A stretch of DNA of 64,000 nt, from contig CACKBQ010000001.1 of assembly GCA_902598405.1 (NCBI GenBank), positions 1,456 through 65,455 on the forward strand, written 5' to 3'. This document shows, in pieces, positions 1 through 64,000 of the stretch. A program made the translations under genes and the position numbers. Numbering within the stretch: the stretch's first letter is position 1; the number at the start of each line of letters is the position of its first letter. Below the pieces are notes generated by a model. That model was not told the DNA's origin, ran no database searches, and saw only the letters and a program-made list of their open reading frames with translations. The stretch comes from an uncultured Pelagibacteraceae bacterium (GTDB taxonomy: Bacteria; Pseudomonadota; Alphaproteobacteria; Pelagibacterales; AG-422-B15).

Positions 1-2
1 AT

Positions 3-3000
3 CAAACAAGAATTACATCAGAAATTTTTGGTGATGATAGTGAACAAGTTAAACCAATTATAGAAAAAAATGTTTCTGACTCTGCTGCCTTAGATGCCGC
101 GTTTGAATTATATGTTAGAGCTGGAAGATCAGTCCCCCTTGTTAAAACTCTTTTAATTCCTGAGGCGTGGTCAAAAAGGAGTGAACTGATGCCAATTGAG
201 CATAGAAATATGTATGAGTTTTCCAATGCTATTGTAGAACCATGGGATGGACCCGCCGCTATAGCTGCAGTTGACGGAAATTGGATTATTGGTGGTATGG
301 ATCGAAATGGCTTAAGGCCAATGCGGTACTCTGTATCAAATGACAACATAATATACGTTGGTTCCGAAACAGGAATGGTCAGAGTTGATGAATCAAAGAT
401 AGTTGAAAAAGGGAGACTGGGCCCTGGAGATATAATTGGAATAAATTTAAAGGAAGGTAAGATTTATCGTAACTCTGATTTAAAAGACTATCTTGCAAAA
501 GAAGCTCCTTATGAAGAGTATGTCAAAAAAATAATTCGATTAGATAAAAGAGTAACAGTTTCAAGAGAGTCGACAGTTATAGAAACTGAAAAATTAAGAA
601 AGAGAATGATCGCGGCTGGCTTCACAATGGAAGAACTAGAACTTATTCTTCATCCAATGGTGAGTGATGCCAAGGAATCTACTGGAAGCATGGGTGACGA
701 TACTCCTGTTGCTGTATTATCGGACAAGTATCGGCCATTATCTCATTTTTTTAGACAAAAGTTTAGTCAGGTAACAAACCCTCCAATTGATAGTCTAAGA
801 GAGCAAAGTAGAATGAGTTTAAAAACTCGATTTGGAAATTTGCAAGATATTCTATCTCCCAATCCGTATGAAGAAAATGTTTTTGTAATTGATAGTCCAT
901 TTATAACAAATGGATTGTTCAAAAAGATTTCTGCTCGGGGACAAGAGTCTACAACTGTAATTGATTGTACAGTTCATAAGGATAATTTTAATTTAAAAGA
1001 GGAAATAAAGCGTATTCAATTCGAGTCTGAGACTGCAGTTTTAAGCGGAAAGTCTCATATCGTGCTGTCTGATATTACTGCGGATCACGACAAATTATCT
1101 CTACCAATGATACTGATCACCGCTGCAGTTCATACAGATTTGACACGTAAAGGTATAAGATCTTTTGTATCATTGCACGTAAGGTCTGCAGAGTGTCTGG
1201 ATACTCATTACTTTGCTGTACTTATTGGTGTTGGTGCCACGACAGTAAACCCATACTTAGCATTAGACTGTATTTATGAAAGACAACAAAAGGGACTCTT
1301 TGGAAATTTATCTTACGAGGAATGTGTTGAGCGATATAAAAAAGCAGTAGACCAAGGCTTGCTTAAAGTTATGTCTAAGCTTGGAATTTCAGTTATTAGT
1401 GCTTACAGGGGCGGATTTAATTTTGAAGCTGTTGGCTTAAGCCGCTCAATGGTCAATGAATATTTCCTTGGTGTACAAAGTCGTATGTCAGGCATTGGTC
1501 TATCTGGAATTGAAAAAAAACTAACCGATCTTCATAATTATGCGTATTCGGATAGCGTACAAACATTGCCGATTGGTGGTATATATCGGTACAGAAACGG
1601 TGGTGAAACTCATGCTTATGAAGGCAAGTTGATACACCTTCTACAAACAGCGGTTGCGGATGACTCTTATGAGATGTTTAAAAAATATTCAAACTCCATG
1701 AGCAACTTTGCTCCAATCAATATTAGAGATTTGCTCGAGTTTAAAGAAAGTGAAAGTTCAATCGAATTAAGCGAAGTGGAATCAATAACGTCTATCAGAA
1801 AGCGCTTCGGTACAGGAAGTATGTCACATGGAGCACTTTCAAAGGAGGCCCATGAAACACTAGCAATAGCAATGAACCGGATCGGAGGTGCTTCTTGTTC
1901 AGGCGAAGGTGGTGAATCGATTGAAAGATCGAAGCCTCTCAATAATGGAGACAGTGCCAACTCAAGAGTAAAACAAGTAGCTTCTGCAAGGTTTGGTGTA
2001 ACAACTGAATATTTAAATAACTGTGAGGAAATAGAGATTAAAATAGCACAAGGAGCTAAGCCTGGTGAGGGTGGTCAGCTTCCTGGATTTAAAGTTACTA
2101 CTGAGATAGCCAAGCTTCGCCACTCAACAGAAGGTGTTACACTTATAAGCCCTCCACCACATCATGATATTTATTCAATAGAAGATCTTGCTCAACTTAT
2201 TTATGACTTAAAACAGGCAAACCCAGATGCTAGAGTTTGTGTAAAGCTTGTAGCATCATCTGGAATTGGAACAATAGCGGCAGGTGTTGCGAAGGCTAAA
2301 GCTGACGTCATTTTAATTTCAGGACATAATGGTGGAACTGGAGCAAGCCCTCAAACAAGTATTAAATACGCGGGTATCCCGTGGGAAATGGGTTTAACAG
2401 AAGTGAATCAAGTTTTGACACTTAACGGCTTAAGGCAAAACGTTGTGCTTAGAACTGATGGGGGTATCAAAACAGGTCGTGACGTTGTAATTGCTGCAAT
2501 CATGGGCGCCGAGGAGTTTGGGGTTGGCACAACTTCACTCGTTGCGATGGGCTGTATAATGGTAAGGCAATGTCACTCAAACACATGTCCAGTTGGAGTT
2601 TGTACCCAAGATGAGGACTTAAGGGCGAGATTTTCAGGTAGCCCTGAAAAAGTGGTTAACCTTTTTAGTTATATAGCTGAAGAGGTAAGAGAGATCTTAG
2701 CAAAACTTGGATTCAAAAGTCTAAACGAAATTATCGGAAGAACTGACCTTTTGTATCAAATATCAAGGGGATCAACTCATTTAGATGACTTAGACCTTAA
2801 TTCATTGCTCATTCAAGCGGAAAAGGATCCAAACGTAGAATACTTTAACCACTCCATTATTAATGACGTTGGGTCAACACTTGACCAAAAAATTATTGAG
2901 GATGCATCTAAATTTTTACAAACAGGTCAAAAAACTGAACTAAACTATCCCATTAGAAATACCGATAGAGCTGTTGGTACAAGATTATCTTCGACTATAT

Positions 3001-3692
3001 ACAGAACTTTCAAAGATAAAGAAGTTAATAAAGAGCATTTAACCATCAATCTAACGGGGTCAGCGGGTCAGTCACTAGGAGCTTTTGCTATTAAAGGACT
3101 AAAAATAAATCTTTATGGAGACTCAAATGATTATGTTGGTAAAGGCTTATCTGGTGCAACCATTTCAATTCGACCTCATAAGAATAGTAATTTAGTTACA
3201 AATGAAAATACAATAATCGGAAATACAGTTCTTTACGGTGCCACTTCAGGAGAGTTATATGCCGCTGGACAAGCAGGTGAGAGGTTTGCCGTTAGGAACT
3301 CAGGGGCGATTACAGTTGTAGAAGGATGTGGCTCTAACGGCTGTGAGTACATGACTGGCGGCACTGTTGTTGTGCTTGGAAAAACTGGAGATAATTTTGG
3401 AGCAGGTATGACAGGAGGCATGGCTTTTATTTATGATGAGGATAAAAAATTTAATCAGAGAGTTAACGCTGAAACTCTAATTTTTGATACTATAGCATCT
3501 GATTATTGGACAAATGAACTTAACCAAATTATTCTTTCACATTATCAAAATACGGGAAGTCTTCACGCGAAAAGTATATTAGACAACTGGGAAACTGAAT
3601 TACAAAAATTTATACACGTATGTCCAAAAGAGATAGTAAACATTCTTCCTCAGCCATTAGGATTCAAAGATCAGTTGAAGAAAGTCAACTAG
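3..3692 (+). CDS. gltB: glutamate synthase large subunit, 5'-truncated by the window edge
   Basis: The frame is open from the window edge. Translation upstream of the tracked Met reads ...LIPEAWSKRSELMPIEH, continuous with the 1167-aa ORF. It has FMN/synthase-domain signatures (IAQGAKPGEGGQLPG, ISPPPHHDIYSIEDL) and a C-terminal G-rich beta-helix domain. The N-terminal amidotransferase part lies upstream of the window. Confidence 0.95.
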   Translation, partial: QTRITSEIFGDDSEQVKPIIEKNVSDSAALDAAFELYVRAGRSVPLVKTLLIPEAWSKRSELMPIEHRNMYEFSNAIVEPWDGPAAIAAVDGNWIIGGMDRNGLRPMRYSVSNDNIIYVGSETGMVRVDESKIVEKGRLGPGDIIGINLKEGKIYRNSDLKDYLAKEAPYEEYVKKIIRLDKRVTVSRESTVIETEKLRKRMIAAGFTMEELELILHPMVSDAKESTGSMGDDTPVAVLSDKYRPLSHFFRQKFSQVTNPPIDSLREQSRMSLKTRFGNLQDILSPNPYEENVFVIDSPFITNGLFKKISARGQESTTVIDCTVHKDNFNLKEEIKRIQFESETAVLSGKSHIVLSDITADHDKLSLPMILITAAVHTDLTRKGIRSFVSLHVRSAECLDTHYFAVLIGVGATTVNPYLALDCIYERQQKGLFGNLSYEECVERYKKAVDQGLLKVMSKLGISVISAYRGGFNFEAVGLSRSMVNEYFLGVQSRMSGIGLSGIEKKLTDLHNYAYSDSVQTLPIGGIYRYRNGGETHAYEGKLIHLLQTAVADDSYEMFKKYSNSMSNFAPINIRDLLEFKESESSIELSEVESITSIRKRFGTGSMSHGALSKEAHETLAIAMNRIGGASCSGEGGESIERSKPLNNGDSANSRVKQVASARFGVTTEYLNNCEEIEIKIAQGAKPGEGGQLPGFKVTTEIAKLRHSTEGVTLISPPPHHDIYSIEDLAQLIYDLKQANPDARVCVKLVASSGIGTIAAGVAKAKADVILISGHNGGTGASPQTSIKYAGIPWEMGLTEVNQVLTLNGLRQNVVLRTDGGIKTGRDVVIAAIMGAEEFGVGTTSLVAMGCIMVRQCHSNTCPVGVCTQDEDLRARFSGSPEKVVNLFSYIAEEVREILAKLGFKSLNEIIGRTDLLYQISRGSTHLDDLDLNSLLIQAEKDPNVEYFNHSIINDVGSTLDQKIIEDASKFLQTGQKTELNYPIRNTDRAVGTRLSSTIYRTFKDKEVNKEHLTINLTGSAGQSLGAFAIKGLKINLYGDSNDYVGKGLSGATISIRPHKNSNLVTNENTIIGNTVLYGATSGELYAAGQAGERFAVRNSGAITVVEGCGSNGCEYMTGGTVVVLGKTGDNFGAGMTGGMAFIYDEDKKFNQRVNAETLIFDTIASDYWTNELNQIILSHYQNTGSLHAKSILDNWETELQKFIHVCPKEIVNILPQPLGFKDQLKKVN

Positions 3693-4792
3693 ATAAAAGT
3701 AATAAACTTAAAAAATTAATAGAAGAGCATGGTTTTGATACTTTTGGTATTGTAGATATAAACCCGAACTTGGATTTTAAAAAAGAACTAGACGAGTTCT
3801 TGGAAAAAAATCATCACGGCGAAATGGTATGGATGGAGAAAAGATCCAACTATAGGTCTAATCCAAACGTTTTGTGGGATGAAGCTCAGTCAATAATTGT
3901 TCTTGGGATCAACTATCATTTTGAATGTAATTCACTCGAGTTATTGTCTGAAAAAAACAAGGGTATAATTTCTGTTTATTCGAGAAATTCTGATTATCAT
4001 AAAATAATCAAAAAAAAATTGAAAAGTCTTTCAATTGAAATTTCAAAGTTGCTTGATTGCAGTTTTAAATACTTTGTTGATACAGCACCTGTTATGGAAA
4101 AGCCTATTTCTATGAAAGGTGGTATTGGTTGGCAAGGTAAACATACAAACCTAGTTTCAAAAGACTTTGGTTCATGGTTATTTCTTTCATCGATTTTTGT
4201 TGATAAAAAAATAAATAATACTCACCCAGAAATTGACCATTGCGGTTCATGTACAAACTGTATTGATATATGCCCAACTAATGCAATTGTTGAACCTTAT
4301 AAATTAGATGCTACTAAATGTATTTCATATCTCACAATTGAACATAAAGGAACTATAGATAAAAATTTAAGAAAACTAATTGGAAATAGAATTTATGGTT
4401 GTGATGATTGTTTAGCAGTTTGTCCCTGGAATAAATTTGCGAAAAAATCTAAAGAAATTAGTTTTCATCCAAGAGATGATCTTATCAAACCTGATTTAGG
4501 TACTTTTTTAAGCTTAACAGATGAGGATTTCAGAAAAAAGTTTTCTAAATCGAGTATTAAAAGGATCGGTAGAGATAGATTCCTTAGAAACGTATTAATA
4601 GCAGTAGGTAATAGTAAAGAAAAAAACTATTATAAACAAATTTTACGATTACTTGAGGATAAATCAGAATTAGTTCGTGCAATGGCAGTTTGGGCAATGC
4701 GCAAGATGTGTGATGGAAGCAAATTTATTGAACTTAAAGAAAAATATTCAAAATATGAAAGTGATGATGCTGTGATTAATGAATGGAATTAA
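3620..4792 (+). CDS. queG: epoxyqueuosine reductase (tRNA queuosine biosynthesis)
   Basis: It has two ferredoxin-type cluster motifs (CGSCTNCIDICP, GCDDCLAVCPWN) and a C-terminal HEAT-like segment (LVRAMAVWAMRKM). The only canonical start in frame is ATG 3620, which lies 73 nt inside gltB, so the start is uncertain. Confidence 0.85.
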   Translation: MSKRDSKHSSSAIRIQRSVEESQLDKSNKLKKLIEEHGFDTFGIVDINPNLDFKKELDEFLEKNHHGEMVWMEKRSNYRSNPNVLWDEAQSIIVLGINYHFECNSLELLSEKNKGIISVYSRNSDYHKIIKKKLKSLSIEISKLLDCSFKYFVDTAPVMEKPISMKGGIGWQGKHTNLVSKDFGSWLFLSSIFVDKKINNTHPEIDHCGSCTNCIDICPTNAIVEPYKLDATKCISYLTIEHKGTIDKNLRKLIGNRIYGCDDCLAVCPWNKFAKKSKEISFHPRDDLIKPDLGTFLSLTDEDFRKKFSKSSIKRIGRDRFLRNVLIAVGNSKEKNYYKQILRLLEDKSELVRAMAVWAMRKMCDGSKFIELKEKYSKYESDDAVINEWN

Positions 4793-5897
4793 ACATATAA
4801 ATATTTTATTCATATTCTTTATATTTTTAACCTCATGCACTCAATACGAATATGAAATAGAGGACATTAAAGATTCTTTTACACAAAGTAATTGTTTTCA
4901 ATCTCAGACAGTATCAAGTTTTTGTGATTTAGATAGCAGTATAATCCACAAAAAATGGGCAAAAGAATATCATGCTAAATTTAAATCTGATAAGCATCGC
5001 TATTTAGTTAATCTATCTGAATTAACTGGCATTGAAGCGGAGAAATTGTCTATTAAACCTAAAATGTTAAATTTTTATGGTTTTGAGGAAAAAGATTCAA
5101 TGAATTCTTTTAGGGGAGAAGGCGAGCAAGGTCTGGTAAAAGGGGCTCCTAGTTTTGCATTTAAAGGCGATGAGTTTTGGTCTGTCACTGTTGATTATTC
5201 AGAGTGTAAGAACAAATCAGGTTTTTCTGACTGTAGGCAGTCGGAAGGCTCATCACGTGTTGAAACAAGAGATAAAAAAAATTGGTCGATGTATGAAGGG
5301 TCTGAAGTTTGGATACATTATGCAATTCAACCTAAAATTAATATTCTATTTCAAAATGACAAACGTCGATTTACAGTTGGACAATGTCATCCCTCAGATG
5401 CCGGCGGTCATAAAGGGTTAACGTGGATGCTTCGATTTCGAGATAGCGGTCTTCACATAGTTCAATATTTTAAGCACTATAATATAAATTTTAAAGATGA
5501 TGATGGAGAATGGAAAATAAAAAGAGCAACACTCGATCCAGAGAGTACAAGCTGGAAACAAACCCACACTCTTTTAAAGAAATTTGAAGCAAACGAATTT
5601 AAAGGTTCGAATGAATGGACAAGTGTGATGATACACCATGTTCAATCCAATAAAAAAGATAAGGGCCTTCTCGAGGTTTATATAGATGGGGATTGGACAA
5701 ATCCTGTTTATTCTTACAAGGGGGAAATGTCTATTCCTGAGAAAAATAAATGCTATTTTAAATTTGGTCTTTATACAAATGGGAATGAAACAGCAATTGA
5801 TCGCAAACTAGTTGAAAATATGACTGTTTGGTATGACAATATGGCAATTGCTAAATCAAAAGCAAAACTATTAGAAATAATCAATTCAAATGAATAA
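4779..5897 (+). CDS. lipoprotein with a polysaccharide-lyase-like (concanavalin-like) domain
   Basis: It has a signal peptide with lipobox (FLTSC). The C-terminal pattern LLEVYIDGDW...KCYFKFGLYTNG and GQCHP...GLTWMLRF resemble the PF14099-type polysaccharide lyase fold as I remember it. This was not verified by search. Confidence 0.5.
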   Translation: MNGIKHINILFIFFIFLTSCTQYEYEIEDIKDSFTQSNCFQSQTVSSFCDLDSSIIHKKWAKEYHAKFKSDKHRYLVNLSELTGIEAEKLSIKPKMLNFYGFEEKDSMNSFRGEGEQGLVKGAPSFAFKGDEFWSVTVDYSECKNKSGFSDCRQSEGSSRVETRDKKNWSMYEGSEVWIHYAIQPKINILFQNDKRRFTVGQCHPSDAGGHKGLTWMLRFRDSGLHIVQYFKHYNINFKDDDGEWKIKRATLDPESTSWKQTHTLLKKFEANEFKGSNEWTSVMIHHVQSNKKDKGLLEVYIDGDWTNPVYSYKGEMSIPEKNKCYFKFGLYTNGNETAIDRKLVENMTVWYDNMAIAKSKAKLLEIINSNE

Positions 5898-6744
5898 ACT
5901 TCTTATATTTGGACATGGCTATACAACTAAAAACTTAACTAAAATTATTACTGACGATTTTAGTGAAATATTTGTGACATCCAGGGAGCCCGAAAAAATA
6001 AATGATAAATTTGTAAATCATGTAATCAGATATGAAGATTCCGGTGAATTTTTAATTAGTAAAAAAAATGATCTTACTCACATTTTGTGTTCCATACCGC
6101 CCGACGAAAATGGAGATCCTGTGTATGAAAGATTTAAAAATGATATCAAAGATCTTTGTTCATTAAAGTGGATTGGATATTTGTCTGCTACTAGTGTGTA
6201 CGGTGATCATAATGGTGAATTTGTTGATGAAAATTCTGAATTAAAGGCAAATACTAGTAGAGGCCTTAATAGAATATTAGCTGAAAAACAATGGGAGGAG
6301 TTTTGCACTAATCACAATATTATACTTAAAATATTCAGAATTGCAGGCATCTATGGTAAAGGAAGAAATATTTATGAGAGAATAAAAAAAGGTGACTATA
6401 AGTTAATTCTAAAAGATAAACAATATTTCTCTAGGATTCACATTAACGATTTGACCCACTGTTTAAAAGAGTCTCTTAAAAGAATTGATCAATTTGAAAT
6501 TTTTAATCTTGCTGATGACGCACCATCAAATATCCAAGATGTCGTTGAATATATTTGTAAAAAAATGAACATTAAACTTCCTAACACAATAAATTATGAA
6601 CAATTAGAAAATGAAATGACTAAAAATTTTTTTACCGATAATAAAAAAGTTCTTAATACAAAAATAAAACAAAAATTAAATTTTAAACTAAAGTACCCTT
6701 CATACAAAGAAGGTTATAATCAAATTATCAATTCAAAAAATTAA
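5890..6744 (+). CDS. NAD(P)-binding SDR/epimerase-dehydratase-like protein
   Basis: It has an N-terminal Rossmann-like strand-loop (LLIFGHGYTTKNL), the size is right, and YGxxK-like context (IYGKGRN) is typical of atypical SDRs. Confidence 0.6.
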   Translation: MNKLLIFGHGYTTKNLTKIITDDFSEIFVTSREPEKINDKFVNHVIRYEDSGEFLISKKNDLTHILCSIPPDENGDPVYERFKNDIKDLCSLKWIGYLSATSVYGDHNGEFVDENSELKANTSRGLNRILAEKQWEEFCTNHNIILKIFRIAGIYGKGRNIYERIKKGDYKLILKDKQYFSRIHINDLTHCLKESLKRIDQFEIFNLADDAPSNIQDVVEYICKKMNIKLPNTINYEQLENEMTKNFFTDNKKVLNTKIKQKLNFKLKYPSYKEGYNQIINSKN

Positions 6745-7631
6745 ATACCTGTATTCGACTCAACTTGTAATCTACTAATTGCGATCCCAACTACTACAAG
6801 TATAACACCAATTAATAACGAAAATTTCAGTGGTTCATTCATTAATGCCCAGCCATAAAATATTCCAAATACAGGAATTAAATATGCCACCTGCATCATG
6901 AAAGTAGTTCCCGCAGTTCTAATCAATATTTGTCTCAGACTAAATGCAAGGCCAGTTGGAATTATACCTAAATAAAATAATGCAGATATCGCTGTAAGAT
7001 TCATTTCATAATTTATTGGTTCAGCAAATAATAGCATCAATGGAATAAGCCATATACTTCCCCATGCGAGCGTATTCATCGTAACCATATCGGAAGGCAA
7101 GTTTGAAACTTTTCGAATAATTAAATTTGATACCACATATGAACAACCCGCTAAATAAATCGCTAGAGCGCCGATAAAACTTGATATATCAGTTACAAAA
7201 ACTTGCACGCCAACCGCGAACACAACTCCAGAAAAACCAATTATAGTTCCTATCATTTTTCTAAGGTTTAATTTTTCATCATCTGTAAAATAATGTGCCA
7301 ATATCAATGCAAGAAAAGGGTTGGCTGACATTATAATAACACCTATGTTGCTAGGCAGTGTTAATAATCCGTAAGGGATCAAAGTGAAAGGGATCGCGGC
7401 GTTAAATAATCCAATGATTGCGTAAGTAAATGTATTTTCTTTAAAAAGCTGAAGGCTTCCTGCTCTATATAGAACTGCTAAAAGAAGAAAAATCGCCCCA
7501 ATAAATGTTCTAAAAAACCCTATTTCAATTGGATTAAACATAAAGTTGCAAAACTTTATTGCTACAAAAGAGGCTCCCCAAACAGCACCAAGAAATACCA
7601 AAAGTGAATAATTATTAAGAGTTGAATTCAT
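6741..7631 (-). CDS. EamA/DMT-family transporter
   Basis: About 10 predicted TM helices arranged as two EamA-like halves. 296 aa. Confidence 0.8.
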   Translation of the reverse strand: MNSTLNNYSLLVFLGAVWGASFVAIKFCNFMFNPIEIGFFRTFIGAIFLLLAVLYRAGSLQLFKENTFTYAIIGLFNAAIPFTLIPYGLLTLPSNIGVIIMSANPFLALILAHYFTDDEKLNLRKMIGTIIGFSGVVFAVGVQVFVTDISSFIGALAIYLAGCSYVVSNLIIRKVSNLPSDMVTMNTLAWGSIWLIPLMLLFAEPINYEMNLTAISALFYLGIIPTGLAFSLRQILIRTAGTTFMMQVAYLIPVFGIFYGWALMNEPLKFSLLIGVILVVVGIAISRLQVESNTGI

Positions 7632-8377
7632 TACAATAACTCTTCGATATTTTTGTATAAAGTATTTAGATCAGTTTCTCTTGAAAGACTATGATCTCCA
7701 TCTTCAATAATTGTCAGTTTTTTATTTTTACTTTCCAATAATTCAATAATTTTCTCAGAGGTTTTAAAACTTACTACCTGATCTTTCCTTCCATGAAGAA
7801 GCCTTACAGGACAAGAGATATTTATTGGCTTTGTTAAGAGCATATTTTTTTTTCCATCTTCAAGAAATTTATAAGTTATGGTGTAATCTTCAGCGTACTT
7901 ATCCCAATTAATTATAATTTTACCTTCAGACTTAATTTGTTTTTTTTGTTCAACACTTAGCCTATTCCATTCACCTACAACAAAATCTGGTGCTGAAGCT
8001 ATACCTACTAGACCATGCACATAATTTGATTTTTGCTTAGATACGATCAAAGAAATCCATCCACCCATACTCGAACCAATAATAATATTTTTATTTGATT
8101 TAAATTTTTCAAATATTTCACTCGCTTCTATTGACCACTTACTAATTCCGCCATCTTCAAATTTACCCTTTGACACGCCATGACCAGAATAGTCAAATCT
8201 CAAAAAATTCAATTTATTTTCAATGCACCATTTACTCAAAGCAGTTGCCTTAGTTCCATCCATGCTTGAGCTATATCCTCCAAAAAAGAAAATTGTTGTT
8301 TGCGATTTAAGATCATCTTTTGAATAAGCGATTTGTTCATCAAAAGAAGAATTAATGTAACTAATTTTATTTTGCAT
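7631..8377 (-). CDS. alpha/beta-fold hydrolase
   Basis: It has the nucleophile elbow GSSMGG, a C-terminal GDH catalytic His context (EDGDHSL), and 248 aa. Confidence 0.8.
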   Translation of the reverse strand: MQNKISYINSSFDEQIAYSKDDLKSQTTIFFFGGYSSSMDGTKATALSKWCIENKLNFLRFDYSGHGVSKGKFEDGGISKWSIEASEIFEKFKSNKNIIIGSSMGGWISLIVSKQKSNYVHGLVGIASAPDFVVGEWNRLSVEQKKQIKSEGKIIINWDKYAEDYTITYKFLEDGKKNMLLTKPINISCPVRLLHGRKDQVVSFKTSEKIIELLESKNKKLTIIEDGDHSLSRETDLNTLYKNIEELL

Positions 8378-8417
8378 AATGATTTACTATTCATCATTTA
8401 ACTATTAGAAATACTAT

Positions 8418-9560
8418 ATGCAATCAAAAATTTGCGTATTACAAGTAATACCTAATCTTGATGTAAGTGGTGCTTCTCAAGGATGTGTAGATGTTGCAAA
8501 TTTTTTGTCAGAGAAGAACTATAATTCTTATATTCTAACGCATTCAGGGCTTAAAACATCAGAAGTAAAAGACTACAATGAAAAAGTTTTCTATGCTTCT
8601 GTAAACTCTAAAAATCCAATCAAAATCTTTTTTAATATAATTAAAATTATAAAACTTATCAAAAAACTAAAAATTACAATTGTTCACGCTAGAAGTAGAG
8701 CACCTGCATGGAGCTCATACTTTGCATGCGCTGTAACTGGCACAAAATTTATTACTACATTTCATGGTACATACAATTTTAGTAATCCACTAAAAAAGTA
8801 CTATAACTCCATTATGTTAAAAACAAATGGAACAATAGCAATTTCAGAGTTTATTAATGATCATATAAATAATTGTTACCCAACTAAAAATTATAATATT
8901 AGAACTATTGCCAGAGGCATAGACCTCAATTTTTTTGATCCAAATAACGTTAAAGCTCAGCAGGTAGAATTAATTATAAATGAACTCAATATTGATTATG
9001 ATGCAATTAAGATCCTTCTTGCCGGAAGAATAACTGAGTGGAAGGGACATAAACTTCTTCTTCAAGCGATTTCTAATATTATTAAACAAACAAATCATAA
9101 ATTCGAGGTAATTTTTGTTGGTCCTGATGAAAATTATAAACTAAAGAATTCATTAAAAAATTTTGCAAATGAACACAACCTCGCAAAATCTCTACATTTT
9201 GTGGGTTCAAGAACTGATCTGAATAATTTTTATAGTTTGGCTGATTTAGTAATATCTGCGTCAACAGATCCAGAAGCTTTTGGTAGAATTTCTGTCGAGG
9301 CCCAAGCAATGGGTAAATTTGTAATAGCGTCAAATCATGGAGGATCAGTCGAGACAGTGAATGACGGCGAAACAGGCTACTTATTTGAAAATAATAACGC
9401 TGAGGATCTATGCAAAAAAATTATTAATGCAATTTCTAATGAAAAATATAAATCAGAAAAGACTTCAGAAGCATGCATTTCACATGTTAGAGAAAAATAT
9501 TCAAAAATTAAAATGTGTGAGGAGACAATAAATTTTTATAAAGAAGTTATAAATGGTTAA
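8418..9560 (+). CDS. glycosyltransferase family 4 (GT-B), probable LPS core/envelope glycosyltransferase
   Basis: It has the C-terminal GT1/GT4 signature EAFGRISVEAQAMGKFVIASNHGGSVETVNDGETGYL. Confidence 0.85.
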   Translation: MQSKICVLQVIPNLDVSGASQGCVDVANFLSEKNYNSYILTHSGLKTSEVKDYNEKVFYASVNSKNPIKIFFNIIKIIKLIKKLKITIVHARSRAPAWSSYFACAVTGTKFITTFHGTYNFSNPLKKYYNSIMLKTNGTIAISEFINDHINNCYPTKNYNIRTIARGIDLNFFDPNNVKAQQVELIINELNIDYDAIKILLAGRITEWKGHKLLLQAISNIIKQTNHKFEVIFVGPDENYKLKNSLKNFANEHNLAKSLHFVGSRTDLNNFYSLADLVISASTDPEAFGRISVEAQAMGKFVIASNHGGSVETVNDGETGYLFENNNAEDLCKKIINAISNEKYKSEKTSEACISHVREKYSKIKMCEETINFYKEVING

Positions 9561-10476
9561 GAATATTTTGGTAATTAAGCACGGTTCTTTTGGAGATATT
9601 ATTCAAATAAATGGATGTTTGAAAGATATTCGAGAGCATTACTCAAAACATAAAATATATGTCTTAACTACACCGGCATTTAATAATTATTTTGGTAAGT
9701 GCCCTTTTATTGATGAAGTAATTTTAGATAAGAGGAAGTCTCGATGGAATTTAATCTACCTATATCAATTGAGGAAATTTTTCACCAAATATAAATTTGA
9801 AAGAATTTATGATTTACAAAATTCCCATCGAACTGAATTTTATCGAAAGTATCTATCTTCTTCTGAATGGATCTCTTCAAGGACAATGTTAAGATTTAAC
9901 GAAACAAAAGAAGAATTTGATAAAAAAAGTATTTTAGAAAGATTTAAATTACAATTATCAAGATCAAAAATAGATACGCAGTTCGCAGAAAAACCCCAAG
10001 TTTCATGGATGATAGATGATGATTTTCATATTTCTTCTGAAATTAAAAAAAATTATATAGTTTTATTTCCTTTTTGTTCTCCAAAACATAATCAAAAAAT
10101 CTGGCCTTATTATGAAGAGCTCATTTCAAAGCTTAAATCAAAGTTATTTGAAATGGATATTGTTATTGCTCCAGGACCAGGAGAAATAAATGCAGCAAGA
10201 AAATATAATGTTAAGTTATGTTTACATAACAATCAGCCAACAAATTTTTTTCAATTAGCGAAATTACTTATTGGCGCAAAATATGTAATTTCAAATGATA
10301 CAGGACCTGCACACTTAGCTGCTCACTTAGGATGCAGAGGTTTAGCATTATTTGGTGGTCACACTACACCAGAGAAAGTAAGTATTGAAACAGGCAGTTT
10401 TTTATCAATTTCTTCCAAAAATATAAGAAATATTAGTATGGAAGAAGTCTTCGATAAAATAGATTCTCATTTATAG
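9553..10476 (+). CDS. glycosyltransferase family 9 (heptosyltransferase-like)
   Basis: It has the N-terminal ILVIKHGSFGDIIQ and the C-terminal SNDTGPAHLAAHLG motifs typical of GT9. It overlaps the upstream GT4 gene by 8 nt. Confidence 0.8.
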   Translation: MVKNILVIKHGSFGDIIQINGCLKDIREHYSKHKIYVLTTPAFNNYFGKCPFIDEVILDKRKSRWNLIYLYQLRKFFTKYKFERIYDLQNSHRTEFYRKYLSSSEWISSRTMLRFNETKEEFDKKSILERFKLQLSRSKIDTQFAEKPQVSWMIDDDFHISSEIKKNYIVLFPFCSPKHNQKIWPYYEELISKLKSKLFEMDIVIAPGPGEINAARKYNVKLCLHNNQPTNFFQLAKLLIGAKYVISNDTGPAHLAAHLGCRGLALFGGHTTPEKVSIETGSFLSISSKNIRNISMEEVFDKIDSHL

Positions 10477-10501
10477 ATAGATGATATAATACTTAAGCCT
10501 T

Positions 10502-12241
10502 ATGAGTAACGACGAACCATTTATAAATACTTTAAGACATGATACTGCCCATGTTTTAGCTATGGCTGTACAGGAGTTGTTTCCTGATACGCAAGTTACG
10601 ATTGGTCCAGTAATTGAAAATGGTTTTTATTATGATTTTGATAGAAAAGAGCCGTTTACCGAAAAAGATCTTGGAACTATTGAAAAGAAAATGAAAGAGA
10701 TTGTTAATCGTGACGAAAAGACTTCATTCAAAGTAATGAGCAGGGAAGATGCGATTAAGCTATTTTCTGATAAGGGAGAGAACTATAAGGTAGAGATTAT
10801 TAAGGACTTACCTGAGAGTGAAGAACTTAAAGTATACTATCACGGTGACTGGTTTGATCTTTGCAAGGGACCTCATCTAGAATCAACAGGTAAAATTGGA
10901 AAAGCATTTAAATTGACTAAAGTAGCAGGTGCTTATTGGCGTGGAGATTCAAACAACCCTATGCTTCAAAGAATTTATGGAACTGCTTGGGAGTCTCAGG
11001 AAGAATTAGATAATCATTTAAACATACTTAAAGAAGCTGAAAAAAGAGACCACAGGAAACTTGGAAGAGAATTAGATTTATTTCATTTTCAAGAGGAAGC
11101 TCAAGGTTCAGTTTTCTGGCATAACAATGGTTGGACTTTGTTTAGGACACTTATTGATTATATGCGTCAGCGACAAGAAGAGGCTGGGTATGAAGAAATT
11201 AATACACCAGATATAATGGATAAGTCCTTATGGGTAAAATCAGGGCATCTCGAAAAATTTGGTGACAATATGTTTACTACTGAACCAAGAGAAGATCGAG
11301 TATATGCTCTGAAGCCAATGAATTGTCCGGGAGGGGTACAAGTTTATAAACAAGGACTTAAAAGTTACAGAGATCTTCCCTTGAGAGTTGCTGAGTTTGG
11401 AAAAGTTCACAGATATGAGCCATCGGGTGCTCTTCATGGTTTAATGAGAGTCAGGGCATTTACACAAGATGATGCACATATATTTTGTACTGAAGACCAA
11501 ATTACCGAAGAAAGCAAAAAGGTATGCGATCTAGTTTTAAGTATTTATAAAGATTTCGGATTTGAAAATGTATCAATTAAATTTTCTGACCGTCCTGAAA
11601 AAAGAGTCGGCAATGATGATGTATGGGACAAATCTGAGGCTGCTCTTCGTGAGGCAATGGAAGCTACAGGGTTAGAATATACTTTAAATCCAGGTGAAGG
11701 AGCATTTTATGGTCCGAAACTAGAATTTATTCTCAAAGATGCAATTGGAAGAGAATGGCAGTGTGGAACGTTGCAAGTTGATCTAAATTTACCTGAAAGA
11801 CTTGATGCCACTTATGTAGGCGAAGACGGTTTAAAGCACAATCCGGTTATGTTACACAGAGCATTATTTGGATCTTTAGAGCGTTTTATTGGAATTTTAA
11901 TAGAGCATTACGCAGGTAATTTGCCAATTTGGTTATCACCAGTTCAGGCTGTGGTAGCGCCGATTACTTCTGACATAAACGAATATGCAGAGAGTGTTTT
12001 TTCATCTCTTAAAAATAATGGTATTAGAGTTGAAAAGGACTTAAGAAATGAGAAGATAAGCTATAAAATTAGAGAAAACTCTCTAAAAAAAATACCTTAT
12101 CAATTAATCCTAGGTAAGAATGAAATGGAAGACAATACTGTAACATTGAGGGAGTTTGGTAATGACAAGCAAGAAAAAATTAAATTTGAAAAATTAAATG
12201 ATTTTTTTCAAAAAAAATGTATGATGCCGTCTCATCAATAG
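10502..12241 (+). CDS. thrS: threonyl-tRNA synthetase lacking the N-terminal TGS domain
   Basis: It is collinear with E. coli ThrRS from about residue 66 onward ([51 protein letters not shown]). The anticodon-binding domain is present. Confidence 0.95.
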
Positions 12242-12256
12242 ACAAAGGAGATTAAA

Positions 12257-12805
12257 ATAGCACTTCAAAGAAAAAATAATAGACCCCAGCTATCTACTAA
12301 AAGTCCAAAGTTTCGTATAAACGAATTTATAACTTCTTCCACTGTAAGATTAATTGATGAAAAAGGTAACAACTTAGGGGTTGTTAATACTGATGAGGCG
12401 ATGCGAAAAGCTTCAGATGCAGGCCTTGATTTAGTTGAAGTATCACCACAAGTTGACCCCCCTGTGTGCAAAATTCTTGATTTTGGTAAATTTAAATATG
12501 AGGCTCAAAAAAAAGCTAGTACCTCCAAGAAAAAACAAAAAGAAATTACAATTAAAGAAATTAAGATGAGACCGGGAATTGATGTTCACGATTACGACTT
12601 CAAGGTAAAGGCTGCTCAAAAATTTATCGCCGCAGGCGATAAAGTAAAATTTACTATCCGATTTAAAGGTAGAGAGTTCGAACATCATGATATTGCTGAA
12701 AATTTGATGGAAAGAATTCGAGAAACAATGGGTACGACAAGTAAAATCGAGCAAGAGCCAAAACTTGAAGGTCGCCAATTTACCATGATTTTCACTGCAA
12801 ATTAG
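12257..12805 (+). CDS. infC: translation initiation factor IF-3, non-AUG start (ATA 12257 or ATT 12251)
   Basis: The IF-3 N-domain (FRINEFITSSTVRLIDEKGNNLGVVNTDEA) is encoded upstream of the tracked Met at 12401. The frame is open back to the thrS stop. AAGGAG at 12245-12250 lies 6 nt before ATA 12257. No ATG, GTG or TTG is available. Confidence 0.9.
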   Translation: MALQRKNNRPQLSTKSPKFRINEFITSSTVRLIDEKGNNLGVVNTDEAMRKASDAGLDLVEVSPQVDPPVCKILDFGKFKYEAQKKASTSKKKQKEITIKEIKMRPGIDVHDYDFKVKAAQKFIAAGDKVKFTIRFKGREFEHHDIAENLMERIRETMGTTSKIEQEPKLEGRQFTMIFTAN

Positions 12806-12883
12806 CAGCAGTAGTTAATTCTTATCATTAATAAAAAACTTTTGATTTTTTCTTACCTAGGGTCTATAAACCGTTCATCCAAT

Positions 12884-13081
12884 ATGAGTAAATTAAAAAC
12901 AAAAAAAGGCGCTAATAAGAGATTTAGGCTTACAGCTTCAGGTAAAGTTAAATCATATCAAAGTGGAAAAAGACACGGTATGATTAAAAGAACGAATAAT
13001 CAGATAAGAAATCAAAGAGGTTCTACAATTTTATCTGACCAAGATGCCCGAATAGTTAAAAAGTTTTTACCCTACGCTTAA
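12884..13081 (+). CDS. rpmI: 50S ribosomal protein L35
   Basis: [23 protein letters not shown] is the canonical L35 N-terminus. The tracked TTG start at 12842 adds 14 implausible residues. Confidence 0.9.
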
Positions 13082-13097
13082 TTAATAGGAAAATATA

Positions 13098-13454
13098 ATG
13101 GCAAGAGTTAAAAGAGGAGTTACTGCACACGCAAGACATAAAAAAGTAATTAAGCAAGCCAAAGGATATAGAGGCAGAAGAAAGAATACTTTTAAAGTCG
13201 CAAAGCAAGCTGTAGAAAAATCAATGCAGTATGCCTATCGTGATCGAAGAGTAAAAAAAAGAGAGTTTAGATCACTTTGGACCCAAAGGATAAATGCTGG
13301 AGCTAGATTACATGGAATTTCTTATTCAGTTTTCATGAATGGTCTAAAAAAATTAAACATCGAATTAGATCGTAAAATTCTAGCTGATCTTGCTATGAAT
13401 GAACCTACTTCTTTTGAGCATTTAGCAAAACAGGTTCAGTCCTCAGCCAAATAA
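13098..13454 (+). CDS. rplT: 50S ribosomal protein L20
   Basis: It begins [28 protein letters not shown], the canonical L20 sequence. Confidence 0.97.
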
Positions 13455-13525
13455 TTCAGTTGGCATCATATTCTCAAGCATATTATTATTACAGAAAAAA
13501 CTAAATCTGATATTGTTGTTCTACG

Positions 13526-14596
13526 ATGAAAGATTTTAGAGAGCTAGAAACTGAAATTAAAAAAGCTTCAGATAAATTTACAAATATCGAAAGCATAAAT
13601 GAATTTAGGATAAAATTTCTTGGTAAGAAAGGTATTATTTCTCTCGAGATGAAAGAGCTAGCCAGTCTTTCTGGAGATGAAAGAAAGCAGCATGCTGAAA
13701 AATTAAATAAAATTAAAGACACTGTTCTTGAAATAATAGCTTCAAAGACTGAAGAGTTAAATAGCGAGGAATTAGAAAAAAAACTTAACTCTGAAACTTT
13801 AGATATCACTCTATCTACTTCAAAGTCATACGGAACTATTCACCCAATCAGTCAGGTTATAGAGGAAGTTATAACTATATTTGGCGACTTAGATTTTTTT
13901 GTTGCTGAAGGACCTGAAGTTGAAACTGATTACAATAATTTTACTGCTTTAAATACTTCTGAACACCACCCTGCACGACAAATGCATGATACTTTTTATG
14001 TTGAAACTGAGACTGATGGAATGCCAAATGTTCTGCGAACTCATACCTCGCCAGTTCAAATAAGAAGTATGTTAAAGCAAAAACCACCAATTCGATTAAT
14101 TGCTCCTGGAAAAACGTTTAGATGTGATAATGATCAAACGCACTCTCCTATGTTCCATCAAGTTGAGGGTTTAGTAATAGATCAAGAAAGCAACATGAGC
14201 CACCTCAAAGGATGTTTAGAAATATTCCTCAAGACTTTTTTTGAGACTGATAAATTAAATATGAGATTTCGACCTAGTCATTTCCCCTTTACTGAACCAT
14301 CTGCAGAAGTTGATATTGGATACACTAAGAAAGGAAATCAATTAATAATTGGAGAGGGTGAGGATTGGTTAGAAATTTTAGGGTGTGGAATGGTTCATCC
14401 AAACGTGCTTGAAAATGTAAATATCAATTCAAATGAATATCAAGGTTATGCATTTGGTATGGGTATAGAGAGGCTTGCAATGCTCAAATACGGAATTAGT
14501 GATTTAAGAACTTTCTTTGATAGTGATCTTAGATGGAATAAGCATTATGGCTTTTCACCTTTGAACATACCTTCGATCATAGGAGACTTAAGCTAG
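13526..14596 (+). CDS. pheS: phenylalanyl-tRNA synthetase alpha subunit
   Basis: It has class II motifs (FRCD..., FPFTEPSAEVD, GMGIERLAML). Confidence 0.97.
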   Translation: MKDFRELETEIKKASDKFTNIESINEFRIKFLGKKGIISLEMKELASLSGDERKQHAEKLNKIKDTVLEIIASKTEELNSEELEKKLNSETLDITLSTSKSYGTIHPISQVIEEVITIFGDLDFFVAEGPEVETDYNNFTALNTSEHHPARQMHDTFYVETETDGMPNVLRTHTSPVQIRSMLKQKPPIRLIAPGKTFRCDNDQTHSPMFHQVEGLVIDQESNMSHLKGCLEIFLKTFFETDKLNMRFRPSHFPFTEPSAEVDIGYTKKGNQLIIGEGEDWLEILGCGMVHPNVLENVNINSNEYQGYAFGMGIERLAMLKYGISDLRTFFDSDLRWNKHYGFSPLNIPSIIGDLS

Positions 14597-16984
14597 ATGA
14601 GATTTAGTTATTCGTGGTTAACTGAGCATCTTAAGACAAATGCTCATTTCGAAGAAATTGAAAAGAAACTCACTTCAATCGGTCTTGAAGTTGAAGATAT
14701 TCAAGACACGGGAAAAGCATATCAGGATTTTATTGTTGGACAGGTGCTTGAAGAAAAAAAACACCCAAATGCAGATAAATTAAAACTATGCAAAGTTGAC
14801 ATTGGCAAGGAAAAAGTTGATGTAGTTTGTGGTGCGCCAAATGTAGAGAAAGGCATGAAGGTGGTTTATGCGCCAGTTGGTTCAACTATTCCGGTTAATC
14901 AAATGAAAATTAAAGCTGCCAAGATTAGAGGAGTAGAATCCTATGGAATGATGTGTTCAGAATATGAACTTGGTATTTCAAATGAGCATGATGGAATAAT
15001 TCGACTTGAGGAAAAAGAAACTATTGGAAGATCTTTTTCAGAAATTTATGGCCTTAATGACATTGTAATAGAAATTGGTATCACTCCAAATCGACAAGAT
15101 TGTCTTGGTGTAAAAGGTATAGCTCGAGATCTTGCTTCAGCTGGCATGGGGGAATTGTTAGAGAGAAAAATATCTAGAGAAAAAGGCTCCTTTAAATCAC
15201 CAATTAAAATTGAAATAAAAGATAATAAAATATGCTCAGCCTTTGCTGGAAGATATTTTAGAAATGTAAAGAATACTGAAAGCCCGGAATGGCTTAAAAA
15301 TAAACTTAAGTCAATAGGTTTAAGGCCAATATCTGCGCTGGTAGATATAACTAATTTTGTAATGTATGACGAGAACCGGCCACTTCACGTTTACGATGCA
15401 GACAAAATAGATGGCAAAATTATAGTACGCTCAGCAAATGATGGAGAAAGTTTCCTAGCGCTAGATGAAAAAGATTATCACCTAAAAAATGGTATGTGCG
15501 TAATAGCTGATGAAAAAAAAGTACTAGGCTTAGGGGGGATCATGGGAGGCGAAAGTACAGGTTGCAGCACTGAGACAAAGAACGTATTACTTGAGTCAGC
15601 CTTATTTGATGAGATTAATACAGCCAAGACGGGAAGAAACTTGTCAATTCTAAGTGATGCAAGATATCGTTTTGAAAGAGGTATTGATCCAAATTCAACT
15701 TTAAAAGGGATAGACCTTGCAACACAATTAATTCTTGAAATATGTGGCGGTGAGTGCAGTGAAGTTGAGTTGGCTGGAAATATAAAAGAAAATAAAAATG
15801 AAGTGGCAACTTCTAGTAGTTATATTTCAAGAAGACTTGGTTTTGAAGTGTCTGACAAAGAATTGATACCAATACTTAGTTCTTTAGGAATTGAAACGAG
15901 CCAAACAGGTGATGTTATTAAATGTTTAATACCTTCTTGGAGACAAGACATTCAAGGAGAAGCTGACATAAGTGAAGAAGTTATTCGTATTAAAGGATAT
16001 GAAAATATTCCGACAAGTAACATTAGACTAAAAAGTAAAATTAATAAAAATATCTTAAATTTCGCACAAAAGAAGTTGATGAAAGCTAGACACTTCATTG
16101 CTTCAATTGAATATGATGAATTAGTAACATTTTCATTCACAGACTCAAAAAATTGTGAAGTTTTTGGCAATATAAATAAATTAAAAATTGTAAATCCCAT
16201 ATCAGAGGATCTGGATATATTAAGACCTAATCTTCTACCTAATCTTCTTCAAGCAATTAAAAAAAACAAGAATAGAAACTTTGACTCATTCTCGATCTTT
16301 GAGATAGGTAGTCAGTACAGATCAACATCTCCCGAGGATCAATTGAACGTTGCATGTGGAATTAAATCTGGAATTAAGACAGAAAAGTCTTGGAAGAATA
16401 TACAGACGGAATTTGATATATATGACGTTAAACAGGATTTAACTTCCTTAATTGACTATTTAATGCCAGGTAACAAAAAAATATCTGTCTCTAATGACTG
16501 TCCTTCCTGGTATCATCCTGGAAGATCTGGTTCGATAAAAATTAATAATTCGGTAATTGCTGGATATTTTGGAGAGTTGCATCCAAGAGTTGCAAGTCAA
16601 TTTAAGATTAAAAATAAAATAAATATATTTGAGTTATACCTTGATGAACTGCCAAATACAGAAAAGAAAACTACCAACAAGCCTGTACTTAACTTAAGTG
16701 ATTTTCAGATTGTCACAAGAGACTTTGCCTTTGTTATTGATAAAAAAGTAAAAAGCGAAGAAGTTGTTACTTCAGCCTCTAAGGTAGATAAGGAGTTAAT
16801 TAGAAATGTTGAAATCTTTGATTTATTTGAAGATGATAGTCTGGGAAAAGATAAAAAGTCTATTGCTATTAAGGTTACATTACAATCTAACGAAAAAACT
16901 CTTGCCGAAAATGACATTTCTGAAATAAGTTCAAAAATAATTGAATCAGTGGAAAAGTCTACTTCCGGAACTGTTAGATCCTAA
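14597..16984 (+). CDS. pheT: phenylalanyl-tRNA synthetase beta subunit
   Basis: It starts MRFSYSWL...HPNADKL (tRNA-binding domain) and carries B3/4, B5 and FDX-ACB regions. It abuts pheS. Confidence 0.97.
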   Translation: MRFSYSWLTEHLKTNAHFEEIEKKLTSIGLEVEDIQDTGKAYQDFIVGQVLEEKKHPNADKLKLCKVDIGKEKVDVVCGAPNVEKGMKVVYAPVGSTIPVNQMKIKAAKIRGVESYGMMCSEYELGISNEHDGIIRLEEKETIGRSFSEIYGLNDIVIEIGITPNRQDCLGVKGIARDLASAGMGELLERKISREKGSFKSPIKIEIKDNKICSAFAGRYFRNVKNTESPEWLKNKLKSIGLRPISALVDITNFVMYDENRPLHVYDADKIDGKIIVRSANDGESFLALDEKDYHLKNGMCVIADEKKVLGLGGIMGGESTGCSTETKNVLLESALFDEINTAKTGRNLSILSDARYRFERGIDPNSTLKGIDLATQLILEICGGECSEVELAGNIKENKNEVATSSSYISRRLGFEVSDKELIPILSSLGIETSQTGDVIKCLIPSWRQDIQGEADISEEVIRIKGYENIPTSNIRLKSKINKNILNFAQKKLMKARHFIASIEYDELVTFSFTDSKNCEVFGNINKLKIVNPISEDLDILRPNLLPNLLQAIKKNKNRNFDSFSIFEIGSQYRSTSPEDQLNVACGIKSGIKTEKSWKNIQTEFDIYDVKQDLTSLIDYLMPGNKKISVSNDCPSWYHPGRSGSIKINNSVIAGYFGELHPRVASQFKIKNKINIFELYLDELPNTEKKTTNKPVLNLSDFQIVTRDFAFVIDKKVKSEEVVTSASKVDKELIRNVEIFDLFEDDSLGKDKKSIAIKVTLQSNEKTLAENDISEISSKIIESVEKSTSGTVRS

Positions 16985-16996
16985 ATTAAAAATATT

Positions 16997-18796
16997 ATGA
17001 CTGGCACTAAAAACATAAGAAATTTTTCTATTATCGCTCATATTGATCATGGAAAATCCACTTTAGCTGACAGATTGATACAATTTTGTGGAGGGCTTTC
17101 TGAAAGAGAAATGAAAGCACAGGTGCTTGACTCTATGGATATTGAAAGAGAACGTGGAATAACAATCAAGGCTCAAACTGTACAATTAAAATACAAAGCA
17201 AAAAATGATGAAACGTACACACTTAATATTATTGATACGCCTGGCCATGTTGACTTCAGTTATGAAGTTAACAGATCATTATCTGCTTGTGAGGGATCGC
17301 TATTGGTTGTTGATGCAAGTCAGGGCGTTGAAGCTCAAACATTAGCTAATTTATATCAAGCAGTAGAAAATGATCATGTAATTATACCTGTTTTAAATAA
17401 AATAGATTTACCAGCAGCGGATCCCGAGAGAGTAAAAAAACAGATAGAAGATATTTTAGGTATTGATACCAGTAATGTAATTGAAATTTCTGCTAAATCA
17501 GGCCTCGGCATTGAAGAAGTTTTAGAAAATATTGTCAACGAATTACCATCTCCTGTAGGTGATGAAAGTAAACAATTAAAAGCAATGCTAGTAGATAGTT
17601 GGTATGATGCCTACCTGGGTGTTGTGATATTGGTTCGTGTGATAGATGGAGTTCTAAAAAAGGGTATGGAGGTTCGTTTTCATCAAACTAATACAAAACA
17701 TTTAATAGAGAGAATTGGTTGTTTTACCCCAAAAATGGTAGATAACGAGCTTATCAATGCTGGTGAATTAGGTTTTATAACAGCTGCAATTAAAGAAGTA
17801 GCTCAAACTAAGGTTGGGGATACAATACTACTAGCTAACGATAAACAAACAGAGCCTTTACCTGGCTTCAAGCCAAGTCAGCCGGTAGTATTTTGTGGAT
17901 TATTTCCAACAAATGCTGCTGATTTTAAATTCTTAAAAGATGCATTAGCCAAGTTAAAGCTTAACGACTCTAGTTTTCATTTCGAACAAGAAACCTCAGC
18001 GGCTCTTGGAATGGGTTTTAGATGTGGTTTTCTTGGATTATTACATTTAGAAATTATTGTTGAGAGACTTGATAGAGAGTTCAATTTAGATCTTATAACT
18101 ACAGCTCCAAGTGTTATTTATAATTTAGTATTAAATGATGGAAGCTCACTTGAATTGCATAACCCAGCAGATATGCCTGAGGTTATGAAAATTAAAAGTA
18201 TTTCTGAACCTTGGATTAAAGCAACAATTATTTGTCCTGATGAATATTTAGGTAGCATTATATCTCTCTGTGAAGATAAGAGAGGAATGCAAACAGAATT
18301 ATCTTATTCTGGATCAAGAGTAATTTTAAATTATAAGTTACCTTTAAATGAAATTGTTTTTGATTTTTATGATCGCTTGAAGTCAATTTCTAGTGGATAT
18401 GCAAGTTTTGATTATGAAATTGATGAGTATATTGAAAGTGATTTGGTAAGACTTAGTATATTAGTAAATGATGAGTCAGTAGATGCTCTGTCAATTATTG
18501 TTCACAGAAGTTTTTCTGAAAAAAAAGGTCGCGCTGTTTGTGAAAAACTAAAAGAATTAATTCCTCGTCATCAATTCCATATTCCAATTCAAGCAGCAAT
18601 TGGCGGAAAAATTATAGCCCGCGAAACTGTCAGAGGATATCGAAAAAATGTTATTGAGAGAATACATGGTGGCGGAGCTACTGATAGAAAAAGAAAATTA
18701 CTTGATAAGCAGAAAAAAGGAAAACAGAGACTTAGAACTTACGGTAAGGTCGATATCCCACAAGAAGCCTTTATCGCTGCTTTAAAAGTTGAATAA
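16997..18796 (+). CDS. lepA: elongation factor 4
   Basis: It has the GTPase motifs AHIDHGKST and DTPGH, NKID, and the LepA-specific C-terminal domain. Confidence 0.97.
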
Positions 18797-18886
18797 GGAA
18801 AGGTGGCCGAGTGGTTGAAGGCGCACGCTTGGAAAGCGTGTATGCGGGTGACCGTATCGTGGGTTCGAATCCCATCCTTTCCGCCA
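18797..18886 (+). tRNA. tRNA-Ser (anticodon GGA), CCA encoded
   Basis: GGAAAGG...CCTTTCC forms the acceptor stem. The anticodon stem is CACGC/GCGTG with loop TTGGAAA. It has a long variable arm, a GGTTCGAATCC T-loop, and a terminal GCCA. Confidence 0.93.
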
Positions 18887-18926
18887 TTTTAAAGCTATTT
18901 TCATTGAAAAATTTTTCTATAATCTG

Positions 18927-19949
18927 ATGGCTATGAATTTAGATAAATTTGAGAAATATCCACTTACTTATGGACCTACTCCAATTGAGTATCTGCCGCG
19001 TTTGACTGAAGCGATAGGCGCTGATGTTGAGATATATGCAAAGAGAGATGACTGTAATTCAGGTTTGGCTATGGGTGGAAATAAACTAAGAAAACTAGAA
19101 TATATTGTTCCAGATGCTATTGCCTCTGGAGCTGATACATTAGTTTCTATTGGCGGTGTTCAATCTAACCATACTAGAATGGTAGCTGCAACTGCTGCGA
19201 AAATTGGAATGAAGTGTGTTGTTGTTCAAGAAAGTTGGGTTCCTCATGAAGATGCAGTTTACGATCGTGTTGGTAATATTTTAATGACGCGTTTGATGGG
19301 AGCAGATAGCAGGTTAGTACCTGACGGTTTTGATATTGGGATTAGAAAAAGCTGGGAAGACGCAATTCAATCAGTGAAAGATAGGGGTGGTAAGCCTTAT
19401 GCAATTCCAGCCGGGGCATCTGTGCATAAATATGGTGGACTGGGATACGTAGGATTTGCTGAAGAAGTTCGAATGCAAGAAAAAGAATTGTCATTAAAAT
19501 TTGATTACATCATTGTGTGTGTAGTTACTGGCTCAACTCAGGCAGGGATGATCGTTGGGTTCGCAGAGGATGACCGTGCACACAGAGTTATAGGTATTGA
19601 TGGATCGGGTACACCAGATAAATTAGCAAAGCAAGTGAGAGAAATCGTAGATAATACAGCTGATTTAGTTGAACTAGGAAGAATAATTAGAGACGATGAA
19701 ATAATAATTATTCCTGACTATGCATATCCAGCATATGGAGTTCCGAGTGAAGAAACTAATGAGGCTATTCGTATGGCAGCAAAAACTGAGGCCATGATTA
19801 CTGATCCTGTTTATGAGGGTAAATCTATGCAAGGAATGATTGATTTAGCCAGGAAAGGTTACTTTAAAAAAGGATCTAGAATACTCTATGCTCATCTTGG
19901 TGGAGTTCCAGCTATTAATGGCTACTCATATACGTACCGTAATGGATAA
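18927..19949 (+). CDS. acdS: 1-aminocyclopropane-1-carboxylate deaminase
   Basis: It is near-collinear with Pseudomonas AcdS as I recall it ([44 protein letters not shown]). It carries the Glu (VYEGKS) and Leu (AHLGG) residues that distinguish ACC deaminases from D-cysteine desulfhydrases. Confidence 0.85.
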
Positions 19950-19955
19950 ATATAT

Positions 19956-20120
19956 TTAAAGCCCACCTGTAATTAGACCTACCATTCCAAGTACAAGCCA
20001 TAAGACAAGCATTGTTCTCTCATTAAATGCCCTTGTGCTTTCAATTTTATTTACCTGTTTATAAATTACCATGGATAAAAGCATCACTAAAACCAGTAGG
20101 TATACAATTGTAAATATCAT
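19956..20120 (-). CDS. small hypothetical membrane protein (54 aa, 2 TM)
   Basis: This ORF is not in the track. My translation is MIFTIVYLLVLVMLLSMVIYKQVNKIESTRAFNERTMLVLWLVLGMVGLITGGL*. It has two hydrophobic helices and fills an otherwise empty 217-nt gap. Confidence 0.4.
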   Translation of the reverse strand: MIFTIVYLLVLVMLLSMVIYKQVNKIESTRAFNERTMLVLWLVLGMVGLITGGL

Positions 20121-20166
20121 GTGATTTATAGTATCAATTCGACGTTGGAAGTATATAAATTAAAGC

Positions 20167-21369
20167 ATGCAGTTATTCAGACACTCTTATTCAACATTAG
20201 TAATTATTGGAGGTTGCATACTCTTGCTTGTCTCATTTGGTATAAGACATTCTTCTGGACTTTATTTAATCCCAATTTCTGAGCATATCCAAACTGGAAG
20301 AGAAGTATTTGGTTTTGCTATTGCAATACAATTTCTAATGATTGGAATTGGATCGCCAATTTTTGGCGCTATAGCCGATAAATATAGCTCATCGGTTGCT
20401 GGCCTCTTAGGAGTAATTTTCTTTTTAATCGGACTTTACTTGATGTCACTTGTTGAAGGATCAATCCTTCTAATCATTTCACAAATAATTTTTGGATTTG
20501 GATGCGCTGGGTGTGGTACAGCTGTAATATTAGGGGCTGTTGGAAAAGCTGTAACAGGTAAATATCAAACATTATCTTTAGGTGTTGTAATGGCAGCAGG
20601 TTCGCTGGGTCAATTTTTAATTGTTCCTCTTACAGGCTTCTTAATTGAAATGAGTGATTGGCAAAGATCAATCTTATATCTTTGTTTTATTTCGCTTATC
20701 ATGATTTTATTTTCACTAGTATTAACAAAGCATTCATCCAAAAGTGGAATAAATGATGAAGTTAATAGATCTTTGGTATCTGTTTTAAATGAAGCCTTTG
20801 CAAATAAGAGCTATGTCTTACTGACAATTGGTTTTTTTGTTTGTGGTTTTCATATTTCTTTTATAGCAACTCATCTACCCGCATACCTTGATGATTTATC
20901 TTTACCGATGTGGATCGGTTCATGGTCCTTAGCATTAATTGGTTTATTTAATGTAATAGGCACACTAGTTTTTGGTCATTTAGGGGACCTAAGATCTAAA
21001 AAAAATCTATTGGTAATATTGTATACTTTACGTGCCTTACTGTTTTTAATTTTTATCTTTTTGCCAAAAACTGAAATTACAGTTTTAATTTTTGCGTCAC
21101 TTCTTGGAATTCTATGGCTATCCACAGTGCCACTTACCAGTGGAATTATATCCGTTATTTTTGGATCCAAATATATGTCTATGCTGTACGGTTTTACTTT
21201 CTTATCTCACCAAGTCGGTTCGTTTGTTGGTTCATGGTTTGGAGGCAGGTTTTATGATTATTATGGTTCTTATGATATTATGTGGTGGGCTTGTGTTATT
21301 TTAGGGTTTGCCTCTGCAGTAGTTCATTTTCCTATTAAAGAAACACCACTAGTCAAAATGGCAAATTAA
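20167..21369 (+). CDS. MFS transporter
   Basis: It has 12 predicted TM segments, 400 aa, and typical MFS loop spacing. The substrate is unknown. Confidence 0.8.
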   Translation: MQLFRHSYSTLVIIGGCILLLVSFGIRHSSGLYLIPISEHIQTGREVFGFAIAIQFLMIGIGSPIFGAIADKYSSSVAGLLGVIFFLIGLYLMSLVEGSILLIISQIIFGFGCAGCGTAVILGAVGKAVTGKYQTLSLGVVMAAGSLGQFLIVPLTGFLIEMSDWQRSILYLCFISLIMILFSLVLTKHSSKSGINDEVNRSLVSVLNEAFANKSYVLLTIGFFVCGFHISFIATHLPAYLDDLSLPMWIGSWSLALIGLFNVIGTLVFGHLGDLRSKKNLLVILYTLRALLFLIFIFLPKTEITVLIFASLLGILWLSTVPLTSGIISVIFGSKYMSMLYGFTFLSHQVGSFVGSWFGGRFYDYYGSYDIMWWACVILGFASAVVHFPIKETPLVKMAN

Positions 21370-21446
21370 ATCAATAGTTTAATTGTTTGAACAAATATAA
21401 AAGAATCTACATTTGAAATGTTTTTTTAGATAACTAATTAAATATT

Positions 21447-21671
21447 GTGCCCAAAAGTTCAAAAAAAAGATCATTTGTTAAAGCTCTTACCTGGAGAGTA
21501 ACTGCAACAGCAGATACATTTTTAATCAGTTACCTAGTAATTTTAAAATCAGATTTTTCAGTTCTTGAAACTGCTGGTTTAATCGCTGCATTCGAAGTAA
21601 TTACAAAGGTAACTATTTATTATTTTCATGAAAGAATATGGAATTCTTTATCTTGGGGCATGGAATCTTAA
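21447..21671 (+). CDS. small membrane protein, DUF2061-like
   Basis: It has a GTG start. The pattern SFVKALTWRVTATADTFLISYLV...HERIWN matches my memory of DUF2061. Confidence 0.5.
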   Translation: MPKSSKKRSFVKALTWRVTATADTFLISYLVILKSDFSVLETAGLIAAFEVITKVTIYYFHERIWNSLSWGMES

Positions 21672-21715
21672 TTAAGTATTTTTAATTATGTATTGATTCT
21701 TTTGGTAAAAACTAT

Positions 21716-21732
21716 TTATCCACTTATCCACA
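21716..21732 (+). promoter_or_regulatory. two overlapping direct DnaA-box matches (TTATCCACT + TTATCCACA)
   Basis: The sequence reads TTATCCACTTATCCACA. The second box is a perfect match to the TTATCCACA consensus and the first is 8/9. AT-rich DNA follows immediately. Confidence 0.5.
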
Positions 21733-21799
21733 TCGTATAAGGAGTTTTTTTAATAAAACTTATTTAAAATTTTTTTTCTAATTGGTAATATTTTTATAT

Positions 21800-21911
21800 C
21801 GGACGAACAAAGAACGAAAGCCCTTCGGGGAGTTTGTCGGCGGGAAGCCGAGTTTCGGGGCGGAATGGAGACCTTTAGGGGTTTGTGTTGCGCCCCGTTT
21901 TTTTTGCTCCC
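21800..21911 (+). ncRNA. GC-rich structured leader / candidate riboswitch or attenuator upstream of the LysE-family gene
   Basis: This is a G+C island in AT-rich spacer. A stem pairs 21807-21811 with 21833-21837 and encloses a cUUCGg hairpin (21821-21830). Hairpin CGGC/GCCG (21838-21850), hairpin CCGA/UCGG (21848-21858) and the terminator stem (21856-21862/21891-21897) share bases. Confidence 0.55.
21856..21905 (+). terminator. intrinsic terminator-like hairpin plus U8
   Basis: CGGGGCG (21856-21862) pairs with CGCCCCG (21891-21897). An inner 5-bp helix pairs 21869-21873 with 21880-21884. T8 follows at 21898-21905. The element ends 28 nt before the ATG at 21934. Confidence 0.6.
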
Positions 21912-21933
21912 TTAAATACCACTGCTCGTTTTT

Positions 21934-22560
21934 ATGATCTTTGATTTCTCACTACTTTACTTTTTCATACCAGTTTTTTTCATAATATCCATTACTCCAG
22001 GTTTATGCATGACACTTGCTTTAACAATGGGAATTACAATAGGTGTAAAAAATACAATGAAAATGATGGTTGGAGAATTAATTGGAGTTTTAATTGTGGC
22101 AGGTACAGCGGTGGTAGGAGGTGGAGCGATCATCTCATCTTTTCCAATTGCATTTGCTGTTTTCAAATATGGAGGAGGTCTTTATTTGATGTTTGTTGGG
22201 TATCAGATGATTAACTCAAGAGGATCACTAGCATTAAATTTGGATGGTTCACATTCATTTGAAATAAATTTTTTTAAGTTAGCAATGCAAGGCTTTATAA
22301 CTGCTGTTGCGAATCCAAAAGGTTGGGCATTTTTTATTGCGATGGTACCTGCATTTATTAATTACGAAGCAAATTTAATCCCACAAATGTCAGCTCTCGT
22401 AATAATTATTCTTATAATTGAGTTTATTTCACTTATGATTTACGCAACAGGAGGTCAAGCTTTAGGTATTGTGTTAAAAAAACAAAATAATATCAGGCTT
22501 ATTAATGGGTTAGCAGGTTTCTTGATGGTGGGCGTTGGTGTTTGGTTAGCTCTTAGCTAA
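21934..22560 (+). CDS. LysE/RhtB-family amino-acid exporter
   Basis: It has the ITPG motif near the N-terminus (ISITPGLCM), ANPKGWAFF in the middle, 6 TM segments and 208 aa. Confidence 0.8.
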   Translation: MIFDFSLLYFFIPVFFIISITPGLCMTLALTMGITIGVKNTMKMMVGELIGVLIVAGTAVVGGGAIISSFPIAFAVFKYGGGLYLMFVGYQMINSRGSLALNLDGSHSFEINFFKLAMQGFITAVANPKGWAFFIAMVPAFINYEANLIPQMSALVIIILIIEFISLMIYATGGQALGIVLKKQNNIRLINGLAGFLMVGVGVWLALS

Positions 22561-23288
22561 TGTTTTGAAAAAAGAATTCCTGGACCAGCCGTACTATTAA
22601 TTCCAGCCTCTCTTAACATTTGCCAGCTAATCGCCTGATTTGATGAGATTACTGGTTTATCCAATACTTTCTCTGCTTCATTGATAATCTTAAATGTTTT
22701 AAGGTTGGTACATGAAATAAATACAGCTTCACAATCCTGTTTACCAACTTCTATTATAGCTTCTAGGCTGTCTTTATCTGAAATCCTTGCAACATTCCTA
22801 TCATCGAATTCATTAAAAGAAATTTGGTTTTGAATTATAAAATTATTAGCGTGCAAATGATCACATAAAGATTTTGTTAACGACTTTTGATAAGGTGATA
22901 CAAAATTTATTTTTCTACAGCCTAACGTACTCATAGCTTTTTTTACAGCTCTTATTGGATCAGTTACAAATGCCGATTTATGTTTTTTATTTATAAGGCT
23001 TTCAATTTTATCAGAGCCAATAACTGTTGCGCCTGATGTACAAGCATATCCAATACTATCATACTGGATATCAGGTAATAACGCAGATGCTGCTGGCAAT
23101 TCTTTTTCCATAAGTCCAAGATTTTCATTACTTACAATATTGTCACAGTAAATGCGAGAGTGATTGATTGATACACTTTGATCAAGAAGGGTTCTGAATT
23201 CTTGTTCGATAGTTTCATCGTTCTGAAGAACGATCAATCCTAATCTTGCTTTGTAATATTTATTGTCATCTAATTCATAATTTCTCAT
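22557..23288 (-). CDS. Asp/Glu/hydantoin-racemase-superfamily enzyme (maleate isomerase / arylmalonate decarboxylase-like)
   Basis: It starts ARLGLIVLQNDETIEQEF. The two active-site-type cysteines lie in GYACTSG (C83) and FISCTNL (C193). 243 aa. Confidence 0.7.
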   Translation of the reverse strand: MRNYELDDNKYYKARLGLIVLQNDETIEQEFRTLLDQSVSINHSRIYCDNIVSNENLGLMEKELPAASALLPDIQYDSIGYACTSGATVIGSDKIESLINKKHKSAFVTDPIRAVKKAMSTLGCRKINFVSPYQKSLTKSLCDHLHANNFIIQNQISFNEFDDRNVARISDKDSLEAIIEVGKQDCEAVFISCTNLKTFKIINEAEKVLDKPVISSNQAISWQMLREAGINSTAGPGILFSKH

Positions 23289-24802
23289 ACAAAAGCCTTT
23301 TGTGATTTTAAGATAACACTTCGTGTTTCAGATGGATTAATTACTGCGTCGATTTCAAGGTGAGCAGCAGCTTCTATGGCTTTTCCTTTATCATAGAGTT
23401 TTTCAACTAGACTATTGAATAATTTCTCTCTTTCTGAATTATCTTCAAACTTTTCTAACTCTTTTTTAAACCCAAGTTTTACAGCTCCTTCTAACCCCAT
23501 TGCTCCAAACTCACCTGTTGGCCACGCGGCTGTGTATACTGGTTCATGAAGACTACCACCAACCATTGCCTGAGCTCCAAGTCCATATCCTTTTCTTAAA
23601 AAAATAGCTGTTAAAGGTACTTTTACTTTCGATCCAATTTTAAAAAGATTTGACATTCTTCTAACAGCCCCTTCTTTCTCACTGTCAGGTCCCACCATAA
23701 ATCCAGGCGTATCAACAAGGGAGATAATTGGCAAACCATATTCACTGCACATTTCAATAAAAGAAGATGCTTTGTCTGCTCCTTCGGAGTCAATTGCACC
23801 ACCTAAATGTTGACTATCATTTGCCAATAACCCAAAAGGCTTTCCTTCTATTCTAATAAAGCATGAAACAATACCTTTTCCGTAATCAGGTCTTATTTCT
23901 GTAAATTGTTCAATATCAGAAATTATTCTTATAATATCTCGAACTGGATAAGACCATCTTCTATCTTTGGGCATAATATTACTCAGTTGAGTCTGATCAT
24001 CAGCTTTCCAATCTTTAATTTCACCTTGAAAGTATGAGAGAATTTTCTTTGCAATATTAGTTGCGTCCTTCTCGTCTTCAGCAACATAATCAATTACTCC
24101 GTTATTTTTCTGAACATCCGTTGGTCCTATTTCTTTTGGATCAAATTTTCCAAGTCCGCCACCTTCAATCATTGCAGGTCCTGCCATTCCAATCCAAGAA
24201 TTCTTGGCAGCAATCCTTATGTCTGCACTTCCAAAAAGAGCTGCATTGCCAGCAAAGCAAAATCCACTATTTATAGCAATTCTCAAACATCTACCGTACA
24301 AACTTGCCCAGAGTGCGAAAGATGGGACATGCAATCCAGCAACAGATGTTGTTACATCCGTATCTCCAGGCCTTCCACCTCCACCTTCAGTATAGATGAT
24401 TATTGGAAGTTTAAACTCTTTTGCTTTTTCACAGATGCGATCAAGTTTCATGTGATGAAAAAAACCTTGAGTACCTGCTAATACTGAATAGTCGTAAACA
24501 ATACTGACCGCATCAGACTTTTCCTCACCAATAAGTTCAGAATTGATTTTACAAAATCCAGTAACAATACCATCCGCCGCAGTATCAATTTGAAGATCTT
24601 CATATTTCCTTCTGTTTCTTTGTGCTGCTACCGCAAAAGCGCCGTATTCTAAAAAACTTTGATCATCAACTAAGTGTTTGAGATTTTCTCTTGCTGTTCT
24701 CAATCCAAGTTTATGCCTCTTATTTTTTGCTTCAGTTCGAGTTTCATCACTTAATTTTTCTAGCCTATCAAGAAATTGAGACAAATTAGGATTATCGGTC
24801 AT
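23285..24802 (-). CDS. acyl-CoA carboxylase carboxyltransferase subunit (PccB/MccB-like)
   Basis: It has the two-lobed carboxyltransferase pattern (YTEGGGGRPGD..., VDTPGFMVGP, RKGYGLGAQAM). 505 aa. Its stop overlaps the start of the downstream gene by 4 nt. Confidence 0.85.
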   Translation of the reverse strand: MTDNPNLSQFLDRLEKLSDETRTEAKNKRHKLGLRTARENLKHLVDDQSFLEYGAFAVAAQRNRRKYEDLQIDTAADGIVTGFCKINSELIGEEKSDAVSIVYDYSVLAGTQGFFHHMKLDRICEKAKEFKLPIIIYTEGGGGRPGDTDVTTSVAGLHVPSFALWASLYGRCLRIAINSGFCFAGNAALFGSADIRIAAKNSWIGMAGPAMIEGGGLGKFDPKEIGPTDVQKNNGVIDYVAEDEKDATNIAKKILSYFQGEIKDWKADDQTQLSNIMPKDRRWSYPVRDIIRIISDIEQFTEIRPDYGKGIVSCFIRIEGKPFGLLANDSQHLGGAIDSEGADKASSFIEMCSEYGLPIISLVDTPGFMVGPDSEKEGAVRRMSNLFKIGSKVKVPLTAIFLRKGYGLGAQAMVGGSLHEPVYTAAWPTGEFGAMGLEGAVKLGFKKELEKFEDNSEREKLFNSLVEKLYDKGKAIEAAAHLEIDAVINPSETRSVILKSQKAFV

Positions 24803-24808
24803 ATTTGA

Positions 24809-25336
24809 TCACAGCATTTTTTTTAAAATTGGGTCTTTTTGTATAAGATGATGATACACAACAGCTCCTAAATGAATAGTGAAAAGAAGTATCAAAAAAT
24901 ATGCTGAAATAACATGAACAGTTTGGAATTGGTCTGCAAGCTCGTAGTTAAAATAGTCAATGTAGACCTTAGATACAATAAAATTTACTTCCTCACCAGA
25001 AAGTAATAGTTTTAAGATTCCACTGAAAGTAATCAAAAGAAGCGCAACATAAAATAGTCCATGTACCGCCTTTGATGCTATTAATTGTAATTTATTTACA
25101 GCTGAGGCTATTGGCTTTGGATTAAAAAATTTCCAAATCAATCTGAGCAATGTTAAATAAAAAATACTCATACCAATAACAATATGTATATTTTCAACTG
25201 TTAATTTAAATTCAGAAAACTCTAAATTATCTAAATAGAGACCTAATGGTAATTGAAATAATAGAATTAAAAAAGTAAGCCAGTGAAAGAGTCGAGCAAG
25301 AACCCCATAAGTACTATTGTCATTTTTAATTTTCAT
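24809..25336 (-). CDS. cytochrome b561 family protein
   Basis: It has four TM helices with conserved His residues (RLFHW..., AVHGLFY, HLGAVVYHHL). 175 aa. Confidence 0.75.
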   Translation of the reverse strand: MKIKNDNSTYGVLARLFHWLTFLILLFQLPLGLYLDNLEFSEFKLTVENIHIVIGMSIFYLTLLRLIWKFFNPKPIASAVNKLQLIASKAVHGLFYVALLLITFSGILKLLLSGEEVNFIVSKVYIDYFNYELADQFQTVHVISAYFLILLFTIHLGAVVYHHLIQKDPILKKML

Positions 25337-25352
25337 AATATATATTTAAAAT

Positions 25353-25805
25353 ATGAAAACAATTTTGCAAATACTGCTTTCATCAACTTTAGCTTCTCTA
25401 TTTCTTGTTTTTATTAGTTTTGCCGACGACCATGGAAAAATTATAAAAGAAAGAAAATCATTATTTAAGCAAAATTATAGCCATGCTAAGAGAATGTCTG
25501 CAGAAATAGCAAAAGGTAATAATGATAAAGTAATAGAGCTTTCCGAAAAAATGAGCGTCAATTATGATAAGCTCATCGACCTTTTCCCTGATAATTCAAA
25601 AACAGGTTATGATACAGAAGCTTTGCCAACTATTTGGCTTCAAAAAGATGAATTTAATGCTTTGATGATTGAAACCTCAGACAAAGTCAAAAAATTTACC
25701 CAAATTGCTGCTAACCTTACAGGAGATGAATTAAAAGAGGCTCAAAAAAATTTAATTTGGTCAAGTTGCAAAGCTTGCCATGATAAATTTAGAATGCCTC
25801 ACTAG
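25353..25805 (+). CDS. class II cytochrome c (c'/c556-type)
   Basis: It has a signal peptide, a helical-bundle-sized mature protein, and a single C-terminal heme motif CKACH. Confidence 0.75.
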   Translation: MKTILQILLSSTLASLFLVFISFADDHGKIIKERKSLFKQNYSHAKRMSAEIAKGNNDKVIELSEKMSVNYDKLIDLFPDNSKTGYDTEALPTIWLQKDEFNALMIETSDKVKKFTQIAANLTGDELKEAQKNLIWSSCKACHDKFRMPH

Positions 25806-26224
25806 GCTATCACTGTCATTGAAATAATTCTTTTTATCCCAAGATCATTATTCTTGTACCGGTGCTCAAATAAATACACTCCTTGCCATATGCCAAGATC
25901 AAGTTTTTTTTCTTTAATTGGAATACTCAGTGTTGTGTTAGTCAGTGAAGATTTAATATGTGCAGGCATATCATCCGGACCCTCCTCACTGTGTAAGTAA
26001 TTATCGTTTTCGGGTACTATTTTATCGTAGTAATTTTCTAAATCTTTAAGAACGTTCGGATCTGCATTTTCCTGAATAATTAGAGAGGCTGAAGTATGTT
26101 TGATGAATATAGTACAGATACCTTTTGATATTCTATGTTTGCTTATAGCTTGATTAATAATATCTGTAATATTGTAGAGGCCTTTACCTTCAACTACTAT
26201 TTCAAGTTCTTTTTGAATTAACAT
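25802..26224 (-). CDS. YjbQ/UPF0047 family protein (secondary thiamine-phosphate synthase)
   Basis: It has HTSASLIIQENADPNV and GPDDMPAHIKSSL motifs. 140 aa. Confidence 0.8.
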   Translation of the reverse strand: MLIQKELEIVVEGKGLYNITDIINQAISKHRISKGICTIFIKHTSASLIIQENADPNVLKDLENYYDKIVPENDNYLHSEEGPDDMPAHIKSSLTNTTLSIPIKEKKLDLGIWQGVYLFEHRYKNNDLGIKRIISMTVIA

Positions 26225-26268
26225 TTTGATATAAATATATGTAAAATTAAATTAAGTTTACAACAACA

Positions 26269-27729
26269 ATGAAGAATAATGTATCCCTTTCTGATTCAGG
26301 GTGGAATTTACAAAGTAATTATACCCAAATATCCGATAAACTGTTTTCGGAATTGAAACCAGATATAGTTACTAATCCAAGTACTGTTATTGTTAATAAT
26401 GAACTTGCTAAAAAGCTTGGCTTAAATTTAAATGGTATGTCAGAAAAAGACTTATCCAATTTATTCTCAGGAAATACACTGCCTCATGGTTCAAAGCCAT
26501 TTGCACAGGCTTATGCAGGGCATCAATTTGGGCAATTTACAATTCTTGGTGACGGCAGGGCCCATATCGTTGGTGAGCAAGTAACCCCAGAGGGTGAAAT
26601 ATTTGATATTCAGTATAAAGGTTCGGGGCGGACACCTTATTCAAGAGGAGGAGATGGCAAGGCCGCATTGGGGCCAATGTTACGTGAATATCTAATTAGT
26701 GAAGCGATGTATCACTTAGGCATTCCAACTACGAGAAGTTTGGCAGTTGTTGAAACTGGTGAAAAAGTCTACCGAGAAGTCCCTTTAAAAGGATCAATAT
26801 TAACTCGGGTAGCGAGTAGTCATATTAGAATCGGTACTTTCCAATTTTTGGCAGCACACAAAGATTATGAAGGCATGCAAGATCTTTTAGATTTTTCTAT
26901 AAAAAGACATTTTCATAATTTGAAATTTTCTAAAAATGTAACTGTTGAATTTATTCAAGCTGTTATGCAGAAACAAATAAAATTGATAGTGGACTGGATG
27001 CGAGTTGGATTTATTCATGGTGTTATGAATACAGACAATTCAACGATATCTGGAGAGACAATTGATTATGGGCCGTGTGCCTTTATGGATAGCTACGATG
27101 CTAAGACAGTCTTTAGCTCAATTGATACGCAAGGAAGATACTCATTTGCTAATCAACCCTCCATAATTCATTGGAACTTAGTAAGGTTGGCAGAGAGCTT
27201 GTTACCTCTCATTGATAAAAATGAGAAGAAATCAATTGAAATTGCTCAAAATACACTAAATGAGTTTAGTGCTTTATTTAAAAATGAGTGGCTTCAAATG
27301 ATGAGAAAAAAAATAGGAATTGATGATCAGAGTGAAGAAGATGAAGAACTTATTAGTAACTTAGTCAATTGGATGCAAAACAAAAGTCCAGATTTTACAA
27401 ATACTTTTTGCAATTTGATGAACTATAATCATGCAAATGATGAAGTGTTTGGTGAGAATGATTTTGTTACCTGGAAAAAAAATTGGCAAGAAAGAGTTAA
27501 TAATAAAGAATATTTAAAAACGATGGCAAATACTAATCCTGTTTTAATACCTAGAAATTATTTAGTTGAGGAAGCGCTTAATGAGGCTGAAACGAAAGGT
27601 ATTTTTAATAAATTTAATGATCTTAACAAAGCAATTTCTTCGCCTTATCAGATAGAAAAAGTAAATATAAAATACCTGATTACACCGAGCAAAACCAATA
27701 TTCCCTATAAAACTTTTTGTGGTACTTAA
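26269..27729 (+). CDS. selO: protein adenylyltransferase SelO (YdiU)
   Basis: It has YAGHQFG, LGDGRA, KGSGRTPYSRGGDGKA and FIHGVMNTDN motifs of the SelO pseudokinase family. Confidence 0.9.
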   Translation: MKNNVSLSDSGWNLQSNYTQISDKLFSELKPDIVTNPSTVIVNNELAKKLGLNLNGMSEKDLSNLFSGNTLPHGSKPFAQAYAGHQFGQFTILGDGRAHIVGEQVTPEGEIFDIQYKGSGRTPYSRGGDGKAALGPMLREYLISEAMYHLGIPTTRSLAVVETGEKVYREVPLKGSILTRVASSHIRIGTFQFLAAHKDYEGMQDLLDFSIKRHFHNLKFSKNVTVEFIQAVMQKQIKLIVDWMRVGFIHGVMNTDNSTISGETIDYGPCAFMDSYDAKTVFSSIDTQGRYSFANQPSIIHWNLVRLAESLLPLIDKNEKKSIEIAQNTLNEFSALFKNEWLQMMRKKIGIDDQSEEDEELISNLVNWMQNKSPDFTNTFCNLMNYNHANDEVFGENDFVTWKKNWQERVNNKEYLKTMANTNPVLIPRNYLVEEALNEAETKGIFNKFNDLNKAISSPYQIEKVNIKYLITPSKTNIPYKTFCGT

Positions 27730-28484
27730 GATACTCTAAGTTTTTTTTCAAGGCGTCTCACTAAAAAAGAAACAACTAAAATAAGAACTAAATATTCTAA
27801 AACTAGAAAAGTATATATTTCTAAAGGTCGATATTGACTAACTACTAGTTCATTTGCTTTTCGTGTTAGTTCGTTCAGGCCAATAATTGATACCAAAGAT
27901 GACATCTTCAGCATGTACACAAATTGGTTACCTAATGCGGGTAGTATTATTCTAACTGCTTGAGGGAGAGTTATATAATAAAATATTTGGAAAAAACTCA
28001 TTCCCATAGAAGAACCCGCCTCTTTCTGACCTTTCGGAACTGCCTGAATGCCAGATCTAAAAATTTCAGCAATAAAAGGACTTTCACATATGCTTAATGC
28101 GATTATACCCGCAGTAAATGCAGTGAAATTAAGGTTTAGTAAAACTGGCAAACCATAATAAACCCATAAAATCATAACTAAGACAGGTATCGCTCGGACA
28201 ATTTCAGTGTAGCCAATATTAATAGCATTAAGCGTTCTATTTTTTGTTATGCTGGCCACAGAAACAATCAGACCTAATATTATTGCTATTGTAATTGAAA
28301 TAACAGAAAGAATAATTGTATATCCAAGGCCTCCAATCAAAAATTCAATATTTGACAGTCCAATTTTGTTATTAGGTAAAATAACATACCAGCCCCATTG
28401 ATAATTTGATGCACACCCTACAAATACTAAAAAAGTCAAAAGTATAATGAAGATTTTCATATTTTTAGTAATATTGAAATTCAT
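27726..28484 (-). CDS. polar amino-acid ABC transporter permease
   Basis: It has the EAA-loop region (ESPFIAEIFRSGIQAVPKGQKEAGSSMGMS). The true start may be the internal MKIFIILL. The N-terminus has a lipobox-like FVGC. Confidence 0.85.
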   Translation of the reverse strand: MNFNITKNMKIFIILLTFLVFVGCASNYQWGWYVILPNNKIGLSNIEFLIGGLGYTIILSVISITIAIILGLIVSVASITKNRTLNAINIGYTEIVRAIPVLVMILWVYYGLPVLLNLNFTAFTAGIIALSICESPFIAEIFRSGIQAVPKGQKEAGSSMGMSFFQIFYYITLPQAVRIILPALGNQFVYMLKMSSLVSIIGLNELTRKANELVVSQYRPLEIYTFLVLEYLVLILVVSFLVRRLEKKLRVS

Positions 28485-28559
28485 GATAAAAAATATAATT
28501 ATAATATTTAAATATAAACGTATAATTTTTTAAAAAAATATTAAAAAAGGAAAAATCAA

Positions 28560-29324
28560 ATGAAGCTCATTCAAGCCCTGTTAATCTCTTTAGCGTTATT
28601 TACCTCGTCTTTATCCAATGCATCAACACTTGATGAAATTATGCAAACAGGTGTACTAAAAGTTGGAACGACTGGTGATTTTCCAGGCTGGAGCTTTATG
28701 AATCCTGAAACTAATGAATACGAAGGTTACGATATTGATGTAGCAAAAAAATTAGCTGAAGATATGGGAGTTGATATTGAATTTGTAGCGACAGATTGGA
28801 AAAATCTTGTTTCGGGTGTAGTGGCTTCTAAATACCATATGACATCAAGCGCCTCCATAACAACACAGAGAGCACTCACAGCCGGATATTCAGACTCATA
28901 TTACGGTACCGGAACAGTTGCAATGACACTTTCTAAAAATTCAGAAAAAATTACGAGTTGGGATAATATAAATAACTCTGACACAACGGTTGCAGTTACA
29001 CTTGGTACTGTTTTTGAAAATGAAGCGAAAAAATCATTTCCTGACTCTAAAATTGTAATGGTAGAAGCTCCTGCACGTGAATATCAAGAAGTTTTATCAG
29101 GCAGAGCCGATGTGTCATTGACAAGTAAAGTCGATGCTATGAAGTTGATTAATTTATACCCTGAGCTGTCAATTATAAATATTGATGAACCTAAAAATGC
29201 CAAGCTTTTTGCAATTCTATTACCAAGAGGTGATCAAGAATGGATAAACTTTATTAATCATTGGATTTCAGATCAAAAAAATAAAGGTTTTTTTAATCAA
29301 ACCGCATCTAAGTTTGGTTTATAA
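28560..29324 (+). CDS. family-3 periplasmic solute-binding protein (polar amino acid / cyclohexadienyl-dehydratase-like)
   Basis: It has a signal peptide, LKVGTTGDFPGWSF, and DIDVAKKLAE..IEFV..W..L motifs. Confidence 0.8.
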   Translation: MKLIQALLISLALFTSSLSNASTLDEIMQTGVLKVGTTGDFPGWSFMNPETNEYEGYDIDVAKKLAEDMGVDIEFVATDWKNLVSGVVASKYHMTSSASITTQRALTAGYSDSYYGTGTVAMTLSKNSEKITSWDNINNSDTTVAVTLGTVFENEAKKSFPDSKIVMVEAPAREYQEVLSGRADVSLTSKVDAMKLINLYPELSIINIDEPKNAKLFAILLPRGDQEWINFINHWISDQKNKGFFNQTASKFGL

Positions 29325-30658
29325 TTTTTTCGTGTAAGATCAATTTGGTATACTGAAAATTTATAAACAGCGGCTGCAAATACATAATTAATTGTTAATA
29401 CAACTAAAAACATTATAGTAAAATTAACTTTCAGATAAAGAACTGCTACTGAAAGTCCGCAAACTGGTAGTATAACCATTCTCATTAAATTAATTACCAT
29501 TTGATAATTTGTTTTTTTAAGCCCTTGAAGTAATGCTGATGATATAAAGAAAATTGGATAGCAGGGTCCTGCAAATGCAGCAATTTTTAAATAAGTGGAT
29601 CCATAAAAAATAATTTCATCATTATCACTAAAAAAATACATTATGTAATCTGATGAAAAAAAAACAAATAGTCCGCAGATACCCATAAATAGAGTGCCAT
29701 AAAAAATTGATCTAGTATATGTTTCACGAATTCTGACAAAATTCATGGCACCAAAATTTTGACCAACTAAAGCAAGAGTTGATGCATTTAAGCCTAATAC
29801 AGGCAATAAAAAAAGTTGTTCAAAGCGAATAGCTGCACCGTACCCGCCAGCGGAGTAATCCCCATAAGTTGAAACATAAAATAATAATACAAAAACTCCT
29901 AAACCAATAAGCATCATTGAAATTGTAGCGGGAATTGTTTGACTCAATATTTCTTTTTGCAAATTATATTTTGGGATAAAACATTCAGGATTTAGAAATT
30001 TTTTTAAATTCGTCTTATTCACTTTTAAAATAATATATATAAGGCCAAAAAGCTGTGAGCACAGTGTTGCTAAAGCTATGCCCTTAATTCCCATTGCAGG
30101 GATAAAATATAATCCATAAATGAATATTGGATTTAAAACTAAATTAAGGAAAAATGTGATTATCAAAACATTTCTCAAAGACTTCGTATCCCCTCTTGAA
30201 ACTAGAAATGAATTAATAGTTAATTGTAAGAAGAATAGAGAAGCACCAAGAAAAATTATATCCATGTAATCTTTTGCATAGAATATAATTTCAGGATTTG
30301 TTTTTAAAAATTTCAGAATAGGTCCGGTTCCATAAATTCCAACCAATGTCACCAAAAATGATATGATTAAACTGGTAAGAATAGCCTGCGCAAGAAGAAG
30401 AGATGCTTTTTTTTCATCATTTTTTCCAATAGCATTAGAAATTAATGCCGTAACGCCTATAGATAAACCTGCCGTAAAACCAATTATTATAAAGTAAATT
30501 GGAAATGATTTTGCAATTGCTGTAATGGCATCAGGTGAAATTAATCCTGCAAATTTAACATCTACTATATTATAGAGAGTTTGAAAAAGTGTTCCAATAC
30601 TTGAAGGTATTGCAATATGCCTTATTAAAGTTGGAATATTATCTTTAGTTAAGTCCAT
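29297..30658 (-). CDS. MATE-family efflux transporter
   Basis: It has 12 TM segments, 453 aa and a MATE-type N-terminal pattern (PSSIGTLFQTLYNIVD). Confidence 0.85.
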   Translation of the reverse strand: MDLTKDNIPTLIRHIAIPSSIGTLFQTLYNIVDVKFAGLISPDAITAIAKSFPIYFIIIGFTAGLSIGVTALISNAIGKNDEKKASLLLAQAILTSLIISFLVTLVGIYGTGPILKFLKTNPEIIFYAKDYMDIIFLGASLFFLQLTINSFLVSRGDTKSLRNVLIITFFLNLVLNPIFIYGLYFIPAMGIKGIALATLCSQLFGLIYIILKVNKTNLKKFLNPECFIPKYNLQKEILSQTIPATISMMLIGLGVFVLLFYVSTYGDYSAGGYGAAIRFEQLFLLPVLGLNASTLALVGQNFGAMNFVRIRETYTRSIFYGTLFMGICGLFVFFSSDYIMYFFSDNDEIIFYGSTYLKIAAFAGPCYPIFFISSALLQGLKKTNYQMVINLMRMVILPVCGLSVAVLYLKVNFTIMFLVVLTINYVFAAAVYKFSVYQIDLTRKNYKPNLDAV

Positions 30659-30850
30659 AAAATCAAGTCATACCTTCTATTTAGATATTAGTATTTTACA
30701 AATATAAACATAAAGTTAATTTAATTATTATTATTAAAACAATTTACTTTTAGCCCATATGTAGCTATAAGATCCGTCTAAAGATTACGTTTTTGTTCCT
30801 TTTTCTGGAGTAATACGAAGTCTAAATTAACTTAAAAAGGAATAATAAAT

Positions 30851-31057
30851 ATGGCTACTGGTACTGTTAAATGGTTTAATCCAAAAAAAGGTTATGGCTT
30901 TATTGCCCCTGAAGAAGGCGATAAAGATATCTTTGTTCACATCACAGCTGTTCAAGCTGCGGGTATGAAAAAATTGGATGAAGGTCAGAAACTATCATAT
31001 GACGCTGAGGAAAAAGATGGAAAAGTCTCAGCAGTTAATTTACAAGCAGCAGAATAA
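30851..31057 (+). CDS. cspA: cold-shock domain protein
   Basis: It starts [15 protein letters not shown], with RNP1/RNP2 motifs (FVHITA). 68 aa. Confidence 0.95.
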
Positions 31058-31435
31058 TTAAGCGGCTTTATCTATCATATCTAGCCACATCGTGAATTCA
31101 TCAATGAGTTCACCTGATGGCTGGATGATTTTTACTCTTTTATCTTTAGAACTTACTTGAGTGACAAGTGAGCCTTTACTAATCTCATCGTTTATAAAAT
31201 TTATAATAGTTGCTCTAGATGCAAGGTCTGACATATTCTTCGTCAGATATTCTTTCGTGCACTCAATTTTGTTGATGTTAGAGTCGAAATAAAGTCTCAT
31301 AATTTCGTAACATATTCTAATGCCATAAACCGATCGACGAAAATGGCTGAGACGGCTAAAAACTTTCCTGTCACCCGCACTTTCAAAAACTTTAATCTGT
31401 TTGATAACTTGCTCAAAAATTTTTTCAGTTTTCAT
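31058..31435 (-). CDS. hypothetical protein, possible winged-helix (MarR-like) regulator
   Basis: The likely start is the internal ATG (MKTEKIFEQ...). The C-terminal half (ASRATIINFINDEISKGSLV..DKRVKIIQPS) looks like a recognition helix plus wing. I recognise no confident family. Confidence 0.35.
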   Translation of the reverse strand: MKTEKIFEQVIKQIKVFESAGDRKVFSRLSHFRRSVYGIRICYEIMRLYFDSNINKIECTKEYLTKNMSDLASRATIINFINDEISKGSLVTQVSSKDKRVKIIQPSGELIDEFTMWLDMIDKAA

Positions 31436-31580
31436 AATAAATCTCTTTTTAGGTTTGAATTGTATTATTAAATAGTATGGATAATTATTAATAATAATTA
31501 TTTGCCAGTTTGGCGGCATATAATAAGATATAGATTAATAACCTACTGTTTTTATTGATTTAAATAATTAGCATTTATTA

Positions 31581-31808
31581 ATGAACGAAGAAAATAAAAA
31601 GAAAGTATGGAAACTAATACAAAAAACTGGTGACGAGTTAAAAGGAAAACTACCCGAACACCCATCACATCCAAAAGGTCGTAATCCATACGCCCACATA
31701 GCATTAGAGATTAAGAACCATTTTGGAATGTCTTATAGTGAAATTACAGATGAACGAATACCTGAGCTTGAAAAATTTATATTTTATATTCGTGATAACC
31801 CAAAATAA
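31581..31808 (+). CDS. hypothetical small protein (75 aa)
   Basis: It is an ORF with an ATG start and has no recognisable family. It is divergent from the putative wHTH gene. Confidence 0.4.
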   Translation: MNEENKKKVWKLIQKTGDELKGKLPEHPSHPKGRNPYAHIALEIKNHFGMSYSEITDERIPELEKFIFYIRDNPK

Positions 31809-31815
31809 CGAATTT

Positions 31816-32664
31816 TTAGGGTTTCCACTCTGGTCTTCCAAAAAAAGAAAGAAACTTTTCTTTAGCGGTTGTTGATACTTTGAAATCAGAGATCATTTGT
31901 CCCCAAAACATAAATGTTATTTTGATAGGATTGTATGTTTTGACATTATCCCTAATTCCAAATTTTACAGGCTCAATTTCCTCTGCAAAAGTTCCAAATA
32001 ATCTGTCCCAAATGATTAGTAAGTTGCCATAATTTCTATCTATGTAACACTCGTTGCTTCCATGATGAACCCTGTGTGCAGACGGAGTAACAAAAATATA
32101 TTCCAAGATACCTAATCTTCTAATCCATTGTGTATGCCCAATAACACCCCAGAGCGTTGAGGCTACACCTGCTACAGCTGTGATAATTGGGTCAAACCCA
32201 ACTAATGGCATGAATATAAAAAAGGGTACTTTAGTTATAGGTCCAAACCAGGCCTGTCTCAAAGAAACAGTGAAATTCATTTCTTCACTTGAATGATGAT
32301 TCATATGAACAGCCCACATAAATCGTACTCTGTGAGAGAAGCGATGATACCAGTAGTATACAAAATCAATCATTACAAATGTAGCAAGCCACACAGCCCA
32401 TATTGGAAGGAGATCATTTACTGTGATGAATCTAAATTTATATAGATAAACGTATATTAAAAAAATTGAGCTTTTAGTCAGAAGCCCAATCAAAAAATTT
32501 CCACTCAACAGACCTAGTCCTGCAAAGGTATCACTTAATTTGTAAAAATTTAGTCCCTTCACAGATGAATAAATTACTTCAGCTGTAATAAGCAGTAAAA
32601 CAATTGGTATCCCGTAAGTATATACGTCTAATTCAGTCATAATCTCTATTGAAATATATATCAT
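31816..32664 (-). CDS. fatty-acid hydroxylase / sterol desaturase superfamily membrane enzyme
   Basis: It has three His boxes: HRFSHRV, HMNHHSS and HRVHHG. It is an integral membrane protein. Confidence 0.85.
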   Translation of the reverse strand: MIYISIEIMTELDVYTYGIPIVLLLITAEVIYSSVKGLNFYKLSDTFAGLGLLSGNFLIGLLTKSSIFLIYVYLYKFRFITVNDLLPIWAVWLATFVMIDFVYYWYHRFSHRVRFMWAVHMNHHSSEEMNFTVSLRQAWFGPITKVPFFIFMPLVGFDPIITAVAGVASTLWGVIGHTQWIRRLGILEYIFVTPSAHRVHHGSNECYIDRNYGNLLIIWDRLFGTFAEEIEPVKFGIRDNVKTYNPIKITFMFWGQMISDFKVSTTAKEKFLSFFGRPEWKP

Positions 32665-32684
32665 TAGAATTATTTAGGAAAAGT

Positions 32685-33269
32685 ATGAAAAATATATTCT
32701 TTACAATTTTATTAAGCTTCTGTCTGACTGTTACTGTATTAGCTAAAAATGACGGTGGAGGTGGTAATAGTGGGGGCAATTCAGGAGGCAATTCGGGTGG
32801 AAATTCCGGTGGTAATTCAGGTGGAAATTCCAGTAGTAATTCTGGAGGTAGCTCAAACGGCAATGGAGGAGGAGGTCATTATTCAGGTAGCACTGGATAT
32901 GATAAAGAGCTAAAACGCATCTTGTTTGAAATTGAAAAAAATGAAAACTATGATGGTGCTTTAAAAGACCTTGAAGTTTATGTATACGAAAACCCTCAAA
33001 ATGCAAATGGATGGAATCTGATTGGTTTCGCAAGTAGAAAACTTGGGAAATTTGATGATGCTGAGCTTTATTATAATACAGGTCTAGAGATCGAACCACA
33101 GCATGATGATATACTAGCTTATCAAGGTGAGCTTTATCTACAGACCAATAGATATGAAAAAGCACTTGAAAATTTAGCTATACTTACTGAATTGTGCACG
33201 TTTAATTGCTCAGAAAAAAAAGAATTGGCCGAGGCTATTAAAAATTACGAAACTGAGAATAATTTATAA
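32685..33269 (+). CDS. secreted TPR-repeat protein with a Gly/Asn/Ser repeat linker
   Basis: ATG 32685 follows AGGAAAAG. The signal peptide is MKNIFFTILLSFCLTVTVLA, followed by (GGNS)x6 and then TPR-like helices (GWNLIGFASRKLGKFDDAELYY...). Confidence 0.8.
   Translation: MKNIFFTILLSFCLTVTVLAKNDGGGGNSGGNSGGNSGGNSGGNSGGNSSSNSGGSSNGNGGGGHYSGSTGYDKELKRILFEIEKNENYDGALKDLEVYVYENPQNANGWNLIGFASRKLGKFDDAELYYNTGLEIEPQHDDILAYQGELYLQTNRYEKALENLAILTELCTFNCSEKKELAEAIKNYETENNL
32754..32877 (+). repeat. imperfect 12-nt tandem repeat encoding GGNS units
   Basis: The units are ggt ggt aat agt / ggg ggc aat tca / gga ggc aat tcg / ggt gga aat tcc / ggt ggt aat tca / ggt gga aat tcc / agt agt aat tct ... Confidence 0.9.
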
Positions 33270-33321
33270 CTTGTTGATTTATTTGTCTGGTCAACTAATC
33301 TTTTATAAATAAAGTTTTGTT

Positions 33322-33540
33322 ATGATAAAAGTCTTAGTTTTTTTTGTGCTTGGGGCAGCAACCTTATACTTTATTATACGAGCTCTTGTTAATACAGAGC
33401 CAGGTAAATTATCTCGAGTTATAAAAATAATTATATTTGCAGTTATAATAATTGCAGTTGTTTTTATGTTAACAAGAGGTAACCTTGGGTTTCTTGCTCC
33501 TATTATAGGTCTTGCAAGAAGATTGTTAGTGGGTTTTTAG
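33322..33540 (+). CDS. small membrane protein (72 aa, 2 TM)
   Basis: It has two hydrophobic helices separated by TEPGKLSR. It ends 5 nt before the next gene. Confidence 0.5.
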   Translation: MIKVLVFFVLGAATLYFIIRALVNTEPGKLSRVIKIIIFAVIIIAVVFMLTRGNLGFLAPIIGLARRLLVGF

Positions 33541-33545
33541 ATATA

Positions 33546-35204
33546 ATGTTTAACATTAAAAAAAGTTTTATAATTACTATTTTCTTTTTGTCATCTTTTA
33601 TTTTTTTTACTTCATGCGATAATGATCCAAACCAGTCTGCTGCATTTACCGGAGTACGAGTAATTGATAATTCTTATTCTCCTCCTGTTGTTAGAATAAA
33701 TGAGGGAGGTAAGGTAAGATTTAATAATTGGGGTAATAATCCGCATAATGTTATTGCTGTGGATGAAACTTGGGGTTCATACGAAGAAATACCAAAAGGT
33801 GACTACCTAGATATTACTTATGAATCTGAGGGGTTATACAAATATTTATGTTCATTTCACGCATCGCCTGATGGTGAGTGGGGAATGGTAGGTTCTGTTG
33901 TTGTCGGCGATATTAATTATGAAGATTATACAAACTTTTCAAAAATGGACGTAGTAAAATCTTTCTCTGGGTCTGTGAGAAATGTACCTGACGATTATGA
34001 AACAATTCAAGATGCAGTTAATGCATCAAATCCAGGGGACTTAATTCTTATTAAACCTGGGGTTTACTATGAAGAAGTTGTTGTGAATGTTCCATCAATA
34101 ACAATTCGTGGCTGGGATAGAAATAATACAATAATTGATGGTGAGTTTGAAAGAGGTAACGGAGTTCTTGTTGCAGGTGTCGATGGCGTTGTGATTGAAA
34201 ACATTACTGCACGTAACGCATTGCTCAATGGTTTTTACTGGGCAACAGTTAAGGGTTACAGGGGATCATATTTAACAGCTTACAATAATGGTGACTATGG
34301 TGTTTATGCATTTGACGCAGTTGATGGCGTGTTAGAACATTCGTATGCATCAGGCTCTCCAGACGCAGGCTTTTATATTGGGCAATGCTATCCTTGCGAT
34401 GCAATTGTAAATAATGTTATTTCAGAAAATAATGGGTTAGGTTATTCCGGAACTAATTCAGGAGGCTCCTTATACATTATTAGTTCAGTATTTAGAAATA
34501 ATAAAGGAGGACTAGCGCCTAACACATTAGATTCTGAATTACTACCTCCTGAAAGAGAGACATTTATTATTGGGAATTTAATTGAAAATAATAACAATAA
34601 CGATGCTCCTGCCACAAAATCAACTTACTTATCCTTTGGCAACGGGGTTATCATTGCTGGTGGCAACAATAATATAATTAAAAATAATGTAATTGCTAAT
34701 CATGATCTATACGGCGTTATTCTTACCGCGGCAGCTGATGTGAATTATTGGCCGGCCCATGGAAACAGAGTTGAAGATAATCTAATTTTATCATCTAACA
34801 GGGCAGATATGGCAATTAGTGGCGTATCTAATCTTGGTAATTGTTTTAAAGGAAACTATTTTAATACATCTATACCGCCAGGTTTACAGTCTTTAAATAA
34901 TTGTGACGCAGGGTACATTCCATTAAGTTCAGATCTCTCAGGTATGTGGTCATCGCTTGCAAGAATTATTCATGCGAGTGACGGTGGATATCAACAAGGT
35001 GATTGGAGATCTTTTCCTAAACCTGAAAATCAACCAAATATGCCAATTATGGAAAAGTTGTTAAATCAAGGATATGATAAGAAAAATTTACCTACCTATA
35101 TGATCAGAAAGTCTGTAAAGCCAGCTGTCGAGGTTTTTCAACAATTCGAAGATGTACTGAATGATATTGAATTACCAGAAGAAGCAAGAAACTATTTGAA
35201 CTAA
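33546..35204 (+). CDS. lipoprotein fusing a plastocyanin-like type-1 copper domain to a NosD-like right-handed beta-helix
   Basis: It has the lipobox FFTSC. The cupredoxin ligand pattern is NNPHNVIAVDE ... YLCSFHASPDGEWGMVGSVVV (His, Cys, His, Met). This is followed by VPDDYETIQDAVNASNPGDLILIKPGVYYEEVVVNVPSITIRG and repeated N-x-I/V-x-x-N beta-helix turns. Confidence 0.75.
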   Translation: MFNIKKSFIITIFFLSSFIFFTSCDNDPNQSAAFTGVRVIDNSYSPPVVRINEGGKVRFNNWGNNPHNVIAVDETWGSYEEIPKGDYLDITYESEGLYKYLCSFHASPDGEWGMVGSVVVGDINYEDYTNFSKMDVVKSFSGSVRNVPDDYETIQDAVNASNPGDLILIKPGVYYEEVVVNVPSITIRGWDRNNTIIDGEFERGNGVLVAGVDGVVIENITARNALLNGFYWATVKGYRGSYLTAYNNGDYGVYAFDAVDGVLEHSYASGSPDAGFYIGQCYPCDAIVNNVISENNGLGYSGTNSGGSLYIISSVFRNNKGGLAPNTLDSELLPPERETFIIGNLIENNNNNDAPATKSTYLSFGNGVIIAGGNNNIIKNNVIANHDLYGVILTAAADVNYWPAHGNRVEDNLILSSNRADMAISGVSNLGNCFKGNYFNTSIPPGLQSLNNCDAGYIPLSSDLSGMWSSLARIIHASDGGYQQGDWRSFPKPENQPNMPIMEKLLNQGYDKKNLPTYMIRKSVKPAVEVFQQFEDVLNDIELPEEARNYLN

Positions 35205-35241
35205 TAGTTTTATTGTTTAACCTATTTATAGGAGATTTTAG

Positions 35242-35562
35242 ATGCCAGGTGTTACTTTTTTTCCATTAAATGATGTACCGTTTTTATCATTATTTTTTAA
35301 CTTTTATGGCTACTATCTTCCCATATTTTTATATGCAACTTGGACGTCTACTGCATTATTTGATTTATTTCTTTCAAAATACAGAGGCACGACTGGAAAA
35401 GTAATTTGGACGTTTATTGTCATGTTTATTCCTTTAATCGGCTCATTAATCTATCACCTATTTGCAGCTAGGGAGTTAGATGTCACGATTAGGGCGACTA
35501 TGATCTTTGGCGGTATTGGTATTTTAATAATTGTTTTTCTCTATCTCGGTCTTGCCCTCTAA
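35242..35562 (+). CDS. small membrane protein with PLD-nuclease N-terminal (PLDc_N) type domain
   Basis: KVIWTFIVMFIPLIGSLIYHLF is the characteristic PLDc_N helix pair. 106 aa. Confidence 0.6.
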   Translation: MPGVTFFPLNDVPFLSLFFNFYGYYLPIFLYATWTSTALFDLFLSKYRGTTGKVIWTFIVMFIPLIGSLIYHLFAARELDVTIRATMIFGGIGILIIVFLYLGLAL

Positions 35563-35571
35563 TTTTTCGAA

Positions 35572-36402
35572 GTGATATTTGATTCAAGAATTACCCCAAT
35601 TAGAAGAGATTTAGCATCAACTGCATACAAAGCTATTGTAAAAAGAAAAAAATATGTAACGGCAAAGCTGGCTACAGTTAAAAGTACATTTACTCCACTT
35701 TATTCAAATAAAGGTTCAAAATTAAGCACCCAACTATTGTATGGTGAAGAATGCGATGTTTTTGAAACTAAAAATGGGTGGTCTTGGACTCAGTCTCGAA
35801 GAGATAATTATGTTGGATATACTCCTACTATTAATCTAACGAGAAAAATCTATAAACCTAATTCAAAAGTTATCTCTTTAAGAACAGTTATTTATACTAA
35901 ACCAGATATTAAAAGTGTTACGAAAGGTTACTTAAGTTTTAACTCATTAGTTGAGGTAATTAAAATTAAGGGAAAATATTCGCTTATTAAAAATTTGGGC
36001 TGGTGCCCGAGTCTAGATCTAGTAAAGATTAAAAGTAGTAAATTCAATCATATAGATTTGTCAAAGCAGTACCTAGATACTCCTTATCTGTGGGGCGGAA
36101 GAGACTCAATGGGCATAGACTGTTCAGGGTTAATCCAAAATCTCCATCAGATTAATAATAGGCCTTTTCCAAGGGATACAGATATGCAAGAGATATTTGT
36201 AACAAATGAAGTTAAGTATGAAAAAGATCTCAAAGCGGGAGATCTAGTATTTTGGAAAGGGCACGTTGCAATGATGATTGATAATTCGAATATCATTCAT
36301 GCAAATGCTTATCATATGAAAACAGCGATTGAGCCACTAAGTACAGCGAAGAAAAGAATATTAAAATCAAATGGTAAGATAAAAAAGCTTGGAAGATTGT
36401 AA
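35572..36402 (+). CDS. NlpC/P60-family peptidoglycan peptidase with N-terminal SH3b-like domains
   Basis: It has a GTG start. The catalytic Cys lies in GGRDSMGIDCSGLIQ and the His residues in GHVAMMI..IIHANAY. Confidence 0.8.
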   Translation: MIFDSRITPIRRDLASTAYKAIVKRKKYVTAKLATVKSTFTPLYSNKGSKLSTQLLYGEECDVFETKNGWSWTQSRRDNYVGYTPTINLTRKIYKPNSKVISLRTVIYTKPDIKSVTKGYLSFNSLVEVIKIKGKYSLIKNLGWCPSLDLVKIKSSKFNHIDLSKQYLDTPYLWGGRDSMGIDCSGLIQNLHQINNRPFPRDTDMQEIFVTNEVKYEKDLKAGDLVFWKGHVAMMIDNSNIIHANAYHMKTAIEPLSTAKKRILKSNGKIKKLGRL

Positions 36403-36403
36403 A

Positions 36404-37735
36404 TTAATTGAATGAAAATTTATTTCTAATAAACCAAAGCAAAATCAATGAAGGAATTACCATGATAGCGGTAATTATAAAGAAAATACCCCAATCACCC
36501 TGCAACCAGTCGACTAATGATCCTGATGATGATGCCATTAGTGTTCTTCCAGCTGTTCCAAGCGATGCCAAAAGGGCATATTGAGTTGCGGTATATGTTC
36601 GGTCAACAAGTAGCGAAATAAAGGTCACAAAAGCCACAGTTGCAAAAGCTGCAGCCAAATCATCAAGTAATACCGCGGCAGCAAAGAGTAAAACTGATTT
36701 CTCAGACCATGCCATTACACTAAACATTATGTTTGTAATCGCCATTGCAATTCCTGAAATGAATAGCGCTCTAACCACACCTGATTTTATGGAAAACCAA
36801 CCGCCTAATAATGTAAATACAATTGTTGTTATCCATCCAAGTCCTTTTGAGTAAATTGCAATATCCGATTTTGAAAATCCCATTTCGTCGTAAAATATTA
36901 TGGACATACGTCCCAAAAATGCCTCACCAATTTTAAATAAAAATATGAACCCGATAATCAACAGACTGATGGTTAACCCATTTTTTTTGAAGAAACTAAT
37001 TAGTGGACTTACGATAGTACTTATAAACCAGGCTGAAAATTTATTTAACTTTAAACGATCTTGATCACTCTTTTGAGCAACATGCCTTTTATTCGATAGA
37101 TCTTCTGGAATAAATAAAAGTCCGATATTAAAAAGAAAAATGATTAGGCAAATGAACAGAAAAGTTAATTGCCAATAATTAGCTAAGCCTTGCTGTTCAA
37201 AATAATCAGCAACAAAAAGTGTGAGCATTCCACCTATTTTATAACCCGTCCACCAACCAACCACAGCTATTGATGCGCCAGCTGCCATTGATGCTTTTTC
37301 ATTCTCACCTATTTGCTCAATTCTTAAAGCATCAATTGTTATATCTTGAGATGCCGAGGAAATAGCTATCAATAATCCAATTAAAATAATTAGTTCTAAA
37401 TTTGTAACAGGATTGAGAGTTGTCCAAATAAATAGACATACCAGTATTATTGCTTGTAAAGAAATGATCCACGATTTTCTGTGGCCAATTTTTTGTGTCA
37501 AGAAAGGAATTTTTACACGGTCAATAATTGGAGCCCAAATAAAGTTGATTGCATATACACTAAAAATAAGACCCGCCCATCCAATTGTACTTCTTGATAA
37601 TTCATAGTCTTTAAGCCAAAGTGAAAGAGCACTTCCAATTATCACCCAAGGAAAACCACTAATTGCTCCAAGTAGCAAGATGCGCAGCATTCTATTATCA
37701 AAATAAATTGATAATCCTACATTTTCTCTCGTCAT
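36404..37735 (-). CDS. ampG: AmpG-family muropeptide/MFS permease
   Basis: It starts LRILLLGAISGFPW...LSLWL, has WAPIIDR, 12-14 TM segments and 443 aa. Confidence 0.8.
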   Translation of the reverse strand: MTRENVGLSIYFDNRMLRILLLGAISGFPWVIIGSALSLWLKDYELSRSTIGWAGLIFSVYAINFIWAPIIDRVKIPFLTQKIGHRKSWIISLQAIILVCLFIWTTLNPVTNLELIILIGLLIAISSASQDITIDALRIEQIGENEKASMAAGASIAVVGWWTGYKIGGMLTLFVADYFEQQGLANYWQLTFLFICLIIFLFNIGLLFIPEDLSNKRHVAQKSDQDRLKLNKFSAWFISTIVSPLISFFKKNGLTISLLIIGFIFLFKIGEAFLGRMSIIFYDEMGFSKSDIAIYSKGLGWITTIVFTLLGGWFSIKSGVVRALFISGIAMAITNIMFSVMAWSEKSVLLFAAAVLLDDLAAAFATVAFVTFISLLVDRTYTATQYALLASLGTAGRTLMASSSGSLVDWLQGDWGIFFIITAIMVIPSLILLWFIRNKFSFN

Positions 37736-37798
37736 TAAATATTAGAATAGGTAATAGTGCTAACTAACGTCAATCAATATATTGAAGATTATTTGAAC

Positions 37799-38353
37799 TT
37801 ATTCAATAGGTGCAGGATTATCGCTGAAACTTCTCAAATAAAGTATGACGTTCGCTCTATCTTTTTCTTTTTTTAGACCTACAAAAGACATTTTTGTACC
37901 TTCAATATATTTTTTTGGATTTAAAAGATATCCGTTAAGTTGTTCGTATGTCCAGTTGCCACCATAGGCCGCCATTGCGTTTGAGTATTTATAATCCTCT
38001 TTTGAACCAATATCTTTATTTACAATATCCCAGAGCGCTGGCCCAATTTTATTTGCTCCACCTTTTTCAACAACATGGCACTGTGAACATTTCTTAAAGA
38101 CCTTTGCACCTTTTTCTATATCCGCTGATGCAAGCAGAGTCTGTATTGGTATTTCAGGTTCCGCTGTAGCAGTGTCATCTGCCATTGCTGCTGATGCAGA
38201 CACCACCATATCTTCAGCACCTTCAACTTGATAGGCTGCTACCTCGGGTTTTTCAACATGATATAAAATCTCACTGAAGTTTGCTAAACCGATAAATACA
38301 AGGGCCACAACTAATACACAGGCTACAATTTTATTAATTTCGAATGAATCCAT
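37799..38353 (-). CDS. cycM: membrane-anchored class I cytochrome c (CycM-like)
   Basis: It has an N-terminal TM anchor (MDSFEINKIVACVLVVALVFIG), the heme motif CSQCH, and a distal Met region (GTKMSFVGLKK). The tracked start at 38407 is probably an over-extension. Confidence 0.85.
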   Translation of the reverse strand: MDSFEINKIVACVLVVALVFIGLANFSEILYHVEKPEVAAYQVEGAEDMVVSASAAMADDTATAEPEIPIQTLLASADIEKGAKVFKKCSQCHVVEKGGANKIGPALWDIVNKDIGSKEDYKYSNAMAAYGGNWTYEQLNGYLLNPKKYIEGTKMSFVGLKKEKDRANVILYLRSFSDNPAPIE

Positions 38354-38441
38354 GATGTCTCTTGACGTAATTAGATAATTATTTAAACAATAACCGAATT
38401 TAATCAAGTTTTTATGCGTCTTCTAGTCGCATAATTTATTT

Positions 38442-39185
38442 ATGATAAGCCAAGAAAACACAGCGATAATTATCCCGGTCAGATTACAAGCGAGCAGGCT
38501 ACCAAATAAGCCTTTGCTCGACATTGCTGGCAAACCAATGATCCAACATGTTTGGCAGTCAGCCATTGCTTCTGATTTGGGTCGAGTAGTGGTTGCTACA
38601 GATAGTGATGAAATCGCCAAGTGTATTGAAAGTCTTGGGGGTGATGTATGTATGACTTCTGAAAATCATCAGACAGGTACTGATCGCATGCATGAAGCGC
38701 TTCAAGTAATTGATCCAGTTAAAATGATTCATTACATCATTAATTTACAAGGGGACTTGCCTACAATTAACTCGATGGCTTTAGAGAAAGTTTTAAATTT
38801 ATTATCATCAGAAGAAAATGAAATAGGCACACTGGTCACCCAGTTTGAAAGAGAGGAAGATCTAAAGAAAGAGCAATTTGTAAAAGCAGTCTGTAATTTA
38901 TCTGGTAGTGAAACTGAGTCTTATGCAGAGAATTTTGTAAGAAAACAAGGAGATTATGATTCTAAGAACCTTTTTCATCACATAGGTATTTACTCTTTTA
39001 AGAGAGATGCTCTAGAAAAATTTGTCACTTTGTCTCAAACTGATCGAGAAAAAAATGAAAAATTAGAGCAATTAAGAGCACTTGATAATAATATGAAAAT
39101 AAAAATTGGTTTAATTGACTTTTTACCTCTCGGAGTTGATACTCCGGATGACTTAGAAGAAATTAGAAAGATATTAAGCAAATGA
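38442..39185 (+). CDS. kdsB: 3-deoxy-manno-octulosonate cytidylyltransferase
   Basis: It has IIPVRLQASRLPNKPL, GTDR and NLQGD motifs. Confidence 0.92.
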   Translation: MISQENTAIIIPVRLQASRLPNKPLLDIAGKPMIQHVWQSAIASDLGRVVVATDSDEIAKCIESLGGDVCMTSENHQTGTDRMHEALQVIDPVKMIHYIINLQGDLPTINSMALEKVLNLLSSEENEIGTLVTQFEREEDLKKEQFVKAVCNLSGSETESYAENFVRKQGDYDSKNLFHHIGIYSFKRDALEKFVTLSQTDREKNEKLEQLRALDNNMKIKIGLIDFLPLGVDTPDDLEEIRKILSK

Positions 39186-40015
39186 AAAAAATAGCTTTCC
39201 AGGGTGAACTCGGAGCTTATTCACATCTTGCGTGCATTGAAGCTGCGCCTGATCACAATCCTGTTGCGTGCAGAACATTTGAGTCTGCCATGGAGCAAGT
39301 TAATGCATCAGAGTGTCATTTAGCCATGATACCAATTGAAAACTCGGTCGCGGGCAGGGTAGCAGATATTCACTACTTACTTGGTGGATACGATTTAAAA
39401 ATATATTCAGAACACTTTCAAGAGATTAATCATCAGTTAATGGTAAAACCAGGCGCTTCCTTAGATACAATTAAAAATGTACGTAGTCATTCTATGGCTA
39501 TTGGACAATGTCATGCTGCGATAAAAAAATATAATTTAGATGTCATCATAATGGCGGACACCGCAGGTTCTGCCAAATTTATTAGTGAGCAAGGAACAAT
39601 GGAAGATTCAGTGATTGCCTCAACACTTGCAGCTGATACTTATGGATTAGATATAGTAGATACAAATATTCAAGATATGAAAAATAATACAACTCGATTT
39701 TTAATAATGTCAAAAGAACTTCAACAAGAAAGAAACGAAAACTTGTCATACCTGACAAGTTGCATATTTGAAGTAAAGAGTGTTCCTTCAGCTCTTTATA
39801 AGGCACTCGGAGGTTTTGCAACTAATGGGGTTAATCTAACTAAATTAGAGAGTTTTATTGTTGATGGTGATTTTAATAAAGCTCAATTCTATATTGATCT
39901 AGATGGCCACGCTGAAGATCAATCGGTAAAAGGAGCTTTAGAAGAACTATCCTTTTATACTGAAAAACTGAAAGTCTTAGGTGTTTATCCAAAACATTCA
40001 TATAGAAACAATTAG
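39182..40015 (+). CDS. pheA: prephenate dehydratase
   Basis: It has the PDT domain (IAFQGELGAYSH, IENSVAGRV, NTTRFL) plus a C-terminal ACT domain. Confidence 0.9.
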   Translation: MKKIAFQGELGAYSHLACIEAAPDHNPVACRTFESAMEQVNASECHLAMIPIENSVAGRVADIHYLLGGYDLKIYSEHFQEINHQLMVKPGASLDTIKNVRSHSMAIGQCHAAIKKYNLDVIIMADTAGSAKFISEQGTMEDSVIASTLAADTYGLDIVDTNIQDMKNNTTRFLIMSKELQQERNENLSYLTSCIFEVKSVPSALYKALGGFATNGVNLTKLESFIVDGDFNKAQFYIDLDGHAEDQSVKGALEELSFYTEKLKVLGVYPKHSYRNN

Positions 40016-40016
40016 T

Positions 40017-40940
40017 TTACTTATTGTGCATCCAAGCAACAATTAATTGGTGAGCTACAGCCATTGCAGGAGGTATCCATATTCTGTCAGGGCTTTTACC
40101 AACGAATATACGATTTAAGTCTTCTCGAGATAACCATACTGCATCTTCAATTTCATCCTGATCTAAATCAGTTGTATCACCATCTGTTTGACAGAAACAT
40201 GCGATCATTAATTGAGAAGGAAATGGCCATGGTTGGGTAAATTTATATTCAACACTTGTAACATTTAATCCCACTTCTTCTTTAACTTCTCTAATAACTG
40301 CATCTTCGATGGTTTCACCCGGTTCTAAAAAACCTGCCAGTGCTGAGAACATTCTGGGTGGAAATATTTTTTGGCGACCGAGTAAACATTTGTCTTTAAA
40401 AATAGGAAGCATGATTACGACAGGGTCAACACGAGGAAATAATTCTACATTACAGTTTTTGCAAATTTTTTTGCAACCTGCGTCAACAGTTTCAAGTCGG
40501 GAACTTTCACATCTTGTACAAAAAATATTGGATGAATTCCATTCGACCATCGACTTAGCCTGAGCAAGAATACCTGTATCTTCCGGAGAAATACTCTGCG
40601 CTATCGATCTTAAATCAATAAATTTACAGTTAGGAAATGCACTTTTGTCGAAGTCTTTATTACTTTTTGATAAATCTATGGCGTAGTAGCTTTTATTTTT
40701 TAACTTGCCTAGGAAAAGCAAATAAGCATCTTCAATAAAATTTCTAATTTGATCATATGTAGCTAAAAAAATTGTTGAATTTGAGCCAGGTTCACTGCTC
40801 ACGTGTATCAATGGTTTTCCTGAGTGAAAAACAACAAATCGTGTTTCATTGTTCAATAAATTTGCTTTTTGCCAGTCTTTATCGCTTCTAAAACCAGACA
40901 TTCTATCGAGAGGATTATTTGCAAATATTATTTTGTTCAT
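40017..40940 (-). CDS. nudC: NAD+ diphosphatase (Nudix)
   Basis: It has a zinc ribbon (CTRCES...CKNC) followed by the Nudix box GFLEPGETIEDAVIREVKEEVGL. Confidence 0.85.
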   Translation of the reverse strand: MNKIIFANNPLDRMSGFRSDKDWQKANLLNNETRFVVFHSGKPLIHVSSEPGSNSTIFLATYDQIRNFIEDAYLLFLGKLKNKSYYAIDLSKSNKDFDKSAFPNCKFIDLRSIAQSISPEDTGILAQAKSMVEWNSSNIFCTRCESSRLETVDAGCKKICKNCNVELFPRVDPVVIMLPIFKDKCLLGRQKIFPPRMFSALAGFLEPGETIEDAVIREVKEEVGLNVTSVEYKFTQPWPFPSQLMIACFCQTDGDTTDLDQDEIEDAVWLSREDLNRIFVGKSPDRIWIPPAMAVAHQLIVAWMHNK

Positions 40941-40992
40941 TAATTTATTATTTATTAAACAACATTTTATTTTCGTTATGATACAATATTTT

Positions 40993-41082
40993 GGGAGATT
41001 GAGTAGACAAGTTATTCGCCAATCCGGTCAGGTCTGAAAAGAAGCAGCCGTAACGAAGATATTTGGGTTACGTTGATCTCCC
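40993..41082 (+). ncRNA. ffs: signal recognition particle RNA (small bacterial 4.5S type)
   Basis: It contains GGTCAGGTCTGAAAAGAAGCAGCC, matching the conserved domain IV GGUCAGGUCCGGAAGGAAGCAGCC. The terminal helix is GGGAGAT/ATCTCCC. It occupies the conserved position upstream of dnaX. Confidence 0.85.
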
Positions 41083-41093
41083 ACTAAAGATTA

Positions 41094-42377
41094 GTGATTT
41101 TTATGTCCGAAACAACCAATATACCTATTCCATTAAAATATAGACCACTAAAGTTTAGTGAACTTATTGGTCAAGATCTCATGTCTAAGACAATACAAAA
41201 TGCAATTGAGATGAATAGAATTGCCAACGCTTATTTACTCACAGGAGTTAGAGGTGTAGGGAAAACAACAACAGCTAGAATTATTGCAAAATCACTAAAT
41301 TGTTTAAATATATCGGAGCAAGACAACAACGAGCCATGCGGGGTTTGTGACAATTGTAAAGCGATAACAGAGTCAAGAAGTGTTGATGTTTATGAAATGG
41401 ATGCAGCATCGCGCACCGGAATAGCTGACATAAGAGAGCTGATTGAAGGCGTTCAATACTCGCCTGTGTCATCAAAGTATAAAGTTTATATTATAGATGA
41501 AGTTCACATGTTATCGACCGCAGCCTTTAATGGATTACTTAAAACATTGGAAGAGCCGCCGCCTCATGTGAAATTTATTTTTGCGACTACTGAGGTAAGA
41601 AAAATACCTACAACTATACTATCAAGATGCCAAAGATATGATTTAAAAAGGGTTGAACCTGATGATTTAGTTATTTTTTTAAAATCCATATGTGAAAAGG
41701 AGTCAGTTGATTTTGAAGAAGGTGCATTAAAAATTATCGCAAGAGCTGCAGATGGATCTGTAAGAGATGGCCTTTCTATACTCGATCAATCTATTGCATT
41801 TTCAGGTAAGAATATTTCTGAAGAGCAAGTGAAAGAGATGATCGGTTTAAATGATCCAACCAAAATTTTAGAACTAATCAAATTCATTACTGCTGGTCAA
41901 ACTCAACAGTCACTTGAAAAAATAAACGAACTTTATGACAACGGAGCTGATCCATCAATGATCGTAAAAGATCTGATAGAAACTGTTCATAGTTTGACTA
42001 TGATTAATATTGATGCAGCTGAGGGAGTTAAAAGCTCACTTACAGACAGTGAATATAGCGCAGTACAAGAGGTAGCAGGTAATCTAGATGTATCCACCCT
42101 CTCAATGATCTGGCAAATGTTAAATAAGGGATTGCATGAAGTTACGGACTCATTTTCTCCCATAACTTCTCTTGAAATGTTAATCATTAGGATCATTTAT
42201 TTAAATGACATACCAAAACCTAATGAATTAATAAGTGAACTAAATAATATGGTTGAAAAAAATGATAATAAAATACAGGATAAATCAGGAGAAACATCTT
42301 CAGCAATGGATCCAAAAGTAAAAGAAATTATTGATTTCTTTCCTGGAACCGAAGTTGAACAAATTGAAGAGAAATAA
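41094..42377 (+). CDS. dnaX: DNA polymerase III subunit gamma/tau (compact, 427 aa)
   Basis: It has the AAA+ Walker A GVRGVGKTT, the Zn module CGVCDNC, DEVHML, and SRCQRY sensor motifs. The start is either GTG 41094 or ATG 41103. Confidence 0.93.
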   Translation: MIFMSETTNIPIPLKYRPLKFSELIGQDLMSKTIQNAIEMNRIANAYLLTGVRGVGKTTTARIIAKSLNCLNISEQDNNEPCGVCDNCKAITESRSVDVYEMDAASRTGIADIRELIEGVQYSPVSSKYKVYIIDEVHMLSTAAFNGLLKTLEEPPPHVKFIFATTEVRKIPTTILSRCQRYDLKRVEPDDLVIFLKSICEKESVDFEEGALKIIARAADGSVRDGLSILDQSIAFSGKNISEEQVKEMIGLNDPTKILELIKFITAGQTQQSLEKINELYDNGADPSMIVKDLIETVHSLTMINIDAAEGVKSSLTDSEYSAVQEVAGNLDVSTLSMIWQMLNKGLHEVTDSFSPITSLEMLIIRIIYLNDIPKPNELISELNNMVEKNDNKIQDKSGETSSAMDPKVKEIIDFFPGTEVEQIEEK

Positions 42378-42379
42378 AT

Positions 42380-42703
42380 ATGAATAATTTTAACAATATG
42401 ATTAAACAGGCCCAAGACTTGCAGAAAAAAATGGCAGAGGCTCAGGAAAAAGTGGAAACACTGGAAGCCGAGGGTATCTCAGGTGGAGGAATAGTTAAAA
42501 TAACTATAAATGGAAAAAATAATGTAACTTCTGTAAACATTGACGAAACAGCGATAGATAAAAATGAGAAAGAAATTTTAGAAGATTTGATAGTTGCAGC
42601 TTTTAATGATGCACGAGACAAAATTCAAAGAAAAATTGCGGATGAAATGAGTTCTCTTACCGGTGGTATAAAACTTCCTCCAGGAATGAAACTGCCTTTC
42701 TAG
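42380..42703 (+). CDS. ybaB: nucleoid-associated protein YbaB/EbfC
   Basis: It has MIKQAQDLQKKMAEAQEK..., 107 aa, and conserved synteny with dnaX and recR. Confidence 0.92.
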   Translation: MNNFNNMIKQAQDLQKKMAEAQEKVETLEAEGISGGGIVKITINGKNNVTSVNIDETAIDKNEKEILEDLIVAAFNDARDKIQRKIADEMSSLTGGIKLPPGMKLPF

Positions 42704-42704
42704 T

Positions 42705-43310
42705 ATGAAATCCCGTATATCTAATCCAGAAATTGATAAGTTAATACTTTTAATCAGTAAACTACCTGGTTTTGGACCCAAATCTGCAAGCAGAGCAGTA
42801 CTACATTTAATAAAAAATAAAGAACAGTTAATGGTCCCACTCGCTGAGTCGCTTTTATCATCGAGTGAAAATATTGTTACATGTGAAATTTGTGGAAACA
42901 TCGATGTAAACTCTCCATGCATGATCTGCGCAGATGAGGGTCGATCTAAAAATCAAATCTGTGTTGTTGAAAATATCGCAGATCTATGGGCACTTGAGAA
43001 ATCTGAAGTATTTAATGGACTGTATCATGTGCTGGGTGGCACCCTATCAGCCATAAACAGCATTGGGCCAGATGATTTAAATTTAAAAAAACTGATTGAT
43101 CGAATTGAAGGCGAGAAAATTGACGAAGTCATATTGGCTTTGAGTGCAACAGTTGATGGTCAAACAACCGCTCATTACGTAGCAGATACATTGTCAAAAC
43201 ACAGTGTTGAAGTAAGTCGCTTAGGTCACGGTGTACCTGTTGGCGGAGAGTTGGATTACATGGATGAAGGAACTATTGCCGCTGCTCTCAGTGCACGACA
43301 AAAAATTTAG
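42705..43310 (+). CDS. recR: recombination protein RecR
   Basis: It has the HhH segment (LPGFGPKSASR), the C4 zinc finger (CEICGN...CMIC) and a Toprim domain. Confidence 0.95.
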   Translation: MKSRISNPEIDKLILLISKLPGFGPKSASRAVLHLIKNKEQLMVPLAESLLSSSENIVTCEICGNIDVNSPCMICADEGRSKNQICVVENIADLWALEKSEVFNGLYHVLGGTLSAINSIGPDDLNLKKLIDRIEGEKIDEVILALSATVDGQTTAHYVADTLSKHSVEVSRLGHGVPVGGELDYMDEGTIAAALSARQKI

Positions 43311-43379
43311 TTTTATTGTATTTTCTCAATTTTTTTATTCAATCTTGACCTTATATATAAGTTAGCCTATCTAAAGATT

Positions 43380-43916
43380 ATGACAGTAAAAAAGATTTTA
43401 ACTGCTCCAGATCCGTTTTTAAAACAGATTTCAAAACCAGTTGATGAAGTGACTAAAGAGGTCCAGGATCTCATGGATGACATGTTGGATACCATGTATG
43501 ACGCACCTGGAATAGGTCTAGCAGCAGTTCAAATCGGAGTTCCTTTGCGTGTAATTGTGATGGATATAAGCTGGAGAAATGAAGAGGGCATAAAAGAACC
43601 CCTTTATTTTGTTAACCCTGAAATTACAGTAAAAACAAAAAATCTTTCAACATATGAAGAGGGATGTTTATCAGTCCCAGATCAATACGCAGAAATTGAT
43701 CGTCCAGAAGAATGTGAAATAAACTTTCTTGATTATAATGGAAAAAAATCAACCCTAAACGCTAAAGGATTATTAGCGACCTGCATCCAACATGAAATGG
43801 ATCATCTTGAGGGAATTCTTTTTATTGATCATTTATCAAATATGAAACGCAACATGATTGTAAAGAAGCTCATCAAAACAAGAAAACAATCAAAAAAAGA
43901 ACGAATCGTCGCTTAG
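43380..43916 (+). CDS. def: peptide deformylase
   Basis: It has GIGLAAVQIG, EGCLSVP and HEMDHL motifs. Confidence 0.96.
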   Translation: MTVKKILTAPDPFLKQISKPVDEVTKEVQDLMDDMLDTMYDAPGIGLAAVQIGVPLRVIVMDISWRNEEGIKEPLYFVNPEITVKTKNLSTYEEGCLSVPDQYAEIDRPEECEINFLDYNGKKSTLNAKGLLATCIQHEMDHLEGILFIDHLSNMKRNMIVKKLIKTRKQSKKERIVA

Positions 43917-43921
43917 ATAAA

Positions 43922-44839
43922 ATGAAAAATTATCGCATCCTATTCATGGGCACAGCCCCATTCGCAGTACCATCTTTAAAAAAAATTGTTTCTTCAAATA
44001 ATCATTTGGTAGGTGTATATACATCCCCCGCAAAAAAGGCTAACCGAGGAATGAAATTATCAATTTCACCAGTGGCAGAATTTGCTGAAACTGAAAATAT
44101 AGAAATTAGCTCCCCTCCTTCGATTAGTTCATCAGAGGAATTAAAAAAACTACGAGAAATGAATTTGGATATGATTATTGTTGTTGCTTATGGACTGATA
44201 TTACCTGAACAAGTAATCAATTTACCTAAACTTGGTTGTTATAATGTACATGCATCTTTACTTCCTCGGTGGAGGGGCGCCGCACCAATTCAAAGAGCAA
44301 TGATTGAAGGTGATCAGACTACGGGCGTTACAATTATGAAAATGGATAAAGGCCTTGATTCAGGAGATATTGGGCTACAAAAAGAAATAAAAATAGAACA
44401 ACAAAACTACAGTGAGTTAGAAAAAGAACTCGCAAATGAAGGAGCTGAATTGCTTATAAACTTTATTGATAGATTAGATGACTCTATTCAGTTTACTAAA
44501 CAAAATGACACGCAGGCCTGTTATGCGAAGAAAATACAAAAACAAGAAGCTTTAATTGACTGGACTGAAAATGCCGAGAAAATAAATAGACGCATAAATG
44601 CCTATAATCCTAGTCCATGTGCTTGGTTTTCACTAAATAATAAAAGAATTAAAATACTGAAGGCTGAGGTAATTCATGAGAAAGGTGAGGCCGGAAAGAT
44701 TATGAATGAAGAATTTTTAATTGGTTGCGGCATTAACTCAATAAGACCGTTGCTTCTCAGAGTTGAAGGTAAACAAGATTGTACAATCAATGACTTTCTC
44801 TTAGGACATAAAATTGAAGTTGGCTCTTATATTCGATGA
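43922..44839 (+). CDS. fmt: methionyl-tRNA formyltransferase
   Basis: It has the formyltransferase N-domain (NVHASLLPRWRGAAPIQRA) and the C-terminal Fmt domain. Confidence 0.95.
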   Translation: MKNYRILFMGTAPFAVPSLKKIVSSNNHLVGVYTSPAKKANRGMKLSISPVAEFAETENIEISSPPSISSSEELKKLREMNLDMIIVVAYGLILPEQVINLPKLGCYNVHASLLPRWRGAAPIQRAMIEGDQTTGVTIMKMDKGLDSGDIGLQKEIKIEQQNYSELEKELANEGAELLINFIDRLDDSIQFTKQNDTQACYAKKIQKQEALIDWTENAEKINRRINAYNPSPCAWFSLNNKRIKILKAEVIHEKGEAGKIMNEEFLIGCGINSIRPLLLRVEGKQDCTINDFLLGHKIEVGSYIR

Positions 44840-45576
44840 ATAGGTTTAAAATAAAAATTGAGTATGATGGCACCCCGTTTGTCGGATGGCAAAGACAAGA
44901 AAATGGACAATCAGTTCAAGGGTGTATTGAAAAAGCAATAAATAATATATTTGAGGAAAACATAACTATTTTTGGGGCTGGTAGAACAGATGCAGGTGTT
45001 CACGCAATGGGGCAGGTCGCTCATTTTGATGTTACAGAAAAATTACTTGAACCATATGTAATTAAGAACGCATTAAACGATCACTTGAGGCCGTTTCCAA
45101 TTTCTATATTAGAAGTAGAGAAAGCACATAATGATTTTCATGCAAGATTTGATGCAACTCAGAGAAAATACCTTTATAGAATAGTAAACAGAAAGTCACC
45201 ACTCACTATTGAGAAAGGAAGAGCTTGGCAAGTACACAAAGACATTGATGTTGATTTGATGAAGGAATGCATTCCTTCAATTGAGGGTCGGCATGACTTT
45301 ACAACATTCCGTTCGGCTCATTGCCAATCTGACAGTCCAATAAAAACTTTAGACAGCCTAAAAATTAGCAAATCAGAAGAAAATATCTATTTCGGTTTCA
45401 CTGCAAAATCATTTCTGCATCATCAAGTTAGATCAATTGTTGGAAGTTTAAAGCTAGTTGGAGAAAAAAGTTGGTCGTCTGGTGATTTTGAAAAAGCGTT
45501 TAATTCAAAAGATCGCTCTAAATGCGGAGCACTTGCTCCTCCTGAGGGATTATATTTTATGGAGGTTAAATACTAA
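44836..45576 (+). CDS. truA: tRNA pseudouridine(38-40) synthase
   Basis: It has YDGTPFVGWQRQ and GAGRTDAGVHA (catalytic Asp). Confidence 0.95.
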   Translation: MNRFKIKIEYDGTPFVGWQRQENGQSVQGCIEKAINNIFEENITIFGAGRTDAGVHAMGQVAHFDVTEKLLEPYVIKNALNDHLRPFPISILEVEKAHNDFHARFDATQRKYLYRIVNRKSPLTIEKGRAWQVHKDIDVDLMKECIPSIEGRHDFTTFRSAHCQSDSPIKTLDSLKISKSEENIYFGFTAKSFLHHQVRSIVGSLKLVGEKSWSSGDFEKAFNSKDRSKCGALAPPEGLYFMEVKY

Positions 45577-46398
45577 TTATTGTGAGCAATTTTCAATTGT
45601 TTGAACATTTATATCTAATTTTTCTGCGGTGTTACCATAAAAGATCCCTCTGATTGGCGCCGCATAACTTGCATCTAAGCCGCATGAAACTCGAATATAT
45701 CTCTCATCAGGACAACATTGATTTGTAGGATCAAATCCAACCCAACCAAGTTTATCTATATAAAGTTCAGCCCATGCGTGTGTAGCTTGAAATTCAGAGT
45801 CATTTCTATTTTTATGCATGTAGCCATTTACATATCTTGAGGGAATGCCCAGATATCTAGCAGCAGAAATCATTATATGTGCTTGATCTTGGCAAACACC
45901 CTTTTCTTGATCTATTGACATAGCTGCAGTTGTGTTCGTATTGGTGGTATACGGTTCATATTTAATTTTTTTCGCAATTAAGAGCATTAAGTCATGAGCA
46001 ATAGTTAAAGTATCTTCATTTGAACAATCTTTTGAGGCAATAGAAGCTAGCTCTTTTATTTTATCATTTGCTAGTGTTAAAATTGTACTTCTTAAATAGA
46101 CATAAGGATCTATTTTATCATTCAAACTTTCATACACTCCATTTGTATCAATTGTTTCAACTTCACCTTTAACTACAAATTTAATTTCCTTTTCTGATGG
46201 CTCGCCTTTGAAGTTAATTATATTATTTCCCTCTCCATCTCTAAATATTTCGCCTCCAGATTTGTTATTTCTTTTTACAGTCCAATCCAAAATTTTAAGA
46301 CCATTATAGGGTGATGGAGTCAACTTTGTTGTTTGAATTAACCCTAATAGGTTATCATCGTATTCATAATTTGTTGTATGATTGATTGTAAGTAACAT
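45577..46398 (-). CDS. transglutaminase-like cysteine peptidase family protein
   Basis: The catalytic Cys lies in GVCQDQAHIM, with His/Asp in HAWAE...GFDPTN. It is the last gene of a 3-gene operon. Confidence 0.85.
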   Translation of the reverse strand: MLLTINHTTNYEYDDNLLGLIQTTKLTPSPYNGLKILDWTVKRNNKSGGEIFRDGEGNNIINFKGEPSEKEIKFVVKGEVETIDTNGVYESLNDKIDPYVYLRSTILTLANDKIKELASIASKDCSNEDTLTIAHDLMLLIAKKIKYEPYTTNTNTTAAMSIDQEKGVCQDQAHIMISAARYLGIPSRYVNGYMHKNRNDSEFQATHAWAELYIDKLGWVGFDPTNQCCPDERYIRVSCGLDASYAAPIRGIFYGNTAEKLDINVQTIENCSQ

Positions 46399-46401
46399 AA
46401 T

Positions 46402-47337
46402 CTACCTAAAAAAATGATTTTGAATTTGATTGTCTAAGAAAGATATTTTCGATACAAAATTGGTCACATACTCATGCAAACCATATTCAATAATTGATTC
46501 GACAGTTTCGTCTTTCACAGAATTATGAACTGATTTAAGGCCAGAGTAAATATCACTGATTTTATCAGGACTGCATTTCAAACAATTAAGATGATAAACA
46601 ATATTATTTATACAAAAACTTAAAGAACGTGAACAATCATTATTAAGTATAAAAAAATGCGCAATTTTTGTTGAGGTCACGTCTCCATCATAAGCCCATC
46701 TAAAAGCGCGAAATGAAGATAGTGATCGTAAAAGTATAATCCATTGTAAATTATCAAGATTTCCCCCTATATAATCAGCAGTGGGAAGTAGTACAAAATA
46801 TTTTACATCGAGCAATCTTGCAGAATTATCTGCTCGTTCAATGAATGTACCAAGAAATATGAAATGATATCCGTCATTTCGTAATAATGAGTTTGCTGAT
46901 CCCCGAAACATATTTACTTGTTGAATAGTCCATTCAGTAAAGTTTGGTAGATCAGCACGAGTAAATTTTTTATTTTTTAGCTCCAATATCTCTTTGTATG
47001 ACTTATTAATCGCAACCCATGCCTCAGGAGTGAATGCAGTCCTCACTAATAGAGCATTATTTCTAGCTTTGGATATACAGCTGTATACTGAGGAAGGATT
47101 TTCTTCATCAAAAAAAATATAATCCTCAACATTTTCCTGATTTATTTCATTGTATTTAGTAAAATAACCCTGAGCAGCACCTGCAGCTGATAATACTGAG
47201 TCCCATTCATTATGGTAGCCTTTAGGGTTAGGAAACAAGGACATTCTATAACCCACATCAAGAAGGCGTGCCATAGTTTCTGCTCTTTCCATATATCTAC
47301 TAATCCAGTAAAGATTCTCTGCTGTTCTGCTTAGCAT
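46402..47337 (-). CDS. alpha-E domain protein (DUF403)
   Basis: It begins MLSRTAENLYWISRYMERAE, and the second half repeats ERADNSARLLDVKY. Confidence 0.85.
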   Translation of the reverse strand: MLSRTAENLYWISRYMERAETMARLLDVGYRMSLFPNPKGYHNEWDSVLSAAGAAQGYFTKYNEINQENVEDYIFFDEENPSSVYSCISKARNNALLVRTAFTPEAWVAINKSYKEILELKNKKFTRADLPNFTEWTIQQVNMFRGSANSLLRNDGYHFIFLGTFIERADNSARLLDVKYFVLLPTADYIGGNLDNLQWIILLRSLSSFRAFRWAYDGDVTSTKIAHFFILNNDCSRSLSFCINNIVYHLNCLKCSPDKISDIYSGLKSVHNSVKDETVESIIEYGLHEYVTNFVSKISFLDNQIQNHFFR

Positions 47338-47338
47338 G

Positions 47339-48751
47339 TTAATCCGCGAGGACCCAAGTGTCCTTTACTCCTCCCCCTTGTGATGAATTTACTACATACG
47401 ATCCTTTATTTAATGCAACTCTTGTTAATCCTCCTGGGCATAATTGTACTTTTTCTCCAACTAGACAGAATGGACGTAAATCAACTCGTCTTCCTGAAAC
47501 TTCATTATCTATTAAAGTTGGTGAGGATGATAAGTCTAATGTTGGTTGAGCAATATATCCTCGAGGGTTACTTTTCAGTTTAGTAGAGAAGTCTGAAATT
47601 TGATCTTTAGTTGATTTAGGTCCAATTAACATTCCATAACCACCTGAACCATCAACCTCTTTCACCACAAGTTTTTCAATATTTTCTAATACATAAGTTA
47701 ATTCGTCATCTCTTTCACATCTCCATGTTTCAACATTATCTAATATAGGTGTTTCACCAAGGTAAAATTTTATCATTTCAGGGACAAATATATAAATAGC
47801 TTTGTCGTCTGCGATACCAGCACCAGGAGCTGAGCATATATTCACACCACCTGTTTTATAAACTTGAGTGATCCCCGGGACACCAATAACTGAGTCCGGG
47901 TTATAACAAAGAGGATCTAAAAATTCGTCATCAATTCTTCGATAAACAACATCTATTTTTTTTGGTCCATCAACTGTCTTCATATATAGCAAATCATTTT
48001 CAACAAAAAGATCTTGTGACTCCACCATTTCAATACCCATTTGGTCGGATAAAAAAGTATGCTCGTAATATGCACTATTTAAATGACCTGGGGTTAATAG
48101 GACAACTGTTGGTATATTGCTATCACATTTTTTTGGGGCAAGACTCATAAGCGTCTGCAATAATCTAGTAGGATAGTCATCAACTCGTAAAACACGATTC
48201 GTGTGAAACAAATCAGGAAACATTTTCATCATGATTTCTCTATTTTCCAACATGTATGAAACACCAGATGGTGTACGACAGTTGTCTTCTAAAACATAAA
48301 ACTCATCTTTTCCTGTTCTGACTAAGTCAACACCAATTATTGGACTATAAATCTTTCTAGGAGGTGAAAAGTTGATCATAGACTGATCATATGACGATTT
48401 TTTATAAACAATTTCTTTTGGAACAATCCCCGCCTTAAAAATTTCACCACTATTATAAATATCGTGAAGAAAAGCATTTAGAGCTTTCGCTCTTTGTAGA
48501 ACACCTTTTTCTATCTTTGCCCATTCATAGTTTGTAAGAATTCTTGGAATTAGGTCAAAAGGGATGATTCGTTCAGTCATATCATCATCTTTGACCGAAA
48601 AAGTGATACCAATTCTTTTAAAATGAGACTCAGCTTCAAAATTCTTTTGGCTAATAACTGTGGATGACATGGTTCTCAACCATGAATTAACTTGTAAGTA
48701 GTGCTTTCTTATTTGAGCGTCATCGCTATACATTTCATCAAACATGGCCAC
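47339..48751 (-). CDS. circularly permuted ATP-grasp type 2 protein (DUF404/DUF407)
   Basis: It has 470 aa. The motifs LVVKEVDGSGGYGMLIGP and GGLTRVA, together with gene order alongside alpha-E and transglutaminase genes, are typical of this family. Confidence 0.85.
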   Translation of the reverse strand: MAMFDEMYSDDAQIRKHYLQVNSWLRTMSSTVISQKNFEAESHFKRIGITFSVKDDDMTERIIPFDLIPRILTNYEWAKIEKGVLQRAKALNAFLHDIYNSGEIFKAGIVPKEIVYKKSSYDQSMINFSPPRKIYSPIIGVDLVRTGKDEFYVLEDNCRTPSGVSYMLENREIMMKMFPDLFHTNRVLRVDDYPTRLLQTLMSLAPKKCDSNIPTVVLLTPGHLNSAYYEHTFLSDQMGIEMVESQDLFVENDLLYMKTVDGPKKIDVVYRRIDDEFLDPLCYNPDSVIGVPGITQVYKTGGVNICSAPGAGIADDKAIYIFVPEMIKFYLGETPILDNVETWRCERDDELTYVLENIEKLVVKEVDGSGGYGMLIGPKSTKDQISDFSTKLKSNPRGYIAQPTLDLSSSPTLIDNEVSGRRVDLRPFCLVGEKVQLCPGGLTRVALNKGSYVVNSSQGGGVKDTWVLAD

Positions 48752-49084
48752 ATACTAATCAAATAGCTATCAATATTAATTTTATGCCTTTGCCAAATTG
48801 ACATGTTATTCCCCTCCCGAATTCAGCAAATAATCTGTAACAGATGATTATGAAAAAAATATTTGAGCAATCATTTAACTACTTTCTTAGGGCTTTTCCA
48901 GTAATCTTGACTGTTTACTTTCTTTTTCAAATAGCTGGAGCAATTATTTAGGTATTTATTATGTTTGGAACTAGATGGAATTTTAATCCTTCCCCCCTTA
49001 AATTGGATATAGCTTTGACCATCATGCTAATGTTGCTAATAGTATAATACCTAAATAGCTCTAAAATTGATAAATAGTTGATTT

Positions 49085-50230
49085 TTATTGGAAGTACTTA
49101 GTGATTATAAGACTATAAATTTCTTTAAGCTTAGTTATGTCCTCAGTATTTACATTTTCATCAATTTGGTGTGCGGTCTCTCCAATAAGTCCAAACTCTG
49201 CTACTTCGCAGTAGTCTTTAAAAAATCTTGCATCTGATGTTCCACCTGTTGTTGTTAGTGAAGAATTCATTCCTGTAATCTCATCTACAGAACTTTTCAC
49301 TATCTCTGTAAATTTACCTTTTTCAGTTAAAAATGGTTCTGCAGAATTGTTAAAAGTTATATCAACTTTATAGTCACTATTATTGATATTTTTTGAAACA
49401 ACTTCATTGATCATTGATTGAAGACTCTCTTTTGTGTGATTAATATTGTACCGAATATTAAATATTCCAGTTGAGGTTTGTGGAACAATATTAGTTGCAC
49501 CTTCACTTGACTCAATTTTAACAATTTCCATATTTGATGGTGGAAAGTCTTCTGTACCTTTATCAAGCTCTAAATTACACAGTGTATTAAGTATTGATGT
49601 CAGAGGATTTATTGGGTTGAGAGTCCATTCTGGATAGGCAACATGACCTTGTTTCCCTGAAACTTTAATAGTCGTGGTAATACTGCCTCTTCTTCCAATT
49701 TTAATCATTTCACCTAAATTACTTGGGCATGTTGGTTCCCCTACCAAGCAACTATCTATCTTTTCTCCATTTTTATAAATTTCTTCTAGTACTTTTCTTG
49801 TCCCATTGATTGCAGGACCTTCTTCATCATTTGTAATTAAGAGACTTATGGTGCCTTTCATTTCATTATTCTCTAGGTATTCTCTTACTGCTGAAACAAA
49901 TGCAGCTATAGCAGATTTCATATCGCTCGCACCACGGCCATATAACTTTCCATTTTTTACAGTGGCCTCAAATGGATTTGAATTCCATGCATTTTCATCA
50001 CCAACAGGAACAACATCAGTATGACCACCAAAACATAAATGTGGTGCACCACTCCCAATCTTTGCGAATAAATTGTCTACATCCGGGGTATCAGTATCAC
50101 TAAATAAATAACGATTGCATACAAATCCCATGTCAGTGAGCTCCTTTTGGAGTAGGTCTAATACCCCTTCGTTATTAGGTGTAACACTTGGACAAGAAAT
50201 AAGTGATTTTGTTAGTTCAACAACTTCCAT
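49085..50230 (-). CDS. dapE: succinyl-diaminopimelate desuccinylase
   Basis: It has M20 peptidase motifs (GHTDVVP, RGASDMK, NDEEG). It lies adjacent to dapD. Confidence 0.92.
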   Translation of the reverse strand: MEVVELTKSLISCPSVTPNNEGVLDLLQKELTDMGFVCNRYLFSDTDTPDVDNLFAKIGSGAPHLCFGGHTDVVPVGDENAWNSNPFEATVKNGKLYGRGASDMKSAIAAFVSAVREYLENNEMKGTISLLITNDEEGPAINGTRKVLEEIYKNGEKIDSCLVGEPTCPSNLGEMIKIGRRGSITTTIKVSGKQGHVAYPEWTLNPINPLTSILNTLCNLELDKGTEDFPPSNMEIVKIESSEGATNIVPQTSTGIFNIRYNINHTKESLQSMINEVVSKNINNSDYKVDITFNNSAEPFLTEKGKFTEIVKSSVDEITGMNSSLTTTGGTSDARFFKDYCEVAEFGLIGETAHQIDENVNTEDITKLKEIYSLIITKYFQ

Positions 50231-50233
50231 AAT

Positions 50234-51058
50234 TTATTCTCTGAGTAGATCATTTATCGATGTTTTCTTTCTTGTGTTTTCATCAACTGTTTTAACGATT
50301 ACAACACAATATAAACTCGGCTTTTTAGAGTCTTCATTTGGAAGGCTTCCTGGTACTACTACAGAATAAGCAGGCACTTCACCGTAACTAATTTCACCTG
50401 TAGACCTGTTCACAATTTTTGTTGATGCTCCTAAATATACGCCCATTGAAAGAACCGATCCTTCTCTAACAATTACACCTTCGGCAACTTCAGCTCTCGC
50501 ACCAACAAAACAGTTGTCTTCAATTATTACTGGATTTGCTTGTAGCGGTTCTAAAACACCACCAATACCAACACCGCCTGATAAGTGACAGTTTTTTCCA
50601 ATCTGAGCACATGAGCCAACAGTTGCCCATGTATCAACCATTGTGCCTTCATCAATATAAGCGCCAATATTTACAAAGGATGGCATCAGAACTACACCTT
50701 TACCTATGAATGATCCTTCGCGAACGGTACCATTTGGAACATGTCGGTAGCCAGCTTCTTTCCATTGATCCTCATTCCAATCAACAGTTTTACCTTTCAC
50801 CTTGTCATACCAAGACGTATAGGGTCCTTTTAAAATTTTATTATCATTTATTCGGAATGATATAAGAACGGCTTTTTTTAACCACTGATTAACAATCCAA
50901 TCATTGCCGTTTTTTTCTGCAATTCTAAATTGTCCATTATCAAGTTTTTTTATAACTTCATTTACAGCATCAGCGATGTCCGTATCGTTAGGAGAAATTT
51001 TAGCAATATTTTCCCAAGCACTTTCAATTTTATTTTTTAATTCTGTATTATCACTCAT
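50234..51058 (-). CDS. dapD: tetrahydrodipicolinate N-succinyltransferase
   Basis: It has hexapeptide repeats plus the DapD N-terminal helical domain. 274 aa. Confidence 0.93.
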
Positions 51059-51942
51059 TTTTTTATCAGTGTTCCTGCACCTTTCGTGGTTAAAAGCTCC
51101 ATAACCACGGCATTTTGTTTACGACCATCGATTAAAGCAACTCCTTTTGCCCCATTTTTAAGGGTATTGAAACACGCCTTAATTTTGGGAATCATACCAC
51201 TTTTTATAGTGCCTTTTTTTATGTATTGAAATGCTTTTTTACGATCCAGCTCGGTAATTAATTTTTTGTTATTATCCATTACCCCTTCTACATCTGTCAA
51301 AAGCAGAAGTCTTTCGGCTTTGACTGTCTCAGCGATAAACGCAGCTGCAGTATCAGCATTAATATTTAGCGTATTTTTATTTGAATCATATCCCAACGGT
51401 GCAATCACAGGTATTTGATCTTTACCCAGCGCTGCTTGAATTAATGATTTATTAATTTTTTTGGGCTCTCCAACAAAACCAATATTCCCATTCATGGCTA
51501 TTTTTGCATTGATGATTTTTTGTCTTATTCCATCAAAACGTTTGGGTTTACCGCCATATTTTGTAATTTCATTTGAAATAAGTTTATTGAGATCATTGGC
51601 TAGAACCGTCTTAACAACACTTAAGATCTGTTTTGTTGTAACCCTTAAACCTTGGTATTCTTCATTCTTAATTTTTTTCTTTCTCAATTGATTTTCAATT
51701 TGCGGCCCTCCACCATGAACAATAATAACTTTCATTCCCAATTGATTTAGAAGAGAAATATTTTTTGCAAAAGATTTTACTAAATGAGGTTTTGTAAGAG
51801 CATAACCTCCGTATTTGATAACAATAATTTGATTTTTATATCTTTTTATGAATTGGTCTGTGCCTTTAAAATATTTTTTTCCAGATGGCCAATATTTCTG
51901 TAAAAGCCTAGAGCTTTCACTCACATTATTTTTTATAGACAT
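51055..51942 (-). CDS. argB: acetylglutamate kinase
   Basis: It has [17 protein letters not shown] and NINADTAA motifs. Confidence 0.93.
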
Positions 51943-51943
51943 T

Positions 51944-53665
51944 TTAATTTGTTTTGACCGTGGTTCTTTTATTGATGATCCACTGCTGAATAATTGAGAG
52001 TACGTTATTTGTTGTCCAATAAATTACAAGACCGGCAGCAAATTGTGCTAAGAGAATTGTTATAAAAAGCGGAAAGAACATGAATATTCTTGCTTGTATT
52101 GGATCGGGAGGAGCTGGGTTGAGTTTTTGTTGTATATACATGGTTAAGCCCATCAACACTGGCCAAATCCCTATAATCATAAATGATGGTGGATCCCAAG
52201 GAATGAGACCGAAAAGATTAAATATGGTCGTTGGATCCTTTGCAGCAAGGTCTTGAATCCATCCATAAAAAGGGGCATGCCTCATTTCAATTGAAACAAA
52301 TAACATTTTATAAATCGCAAAGAAAAATGGAATTTGAATAAGTATTGGCAAACATCCTGAAATTGGGTTTACTTTTTCCTTTTTATACAAAGCCATCAGC
52401 GCCTGTTGCTGCTGCGCTCTATCATCTTTATGAAGTTCTTTAATTCTTGTCATTTCAGGTTGAAGCATTTTCATTTTGGCCATGGAGATGAATGACCAGT
52501 TAGCAAGAGGAAAGAAAACAATTCTTGTAATAACTGTTAATATAATGATAGCTAAACCAAAGTTTCCTGATAATTCAGAAAAGAAGTAAATTACATTGAA
52601 TAAAGGTTTTGTGAGAAAATAGAACCAGCCCCAGTCAATCGCTAAATCAAAATTATAAATCCCATAATCTTCTTGATATCGATCGATGAGTTTTGCTTCT
52701 TTAGCACCAATAAATATTTGACTCTCAACAATGTGATCGCTGCCAGCTGCAACTTTTGTTGCATTTAGAGATCTGTAGTAAGCGATGTATCCGTTATCAT
52801 AAGTATAAATAGCTTTGAATGATTTATTCTGATCTGGAATGAGCGCAGCTAACCAGTATTTATCTGTAATGCCCACCCAACCATTATCACTTTCAAAGTT
52901 AAGTGTTTCTTCATCATCTTTTAGGTCGTCGTAATCTATTAATTCAAGTTTTTCTTGTAAGACACCAAGCAACCCTTCATGCAGAATAAACATGCCTGAT
53001 AAAGAAGGCGCTTGCTTTCTTGTTACCTTACTTGCGTTATTTATAATAATTTCTTCATTCGAATTATTTTTAACTTCTTGTGTAATATCAAATAAATAGT
53101 CTTCATCTAATCCAATTGTAGTTACAAATGTCTGGCCAGTTGTATTGCTCCATTCAAATTCAACTTCATTGTTCGATGTAAGAGTAGCATTGTTATTAGA
53201 CACTTTCCAAATAGACTCAGCATTTGGTGTTTCAAAATTAGCGTCTTGATTTTTTATCCATCCAAATGTTACTTCATAGCCGTCATAAGTATCAATTGGT
53301 TGTAAAACTCTAATTTTTTCTGAAAACTCATCTTGAGTTTCATTATATTTTTTGAGAACAATGTCATCAATTCTTAAACCCTTAAGATTAATTGACCCAA
53401 CAATGCTGTTCGTTTCAATTTTTACTCTTTTATCTGCACTCAGCGCCTCATCTAAACCAATATTATCATTTTCGGTAACACTTAGAGATCTCTCAATTTC
53501 ATCAATGGCTTCCATATCAAGTTCATTTGAGTTCACCTCTGACACGTCACCACTTTCTATTTCTCCATTAAGCATTTCTTGCTCAGGTGCTTCAAAGAAA
53601 AAGCTCCAGATAAATAGAACACCTACCGAGAGTATTATTGCAAGTATTAGATTTCTACTTTCCAT
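51944..53665 (-). CDS. yidC: membrane protein insertase YidC
   Basis: It has an N-terminal TM segment, a large periplasmic domain, and the conserved C-terminal 5-TM core (GCLPILIQIPFFFA). 573 aa. Confidence 0.95.
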   Translation of the reverse strand: MESRNLILAIILSVGVLFIWSFFFEAPEQEMLNGEIESGDVSEVNSNELDMEAIDEIERSLSVTENDNIGLDEALSADKRVKIETNSIVGSINLKGLRIDDIVLKKYNETQDEFSEKIRVLQPIDTYDGYEVTFGWIKNQDANFETPNAESIWKVSNNNATLTSNNEVEFEWSNTTGQTFVTTIGLDEDYLFDITQEVKNNSNEEIIINNASKVTRKQAPSLSGMFILHEGLLGVLQEKLELIDYDDLKDDEETLNFESDNGWVGITDKYWLAALIPDQNKSFKAIYTYDNGYIAYYRSLNATKVAAGSDHIVESQIFIGAKEAKLIDRYQEDYGIYNFDLAIDWGWFYFLTKPLFNVIYFFSELSGNFGLAIIILTVITRIVFFPLANWSFISMAKMKMLQPEMTRIKELHKDDRAQQQQALMALYKKEKVNPISGCLPILIQIPFFFAIYKMLFVSIEMRHAPFYGWIQDLAAKDPTTIFNLFGLIPWDPPSFMIIGIWPVLMGLTMYIQQKLNPAPPDPIQARIFMFFPLFITILLAQFAAGLVIYWTTNNVLSIIQQWIINKRTTVKTN

Positions 53666-53668
53666 AGG

Positions 53669-53902
53669 TTACTTCTTTTCTTTTGGAACAGGATCGTACC
53701 CTTCTGAACCACCTAAAAGCTTTATTGGATGACATTTTGTTATTCTCTTCATACTTAAATATGTTCCCTTAATTAAGCCGTGCTCTTCAATTGCCTCTTT
53801 TGCATACTCAGAGCATGTTGGCATAAAACGACATGATGAGGGAAAATATGGAGAGATTAATCTTTGATATAATACTATCAGAAATATAAATATTGATTTC
53901 AT
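53669..53902 (-). CDS. yidD: membrane protein insertion efficiency factor YidD
   Basis: It has [23 protein letters not shown] and [10 protein letters not shown] motifs. Confidence 0.93.
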
Positions 53903-53905
53903 TTG

Positions 53906-54238
53906 TTAACTATGAATTTTTTTAATTGCTGTATTCATTTCAAATTCTAGATTTTTAAAATCTTCAATAAGCGAATTCTTCTTACCAATAATTACATAAT
54001 TCCAATTTTTTATACCATATTCCCCAATAATATTTTTTGCAATTACTCTTAGTCGCCTCTTAATTTTATTTCTAACGACGGCGTTTCCATTTTGTTTTGA
54101 AACTGTGTATCCAACTCTTACCTTATTACATGATTTATCCTCGTAAGCCTGTAATAAAAATGACTTACTTCTAAAGAAGAGCCCACTTTTAGCTCTTTGA
54201 AAATCCTTAGAGGATTTTAATGTCTCTAATTTGTTCAT
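53906..54238 (-). CDS. rnpA: RNase P protein component
   Basis: It has the RNR-like motif VVRNKIKRRLR. The start is set at the internal ATG (MNKLETLKSSKDFQ) because the tracked 5' extension overlaps rpmH in another frame. Confidence 0.85.
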   Translation of the reverse strand: MNKLETLKSSKDFQRAKSGLFFRSKSFLLQAYEDKSCNKVRVGYTVSKQNGNAVVRNKIKRRLRVIAKNIIGEYGIKNWNYVIIGKKNSLIEDFKNLEFEMNTAIKKIHS

Positions 54239-54251
54239 TGAATATCTTGTT

Positions 54252-54386
54252 CTAAGCTGAGAGAACTTTTCTGCCCTTAGCACGGCGCCTAGCCAAAATA
54301 ATCCTTCCATCTTTAGTCGCAGAACGTGCTCTGAATCCATGACGTCTTTTTCTGACTAAGTTGCTTGGTTGAAATGTTCTTTTCAT
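54252..54386 (-). CDS. rpmH: 50S ribosomal protein L34
   Basis: This ORF is not in the track (44 aa). My translation is [44 protein letters not shown]. It occupies the canonical position upstream of rnpA. Confidence 0.95.
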
Positions 54387-54462
54387 AATTCTATTTTGTT
54401 AGGTGATTGGCTTATAAATTGCATTCTATTGATAGTCAATTAATATTCATTAAATAAGATAT

Positions 54463-55158
54463 ATGTTTAAAAATAAGTCATTAAGGTTATTGGGGATTGG
54501 TCTCGCTATCGTTCTTATTTTATATTTTCTGGGAAAATATAACCCTATATCCATGGAATTCCTAATAAACCAACATGGATATATTCAGGATTATATTCTC
54601 TCATATCCATCACTTTCAGTAATTATATGCATCTTAATAATTGCAGTGATGATTTCTTTAATGGGGCCAATAACACCTGTGTGTATTTTGGCAGGATTTT
54701 ACTTTGGCCTATACGTAGGATTACTCATCGCGATAATTGGTGAAATCACGGGAGCAGTAATTGTATTTTTGTACGGTAGATACTTATTTAAAGCTTATAT
54801 TTTAAAACAATTCGGTGAAAGATTTAAAAAGTTCAAAGATGGTTTTAATCGTAATTCAATAAGCTACTTACTCTTTATAAGAGTAATAGGTGGAGTTCCA
54901 TTTGGAATACAAAATTTACTTCCAGCTGTCTTAGATATGAAGTTTAGAGACTATTTTATAGCAACGATCTTTGGCGTTATTCCCTGGGCATATATTTTAG
55001 TGAGTATTGGAAATGGAATTCAAAATATTATGGAAACACAAAATTTCTCATCAAGTGATATTTTAAAAATAGAGTATTTACTTCCTGTTTTATTGATAAG
55101 TATAATTGTAATAGTTCCTGTAATTTACAAATTTATAAAAAAAAGATTTTTGGTTTGA
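54463..55158 (+). CDS. TVP38/TMEM64 (DedA-related) family membrane protein
   Basis: It has multi-TM topology. The pattern LLFIRVIGGVPFGIQNLL is typical of SNARE-associated/TVP38 proteins. Confidence 0.65.
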   Translation: MFKNKSLRLLGIGLAIVLILYFLGKYNPISMEFLINQHGYIQDYILSYPSLSVIICILIIAVMISLMGPITPVCILAGFYFGLYVGLLIAIIGEITGAVIVFLYGRYLFKAYILKQFGERFKKFKDGFNRNSISYLLFIRVIGGVPFGIQNLLPAVLDMKFRDYFIATIFGVIPWAYILVSIGNGIQNIMETQNFSSSDILKIEYLLPVLLISIIVIVPVIYKFIKKRFLV

Positions 55159-55190
55159 TTATACGAAAATAAACTATAATCAACCTATAT

Positions 55191-55267
55191 GCGCCGGTGG
55201 CTCAGCTGGATAGAGCACCAGACTACGAATCTGGGGGTCGGGAGTTCGAATCTCTCCCGGCGCGCCA
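55191..55267 (+). tRNA. tRNA-Arg (anticodon ACG), CCA encoded
   Basis: The acceptor stem is GCGCCGG/CCGGCGC. The D-arm is GCTCAGCTGGATAGAGC. The anticodon stem is CCAGA/TCTGG with loop CTACGAA. It has a GGTCGGGAGTTCGAATCTCTC T-arm and a terminal GCCA. Confidence 0.93.
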
Positions 55268-55276
55268 TTAAAATTT

Positions 55277-56152
55277 ATGTTTAACAAATTATCAAATACA
55301 CAAAAGGGAACCCTACTTGCATTTATTGGAGTAATGATTGTAACTCCAGACTCACTAATTATAAGACTCGTATCAATTGATACATGGAACCTTTTGTTTT
55401 ATAGATCTCTGTTTCCTGGAACTGCATTATTAATTGGCTATTTTGTTTTCTTCAGTTCTAGAGCTGTATCAGATTTTATGAGTATCGGAAAACCTGGGCT
55501 ATTAAATGCAGTTTTAATAATGGGATCTAACATTACATTTATTTTAGCCTTAGCGAATACAGATGTCGCAAACGCTCTAATAATGATTAGTCTTGTTCCG
55601 ATACTTGCGTCGATATTTTCATTTATTTTTCTCAAAGAAAAACCTCAATTGATCACTTGGATCTGCTCTCTTGGTTGTTTGATTGCTGTAATATATATTT
55701 TCTATGAGTCATACGAGCTTAATCGATATCTCGGTGATTTTTATGGACTTCTTTGTGCTGCTTTTGTTGGAGCAAGCTTAACTGTAATGAGAAGTTCACC
55801 AAATATCAATTTTGTACCGTCATATATATTAGGAAAACTTTTAACAGCTTGTGTAGCAGTATTCTTTGTTAATAGTTTCATAGTTAATTCAATTGATTTA
55901 ATACTTTTATCATTAATGATAATCACTGTAGGTATGTCTTTTGTATTTATAAGTATTGCGCCGCAATTCATTAGTTCTCCTGAAGTGGGAATTTTCTTTT
56001 TACTCGAGACAGCCTTAGGACCTTTATGGGTATGGTTTTTTATCAGTGAGGCACCAACTGAAAAAACCTTGATTGGTGGTATTTTTATAATAATTATTAT
56101 ATTTATTCACTCATACTATATGATTAGGAAAGAACGCTCAGAACGGATATGA
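55277..56152 (+). CDS. EamA/DMT-family transporter
   Basis: It has 10 TM segments in two EamA-like halves. 291 aa. Confidence 0.8.
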   Translation: MFNKLSNTQKGTLLAFIGVMIVTPDSLIIRLVSIDTWNLLFYRSLFPGTALLIGYFVFFSSRAVSDFMSIGKPGLLNAVLIMGSNITFILALANTDVANALIMISLVPILASIFSFIFLKEKPQLITWICSLGCLIAVIYIFYESYELNRYLGDFYGLLCAAFVGASLTVMRSSPNINFVPSYILGKLLTACVAVFFVNSFIVNSIDLILLSLMIITVGMSFVFISIAPQFISSPEVGIFFLLETALGPLWVWFFISEAPTEKTLIGGIFIIIIIFIHSYYMIRKERSERI

Positions 56153-57213
56153 TGAAAAAATTATCAGTTTTTGCTTTATTGTTTCTTATCTCTTGCGCTC
56201 AACCGCAAACACAGCTTCCAGACTACAGTACAACAATAACTGAAAAAGAGAGAGATATACAAAACCAAATGTTCGCTGACTCATGGCTTGATACGTATTT
56301 ACCATTTTCAACTATGGGCACAGATATATTGTTCAGCGCTTCAGATTTATGTGCTGAAGATGACCGAATATTTGCCCTTGGAATGAATCTTGCAAATGAG
56401 CACTCGGCATATGAAACTATTCGCAAAGAAATTAATAAAAGTCTTGAATTAGGATCAAAATTAAAAGTTGTGAGTTTAGGCACTAACTCGCCTGCAAGTA
56501 AAGCGGGTGTCTTAGTTGGTGATGAGATTTTAGAAATAGATGGTGAAAGCTTAATTCAGGGAGAAGATGCATTTAAATCTTATATTGAAAAGATTGATAA
56601 AGAATACCAAAAATTATATGAATTCAAGATTCTTAGAGGAGATGAATTTAAAAACATAAAAATCAGAAGCGAACAAAGATGCCGTTTCAATTTTGTCATT
56701 GACCTTGATAACAATACTTTTAATGCTTTTGCAAATGGTGAGATTATGGTTTTTTCACTGAGAATGGCAAAGTGGCTAATACAAAATGAAACTGGTGCTG
56801 CAATTGTTTTCGCTCATGAATTAGGTCATAATGCCAATAAGCACGTTGCTGATAAAATTCAGAATGCGAACACGGGTGCTTTGCTTGGCTTGTTGGTTGG
56901 AATATATGTTGGTCTGCCACAAGACATGATGGAGATGGGTCAAAGCATTGGTGCTACAGCTTATTCAATTGAATATGAGAACGAAGCTGATTATCTTAGC
57001 ATGTATATTTTAGCACAAGCGGGTTATAACTTAGATGATGCTGTAAATTTTTGGAGAAGATTTGCTGTAGAAGTACCTAATTCAATTTACTCAACAGGAG
57101 GAACTCATCCATCAACTGCAGAAAGATATGTCAGAATGGAGTCAACAATTAAAGAAATTAAAGATAAAATAAGTAAAGGTGAAAAACTTATACCATCTTA
57201 TAAAAAGGAATAA
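56149..57213 (+). CDS. M48-family zinc metalloprotease lipoprotein with PDZ domain
   Basis: It has the lipobox LISC, a PDZ-like segment (SPASKAGVLVGDEILEIDG), HELGHN (HExxH), and a downstream ENEADY. Confidence 0.8.
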   Translation: MMKKLSVFALLFLISCAQPQTQLPDYSTTITEKERDIQNQMFADSWLDTYLPFSTMGTDILFSASDLCAEDDRIFALGMNLANEHSAYETIRKEINKSLELGSKLKVVSLGTNSPASKAGVLVGDEILEIDGESLIQGEDAFKSYIEKIDKEYQKLYEFKILRGDEFKNIKIRSEQRCRFNFVIDLDNNTFNAFANGEIMVFSLRMAKWLIQNETGAAIVFAHELGHNANKHVADKIQNANTGALLGLLVGIYVGLPQDMMEMGQSIGATAYSIEYENEADYLSMYILAQAGYNLDDAVNFWRRFAVEVPNSIYSTGGTHPSTAERYVRMESTIKEIKDKISKGEKLIPSYKKE

Positions 57214-57301
57214 AAATGAACTTAATTAACGGAGTAATATTTGTAATTGTAATCTTATTGATCTTTTCTTTTGGTTTAAGCCTCTCTCTTGAGTTTTTAT
57301 T

Positions 57302-57757
57302 CTAAGAAATTCTAAATTTCTTTTTGATTTTCTTTCGTTCTCTTACTTTGCTTAGTGGTTGATAAGCTTGCTTGTGATGAGCTTGACAATAGACAAATCC
57401 TTCATTCGTATTCCTTCCGCAGAACTTAAAATCTATTTCCTCTGGTTCTCCAAGTGGCCACCTACATAAGCCATCCTTAATATCTTGAAATGACGTTGGA
57501 TTCATTGGCTCGTCAATAACAGGTGTGATATCAATTACTTTTTGACTTCTTGATACATTTATTCTTTTTTTTCGTATTATGGATATTCCATTATTCTTGC
57601 TTTTTGAGGCCATCCTGCCTGAAAGACCTAATCTATGTGCTTTACCAATTACCGCATTTCTTGTGACTTCACCTAACTCGGCTGCAATTCTGCTTGCTGT
57701 TAGACCTTCATCCCAAAGCTGTTTGAGCTTCTCAATTCTTTCATATGTCCAGGGCAT
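57302..57757 (-). CDS. gcrA: cell-cycle transcriptional regulator GcrA
   Basis: W..E....L..LW.EG.SAS.IA..LG.V.RNAVIGK.HRLGLSGR is the hallmark GcrA N-terminus, and here it reads MPWTYERIEKLKQLWDEGLTASRIAAELGEVTRNAVIGKAHRLGLSGR. The C-terminal segment reads CRWPLGEP...FCG. Confidence 0.92.
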   Translation of the reverse strand: MPWTYERIEKLKQLWDEGLTASRIAAELGEVTRNAVIGKAHRLGLSGRMASKSKNNGISIIRKKRINVSRSQKVIDITPVIDEPMNPTSFQDIKDGLCRWPLGEPEEIDFKFCGRNTNEGFVYCQAHHKQAYQPLSKVRERKKIKKKFRIS

Positions 57758-57945
57758 AATTTCTCCTTAATAGATGGCAAATGTTACCACTACATTTTGA
57801 TGAAATTCAACATAAATATACTAAATATTGATATTATTACTCAATCTGTGAGTATAAAAATTTATCTATAAATATCAGTTGAATAGAATAATTACTGAAA
57901 TCTAAATATTAATGACATTTTAAGAAATTTAATTAAACAGACGCT

Positions 57946-58713
57946 ATGCAGTACAATCCAATAAGTATTATTACTTTATACAAAAAAGAAGTGCAAAGAT
58001 TTACAAAAATCCCACTTCAGACAATTGTTGCACCTGCAGCAACTAGTTTACTTTTTATGGTAATCTTTACTACAGCGATTGGTTCTGTAAGAACTAATTA
58101 TCCACTAGACAGCTTTAAAAGTTTTCTATTCCCAGGCTTGATAATGATGACCATCATTCAAAATGCCTTTATGAATAATTCTTCTTCTATCTTGATGTCT
58201 AAAGTACAGGGCAATATTGTTGATCTCTTGATGCCGCCTCTTAATAATATTGAAATAATTATAGCTTTTACTTTAGCTGGAATTACCAGGGGCCTAGTTG
58301 TTGCAGTTGCTTGCGCTCTCATGATGTACCCTTTCGCTGATGTTAGTATTTATAATATCTATATAATTCTTATTTTTGCTATAATAGCTTCAGCAATCAT
58401 GTCTTTAATTGGAACTATTTCAGGAATATGGGCTGAAAAATGGGATCATCTTGGAACGGTAGGCAACTTTGTAATCGTTCCCTTGTCTTTTCTTTCTGGT
58501 ACATTCTACTCGATAACTGTGTTACCAGGACCCATTCAAACGGCAAGTTTAATAAATCCATTTTTTTATATGATTGATGGTTTTCGTTATGGCTTCTTAG
58601 GTGTAAGTGACTCTTCATACCTTTCAGCTATGTTTATATTATTAGTACTTTTTATATTTCTTATCGCGATAAATTATTTGATGTTAAAATCAGGTTATAA
58701 ATTGAGACCATAA
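57946..58713 (+). CDS. ABC-2 type transporter permease
   Basis: It has 6 TM segments, 255 aa and an ABC-2 membrane-domain pattern. No ATPase gene is adjacent. Confidence 0.75.
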   Translation: MQYNPISIITLYKKEVQRFTKIPLQTIVAPAATSLLFMVIFTTAIGSVRTNYPLDSFKSFLFPGLIMMTIIQNAFMNNSSSILMSKVQGNIVDLLMPPLNNIEIIIAFTLAGITRGLVVAVACALMMYPFADVSIYNIYIILIFAIIASAIMSLIGTISGIWAEKWDHLGTVGNFVIVPLSFLSGTFYSITVLPGPIQTASLINPFFYMIDGFRYGFLGVSDSSYLSAMFILLVLFIFLIAINYLMLKSGYKLRP

Positions 58714-58714
58714 A

Positions 58715-59881
58715 ATGACCAATGTTCTTCCAACATACCCAAGATCAAACTTAGAATTTACCCATGGAGTTGGTAGCTATTTATATACAAAATCAGGGGA
58801 GAAGTTTTTAGATTTTGGTACAGGAATAGCAGTTAATTCCCTAGGTTATTCAAATCCATATCTAAACGATAAATTAAAAGAACAAATTGATAAATTATGG
58901 CATTTATCAAATGTATATCAGATACCAGAACAAGAAAAACTTGCGCAAAGATTATGTGATAATTCTTTCGCAGATTATGCATTCTTTTGTAATTCAGGTA
59001 CTGAAGCTATTGAGGCAAGCATAAAAATTGCTAGAAGATATTTTCATAGTTCAGAAAATTGGTCACATAAAACAGAAATCTTAAGTTTTTCAGGTTCATT
59101 TCATGGCAGAACAATAGGGGCACTTGCGGCGGGAGGTCCAGACAAGCTCAGCTCTTTTAATACAACAGTAAATGACTTTAAATATCTTGAATTTGGTGAT
59201 CATGAGCAGCTTCAAAAATCAATAAGTGAAAAAACCGCTGCAGTAATTATTGAACCAATACAAGGTGAGGGCGGTATAAGAGAAGTTCCTAAGCAATGCC
59301 TTGAGGGATTAAGGAAAATTTGTGATGAAAATAACTGCCTTCTAATCTTTGATGAAGTGCAATGCGGCATGGGTAGAACAGGAAAATTATTTGCATATGA
59401 ATGGTCTGAAGTAAATCCAGATATTATGACAATAGCAAAAGCTATTGGAAATGGTTTTCCATTAGGTGCATGCCTGACATCAAAAAAAGTTGGTGAAAAA
59501 ATGGATTTTGGTTCTCATGGTTCAACTTTCGGAGGTAATCCACTTGCTTGTACAGTCGGAAACGCTGTTTTGGATATAATGCTAAAAGACAAATTTTTTA
59601 GTGAAATTAATGTTGTTGCAAAAAAACTCTATGAAGGACTTCAAAACGTGATTAACGATTTTCCAAGCGTCATTGAAAATATCAGAGGAAGAGGATTTAT
59701 TTTAGGGCTAAAGTGTAAAGTTGAAAATGATAAGTTTGTTAATCTAGCAAGAGAAAAACATATTCTAACCGTAAAAGCGTCAGACAATGTTGTAAGACTT
59801 TTACCTCCAATAAATCTGACCTTAACTGAATGCGATGAAGCATTAGATAAAATAAGAGCTACTTGTAGCGAGTTAAAATAA
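58715..59881 (+). CDS. argD: acetylornithine (possibly also succinyl-DAP) aminotransferase
   Basis: It is a class III aminotransferase with the motifs SGTEAIE, DEVQCGMGRTG, and the PLP lysine in TIAKAIGNG. Confidence 0.92.
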   Translation: MTNVLPTYPRSNLEFTHGVGSYLYTKSGEKFLDFGTGIAVNSLGYSNPYLNDKLKEQIDKLWHLSNVYQIPEQEKLAQRLCDNSFADYAFFCNSGTEAIEASIKIARRYFHSSENWSHKTEILSFSGSFHGRTIGALAAGGPDKLSSFNTTVNDFKYLEFGDHEQLQKSISEKTAAVIIEPIQGEGGIREVPKQCLEGLRKICDENNCLLIFDEVQCGMGRTGKLFAYEWSEVNPDIMTIAKAIGNGFPLGACLTSKKVGEKMDFGSHGSTFGGNPLACTVGNAVLDIMLKDKFFSEINVVAKKLYEGLQNVINDFPSVIENIRGRGFILGLKCKVENDKFVNLAREKHILTVKASDNVVRLLPPINLTLTECDEALDKIRATCSELK

Positions 59882-60789
59882 TGAAAAATTTTATAGATAT
59901 AAAAGATCTCTCAAAGAGTGAATTAATTAGCTTATTAGATAATGCCATACAAAATAAGAGGTCTAAAACAACAATACAAAATTATCTGAACGGTAAAAAT
60001 CTAGTATTATTTTTTGAAAAAAAATCGACCAGAACAAGGCTGTCATTTGATATTGCAATAAAACAATTAGGTGGCTTCACAACAATTTTAAATAAGGAAG
60101 ATATTCACCTAGGTAACGATAAAGAAAGCGTAAGTGATACTATTAATACTTTTGGGCTATATGCTGATGGACTTATTCTTAGGGTTAACGATCATAAAAC
60201 GATAATGAGTGCTTCGAAATTATCTAATTTACCTGTGATAAATGCGCTTTCTAACCTATCACATCCTTGCCAGTGCCTAGCTGGACTGATGACGTTGTTG
60301 GAGGAGAGGGGTAGTTTAAAAAAATTGAATCTTGTTTGGATAGGACCTATTACAAATGTGGCAAATTCTTGGATTGAGGCTTTTAAAAAAGATTTAGGCT
60401 TCTCACTCAATATTTTTTGCCCAGAGGCATGGTTTGAAAAGTATAAAGAAAAAATGAAGGAATACGATATTTCAACTGATGTAGATGATATTGTACACCA
60501 TCGAATAAATGATCAAATTCTTGCTCAAGCTGACGCTGTTATAACGGATACCTGGAAATCAATGGGAGAGAATATAGAGAAACAGGATTATGATTTAATA
60601 AAAGAATTCAGAGTTACCCAAAAAGTTATGAATAAGGCTAAATCGGATAGTATTTTTATGCACTGTCTTCCAGCAAACAGAAATGAGGAAGTTGAGGCAA
60701 GTGTAATAGATGGAAATAATTCAAGGGTTTGGCAAGAAGCGAGCAATAGACTTTTTATTCAAAAAGAAATTTTAAAAGAAATATTTTGA
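59881..60789 (+). CDS. argF: ornithine carbamoyltransferase
   Basis: It has STRTR (carbamoyl-phosphate binding), HPCQ and HCLP motifs. Confidence 0.93.
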   Translation: MKNFIDIKDLSKSELISLLDNAIQNKRSKTTIQNYLNGKNLVLFFEKKSTRTRLSFDIAIKQLGGFTTILNKEDIHLGNDKESVSDTINTFGLYADGLILRVNDHKTIMSASKLSNLPVINALSNLSHPCQCLAGLMTLLEERGSLKKLNLVWIGPITNVANSWIEAFKKDLGFSLNIFCPEAWFEKYKEKMKEYDISTDVDDIVHHRINDQILAQADAVITDTWKSMGENIEKQDYDLIKEFRVTQKVMNKAKSDSIFMHCLPANRNEEVEASVIDGNNSRVWQEASNRLFIQKEILKEIF

Positions 60790-62241
60790 TTATTTCTTCC
60801 AAAAAGCAGGGTGAAAGATAACTAATACAGTTAATATTTCTAATCTCCCCAACAACATTGAGAATATAAGTATCCACTTAGCAGAATCAGATACAGCATA
60901 AAAAGAATTTTCTGGACCTATTGTGGCTCCAAGACCTGGCCCAACATTAGCAAGAGAAGTTGCAGCTGCTGATAATGAAGTTACAAAGTCCAGCTCAGTC
61001 ATTGATAAAAGTAGAGTAATAGTGATGAAACTGAGTATGAATATAAAAAAGAAACTCATAACTGAAGATGTTACCTCATCCTGAATCTTTCTATGATTAT
61101 AGTGTGGAACAAATACACCGTGAGGATGTAAGAGCTTTTGAATCTGCATTTTTAAAGTTTCAAATAATATCTGAAATCTGAATACTTTGATTCCACAAGT
61201 TGTCGAACCAGCGCACCCACCAACAAACATTCCAAAAAAAAGTAAGTAAATTGGAAATGGTCCCCACAAATTATAATTATCGGAGGTATAACCTGTACCA
61301 GTTATAATTGAGACAACATTAAATGCGCCATGCCTTAAAGACTGTTCAAAATTTTTAAGATCAAATATCCATAAGTAAGAAATTACTAATAAAGAGCTTA
61401 CAAGAATTATGATTAAAAAAGTTTTTATTTGGGTATCTCTAAAAAAACTTTTGATGCCATTACGTGTAACCTCAAGATATATTAAAATTGGAAGGCTACT
61501 TAATATCATAAATAAGATTGCAATATATTCTGTTGATCGACTATTAAAGCTTGCGAAGGAGTCATTCCTTGTTGAAAAACCACCAGTAGCTATCGTTGTC
61601 ATTGAATGAACTAAAGACTCGAAAAGCCTCATACCGCTTAACCAGTAAGATATGAAACAAAGAGCTGTTAATGAAATGTATATTATGATTACTGCAAAAG
61701 AGACCTGAGCAGTTCTTGGTAAGATTTTTTCTGTTGTATCTGATGACTCTGTTCTGAAGACCTGCATGCCTCCGACTTGCAATACGGGAAGTATACTAAT
61801 AGCCATTACTATTATGCCAACTCCTCCAATCCACTGAAGAAGTCCTCTCCAAAGTAGTATACCTTCAGGCATAGACTTAATATTACTTAGAATTGTTGAT
61901 CCTGTTGTAGTAATGCCTGACATGGACTCAAAAATTGAGTCTGTGAAACTAATATTAAGGTTTGCTAAAAAGAAAGGCAGGGAACCAAAAATACAAATAA
62001 AAACCCAGGATAATGTAGTAATTAAAAATGCATCTTGGGTCTGGATTTTATTTTCTGCAGAATTTCTTGTTGAAATAAAAAAGGTAATACCAAATCCCAG
62101 AGTAATTATTGAACTTATTAAAAATGATTGCCATGTTTTGTTGCTAAATGCTAAGTCCAGAAATGCTGGTATTAATAATATAAAACTTAACGCAATCAAC
62201 AAATAACCTAATACATTAAGTATTATTTTAAAATTTATCAT
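60790..62241 (-). CDS. trkH: TrkH/KtrB-family potassium uptake protein
   Basis: It has four MPM repeats with GTTG/GFST-type selectivity sequences (TTTGST, ATGGFST, TGTGYT). 483 aa. Confidence 0.9.
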   Translation of the reverse strand: MINFKIILNVLGYLLIALSFILLIPAFLDLAFSNKTWQSFLISSIITLGFGITFFISTRNSAENKIQTQDAFLITTLSWVFICIFGSLPFFLANLNISFTDSIFESMSGITTTGSTILSNIKSMPEGILLWRGLLQWIGGVGIIVMAISILPVLQVGGMQVFRTESSDTTEKILPRTAQVSFAVIIIYISLTALCFISYWLSGMRLFESLVHSMTTIATGGFSTRNDSFASFNSRSTEYIAILFMILSSLPILIYLEVTRNGIKSFFRDTQIKTFLIIILVSSLLVISYLWIFDLKNFEQSLRHGAFNVVSIITGTGYTSDNYNLWGPFPIYLLFFGMFVGGCAGSTTCGIKVFRFQILFETLKMQIQKLLHPHGVFVPHYNHRKIQDEVTSSVMSFFFIFILSFITITLLLSMTELDFVTSLSAAATSLANVGPGLGATIGPENSFYAVSDSAKWILIFSMLLGRLEILTVLVIFHPAFWKK

Positions 62242-62251
62242 TCTTAAGATT

Positions 62252-62857
62252 TTAATTTTTTTTGAGAATTGATCCTTGGTTGATCATGCTGTAGAACTCT
62301 CTTCTTGTAGACGCATCAGTTCTAAACTTACCTAATAATTGACTAGTAACCATTGAAATACCTGGTGTGCCAACGCCTCGTGTAGTCATACATTGATGTT
62401 GCGCCTCAATAACCACGGCAACACCTTTTGGCTTTAAGACTTTTTGTATGCAATTTGCAATTTGTGCAGTGAGCTTTTCTTGGATCTGCATTCTTTTCAT
62501 ATATATCCTAGTAATTCGAGCAAGTTTACTAATACCAACTACTCTTTTATTTGGAAGGTATGCGACATGTGCTGAGCCAATGAATGGTGCAATGTGGTGT
62601 TCGCAGTGAGACTCAATTCTAATGTCTCGTAGCATTATAATTTCGTCGTATCCCTCAAGTTCATCGAAAGTTTTTTTTAATACTTCCTCTGGATCTTCAT
62701 TATAACCTGCAAACCAGTCCTCGTATGCTTTAACGACTCTTTTTGGTGTTTCAAGCACTCCTGGCCGTTTAACATCCTCACCCACGAACGCCATAAGAGT
62801 TTTAACAGCATCTTCTGCTTGTTGCCTTGTTGGTTTAACTATTTTTCTTTTTTTCAT
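62252..62857 (-). CDS. folE: GTP cyclohydrolase I
   Basis: It has [10 protein letters not shown] and the QERLT-like QEKLT motif. 201 aa. Confidence 0.95.
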
Positions 62858-63006
62858 AAATTGCAGAGTGAGTACTATATGAAAAACTATAAAATTTATA
62901 GTTTTATTATTTGATAGATTTATTAATCAGTAAATTTAAATAAATATCATCAAAAAATTGTTTATTTTTCAGCGAATTGTACGATATATATGCTAATGTC
63001 AATATC

Positions 63007-64000
63007 ATGTTACTAAATAGCCATATTAGTGAAAACTCGAAAGCCTGGCCAATTTTGGAAGCTAGAAAGATCATTAATCAAATCCAAAAAAAAAATAAGA
63101 AAAAAATAAGACTTCAAACTGGCTACGGGCCAAGTGGACTTCCACACATAGGTACTTTTGGAGAAGTCGCAAGGACCACCATGGTGCTAAATGCTATAAA
63201 AGCTGTATCTGACTATGAAGTTGAATTGATTGCTTTTTCTGATGATATGGATGGATTAAGAAAAGTTCCTGATAATGTTCCTAATCAGGAAATTTTGGAA
63301 AAAAATTTACACAAACCTCTAACCTCGATTCCAGATCCCTTTGAAACATCAAAGAGTTTTGGAAACCATAACAATGAGATGTTACAAGCATTTCTTGATA
63401 AGTTTGGGTTCAAGTATTCTTTTAAGAGCGCGACAGAGCTTTATAAATCAGGATTCTTCAACGACCAATTAATTAAAGTTTTAAATTCTTATGATGAGAT
63501 TAAAAAAATAATATTACCAACATTAGGAGAAGAAAGAAAAAAAACTTACAGTCCTTTTTTGCCAATTTGCCCAGAAACAGGACACGTACTCGAAGTTGAA
63601 ATTATTTCAATTAATACTGAAAAAAATACGGTTGTGTATCTTCAGAATAATAAGGAAATTGAACAGTCTATTTTAGATGGTAATTGCAAATTACAATGGA
63701 AAGTGGACTGGGCAATGAGGTGGTGTGCTTTAGATATTGATTATGAAATGTATGGTAAAGACTTGATACCAACTTTTCAACTTTCATCAAAAGTATGCCG
63801 TGCATTAGGACATCAACCACCTGAAAATTATTTCTATGAGTTGTTTCTTGATCAAAATGGTGAAAAGATTTCAAAATCAAAGGGTAATGGTTTGAGTATT
63901 GAAGAATGGTTATCTTATGCGCCTAAGGAAACATTAAGCTATTTTATGTACCAAAATCCAAGACGAGCAAAAAAACTATTTCTTGATGTGATCCCCAAAT
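63007..64000 (+). CDS. lysS: class I lysyl-tRNA synthetase, 3'-truncated by the window edge
   Basis: It is not in the track because the ORF runs off the window. My translation from ATG 63007 reads MLLNSHISENSKAWP...GYGPSGLPHIGTFGE (HIGH-type motif) ... GEKISKSKGNG (KMSKS-type motif). This architecture is typical of alphaproteobacterial class I LysRS. Confidence 0.9.
   Translation, partial: MLLNSHISENSKAWPILEARKIINQIQKKNKKKIRLQTGYGPSGLPHIGTFGEVARTTMVLNAIKAVSDYEVELIAFSDDMDGLRKVPDNVPNQEILEKNLHKPLTSIPDPFETSKSFGNHNNEMLQAFLDKFGFKYSFKSATELYKSGFFNDQLIKVLNSYDEIKKIILPTLGEERKKTYSPFLPICPETGHVLEVEIISINTEKNTVVYLQNNKEIEQSILDGNCKLQWKVDWAMRWCALDIDYEMYGKDLIPTFQLSSKVCRALGHQPPENYFYELFLDQNGEKISKSKGNGLSIEEWLSYAPKETLSYFMYQNPRRAKKLFLDVIPK

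Follow-up and report, generated by a model that had tools for sequence, protein, structure and literature searches.

SAR11, the most abundant marine bacterial group, works with a minimal complement of protein regulators, transcription factors being very few, and RNA-based control is unusually heavy in its members. In a stretch of 64,000 nucleotides from an uncultured Pelagibacteraceae (SAR11) bacterium, referred to here as the window, a block of high GC content sits in the AT-rich spacer, of about 20-30% GC, between a DUF2061 gene (21447-21671) and a gene of the LysE/RhtB exporter family; these genes and all features of the window described below lie on the forward strand. The first-pass annotation of this DNA interpreted the block as a leader RNA whose mutually exclusive hairpins and terminator would switch the exporter gene on, and named a stand-alone small RNA with its own terminator as the alternative. 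Here we ask whether the block is a conserved RNA and, if so, whether it serves the exporter gene behind it, the genes before it, or a function of its own.

Conservation of the element in SAR11

The GC content is 0.59 over positions 21800-21899 versus 0.18-0.34 in the flanks, and the 121-nt stretch folds better than most shuffled sequences (z = -2.3; equal or better in 3 of 200 shuffles). A scan anchored on the LysE protein, with one genome per species, yielded 58 LysE loci, 41 of which carry the element. A pattern scan of metagenomes added 13 loci with the element; with four free positions the pattern was too loose, and about 90% of the loci it returned matched by chance in gut, soil and similar samples. 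Each locus has a single copy. No copy was found in the viral contigs searched, nor in the further LysE and MFS orthologue groups that were screened for variants. The elevated G+C that drew attention to the block is thus real, its sequence is conserved in many SAR11 genomes, and the conservation upstream of orthologous LysE genes, which had been proposed as a check, was found at many of these loci.

The element extends over 108 nt in the window (21798-21905), from AUCGGA to the end of a U8 tract, with a match of 121.6 bits to covariance model R1; its 5' end is placed at 21798 from the promoter position and the invariant AUCGGA. The copies sort into four sequence types, A to D, and the window belongs to type A. 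Among 32 distinct sequences the mean column identity of the alignment is 87%, with near-invariant blocks at the 5' end (AUCGGA), in the core (CGAAAGCCYUUCGGGGAGUUUGU) and at UUUCGGGGC, CCUUUNGGGG and GCCCCGUUU. Sequence and pairing vary among types in the region between core and terminator (21838-21855 of the window). Taken across genomes, this conservation indicates that the element is a genuine conserved structured RNA in part of SAR11.

Coding explanations were considered and rejected. The sole AUG within the element (GGAAUGG) is not kept, as other types read AAUAG or AUAUAG, so a leader peptide was discarded; a 51-aa TTG open reading frame over the element was dismissed as purely mechanical.

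Predicted structure of the 5' domain and the terminator

The nearly invariant 5' end AUCGGA (21798-21803) contains UCGG, which is able to pair with CCGA at 21848-21851 in a closing helix (P1). In all types the 5' UCGG(A) can pair with CCG(A/G) or CG directly before a linker, and the partition function gives P1 a probability of only about 0.06 in the window. While the core is invariant including its stems, the closing helix varies by type, with one double change among the 30-odd sequences (A-U to U-A in L028, the single sequence with such a change). No other double compensatory change was detected in the helices of the 5' domain. With 30-odd distinct sequences from four closely related clades, the covariation statistics are weak for the element as a whole.

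The core hairpin H1 (21815-21836), CGAAAGCCC-UUCG-GGGAGUUUG with tandem G.A/A.G mismatches, is almost invariant. The 22-nt core CGAAAGCCYUUCGGGGAGUUUG hardly changes among copies, the H1 columns are invariant in A1, and the pair probability of H1 in the window RNA is 0.83-0.93 (partition function). Its tip, already recognised by the first-pass annotation as a CCC-UUCG-GGG hairpin at 21821-21830, is unbroken in all copies as CCY-UUCG-GGG, with UUCG, UUAG, UCCG, UUUG or CUUG in the loop.

Two mutually exclusive helices could flank this tetraloop hairpin. One of them, between ACAAA (21807-21811) and UUUGU (21833-21837), had been proposed from the window sequence and is indeed present there; across the alignment it is 95.6% paired and all its changes are G-U-compatible, and it is broken in type D. 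The other is the extended hairpin (CGAA/UUUG; C18-G39 to A21-U36), whose columns are invariant. The extended hairpin is energetically favoured, with a probability of 0.83-0.87 versus about 0.001 for ACAAA/UUUGU in the window RNA. In one type D variant with a CUUG loop (L184; SAG AH-287-F15), the G opposite A34 has changed to U and makes a U-A pair, which fits the extended hairpin with tandem G.A/A.G mismatches.

Downstream of the core lies hairpin H2 (21838-21850; CGGC-GGGAA-GCCG). The CGGC/GCCG pairing noted earlier is present with a probability of about 0.9 in the window and is specific to type A, types B, C and D having other sequences and pairings in this region. It is followed by a single-stranded A/U-rich linker (AGUUU, 21851-21855), which is 5-6 nt long in all types (AGUUU, AGAUUG, GAAUUU, UGUUU).

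The terminator hairpin occupies 21856-21897, and a U8 tract (21898-21905) follows directly after its stem. Its base is a 7-bp GC stem pairing 21856-21862 with 21891-21897 (probability 0.8-1.0), exactly where the first-pass annotation had put it. Fifteen pairs of the hairpin are 97.7% paired in the alignment, with changes on both sides at four pairs, and the pairing collapses when the partners are slid as a control. Compensatory changes are seen in the type D stem (CCG/CGG versus CCA/UGG), and the U-tract, T7-T9 in types A-C, reads TTTCTATTT in that type. By its GC-rich stem and directly following U-tract, the hairpin is recognisable from comparison of the types as an intrinsic (Rho-independent) terminator, and the alignment sets the 3' end of the RNA at U8. 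A simple terminator scan missed it because the loop limit of that scan is 3-8 nt. At its tip (21867-21888, GGAGACCUUUAGGGGUUUGUGU) the terminator hairpin carries a repeat of the H1 tip: the pattern CCYTNNGGGGNNTTTGT matches at 21821 and at 21872, and the two tips align as CCYUUCGGGGAGUUUGU (H1) and CCUUUMGGGGnnUUUGU (terminator). The thermodynamic signal of the element comes mostly from the terminator hairpin, and the 5' domain alone is no stabler than its shuffles (z = 0.1 to 1.4).

Overlapping helices and the possibility of a switch

Exporters are typical targets of ON-riboswitches, and the first-pass annotation preferred to read the element in this way. According to this interpretation, the RNA would be a riboswitch or a protein-dependent attenuator that switches LysE on, a bound 5' domain weakening termination at U8, possibly by docking onto the similar terminator tip. 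The exporter gene downstream is in the place typical of such switches, the 22-nt core is near-invariant while closing helix and spacer vary, as in an aptamer, CCGA, the 3' strand of the closing helix, is also complementary to the start of the terminator, and types A-C preserve the GAGACC of the terminator tip somewhat better than type D does.

However, the helices on which switching would depend find little place in the predicted ensembles. The CCGA/UCGG complementarity at 21848-21858, proposed as the antiterminator, does exist and shares bases with both neighbouring helices, but it amounts to 4 bp around a 3-nt loop and reaches a probability of only about 0.001, also in a transcript too short to hold the whole terminator. 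With ACAAA/UUUGU equally negligible and the overlapping helices not conserved over the four sequence types, the three mutually exclusive hairpins do not hold up as a switch. Truncated transcripts of the four types, ending in mid-terminator, gave four different weak folds that share no antiterminator, and the 5' strand of the terminator was sequestered in none of them. When the terminator 3' strand is barred from pairing, 16.4 kcal/mol are lost, and no natural competitor helix forms instead of the terminator. Complementarity between the 5' domain and the LysE start region was not above shuffled controls in 5 of 6 loci, and a duplex scan against the start regions of neighbouring genes in the window gave nothing above controls.

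Genomic neighbourhood of the element

The constant upstream neighbour of the element is an MFS transporter gene (20167-21369 in the window; MFS_1, oxalate/formate-antiporter-like), which lies on the same strand in every copy with enough flank, in all four types. Conversely, each MFS orthologue of at least 80% identity with enough downstream sequence is followed by the element, and MFS orthologues of 73-76% identity are without it. Only in type A is the MFS gene separated from the element by the DUF2061 gene.

This constant position raises the possibility that the element is the passive 3' end of the MFS(-DUF2061) operon, a terminator or insulator whose extra hairpins would protect the mRNA from exonucleases. 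No second terminator-like hairpin was seen in the stretch from the upstream stop codons to the element, and the dominance of the terminator in the folding energy points the same way. But a plain terminator leaves the near-invariant core and the invariant AUCGGA unexplained, as well as the fixed distances of the -10 box (7 nt) and the upstream boxes (63-66 nt) described below, and the MFS orthologues of lower identity do without the element. We regard this explanation as improbable.

The exporter gene of the window (21934-22560) belongs to PF01810 (E = 6.8e-21) and matches an RhtB-type subfamily below the NCBIfam cut-offs; its product is 100% identical to LysE of the Pelagibacteraceae single-cell genome AG-892-M06. 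Its ATG at 21934 follows the U-tract after 28 nt, in agreement with the first-pass annotation, and this gap is 28-36 nt in types A-C. Because a gap of 28 nt is too short for a promoter, transcription could reach LysE here only by reading through the terminator. In types A-C, three of the four, the RNA is in this way an obligatory leader of the exporter gene, with no room for a promoter before LysE, and this also speaks for a switch. A scan of the regions upstream of gammaproteobacterial LysE orthologues for a clue to the substrate found no known riboswitch.

Type D departs from this arrangement. It comprises five sequences from different samples (L072, L128, L130, L169 and L184), and where the flanks suffice the order is MFS gene, element, a convergent gene of 99 aa, and ACC deaminase. 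The stop codon of the convergent gene lies within the U-tract of the element, and no same-strand gene is found downstream. In L128, LysE is found 5.1 kb further along, where it follows an alternative-oxidase gene after 6 nt and has no leader. Core, terminator, candidate promoter and boxes are nevertheless kept in type D though LysE does not follow. In addition, the element is missing before close LysE orthologues in other contexts (L194, 87% identity; L024, 84%; L040, 82%; L191 and L195, 80%), and in a LysE group of 70% identity, MFS and LysE genes are divergent and the element is absent.

These data suggest that the element accompanies the MFS gene of a single SAR11 sub-lineage and is a LysE leader only where LysE follows; on the evidence of gene order, it is kept independently of LysE. 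A consistent position before functionally related genes, as generally expected of riboswitches, is not what we observed, either in type D or among the LysE orthologues. For the riboswitch or attenuator to be correct, type D would have to be a relic or to have another target. Considering also that antiterminator and complementarity to the LysE start region were lacking and that no Rfam riboswitch family matches, we consider such a switch possible but rather doubtful, and the stand-alone small RNA with its own terminator, which had been the second choice, fits the evidence better.

Candidate promoter and DnaA-type boxes

An extended -10 box (TGg-TAATAT) is located at 21783-21791, about 7 nt before the presumed RNA start. 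A TAnnnT hexamer starting at -13 to -10 relative to the A of AUCGGA was found in 53 of 53 distinct upstream sequences, and in 15 of the 53 it is preceded by TGn. A -35-like hexamer (TTTAAA, 21763-21768) lies 17 nt before the -10 box of the window, and TTTAAA or TTGAAA occurs at a spacing of 16-18 nt in most of these sequences, which is a weak argument in AT-rich DNA. Promoter-like hexamers are easily found in DNA of about 20% GC, and a generic promoter scan of the window did not list the candidate promoter before the element. It is the conserved distance that suggests a promoter of the element's own, as in small-RNA genes. A Red Sea mdRNA-Seq paper maps start sites in SAR11, and its accessible text and supplements contain no SAR11 entry for this locus.

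Further upstream, tandem DnaA-type boxes (TTATCCAC-TTATCCACA) were identified at 21716-21732, ending 65 nt before the presumed RNA start. They consist of a perfect 9-mer at 21724 (9/9) and a copy with one mismatch at 21716 (8/9). Tandem boxes are present in 53 of 53 instances at 63-66 nt from the element, although the AT-rich DNA between has diverged. The pair is TTATCCAC-TTATCCACA in types A and B; type C has TTTTCCAC-TTATCCACA, and type D has TTATCCACA-TATCCACA. The fixed distances of both motifs are a direct result of the comparison, and by their match to the consensus the boxes are putative DnaA sites.

Two adjacent boxes of the same orientation upstream of a promoter, here with a perfect proximal TTATCCACA, resemble the arrangement at DnaA-controlled promoters of E. 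coli. However, ChIP-seq of E. coli DnaA showed a preference for box pairs 2-3 bp apart (Stringer et al., 2024; PMC11317965), whereas the predicted sites here abut or overlap with a period of 8 bp, so that it is the consensus that carries the DnaA assignment. Unlike the E. coli targets, the promoter would serve a non-coding RNA. A replication origin at this site was considered and rejected: the cumulative GC skew has no minimum at 21.7 kb, there are only two boxes, and the genes from 8.4 to 22.5 kb are all oriented towards the site and do not diverge from it.

Comparison with known RNA families

At the gathering score, two tRNAs and the SRP RNA are the only Rfam matches in the whole window, and no family matches the element in types B-D and other loci. 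When the threshold was relaxed to E <= 10 for elements of types A and C, only sub-threshold noise was obtained (snoRNAs, Ms1, suhB). The recommended comparison with all Rfam models, including RF00080, was thus carried out and assigned no family, in accordance with the earlier statement that the element belongs to no known class. The element is absent from Rfam and from the 2009 survey of SAR11 RNAs.

A resemblance to the yybP-ykoY riboswitch (RF00080) had been pointed out and is only in part upheld. The words GGGGAGU (21827-21833) and GAGACC (21868-21873) are present, but they lie on separate hairpins, and the element is not a member of the family: RF00080 gave no match at the gathering score, nor at E <= 10 on stretches of 351, 126 and 131 nt. 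The likeness consists of GGGGAGU and GAGACC(UUU), of G.A pairs beside a short GC helix, and of the place before a membrane exporter gene with a terminator following. The LysE superfamily, moreover, also includes the Mn2+ exporter MntP. It is therefore conceivable that the element is a rearranged miniature relative of yybP-ykoY, in which the two L1 halves would sit on two hairpins that dock to bind a metal ion. Besides both words and the shared superfamily, the tandem G.A/A.G mismatches of H1 agree with this. In the Xanthomonas yybP-ykoY riboswitch, the 3' half of L1 together with P1.1 reads GAGACCAGGGAU, GAGACC is found at the L1/P1.1 boundary, and L1 contains non-canonical G.A and G.G pairs (PMC6754395).

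The known riboswitch, however, is a four-way junction with two legs whose L1 and L3 internal loops dock, and its L1 halves (GGAGUA and GAGA) face each other on opposite strands of one loop, whereas the element forms two or three independent hairpins and distributes the words over two of them. GAGACC is not retained in type D (AAGACC, AUAUCC, AAUACC), and the position matching the A-minor adenosine varies in the second hairpin. The usual genes of yybP-ykoY (mntP, terC and others) are absent here, the downstream gene being RhtB-type (PF01810), and the element occurs in type D with no gene downstream. Together with the lack of a match even at E <= 10 on the 126-nt stretch, these differences make such a relationship highly improbable.

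A second candidate for comparison is the 'rhtB motif' of Candidatus Pelagibacter ubique, which was listed among 'other potential RNA motifs' with its function unassigned (Meyer et al., 2009, BMC Genomics 10:268, Additional file 8; PMC2704228). It is also specific to SAR11 and marine metagenomes, lies directly before an rhtB (LysE-type) gene, has a conserved hairpin that in about half of its instances runs into U6-9, a possible terminator, and is preceded by an extended -10-like TGCTATATT just upstream (PMC2704228). Its consensus, however, is GAUAGUCCUn-YYUAGCCAUC-UUUAGCUCCC-GGUUUU...AGGACUAUC (PMC2704228), a single bulged hairpin (GAUAGUCCU...UAGCCAUCUUUAGCUCCCGGUU...AGGACUAUC) that is unrelated to the element in sequence and shape. 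Identity of the two was rejected, as the motif core TTAGCCATCTTTAGCTCCCGGTT has no match in the window with up to 3 mismatches allowed and the core words of the element occur in none of the alignments of that paper (PMC2704228). The rhtB product of the motif appears to begin, right after the U-tract, with Met-Leu-Pro. None of the 120 closest LysE relatives has this N-terminus, so the rhtB gene of the published motif is probably a paralogue of the window LysE.

The only family with any sub-threshold similarity to the element is suhB/MmgR (RF00519, alpha-r8), an intergenic RNA of alphaproteobacteria whose first hairpin reads GCCC-UUCUU-GGGC and which has a U8 terminator. The window scores 10.9 bits and L027 17.0 bits, where the gathering score is 41 (E = 5.1 and 0.14, both in a tiny search space), and the match is limited to one small hairpin and the U-tract; membership was therefore rejected.

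By organisation, the element comes closest to a general class. Small RNAs of the intergenic or 3'-UTR type have their own promoter and share a terminator with the upstream gene, and riboswitch leaders also occur as free RNAs. The likeness lies in a candidate promoter of its own after a coding gene, a conserved 5' domain and, behind an A/U-rich linker, a terminator that would also end upstream transcripts. In contrast to intergenic small RNAs, in which an open seed is conserved, what is conserved here is a double-stranded hairpin core.

Discussion

The question posed by this locus was whether its GC-rich block serves the exporter gene, the preceding operon or itself. Our best explanation, to which we give about even credence, is an autonomous small RNA unit of about 108 nt, composed of boxes, promoter, RNA and terminator, in a subset of SAR11. 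Autonomy is favoured because the RNA, the -10 box and the tandem boxes stay at fixed distances in four diverged types, because LysE does not follow the element in type D and close LysE orthologues in other contexts lack it, and because no working switch was found.

In such a unit, transcription would start at about 21798 from the sigma-70-type promoter at 21783-21791, whose activity would probably be set by the tandem boxes about 65 nt upstream. The transcript is predicted to fold into a 5' domain capped by the near-invariant hairpin (21815-21836), the A/U-rich linker and the long terminator hairpin. The RNA may have a function of its own in trans, and the two near-identical hairpin modules suggest that a dimeric protein or a common partner RNA could be its binder. 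Where LysE stands directly behind the unit, as in the window, the read-through transcription described above would amount to attenuation by construction. A more specific version, in which the unit, as a regulatory RNA, is controlled directly by DnaA and the hairpin modules are a platform for a dimeric partner, is offered tentatively and is on present indications unlikely.

The element represents a new RNA family of SAR11 whose promoter context is unusual, and not a new kind of RNA. As a conserved structured RNA new to both Rfam and the 2009 survey, it extends the short list of SAR11 RNAs, and its architecture of boxes, promoter, 108-nt RNA and terminator is clean and testable. The locus further illustrates how a free-standing RNA unit may be turned into an obligatory exporter leader through position alone. 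If control by DnaA were true, the output of the structured RNA and, at this locus, of LysE would be tied to the state of replication and growth; were the boxes indeed occupied by DnaA, replication status and RNA-based regulation would be connected at this locus of a streamlined genome.

Sequences flanking the structured RNA

A pair of putative tandem DnaA-type boxes, TTATCCAC-TTATCCACA, was recognized by consensus match at 21716-21732 of the window. The pair is kept in all 53 copies of the structured RNA element that were compared (53/53), lying 63-66 nt 5' of the RNA start, while the AT-rich DNA around the boxes is otherwise diverged. A replication origin at 21716-21732 was considered and rejected, as neither the skew nor the orientation of the genes at this position resembles that of an origin.

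On the other side of the element, the sequence directly 3' of the U-tract in the window is GCUCCCUUAAAU (21906-21917). It resembles the coding start AUG-CUC-CCC, which is found directly 3' of the U-tract in the published alignment of the rhtB motif, a different SAR11 RNA (Meyer et al., 2009); either common descent, as a relic, or chance may account for this likeness. In type C of the element (L025-L041), the 36 nt from the U-tract to the ATG of the LysE exporter gene contain an 8-bp hairpin, UUUGUGUC...GGAUACAAA, and the LysE leader includes AAUCGGAUACAAA, an echo of the element's own 5' end AUCGGAACAACAAA.

Upstream regions of other LysE genes

In the gammaproteobacterial LysE orthologues (loci L050-L055, 67-68% identity), a GC-rich sequence of their own is conserved about 170 nt 5' of the start of LysE (~2830-3000 in locus coordinates); it includes the hairpins GCCGCCATTGGCGGC and GCCCAAGCGAATTCACCTTGGGT and is matched by no Rfam family. 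L053, from a co-assembled MAG labelled Rhizobiaceae, carries a partial LysE with 91% identity. Located 5' of this gene (~2890-2960), the sequence ATCGG...AATTTGTTGCGCTCGTTTTTT looks like a copy of the element that has decayed or suffered deletion; the covariance model built on the element did not detect it there.

Other genes in the window and at type D loci

The SRP RNA at 40990-41088 scores only 50.7 bits against a gathering score of 40 and has several non-canonical pairs, as is usual for the reduced form of this RNA in SAR11. The gene at 18927-19949 reaches 542 bits with TIGR01274 (cut-off 392), the score of a true 1-aminocyclopropane-1-carboxylate deaminase, and a tRNA gene (18797-18883) ends 44 nt before it. 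The placement of the deaminase gene relative to the element is not the same in types A and D.

Type D loci carry a convergent 99-aa cysteine-rich ORF (L128, reverse strand; L169, 10380-10679; L184, 5405-5668), for which no NCBIfam match was found; the precomputed Pfam hits of the called gene in L184 were also empty. Its stop codon lies inside the U-tract of the element, and therefore the 3' end of its mRNA would be antisense to the RNA.

Follow-up and report, generated by a model that had tools for sequence, protein, structure and literature searches.

The gene at positions 33546 to 35204 of the window (the whole stretch of SAR11 DNA that was analysed, 64 kb in length) encodes a lipoprotein that joins a type-1-copper cupredoxin to a right-handed parallel beta-helix, and it belongs to a large family spread over many phyla in which the beta-helix, with a near-invariant G-[QE]-C-x-x-C motif, is the best conserved domain. 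Members of this family are accompanied by a PLDc_N-type membrane protein and, in many lineages outside SAR11, are linked to a two-domain multicopper oxidase. Our preferred but tentative reading is that the lipoprotein may be a membrane-anchored periplasmic redox module, in which electrons would pass through the cupredoxin between the beta-helix and either a copper oxidase or, in SAR11, the respiratory chain.

Domain architecture and conservation of the lipoprotein

A signal peptide with a lipobox (Cys24) opens the lipoprotein and is followed by the type-1-copper cupredoxin, the right-handed beta-helix and a tail of about 107 residues. Its features are located in the window as follows, with the source of each assignment in parentheses.

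33546..35204, + strand: lipoprotein gene, 552 aa, ATG start, stop codon included (ORF list; Pfam and NCBIfam scans)
33546..33617, + strand: signal peptide, lipobox FFTS-C, with Cys24 as the lipidated residue and Asp at +2 (translation)
33645..33908, + strand: cupredoxin, aa 34-121, with His67 (33744-33746), Cys102 (33849-33851), His105 (33858-33860) and Met114 (33885-33887) (Copper-bind, profile, Foldseek)
33975..34880, + strand: right-handed parallel beta-helix, aa 144-445, with the highest conservation of all domains (PF13229, 3.6e-10; AF2 pLDDT 89.8)
34386..34397, + strand: hallmark C281-Y-P-C284 within GQCYPC (residues 279-284), flanked by conserved Y251, D273 and Y277 (alignment)
34881..35201, + strand: C-terminal tail, mostly helical, aa 446-552 (secondary structure, AF2 models)

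Near-identical copies (97-99%) of this cupredoxin/beta-helix lipoprotein occur in Pelagibacteraceae genomes. An earlier reading of the DNA, made from the sequence alone, had described a lipobox (FFTSC), a blue-copper ligand set, the start of a beta-helix followed by Asn turn repeats, and an uncharacterized tail of about 100 residues, and each of these elements is found in the translation. The lipobox places the lipidated residue at Cys24, which is kept in at least 90% of 18 homologues, and by the E. coli rule the Asp at +2 would retain the lipoprotein at the inner membrane. The blue-copper ligands are contained in NNPHNV (His67) and YLCSFH-x8-MVG (Cys102, His105 and Met114), the beta-helix string YETIQDAVNASNPGDLILIKPGVYYEEVVV...ITIRG lies at residues 151-189, the turn repeats form a conserved Asn ladder (N304, N319, N344, N381, N412 and N437) and the tail occupies residues 446-552. 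The structure prediction suggested at the same time gave confident AF2 models, with a pLDDT of 83.7 for the full-length protein and, for the beta-helix with the tail, a pLDDT of 89.8 and a pTM of 0.91; the latter model is a strand-turn solenoid.

The cupredoxin is recognized by Copper-bind (PF00127; 23.4 bits against a cut-off of 21.2), and its four ligands are invariant in 18 homologues. The family profile matches plastocyanin (1bxu, E = 2e-17), the pendant cupredoxin of 9cck (2.8e-18), amicyanin and the pendant cupredoxins of 2dMCO/NirK, and the cupredoxin fold matches obtained with Foldseek have a target-normalized TM score (TMt) of about 0.75. Among 35 diverse representatives with a cupredoxin, the ligand set is HCHM in 27 and HCHQ in four; glutamine is a known axial variant of the type-1 copper site, replacing methionine. 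The type-1 ligand set looks competent at the level of sequence, and copper is predicted to be bound. The dN/dS of the cupredoxin within SAR11 is 0.04-0.06. The plastocyanin equivalog TIGR02656 (petE) gives 25.7 bits, under its cut-off of 87.85, for this multidomain lipoprotein of a nonphotosynthetic bacterium.

The beta-helix is recognized by Beta_helix (PF13229; 40.1 bits against a cut-off of 25.9), and the best 50 Foldseek matches of its model are all beta-helices. Its mean identity across phyla is 48%, versus 34% for the cupredoxin, and its dN/dS within SAR11 is 0.03-0.09. Of 124 diverse representatives, both with and without a cupredoxin, 95% keep C281 and 95% keep C284; together with the higher conservation of the beta-helix compared with the cupredoxin, this argues that the domain is no passive stalk. 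H386 was considered as a third metal ligand beside the CxxC and was rejected, as it is unconserved in the wider alignment. Both the CxxC and the C433/C453 pair may form disulfides with no more than a structural role. The tail is poorly kept (17% identity across phyla, dN/dS of 0.3-0.4), and in other lineages it runs into a fused membrane domain, with the fusion point seen in the Leptospira alignment.

The sequence-only reading had called the beta-helix NosD-like. This description stands for the generic beta-helix cap and fold and fails for the family: Pfam NosD (PF05048) scores 19.8 against a cut-off of 23.6, TIGR04247 (NosD) scores 26.4 against a cut-off of 300 and is aligned to model positions 1-66 only, and solved NosD chains are absent from the best 50 Foldseek matches of both the full-length model and the beta-helix model. 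The best-scoring curated model is instead TIGR03805 ('beta_helix_1'; E = 1e-20, 73.9 bits, model positions 1-255 of 314), the cut-off of which, 141.5 bits, is not reached. Ten other family members score 62-80 bits, so that all of the members tested match TIGR03805 similarly and all lie under the cut-off. The family is a sister group of TIGR03805 that has no curated model of its own.

Gene neighbourhood in SAR11 and in other lineages

The genes around the lipoprotein gene that bear on its function are the following.

33322..33540, + strand: ORF of 72 aa, two membrane helices predicted, separated by 5 nt from the start of the lipoprotein gene (ORF list)
35242..35562, + strand: PLDc_N-type small membrane protein, 106 aa (PF13396, 30.1 against a cut-off of 23.3)
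35572..36402, + strand: NlpC/P60 and SH3 cell-wall peptidase, after a 9-nt gap from the PLDc_N gene (Pfam)
37799..38407, - strand: c-type cytochrome, 202 aa (PF00034)

The PLDc_N gene is directly downstream of the lipoprotein gene in 34 of 34 SAR11 loci, and its product is homologous to the C-terminal domain of a 668-aa Leptospira protein (E = 2e-11). In all of the other lineages examined the PLDc_N domain is either adjacent or fused to the C-terminus of the lipoprotein, with fusions in Leptospira and others, and in the lineages examined the PLDc_N membrane protein is an obligate, universal companion of the lipoprotein. The NlpC/P60 gene adjoins this pair in all SAR11 subclades examined, is a neighbour in SAR11 only, and is probably co-transcribed with the pair; its membership of the functional unit is uncertain. 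No terminator was seen before it, and the promoter/terminator scan, which performed at chance level, is silent on operon structure. The 72-aa ORF has no Pfam match and is confined to the closest SAR11 relatives, with a different upstream neighbour in other subclades, and it probably lies outside the core unit. The c-type cytochrome is syntenic in all SAR11 subclades and might, purely as speculation, be considered as a redox partner in SAR11.

The family extends over SAR11, Leptospira, Gemmatimonadota, Acidimicrobiia, Myxococcota and further groups, and about 70% of the 124 diverse representatives have no cupredoxin, which indicates that the beta-helix has no intrinsic need for a copper relay. 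Phylogenetic profiling, which had been suggested together with the sequence-only reading, thus revealed a large family in many phyla with conserved neighbours, namely PLDc_N and, in many lineages, the oxidase. The fusion did not turn out to be a well-annotated family with a known role: the public labels are generic ('plastocyanin'/petE or 'right-handed parallel beta-helix repeat-containing protein'), and no functional study of the family was found in the literature. The 'plastocyanin' label also masks the beta-helix, the best conserved part. In Leptospira, the family is kept in pathogenic and saprophytic species within a four-gene copper operon that is apparently unstudied; LIC12217 ('petE'), which is probably the Leptospira orthologue, appears as one transcriptome table entry, down-regulated in serum. 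In a 2025 paper on SAR11, a copper island carried by a few coastal genomes is reported to include a 'plastocyanin-like' gene; this is probably a different gene, since the described context does not fit the window. The lipoprotein clusters rank among the most populous in marine metagenomes, with up to 264 sequences per 90% cluster.

By tblastn, a gene for a two-domain multicopper oxidase comes directly after the family member in 30 of the 32 Spirochaetota loci, the remaining two having less than 600 bp past the gene, and in six of seven Gemmatimonadota loci, as well as in Gamma, Delta and Myxococcota loci. The linkage is also present in at least 13 independent metagenome contigs and at loci L081-L083 and L205-L208, and SCO1 is present in 26 of the 32 Spirochaetota loci. 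The linked oxidase has a Tat motif and all of the ligands expected of an oxidase, and it matches PDB entry 3gdc with 1.7e-58. In a tblastn recount the oxidase is absent from the Actinomycetes, Thermoanaerobaculia and Multivoradales loci, the linkage is missing in Acidimicrobiia as well, and the linked oxidase is a frequent, not a universal, feature of the family. An oxidase in all non-SAR11 groups, as clustering had indicated, was rejected in view of these gaps, the clustering having been inflated by wrong-frame read-throughs. Apparent beta-helix/oxidase fusions of 650-950 aa (L076, L077, L079 and L080, all high-GC) were likewise discarded as wrong-frame read-throughs with Arg/Gly/Ala-rich nonsense N-termini. 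P0263 (1266 aa; cupredoxin, three-domain oxidase and beta-helix) was rejected as a Rosetta-stone fusion and is regarded as adjacency only, because its beta-helix is preceded by a second signal-like peptide and the protein has an internal hydrophobic block of several helices.

No linked oxidase was found in SAR11 (0 of 34 loci, 8 kb on each side), and tblastn of the 64-kb window with the multicopper oxidase and SCO1 of the relatives gave no matches. By Pfam, nosZ, nosF, nosY and nosL are missing within about 12 kb on each side of the lipoprotein gene and from the related loci inspected. The observation in the sequence-only reading that no copper-enzyme gene lies nearby is thus borne out, by Pfam over these 12 kb and, for the multicopper oxidase and SCO1, by tblastn over the whole window. 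Its further statement that the partner is unexplained has to be divided: the PLDc_N companion is universal and the oxidase, with or without SCO1, is linked in many lineages, but the oxidase is missing from the SAR11 loci and the partner puzzle therefore persists for this window. A degenerate DNA pattern for YMFHPHQ retrieved many triad loci from metagenomes and no SAR11-like oxidase among the matches listed, a low-GC oxidase protein search showed no abundant AT-rich marine cluster, and the four AT-rich or marine-source oxidase candidates that were inspected were all in triad contexts. These results suggest, without proving, that an unlinked oxidase is absent from SAR11.

Possible functions

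In the redox module that we tentatively favour, the lipoprotein would lie on the periplasmic face of the cytoplasmic membrane, held there by the lipid at its N-terminus and by its association with the PLDc_N protein. The cupredoxin would carry one type-1 (blue) copper and act as a one-electron relay, and the beta-helix, with its conserved stripe of Y251, D273, Y277 and C281-x-x-C284, is probably the working domain for a periplasmic substrate or partner. In most of the lineages outside SAR11, the cupredoxin would most likely exchange electrons with the type-1 copper of the Tat-exported oxidase, which would pass them on to O2. In SAR11, where the oxidase is unlinked and may be absent, the most likely exchange would be with a c-type cytochrome or a cytochrome oxidase, and so with the respiratory chain. 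Both the cupredoxin and the beta-helix of SAR11 are under strong purifying selection (dN/dS < 0.1) despite having no linked oxidase, so the relay must have another partner there. The domain architecture, the conservation of the ligands, the spread of the family, the gene linkages and the purifying selection are observed; whether copper is bound, which way and between which partners electrons flow, a catalytic role of the beta-helix and the topology are elements of this scheme that we infer. It is unlikely, in our estimation, that the CxxC beta-helix is itself a new type of periplasmic domain with redox activity, such as an oxidoreductase of thiols, disulfides or small molecules, from which electrons would pass via the blue-copper relay to the dedicated two-domain oxidase or, in SAR11, to the respiratory chain.

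A maturation role fits the gene adjacency equally well, and copper delivery is the main rival to the redox module. Here the beta-helix would dock on a Tat-exported apo copper enzyme and deliver or insert Cu(I) bound at its CxxC, SCO1 acting as co-chaperone, in a role analogous to that of NosD or in copper homeostasis like PcoC/PcoD beside PcoA; the target would be the linked multicopper oxidase or, in SAR11, another cuproenzyme such as cytochrome oxidase. We consider this possible, if somewhat doubtful. The conserved adjacency of the Tat-exported multicopper oxidase and SCO1 (26 of 32 Spirochaetota loci) agrees with it, although the operon already contains SCO1 as a dedicated chaperone. The near-invariant CxxC agrees as well, CxxC being a classic Cu(I)-binding motif; however, type-1 sites with tightly bound copper serve for electron transfer rather than as chaperone sites, and the one here is under purifying selection even where no oxidase is linked. 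The fold class is that of NosD, and there are weak N-terminal matches to NosD models, but these models remain sub-threshold, NosD is outside the best 50 folds and nosF, nosY and nosL are missing within about 12 kb. The combination of a membrane protein, a periplasmic copper-domain protein and an oxidase recalls the Pco/Cop systems, yet no copper-responsive regulator was found next to the loci examined.

A different possibility, which we regard as improbable, is that the beta-helix is a polysaccharide- or peptidoglycan-binding domain of lyase or epimerase type acting on the cell envelope, with an accessory or regulatory cupredoxin. The nearest solved folds are indeed the mannuronan C5-epimerases AlgE4/AlgE6 (TM of about 0.5), PL6 alginate lyases, a pectate lyase and tailspikes, and many members have a beta-helix and no cupredoxin. 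These are, however, generic fold matches: identity to AlgE4/AlgE6 and the PL6 lyases is 11-17% with TM values of 0.3-0.55, the conserved residues differ and include four cysteines, unlike known lyase or epimerase sites, and none of the polysaccharide lyase/C5-epimerase Pfam families (AlgE, AlgG and PL6) scores on the lipoprotein; the likeness seen is at the level of the fold. The NlpC/P60 cell-wall peptidase gene, probably in one operon with the lipoprotein gene in SAR11, would suit an envelope function, but this linkage is SAR11-specific, and the recurrent linkage to the oxidase and SCO1 would be left unexplained. A membrane-tethered 'plastocyanin' carrier with the beta-helix as an inactive rigid spacer or scaffold is very improbable, since, despite the public plastocyanin/petE annotation and the resemblance of the cupredoxin to plastocyanin, amicyanin and other mobile carriers, the putative spacer is the best conserved part (48% versus 34% identity; dN/dS 0.03-0.09), contains near-invariant polar and cysteine residues and is also found alone, without a cupredoxin.

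The conserved set of beta-helix protein, PLDc_N protein, two-domain oxidase and SCO1 turns an orphan into a testable system. Even the extremely streamlined SAR11 genomes keep this 552-aa predicted copper protein under strong purifying selection, and either a new periplasmic oxidase pathway or a new route of copper-enzyme assembly would add to our understanding of bacterial copper biology and of the copper demand of the ocean. If the beta-helix were redox-active, the family would represent a self-contained periplasmic substrate:O2 oxidase system where the oxidase is linked, and an unrecognized energy-yielding or detoxifying oxidation in the most abundant heterotroph of the ocean.

Comparison with known copper systems

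NosD and the lipoprotein share a periplasmic right-handed beta-helix and resemble each other in the N-terminal cap motif. The gene for NosD lies close to those for a Tat-exported multicopper enzyme and an SCO-type chaperone, and for the lipoprotein family this is so in the relatives only; the nosZ/nosF/nosY/nosL set that accompanies NosD is missing from the SAR11 locus (by Pfam, about 12 kb on each side). Furthermore, the SAR11 lipoprotein has a cupredoxin and NosD does not, and to our knowledge NosD has no CxxC hallmark.

The SAR11 cupredoxin shares its fold and His-Cys-His-Met ligands with plastocyanin, amicyanin and pseudoazurin, whereas its ligand loop, C-x2-H-x8-M, is longer, that of the matched plastocyanin being shorter by four residues. 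Moreover, these proteins are single-domain carriers, whereas the SAR11 cupredoxin is part of a 552-aa lipoprotein. The closest cupredoxin profile matches are the two-domain multicopper oxidase Nmar_1354 of N. maritimus (9cck) and NirKs with a tethered cupredoxin (6hbe, 2dv6 and 6tfd). In enzymes of this type, the two-domain multicopper-type core is supplemented by a type-1 copper domain that serves as a further electron relay, and in 9cck the pendant type-1 copper is 13.5 Å from the type-1 copper of the oxidase (PMC11761707). The hydroxylamine-oxidizing activity of Nmar_1354 is not transferable to the SAR11 lipoprotein, and SAR11 differs from the 9cck and NirK systems in being without any linked oxidase. 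In the relatives of the SAR11 lipoprotein, the next-but-one gene encodes a two-domain oxidase of the same superfamily. Unlike in 9cck and the NirKs, the SAR11 cupredoxin is tethered not to an oxidase but to a beta-helix and a membrane anchor.

Architecture and copper site

The cupredoxin/beta-helix lipoprotein (hereafter the copper protein) is encoded at 33546..35204 (+), exactly as the sequence-only reading had placed it, and has 552 residues. Its parts are as follows, the residue ranges being drawn from both the sequence and AlphaFold models.

Signal peptide, ending in the lipobox FFTS-C24 with Asp next (read from the sequence)
Short linker of low confidence between lipobox and cupredoxin (AlphaFold model)
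Residues 34-121, cupredoxin domain
Residues 122-143, linker
Residues 144-445, right-handed beta-helix
Residues 446-552, mostly helical tail

The full-length model has a pLDDT of 83.7, and that of residues 140-552 a pLDDT of 89.8 and a pTM of 0.91. In the Pfam search that had been proposed, Beta_helix (40.1 bits) and Copper-bind (23.4 bits) scored above their cut-offs and Cupredoxin_1 and NosD below theirs, while NCBIfam gave sub-threshold matches only (TIGR03805 beta_helix_1, 73.9 against a cut-off of 141.5; halocyanin, 30.4 against 93.8; NosD, 26.4 against 300, over the first 66 model positions only; plastocyanin, 25.7 against 87.85).

The ligands His67, Cys102, His105 and Met114 do not vary across 18 homologues, which come from metagenomic lineages as well as from SAR11 and Leptospira. 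When the set is widened to sequences of 33-48% identity, His67 still never changes, conservation of Cys102 and His105 stays at 90% or more, and two sequences have Gln in place of Met114, a residue known to act as axial ligand in blue copper proteins; among 35 diverse representatives bearing the domain, the ligand set is HCHM in 27, HCHQ in four and degenerate in four. The family profile matches the pendant cupredoxin of the Nitrosopumilus two-domain oxidase 9cck (2.8e-18), plastocyanin (2e-17) and NirKs with tethered cupredoxins. The ligand loop, C-x2-H-x8-M, is longer than that of classical carriers, the aligned plastocyanin being four residues shorter there, although the GMVG context can still be aligned. 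Together, ligand conservation and profile matches favour a competent type-1 site; the blue-copper ligand set noticed earlier thus stands, with Copper-bind above its cut-off, but its competence is a sequence-based reading.

The label 'NosD-like' is apt only for the general fold and its cap. NosD HMM scores are sub-threshold, and no NosD chain occurs among the top 50 solved-fold matches of the whole protein or of the beta-helix alone; likeness to NosD models is limited to a generic N-terminal cap, VP..Y.TIQ.AV..A.PGD.I.V..G.Y.E.V, as in ten further family members. The nearest solved folds are the mannuronan epimerases AlgE4/AlgE6 (TM ~0.5), followed by PL6 alginate lyases, pectate lyase and phage tailspikes, with identity of at most 17% for all fold matches, and no curated model is specific to this beta-helix family. 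By mean identity to the window protein, the beta-helix is the domain most conserved across phyla (48%, against 34% for the cupredoxin and 17% for the tail). Among 124 diverse representatives, conservation reaches 95% at both C281 and C284, 94% at D421, 93% at D273, 91% at both Y251 and Y277, 89% at C433 and 88% at C453, and the Asn ladder is also conserved; the cysteines may be joined in structural disulfides, bind a metal or act as a redox pair. Since the hallmark G-Q/E-C-x-x-C is kept with or without an attached cupredoxin, and the cupredoxin region is missing from 89 of the 124, the beta-helix is an autonomous, constrained unit and the cupredoxin an accessory in a subset. One CxxC branch (P0224, P0233 and P0235, 748-799 aa) has a C-terminal TolB-like PD40 beta-propeller fusion in place of the N-terminal cupredoxin.

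Family, membrane companion and SAR11 locus

The window belongs to SAR11, as copies of 97-99% identity occur in genomes of Pelagibacteraceae, both single-cell and metagenome-assembled. When one genome per species was scanned with a pattern, at least 591 relatives emerged. Of the 80 best, 34 are SAR11 loci with identities of 65-99% and 32 are Spirochaetota loci, chiefly of Leptospira, at 47-52%; the others, fewer per group, belong to Gemmatimonadota, Actinomycetes, Myxococcota, Thermoanaerobaculia, Gamma- and Deltaproteobacteria and Multivoradales. Among 1.84 billion cluster representatives searched, 592 clusters matched with E < 1e-30, and a further large clade lies in Acidimicrobiia. Sources name these proteins only "plastocyanin", "cupredoxin domain-containing protein" or "right-handed parallel beta-helix repeat-containing protein"; with such generic names and only two literature mentions found, this is not the well-annotated family with an established role that would have counted against the sequence-only reading. 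A Leptospira transcriptome table gives LIC12217 'petE', assumed here to be the Leptospira orthologue, as mildly down-regulated in serum, and plastocyanin-like genes in SAR11 are the subject of a speculative published note.

Features of the window and of the Leptospiraceae operon are listed here.

24809..25336 (-) and 25353..25805 (+), divergently oriented genes for cytochrome b561 and cytochrome c', 8 kb before the copper protein gene
31581..31808, 75-aa hypothetical ORF, upstream of the segment 31816..33540
32649..33269 (+), TPR protein, 206 aa, predicted secreted or lipoprotein-like, TTG start
35242..35562 (+), next gene, PLDc_N-type membrane protein, 106 aa
L081/L082 8001..12142 and L205 4685..8657, Leptospiraceae operon with two PLDc_N units

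A homologous PLDc_N domain is fused at the C-terminus of the 668-aa Leptospira orthologue (BLASTP E=2e-11). All 34 SAR11 loci and those of Actinomycetes have a separate downstream PLDc_N gene, a PLDc_N-like domain is fused in the Delta, Thermoanaerobaculia and Multivoradales loci, and a less PLDc_N-like C-terminal membrane anchor is fused in the Gemmatimonadota and Myxococcota loci; in every locus examined, a small membrane domain thus accompanies the protein. In SAR11, the Asp at +2 suggests inner-membrane retention, and membrane domain, lipid anchor and Asp together would put the protein on the cytoplasmic membrane, facing the periplasm. The second Leptospiraceae PLDc_N copy is free, of ~100 aa and downstream of the fused one, which suggests that the two membrane domains work as a pair.

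Across SAR11 subclades, the beta-helix protein, PLDc_N and an NlpC/P60 peptidase form a conserved block on one strand, with gaps of 37 and 9 nt, followed by an MFS transporter (-), a 202-aa c-type cytochrome (-) and kdsB; the surroundings in the window are housekeeping genes. Within SAR11, dN/dS is 0.04-0.06 for the cupredoxin, 0.03-0.09 for the beta-helix and 0.3-0.4 for the tail, values that are rough as dS is saturated; with no oxidase linked, both domains are clearly maintained.

Upstream of the copper protein, a fatty-acid hydroxylase gene, the TPR protein gene and a 72-aa two-helix ORF (31816..33540) separate it from the 75-aa ORF. In other SAR11 subclades (loci L025-L032) that ORF lies directly upstream, so the three genes look like a small subclade-specific insertion. 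The N-terminal third of the TPR protein is a (GGNS)n low-complexity repeat (GGGGNSGGNSGGNSGGNSGGNSGGNSSSNSGGSSNGNGGGG), and its TTG start overlaps the end of the divergent hydroxylase gene.

A two-domain oxidase in relatives

In many lineages, a ~340-aa protein with a twin-arginine signal is encoded directly after the PLDc_N gene. It has Cu-oxidase_3 and Cu-oxidase_2 domains and the complete set of four HxH/HCH ligand motifs, and its best match is the Arthrobacter two-domain multicopper oxidase 3gdc (1.7e-58), then 7rab and 9cck. Taking linkage as a tblastn match at most 3.5 kb downstream of the gene, the oxidase is linked in 30 of the 32 Spirochaetota loci (the other two have <600 bp past the gene), in six of seven Gemmatimonadota loci and in Gamma, Delta and Myxococcota loci; SCO1/SenC is next in 26 of the 32 Spirochaetota loci. 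Linkage was independently confirmed in contigs from an exact protein look-up. Thirteen metagenome contigs were recovered with a DNA pattern that encodes YMFHPHQ, a motif of the oxidase: ten have the order beta-helix protein, PLDc_N, oxidase, two have no detectable PLDc_N match and one starts at PLDc_N.

Linkage is not universal in the family. No linked oxidase was found in any of the 34 SAR11 loci, in the Acidimicrobiia loci, in metagenome contig L084 or, by tblastn, in the Actinomycetes, Thermoanaerobaculia and Multivoradales loci. In line with the earlier remark that the window has no copper-enzyme or nos gene, none lies within ~12 kb on either side, and an oxidase tblastn of the whole 64-kb window was empty. 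The partner had been called unexplained, which overlooked the PLDc_N companion and the oxidase of relatives but remains apt for SAR11, where no oxidase is linked. Non-exhaustive searches found no unlinked SAR11 oxidase. No cluster of oxidase homologues is at once marine, AT-rich and abundant, and of the candidates that are AT-rich or from a marine source, the four inspected all lie in loci with the beta-helix protein, PLDc_N and oxidase together. A 2025 paper describes a copper island with multicopper oxidases in a few coastal SAR11 genomes.

Other arrangements were also seen. In Acidimicrobiia, a gene for an M17 leucyl aminopeptidase comes directly before the family gene:

L209 5754..8641, the two genes overlapping
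L210 5488..8308

One Acidimicrobiia orthologue, P0145 (435 aa), no longer has the cupredoxin, in an unchanged genomic context. Two metagenome contigs unrelated to each other have a response-regulator/GGDEF (diguanylate cyclase) gene just before the cupredoxin/beta-helix gene (L083 6266..7144, overlapping the start of the latter, and L084 1400..2368), possibly a c-di-GMP link. In protein P0263 (1266 aa), a cupredoxin is followed by a three-domain multicopper oxidase, then by a hydrophobic block of multiple helices and, after a second signal-like peptide, by a CxxC beta-helix; neighbouring genes may have been joined here by read-through, but the CxxC beta-helix is thereby seen next to another multicopper oxidase class. 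A second YMFHPHQ two-domain oxidase subfamily (L085, L093, L100, L109-L111, L115, L126, L131, L148 and others), 35-42% identical to the Leptospira oxidase, occurs on low- to mid-GC metagenome contigs, one from a marine assembly at 147x coverage, and has no beta-helix or PLDc_N neighbour.

Proposed role and comparison with known systems

We tentatively regard the copper protein as a membrane-anchored periplasmic redox module. Its type-1 copper domain would be an electron relay, like those tethered to NirK and to two-domain oxidases; in 9cck, the pendant copper is 13.5 Å from the type-1 copper of the oxidase (PMC11761707). Where the oxidase is adjacent, the domain would link the beta-helix unit to a dedicated oxidase and hence to O2; in SAR11 it would link to the respiratory chain, the neighbouring c-type cytochrome being a candidate partner only by proximity. 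The beta-helix, because it is the most constrained part, would be the working domain for a substrate or partner.

The main rival, copper delivery or copper homeostasis analogous to NosD or PcoC/PcoD, would account for the CxxC motif and for the linked genes of SCO1 and a Tat-exported oxidase; we consider it rather unlikely, however, as the type-1 site is kept in lineages without a linked oxidase and all tests of NosD membership were negative. An envelope-glycan enzyme, to which the fold neighbours and the SAR11-specific NlpC/P60 linkage point, is less probable still. A plain anchored carrier is the most doubtful, its passive stalk being contradicted by the conservation pattern.

The family is real and widespread, bears on ecology and on a pathogen genus, and is now experimentally tractable. 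No description of a cupredoxin-CxxC beta-helix with an obligate PLDc_N and a frequent two-domain oxidase/SCO1 operon was found in the literature searched, and the combination appears to be undescribed; its individual components are of known kinds.
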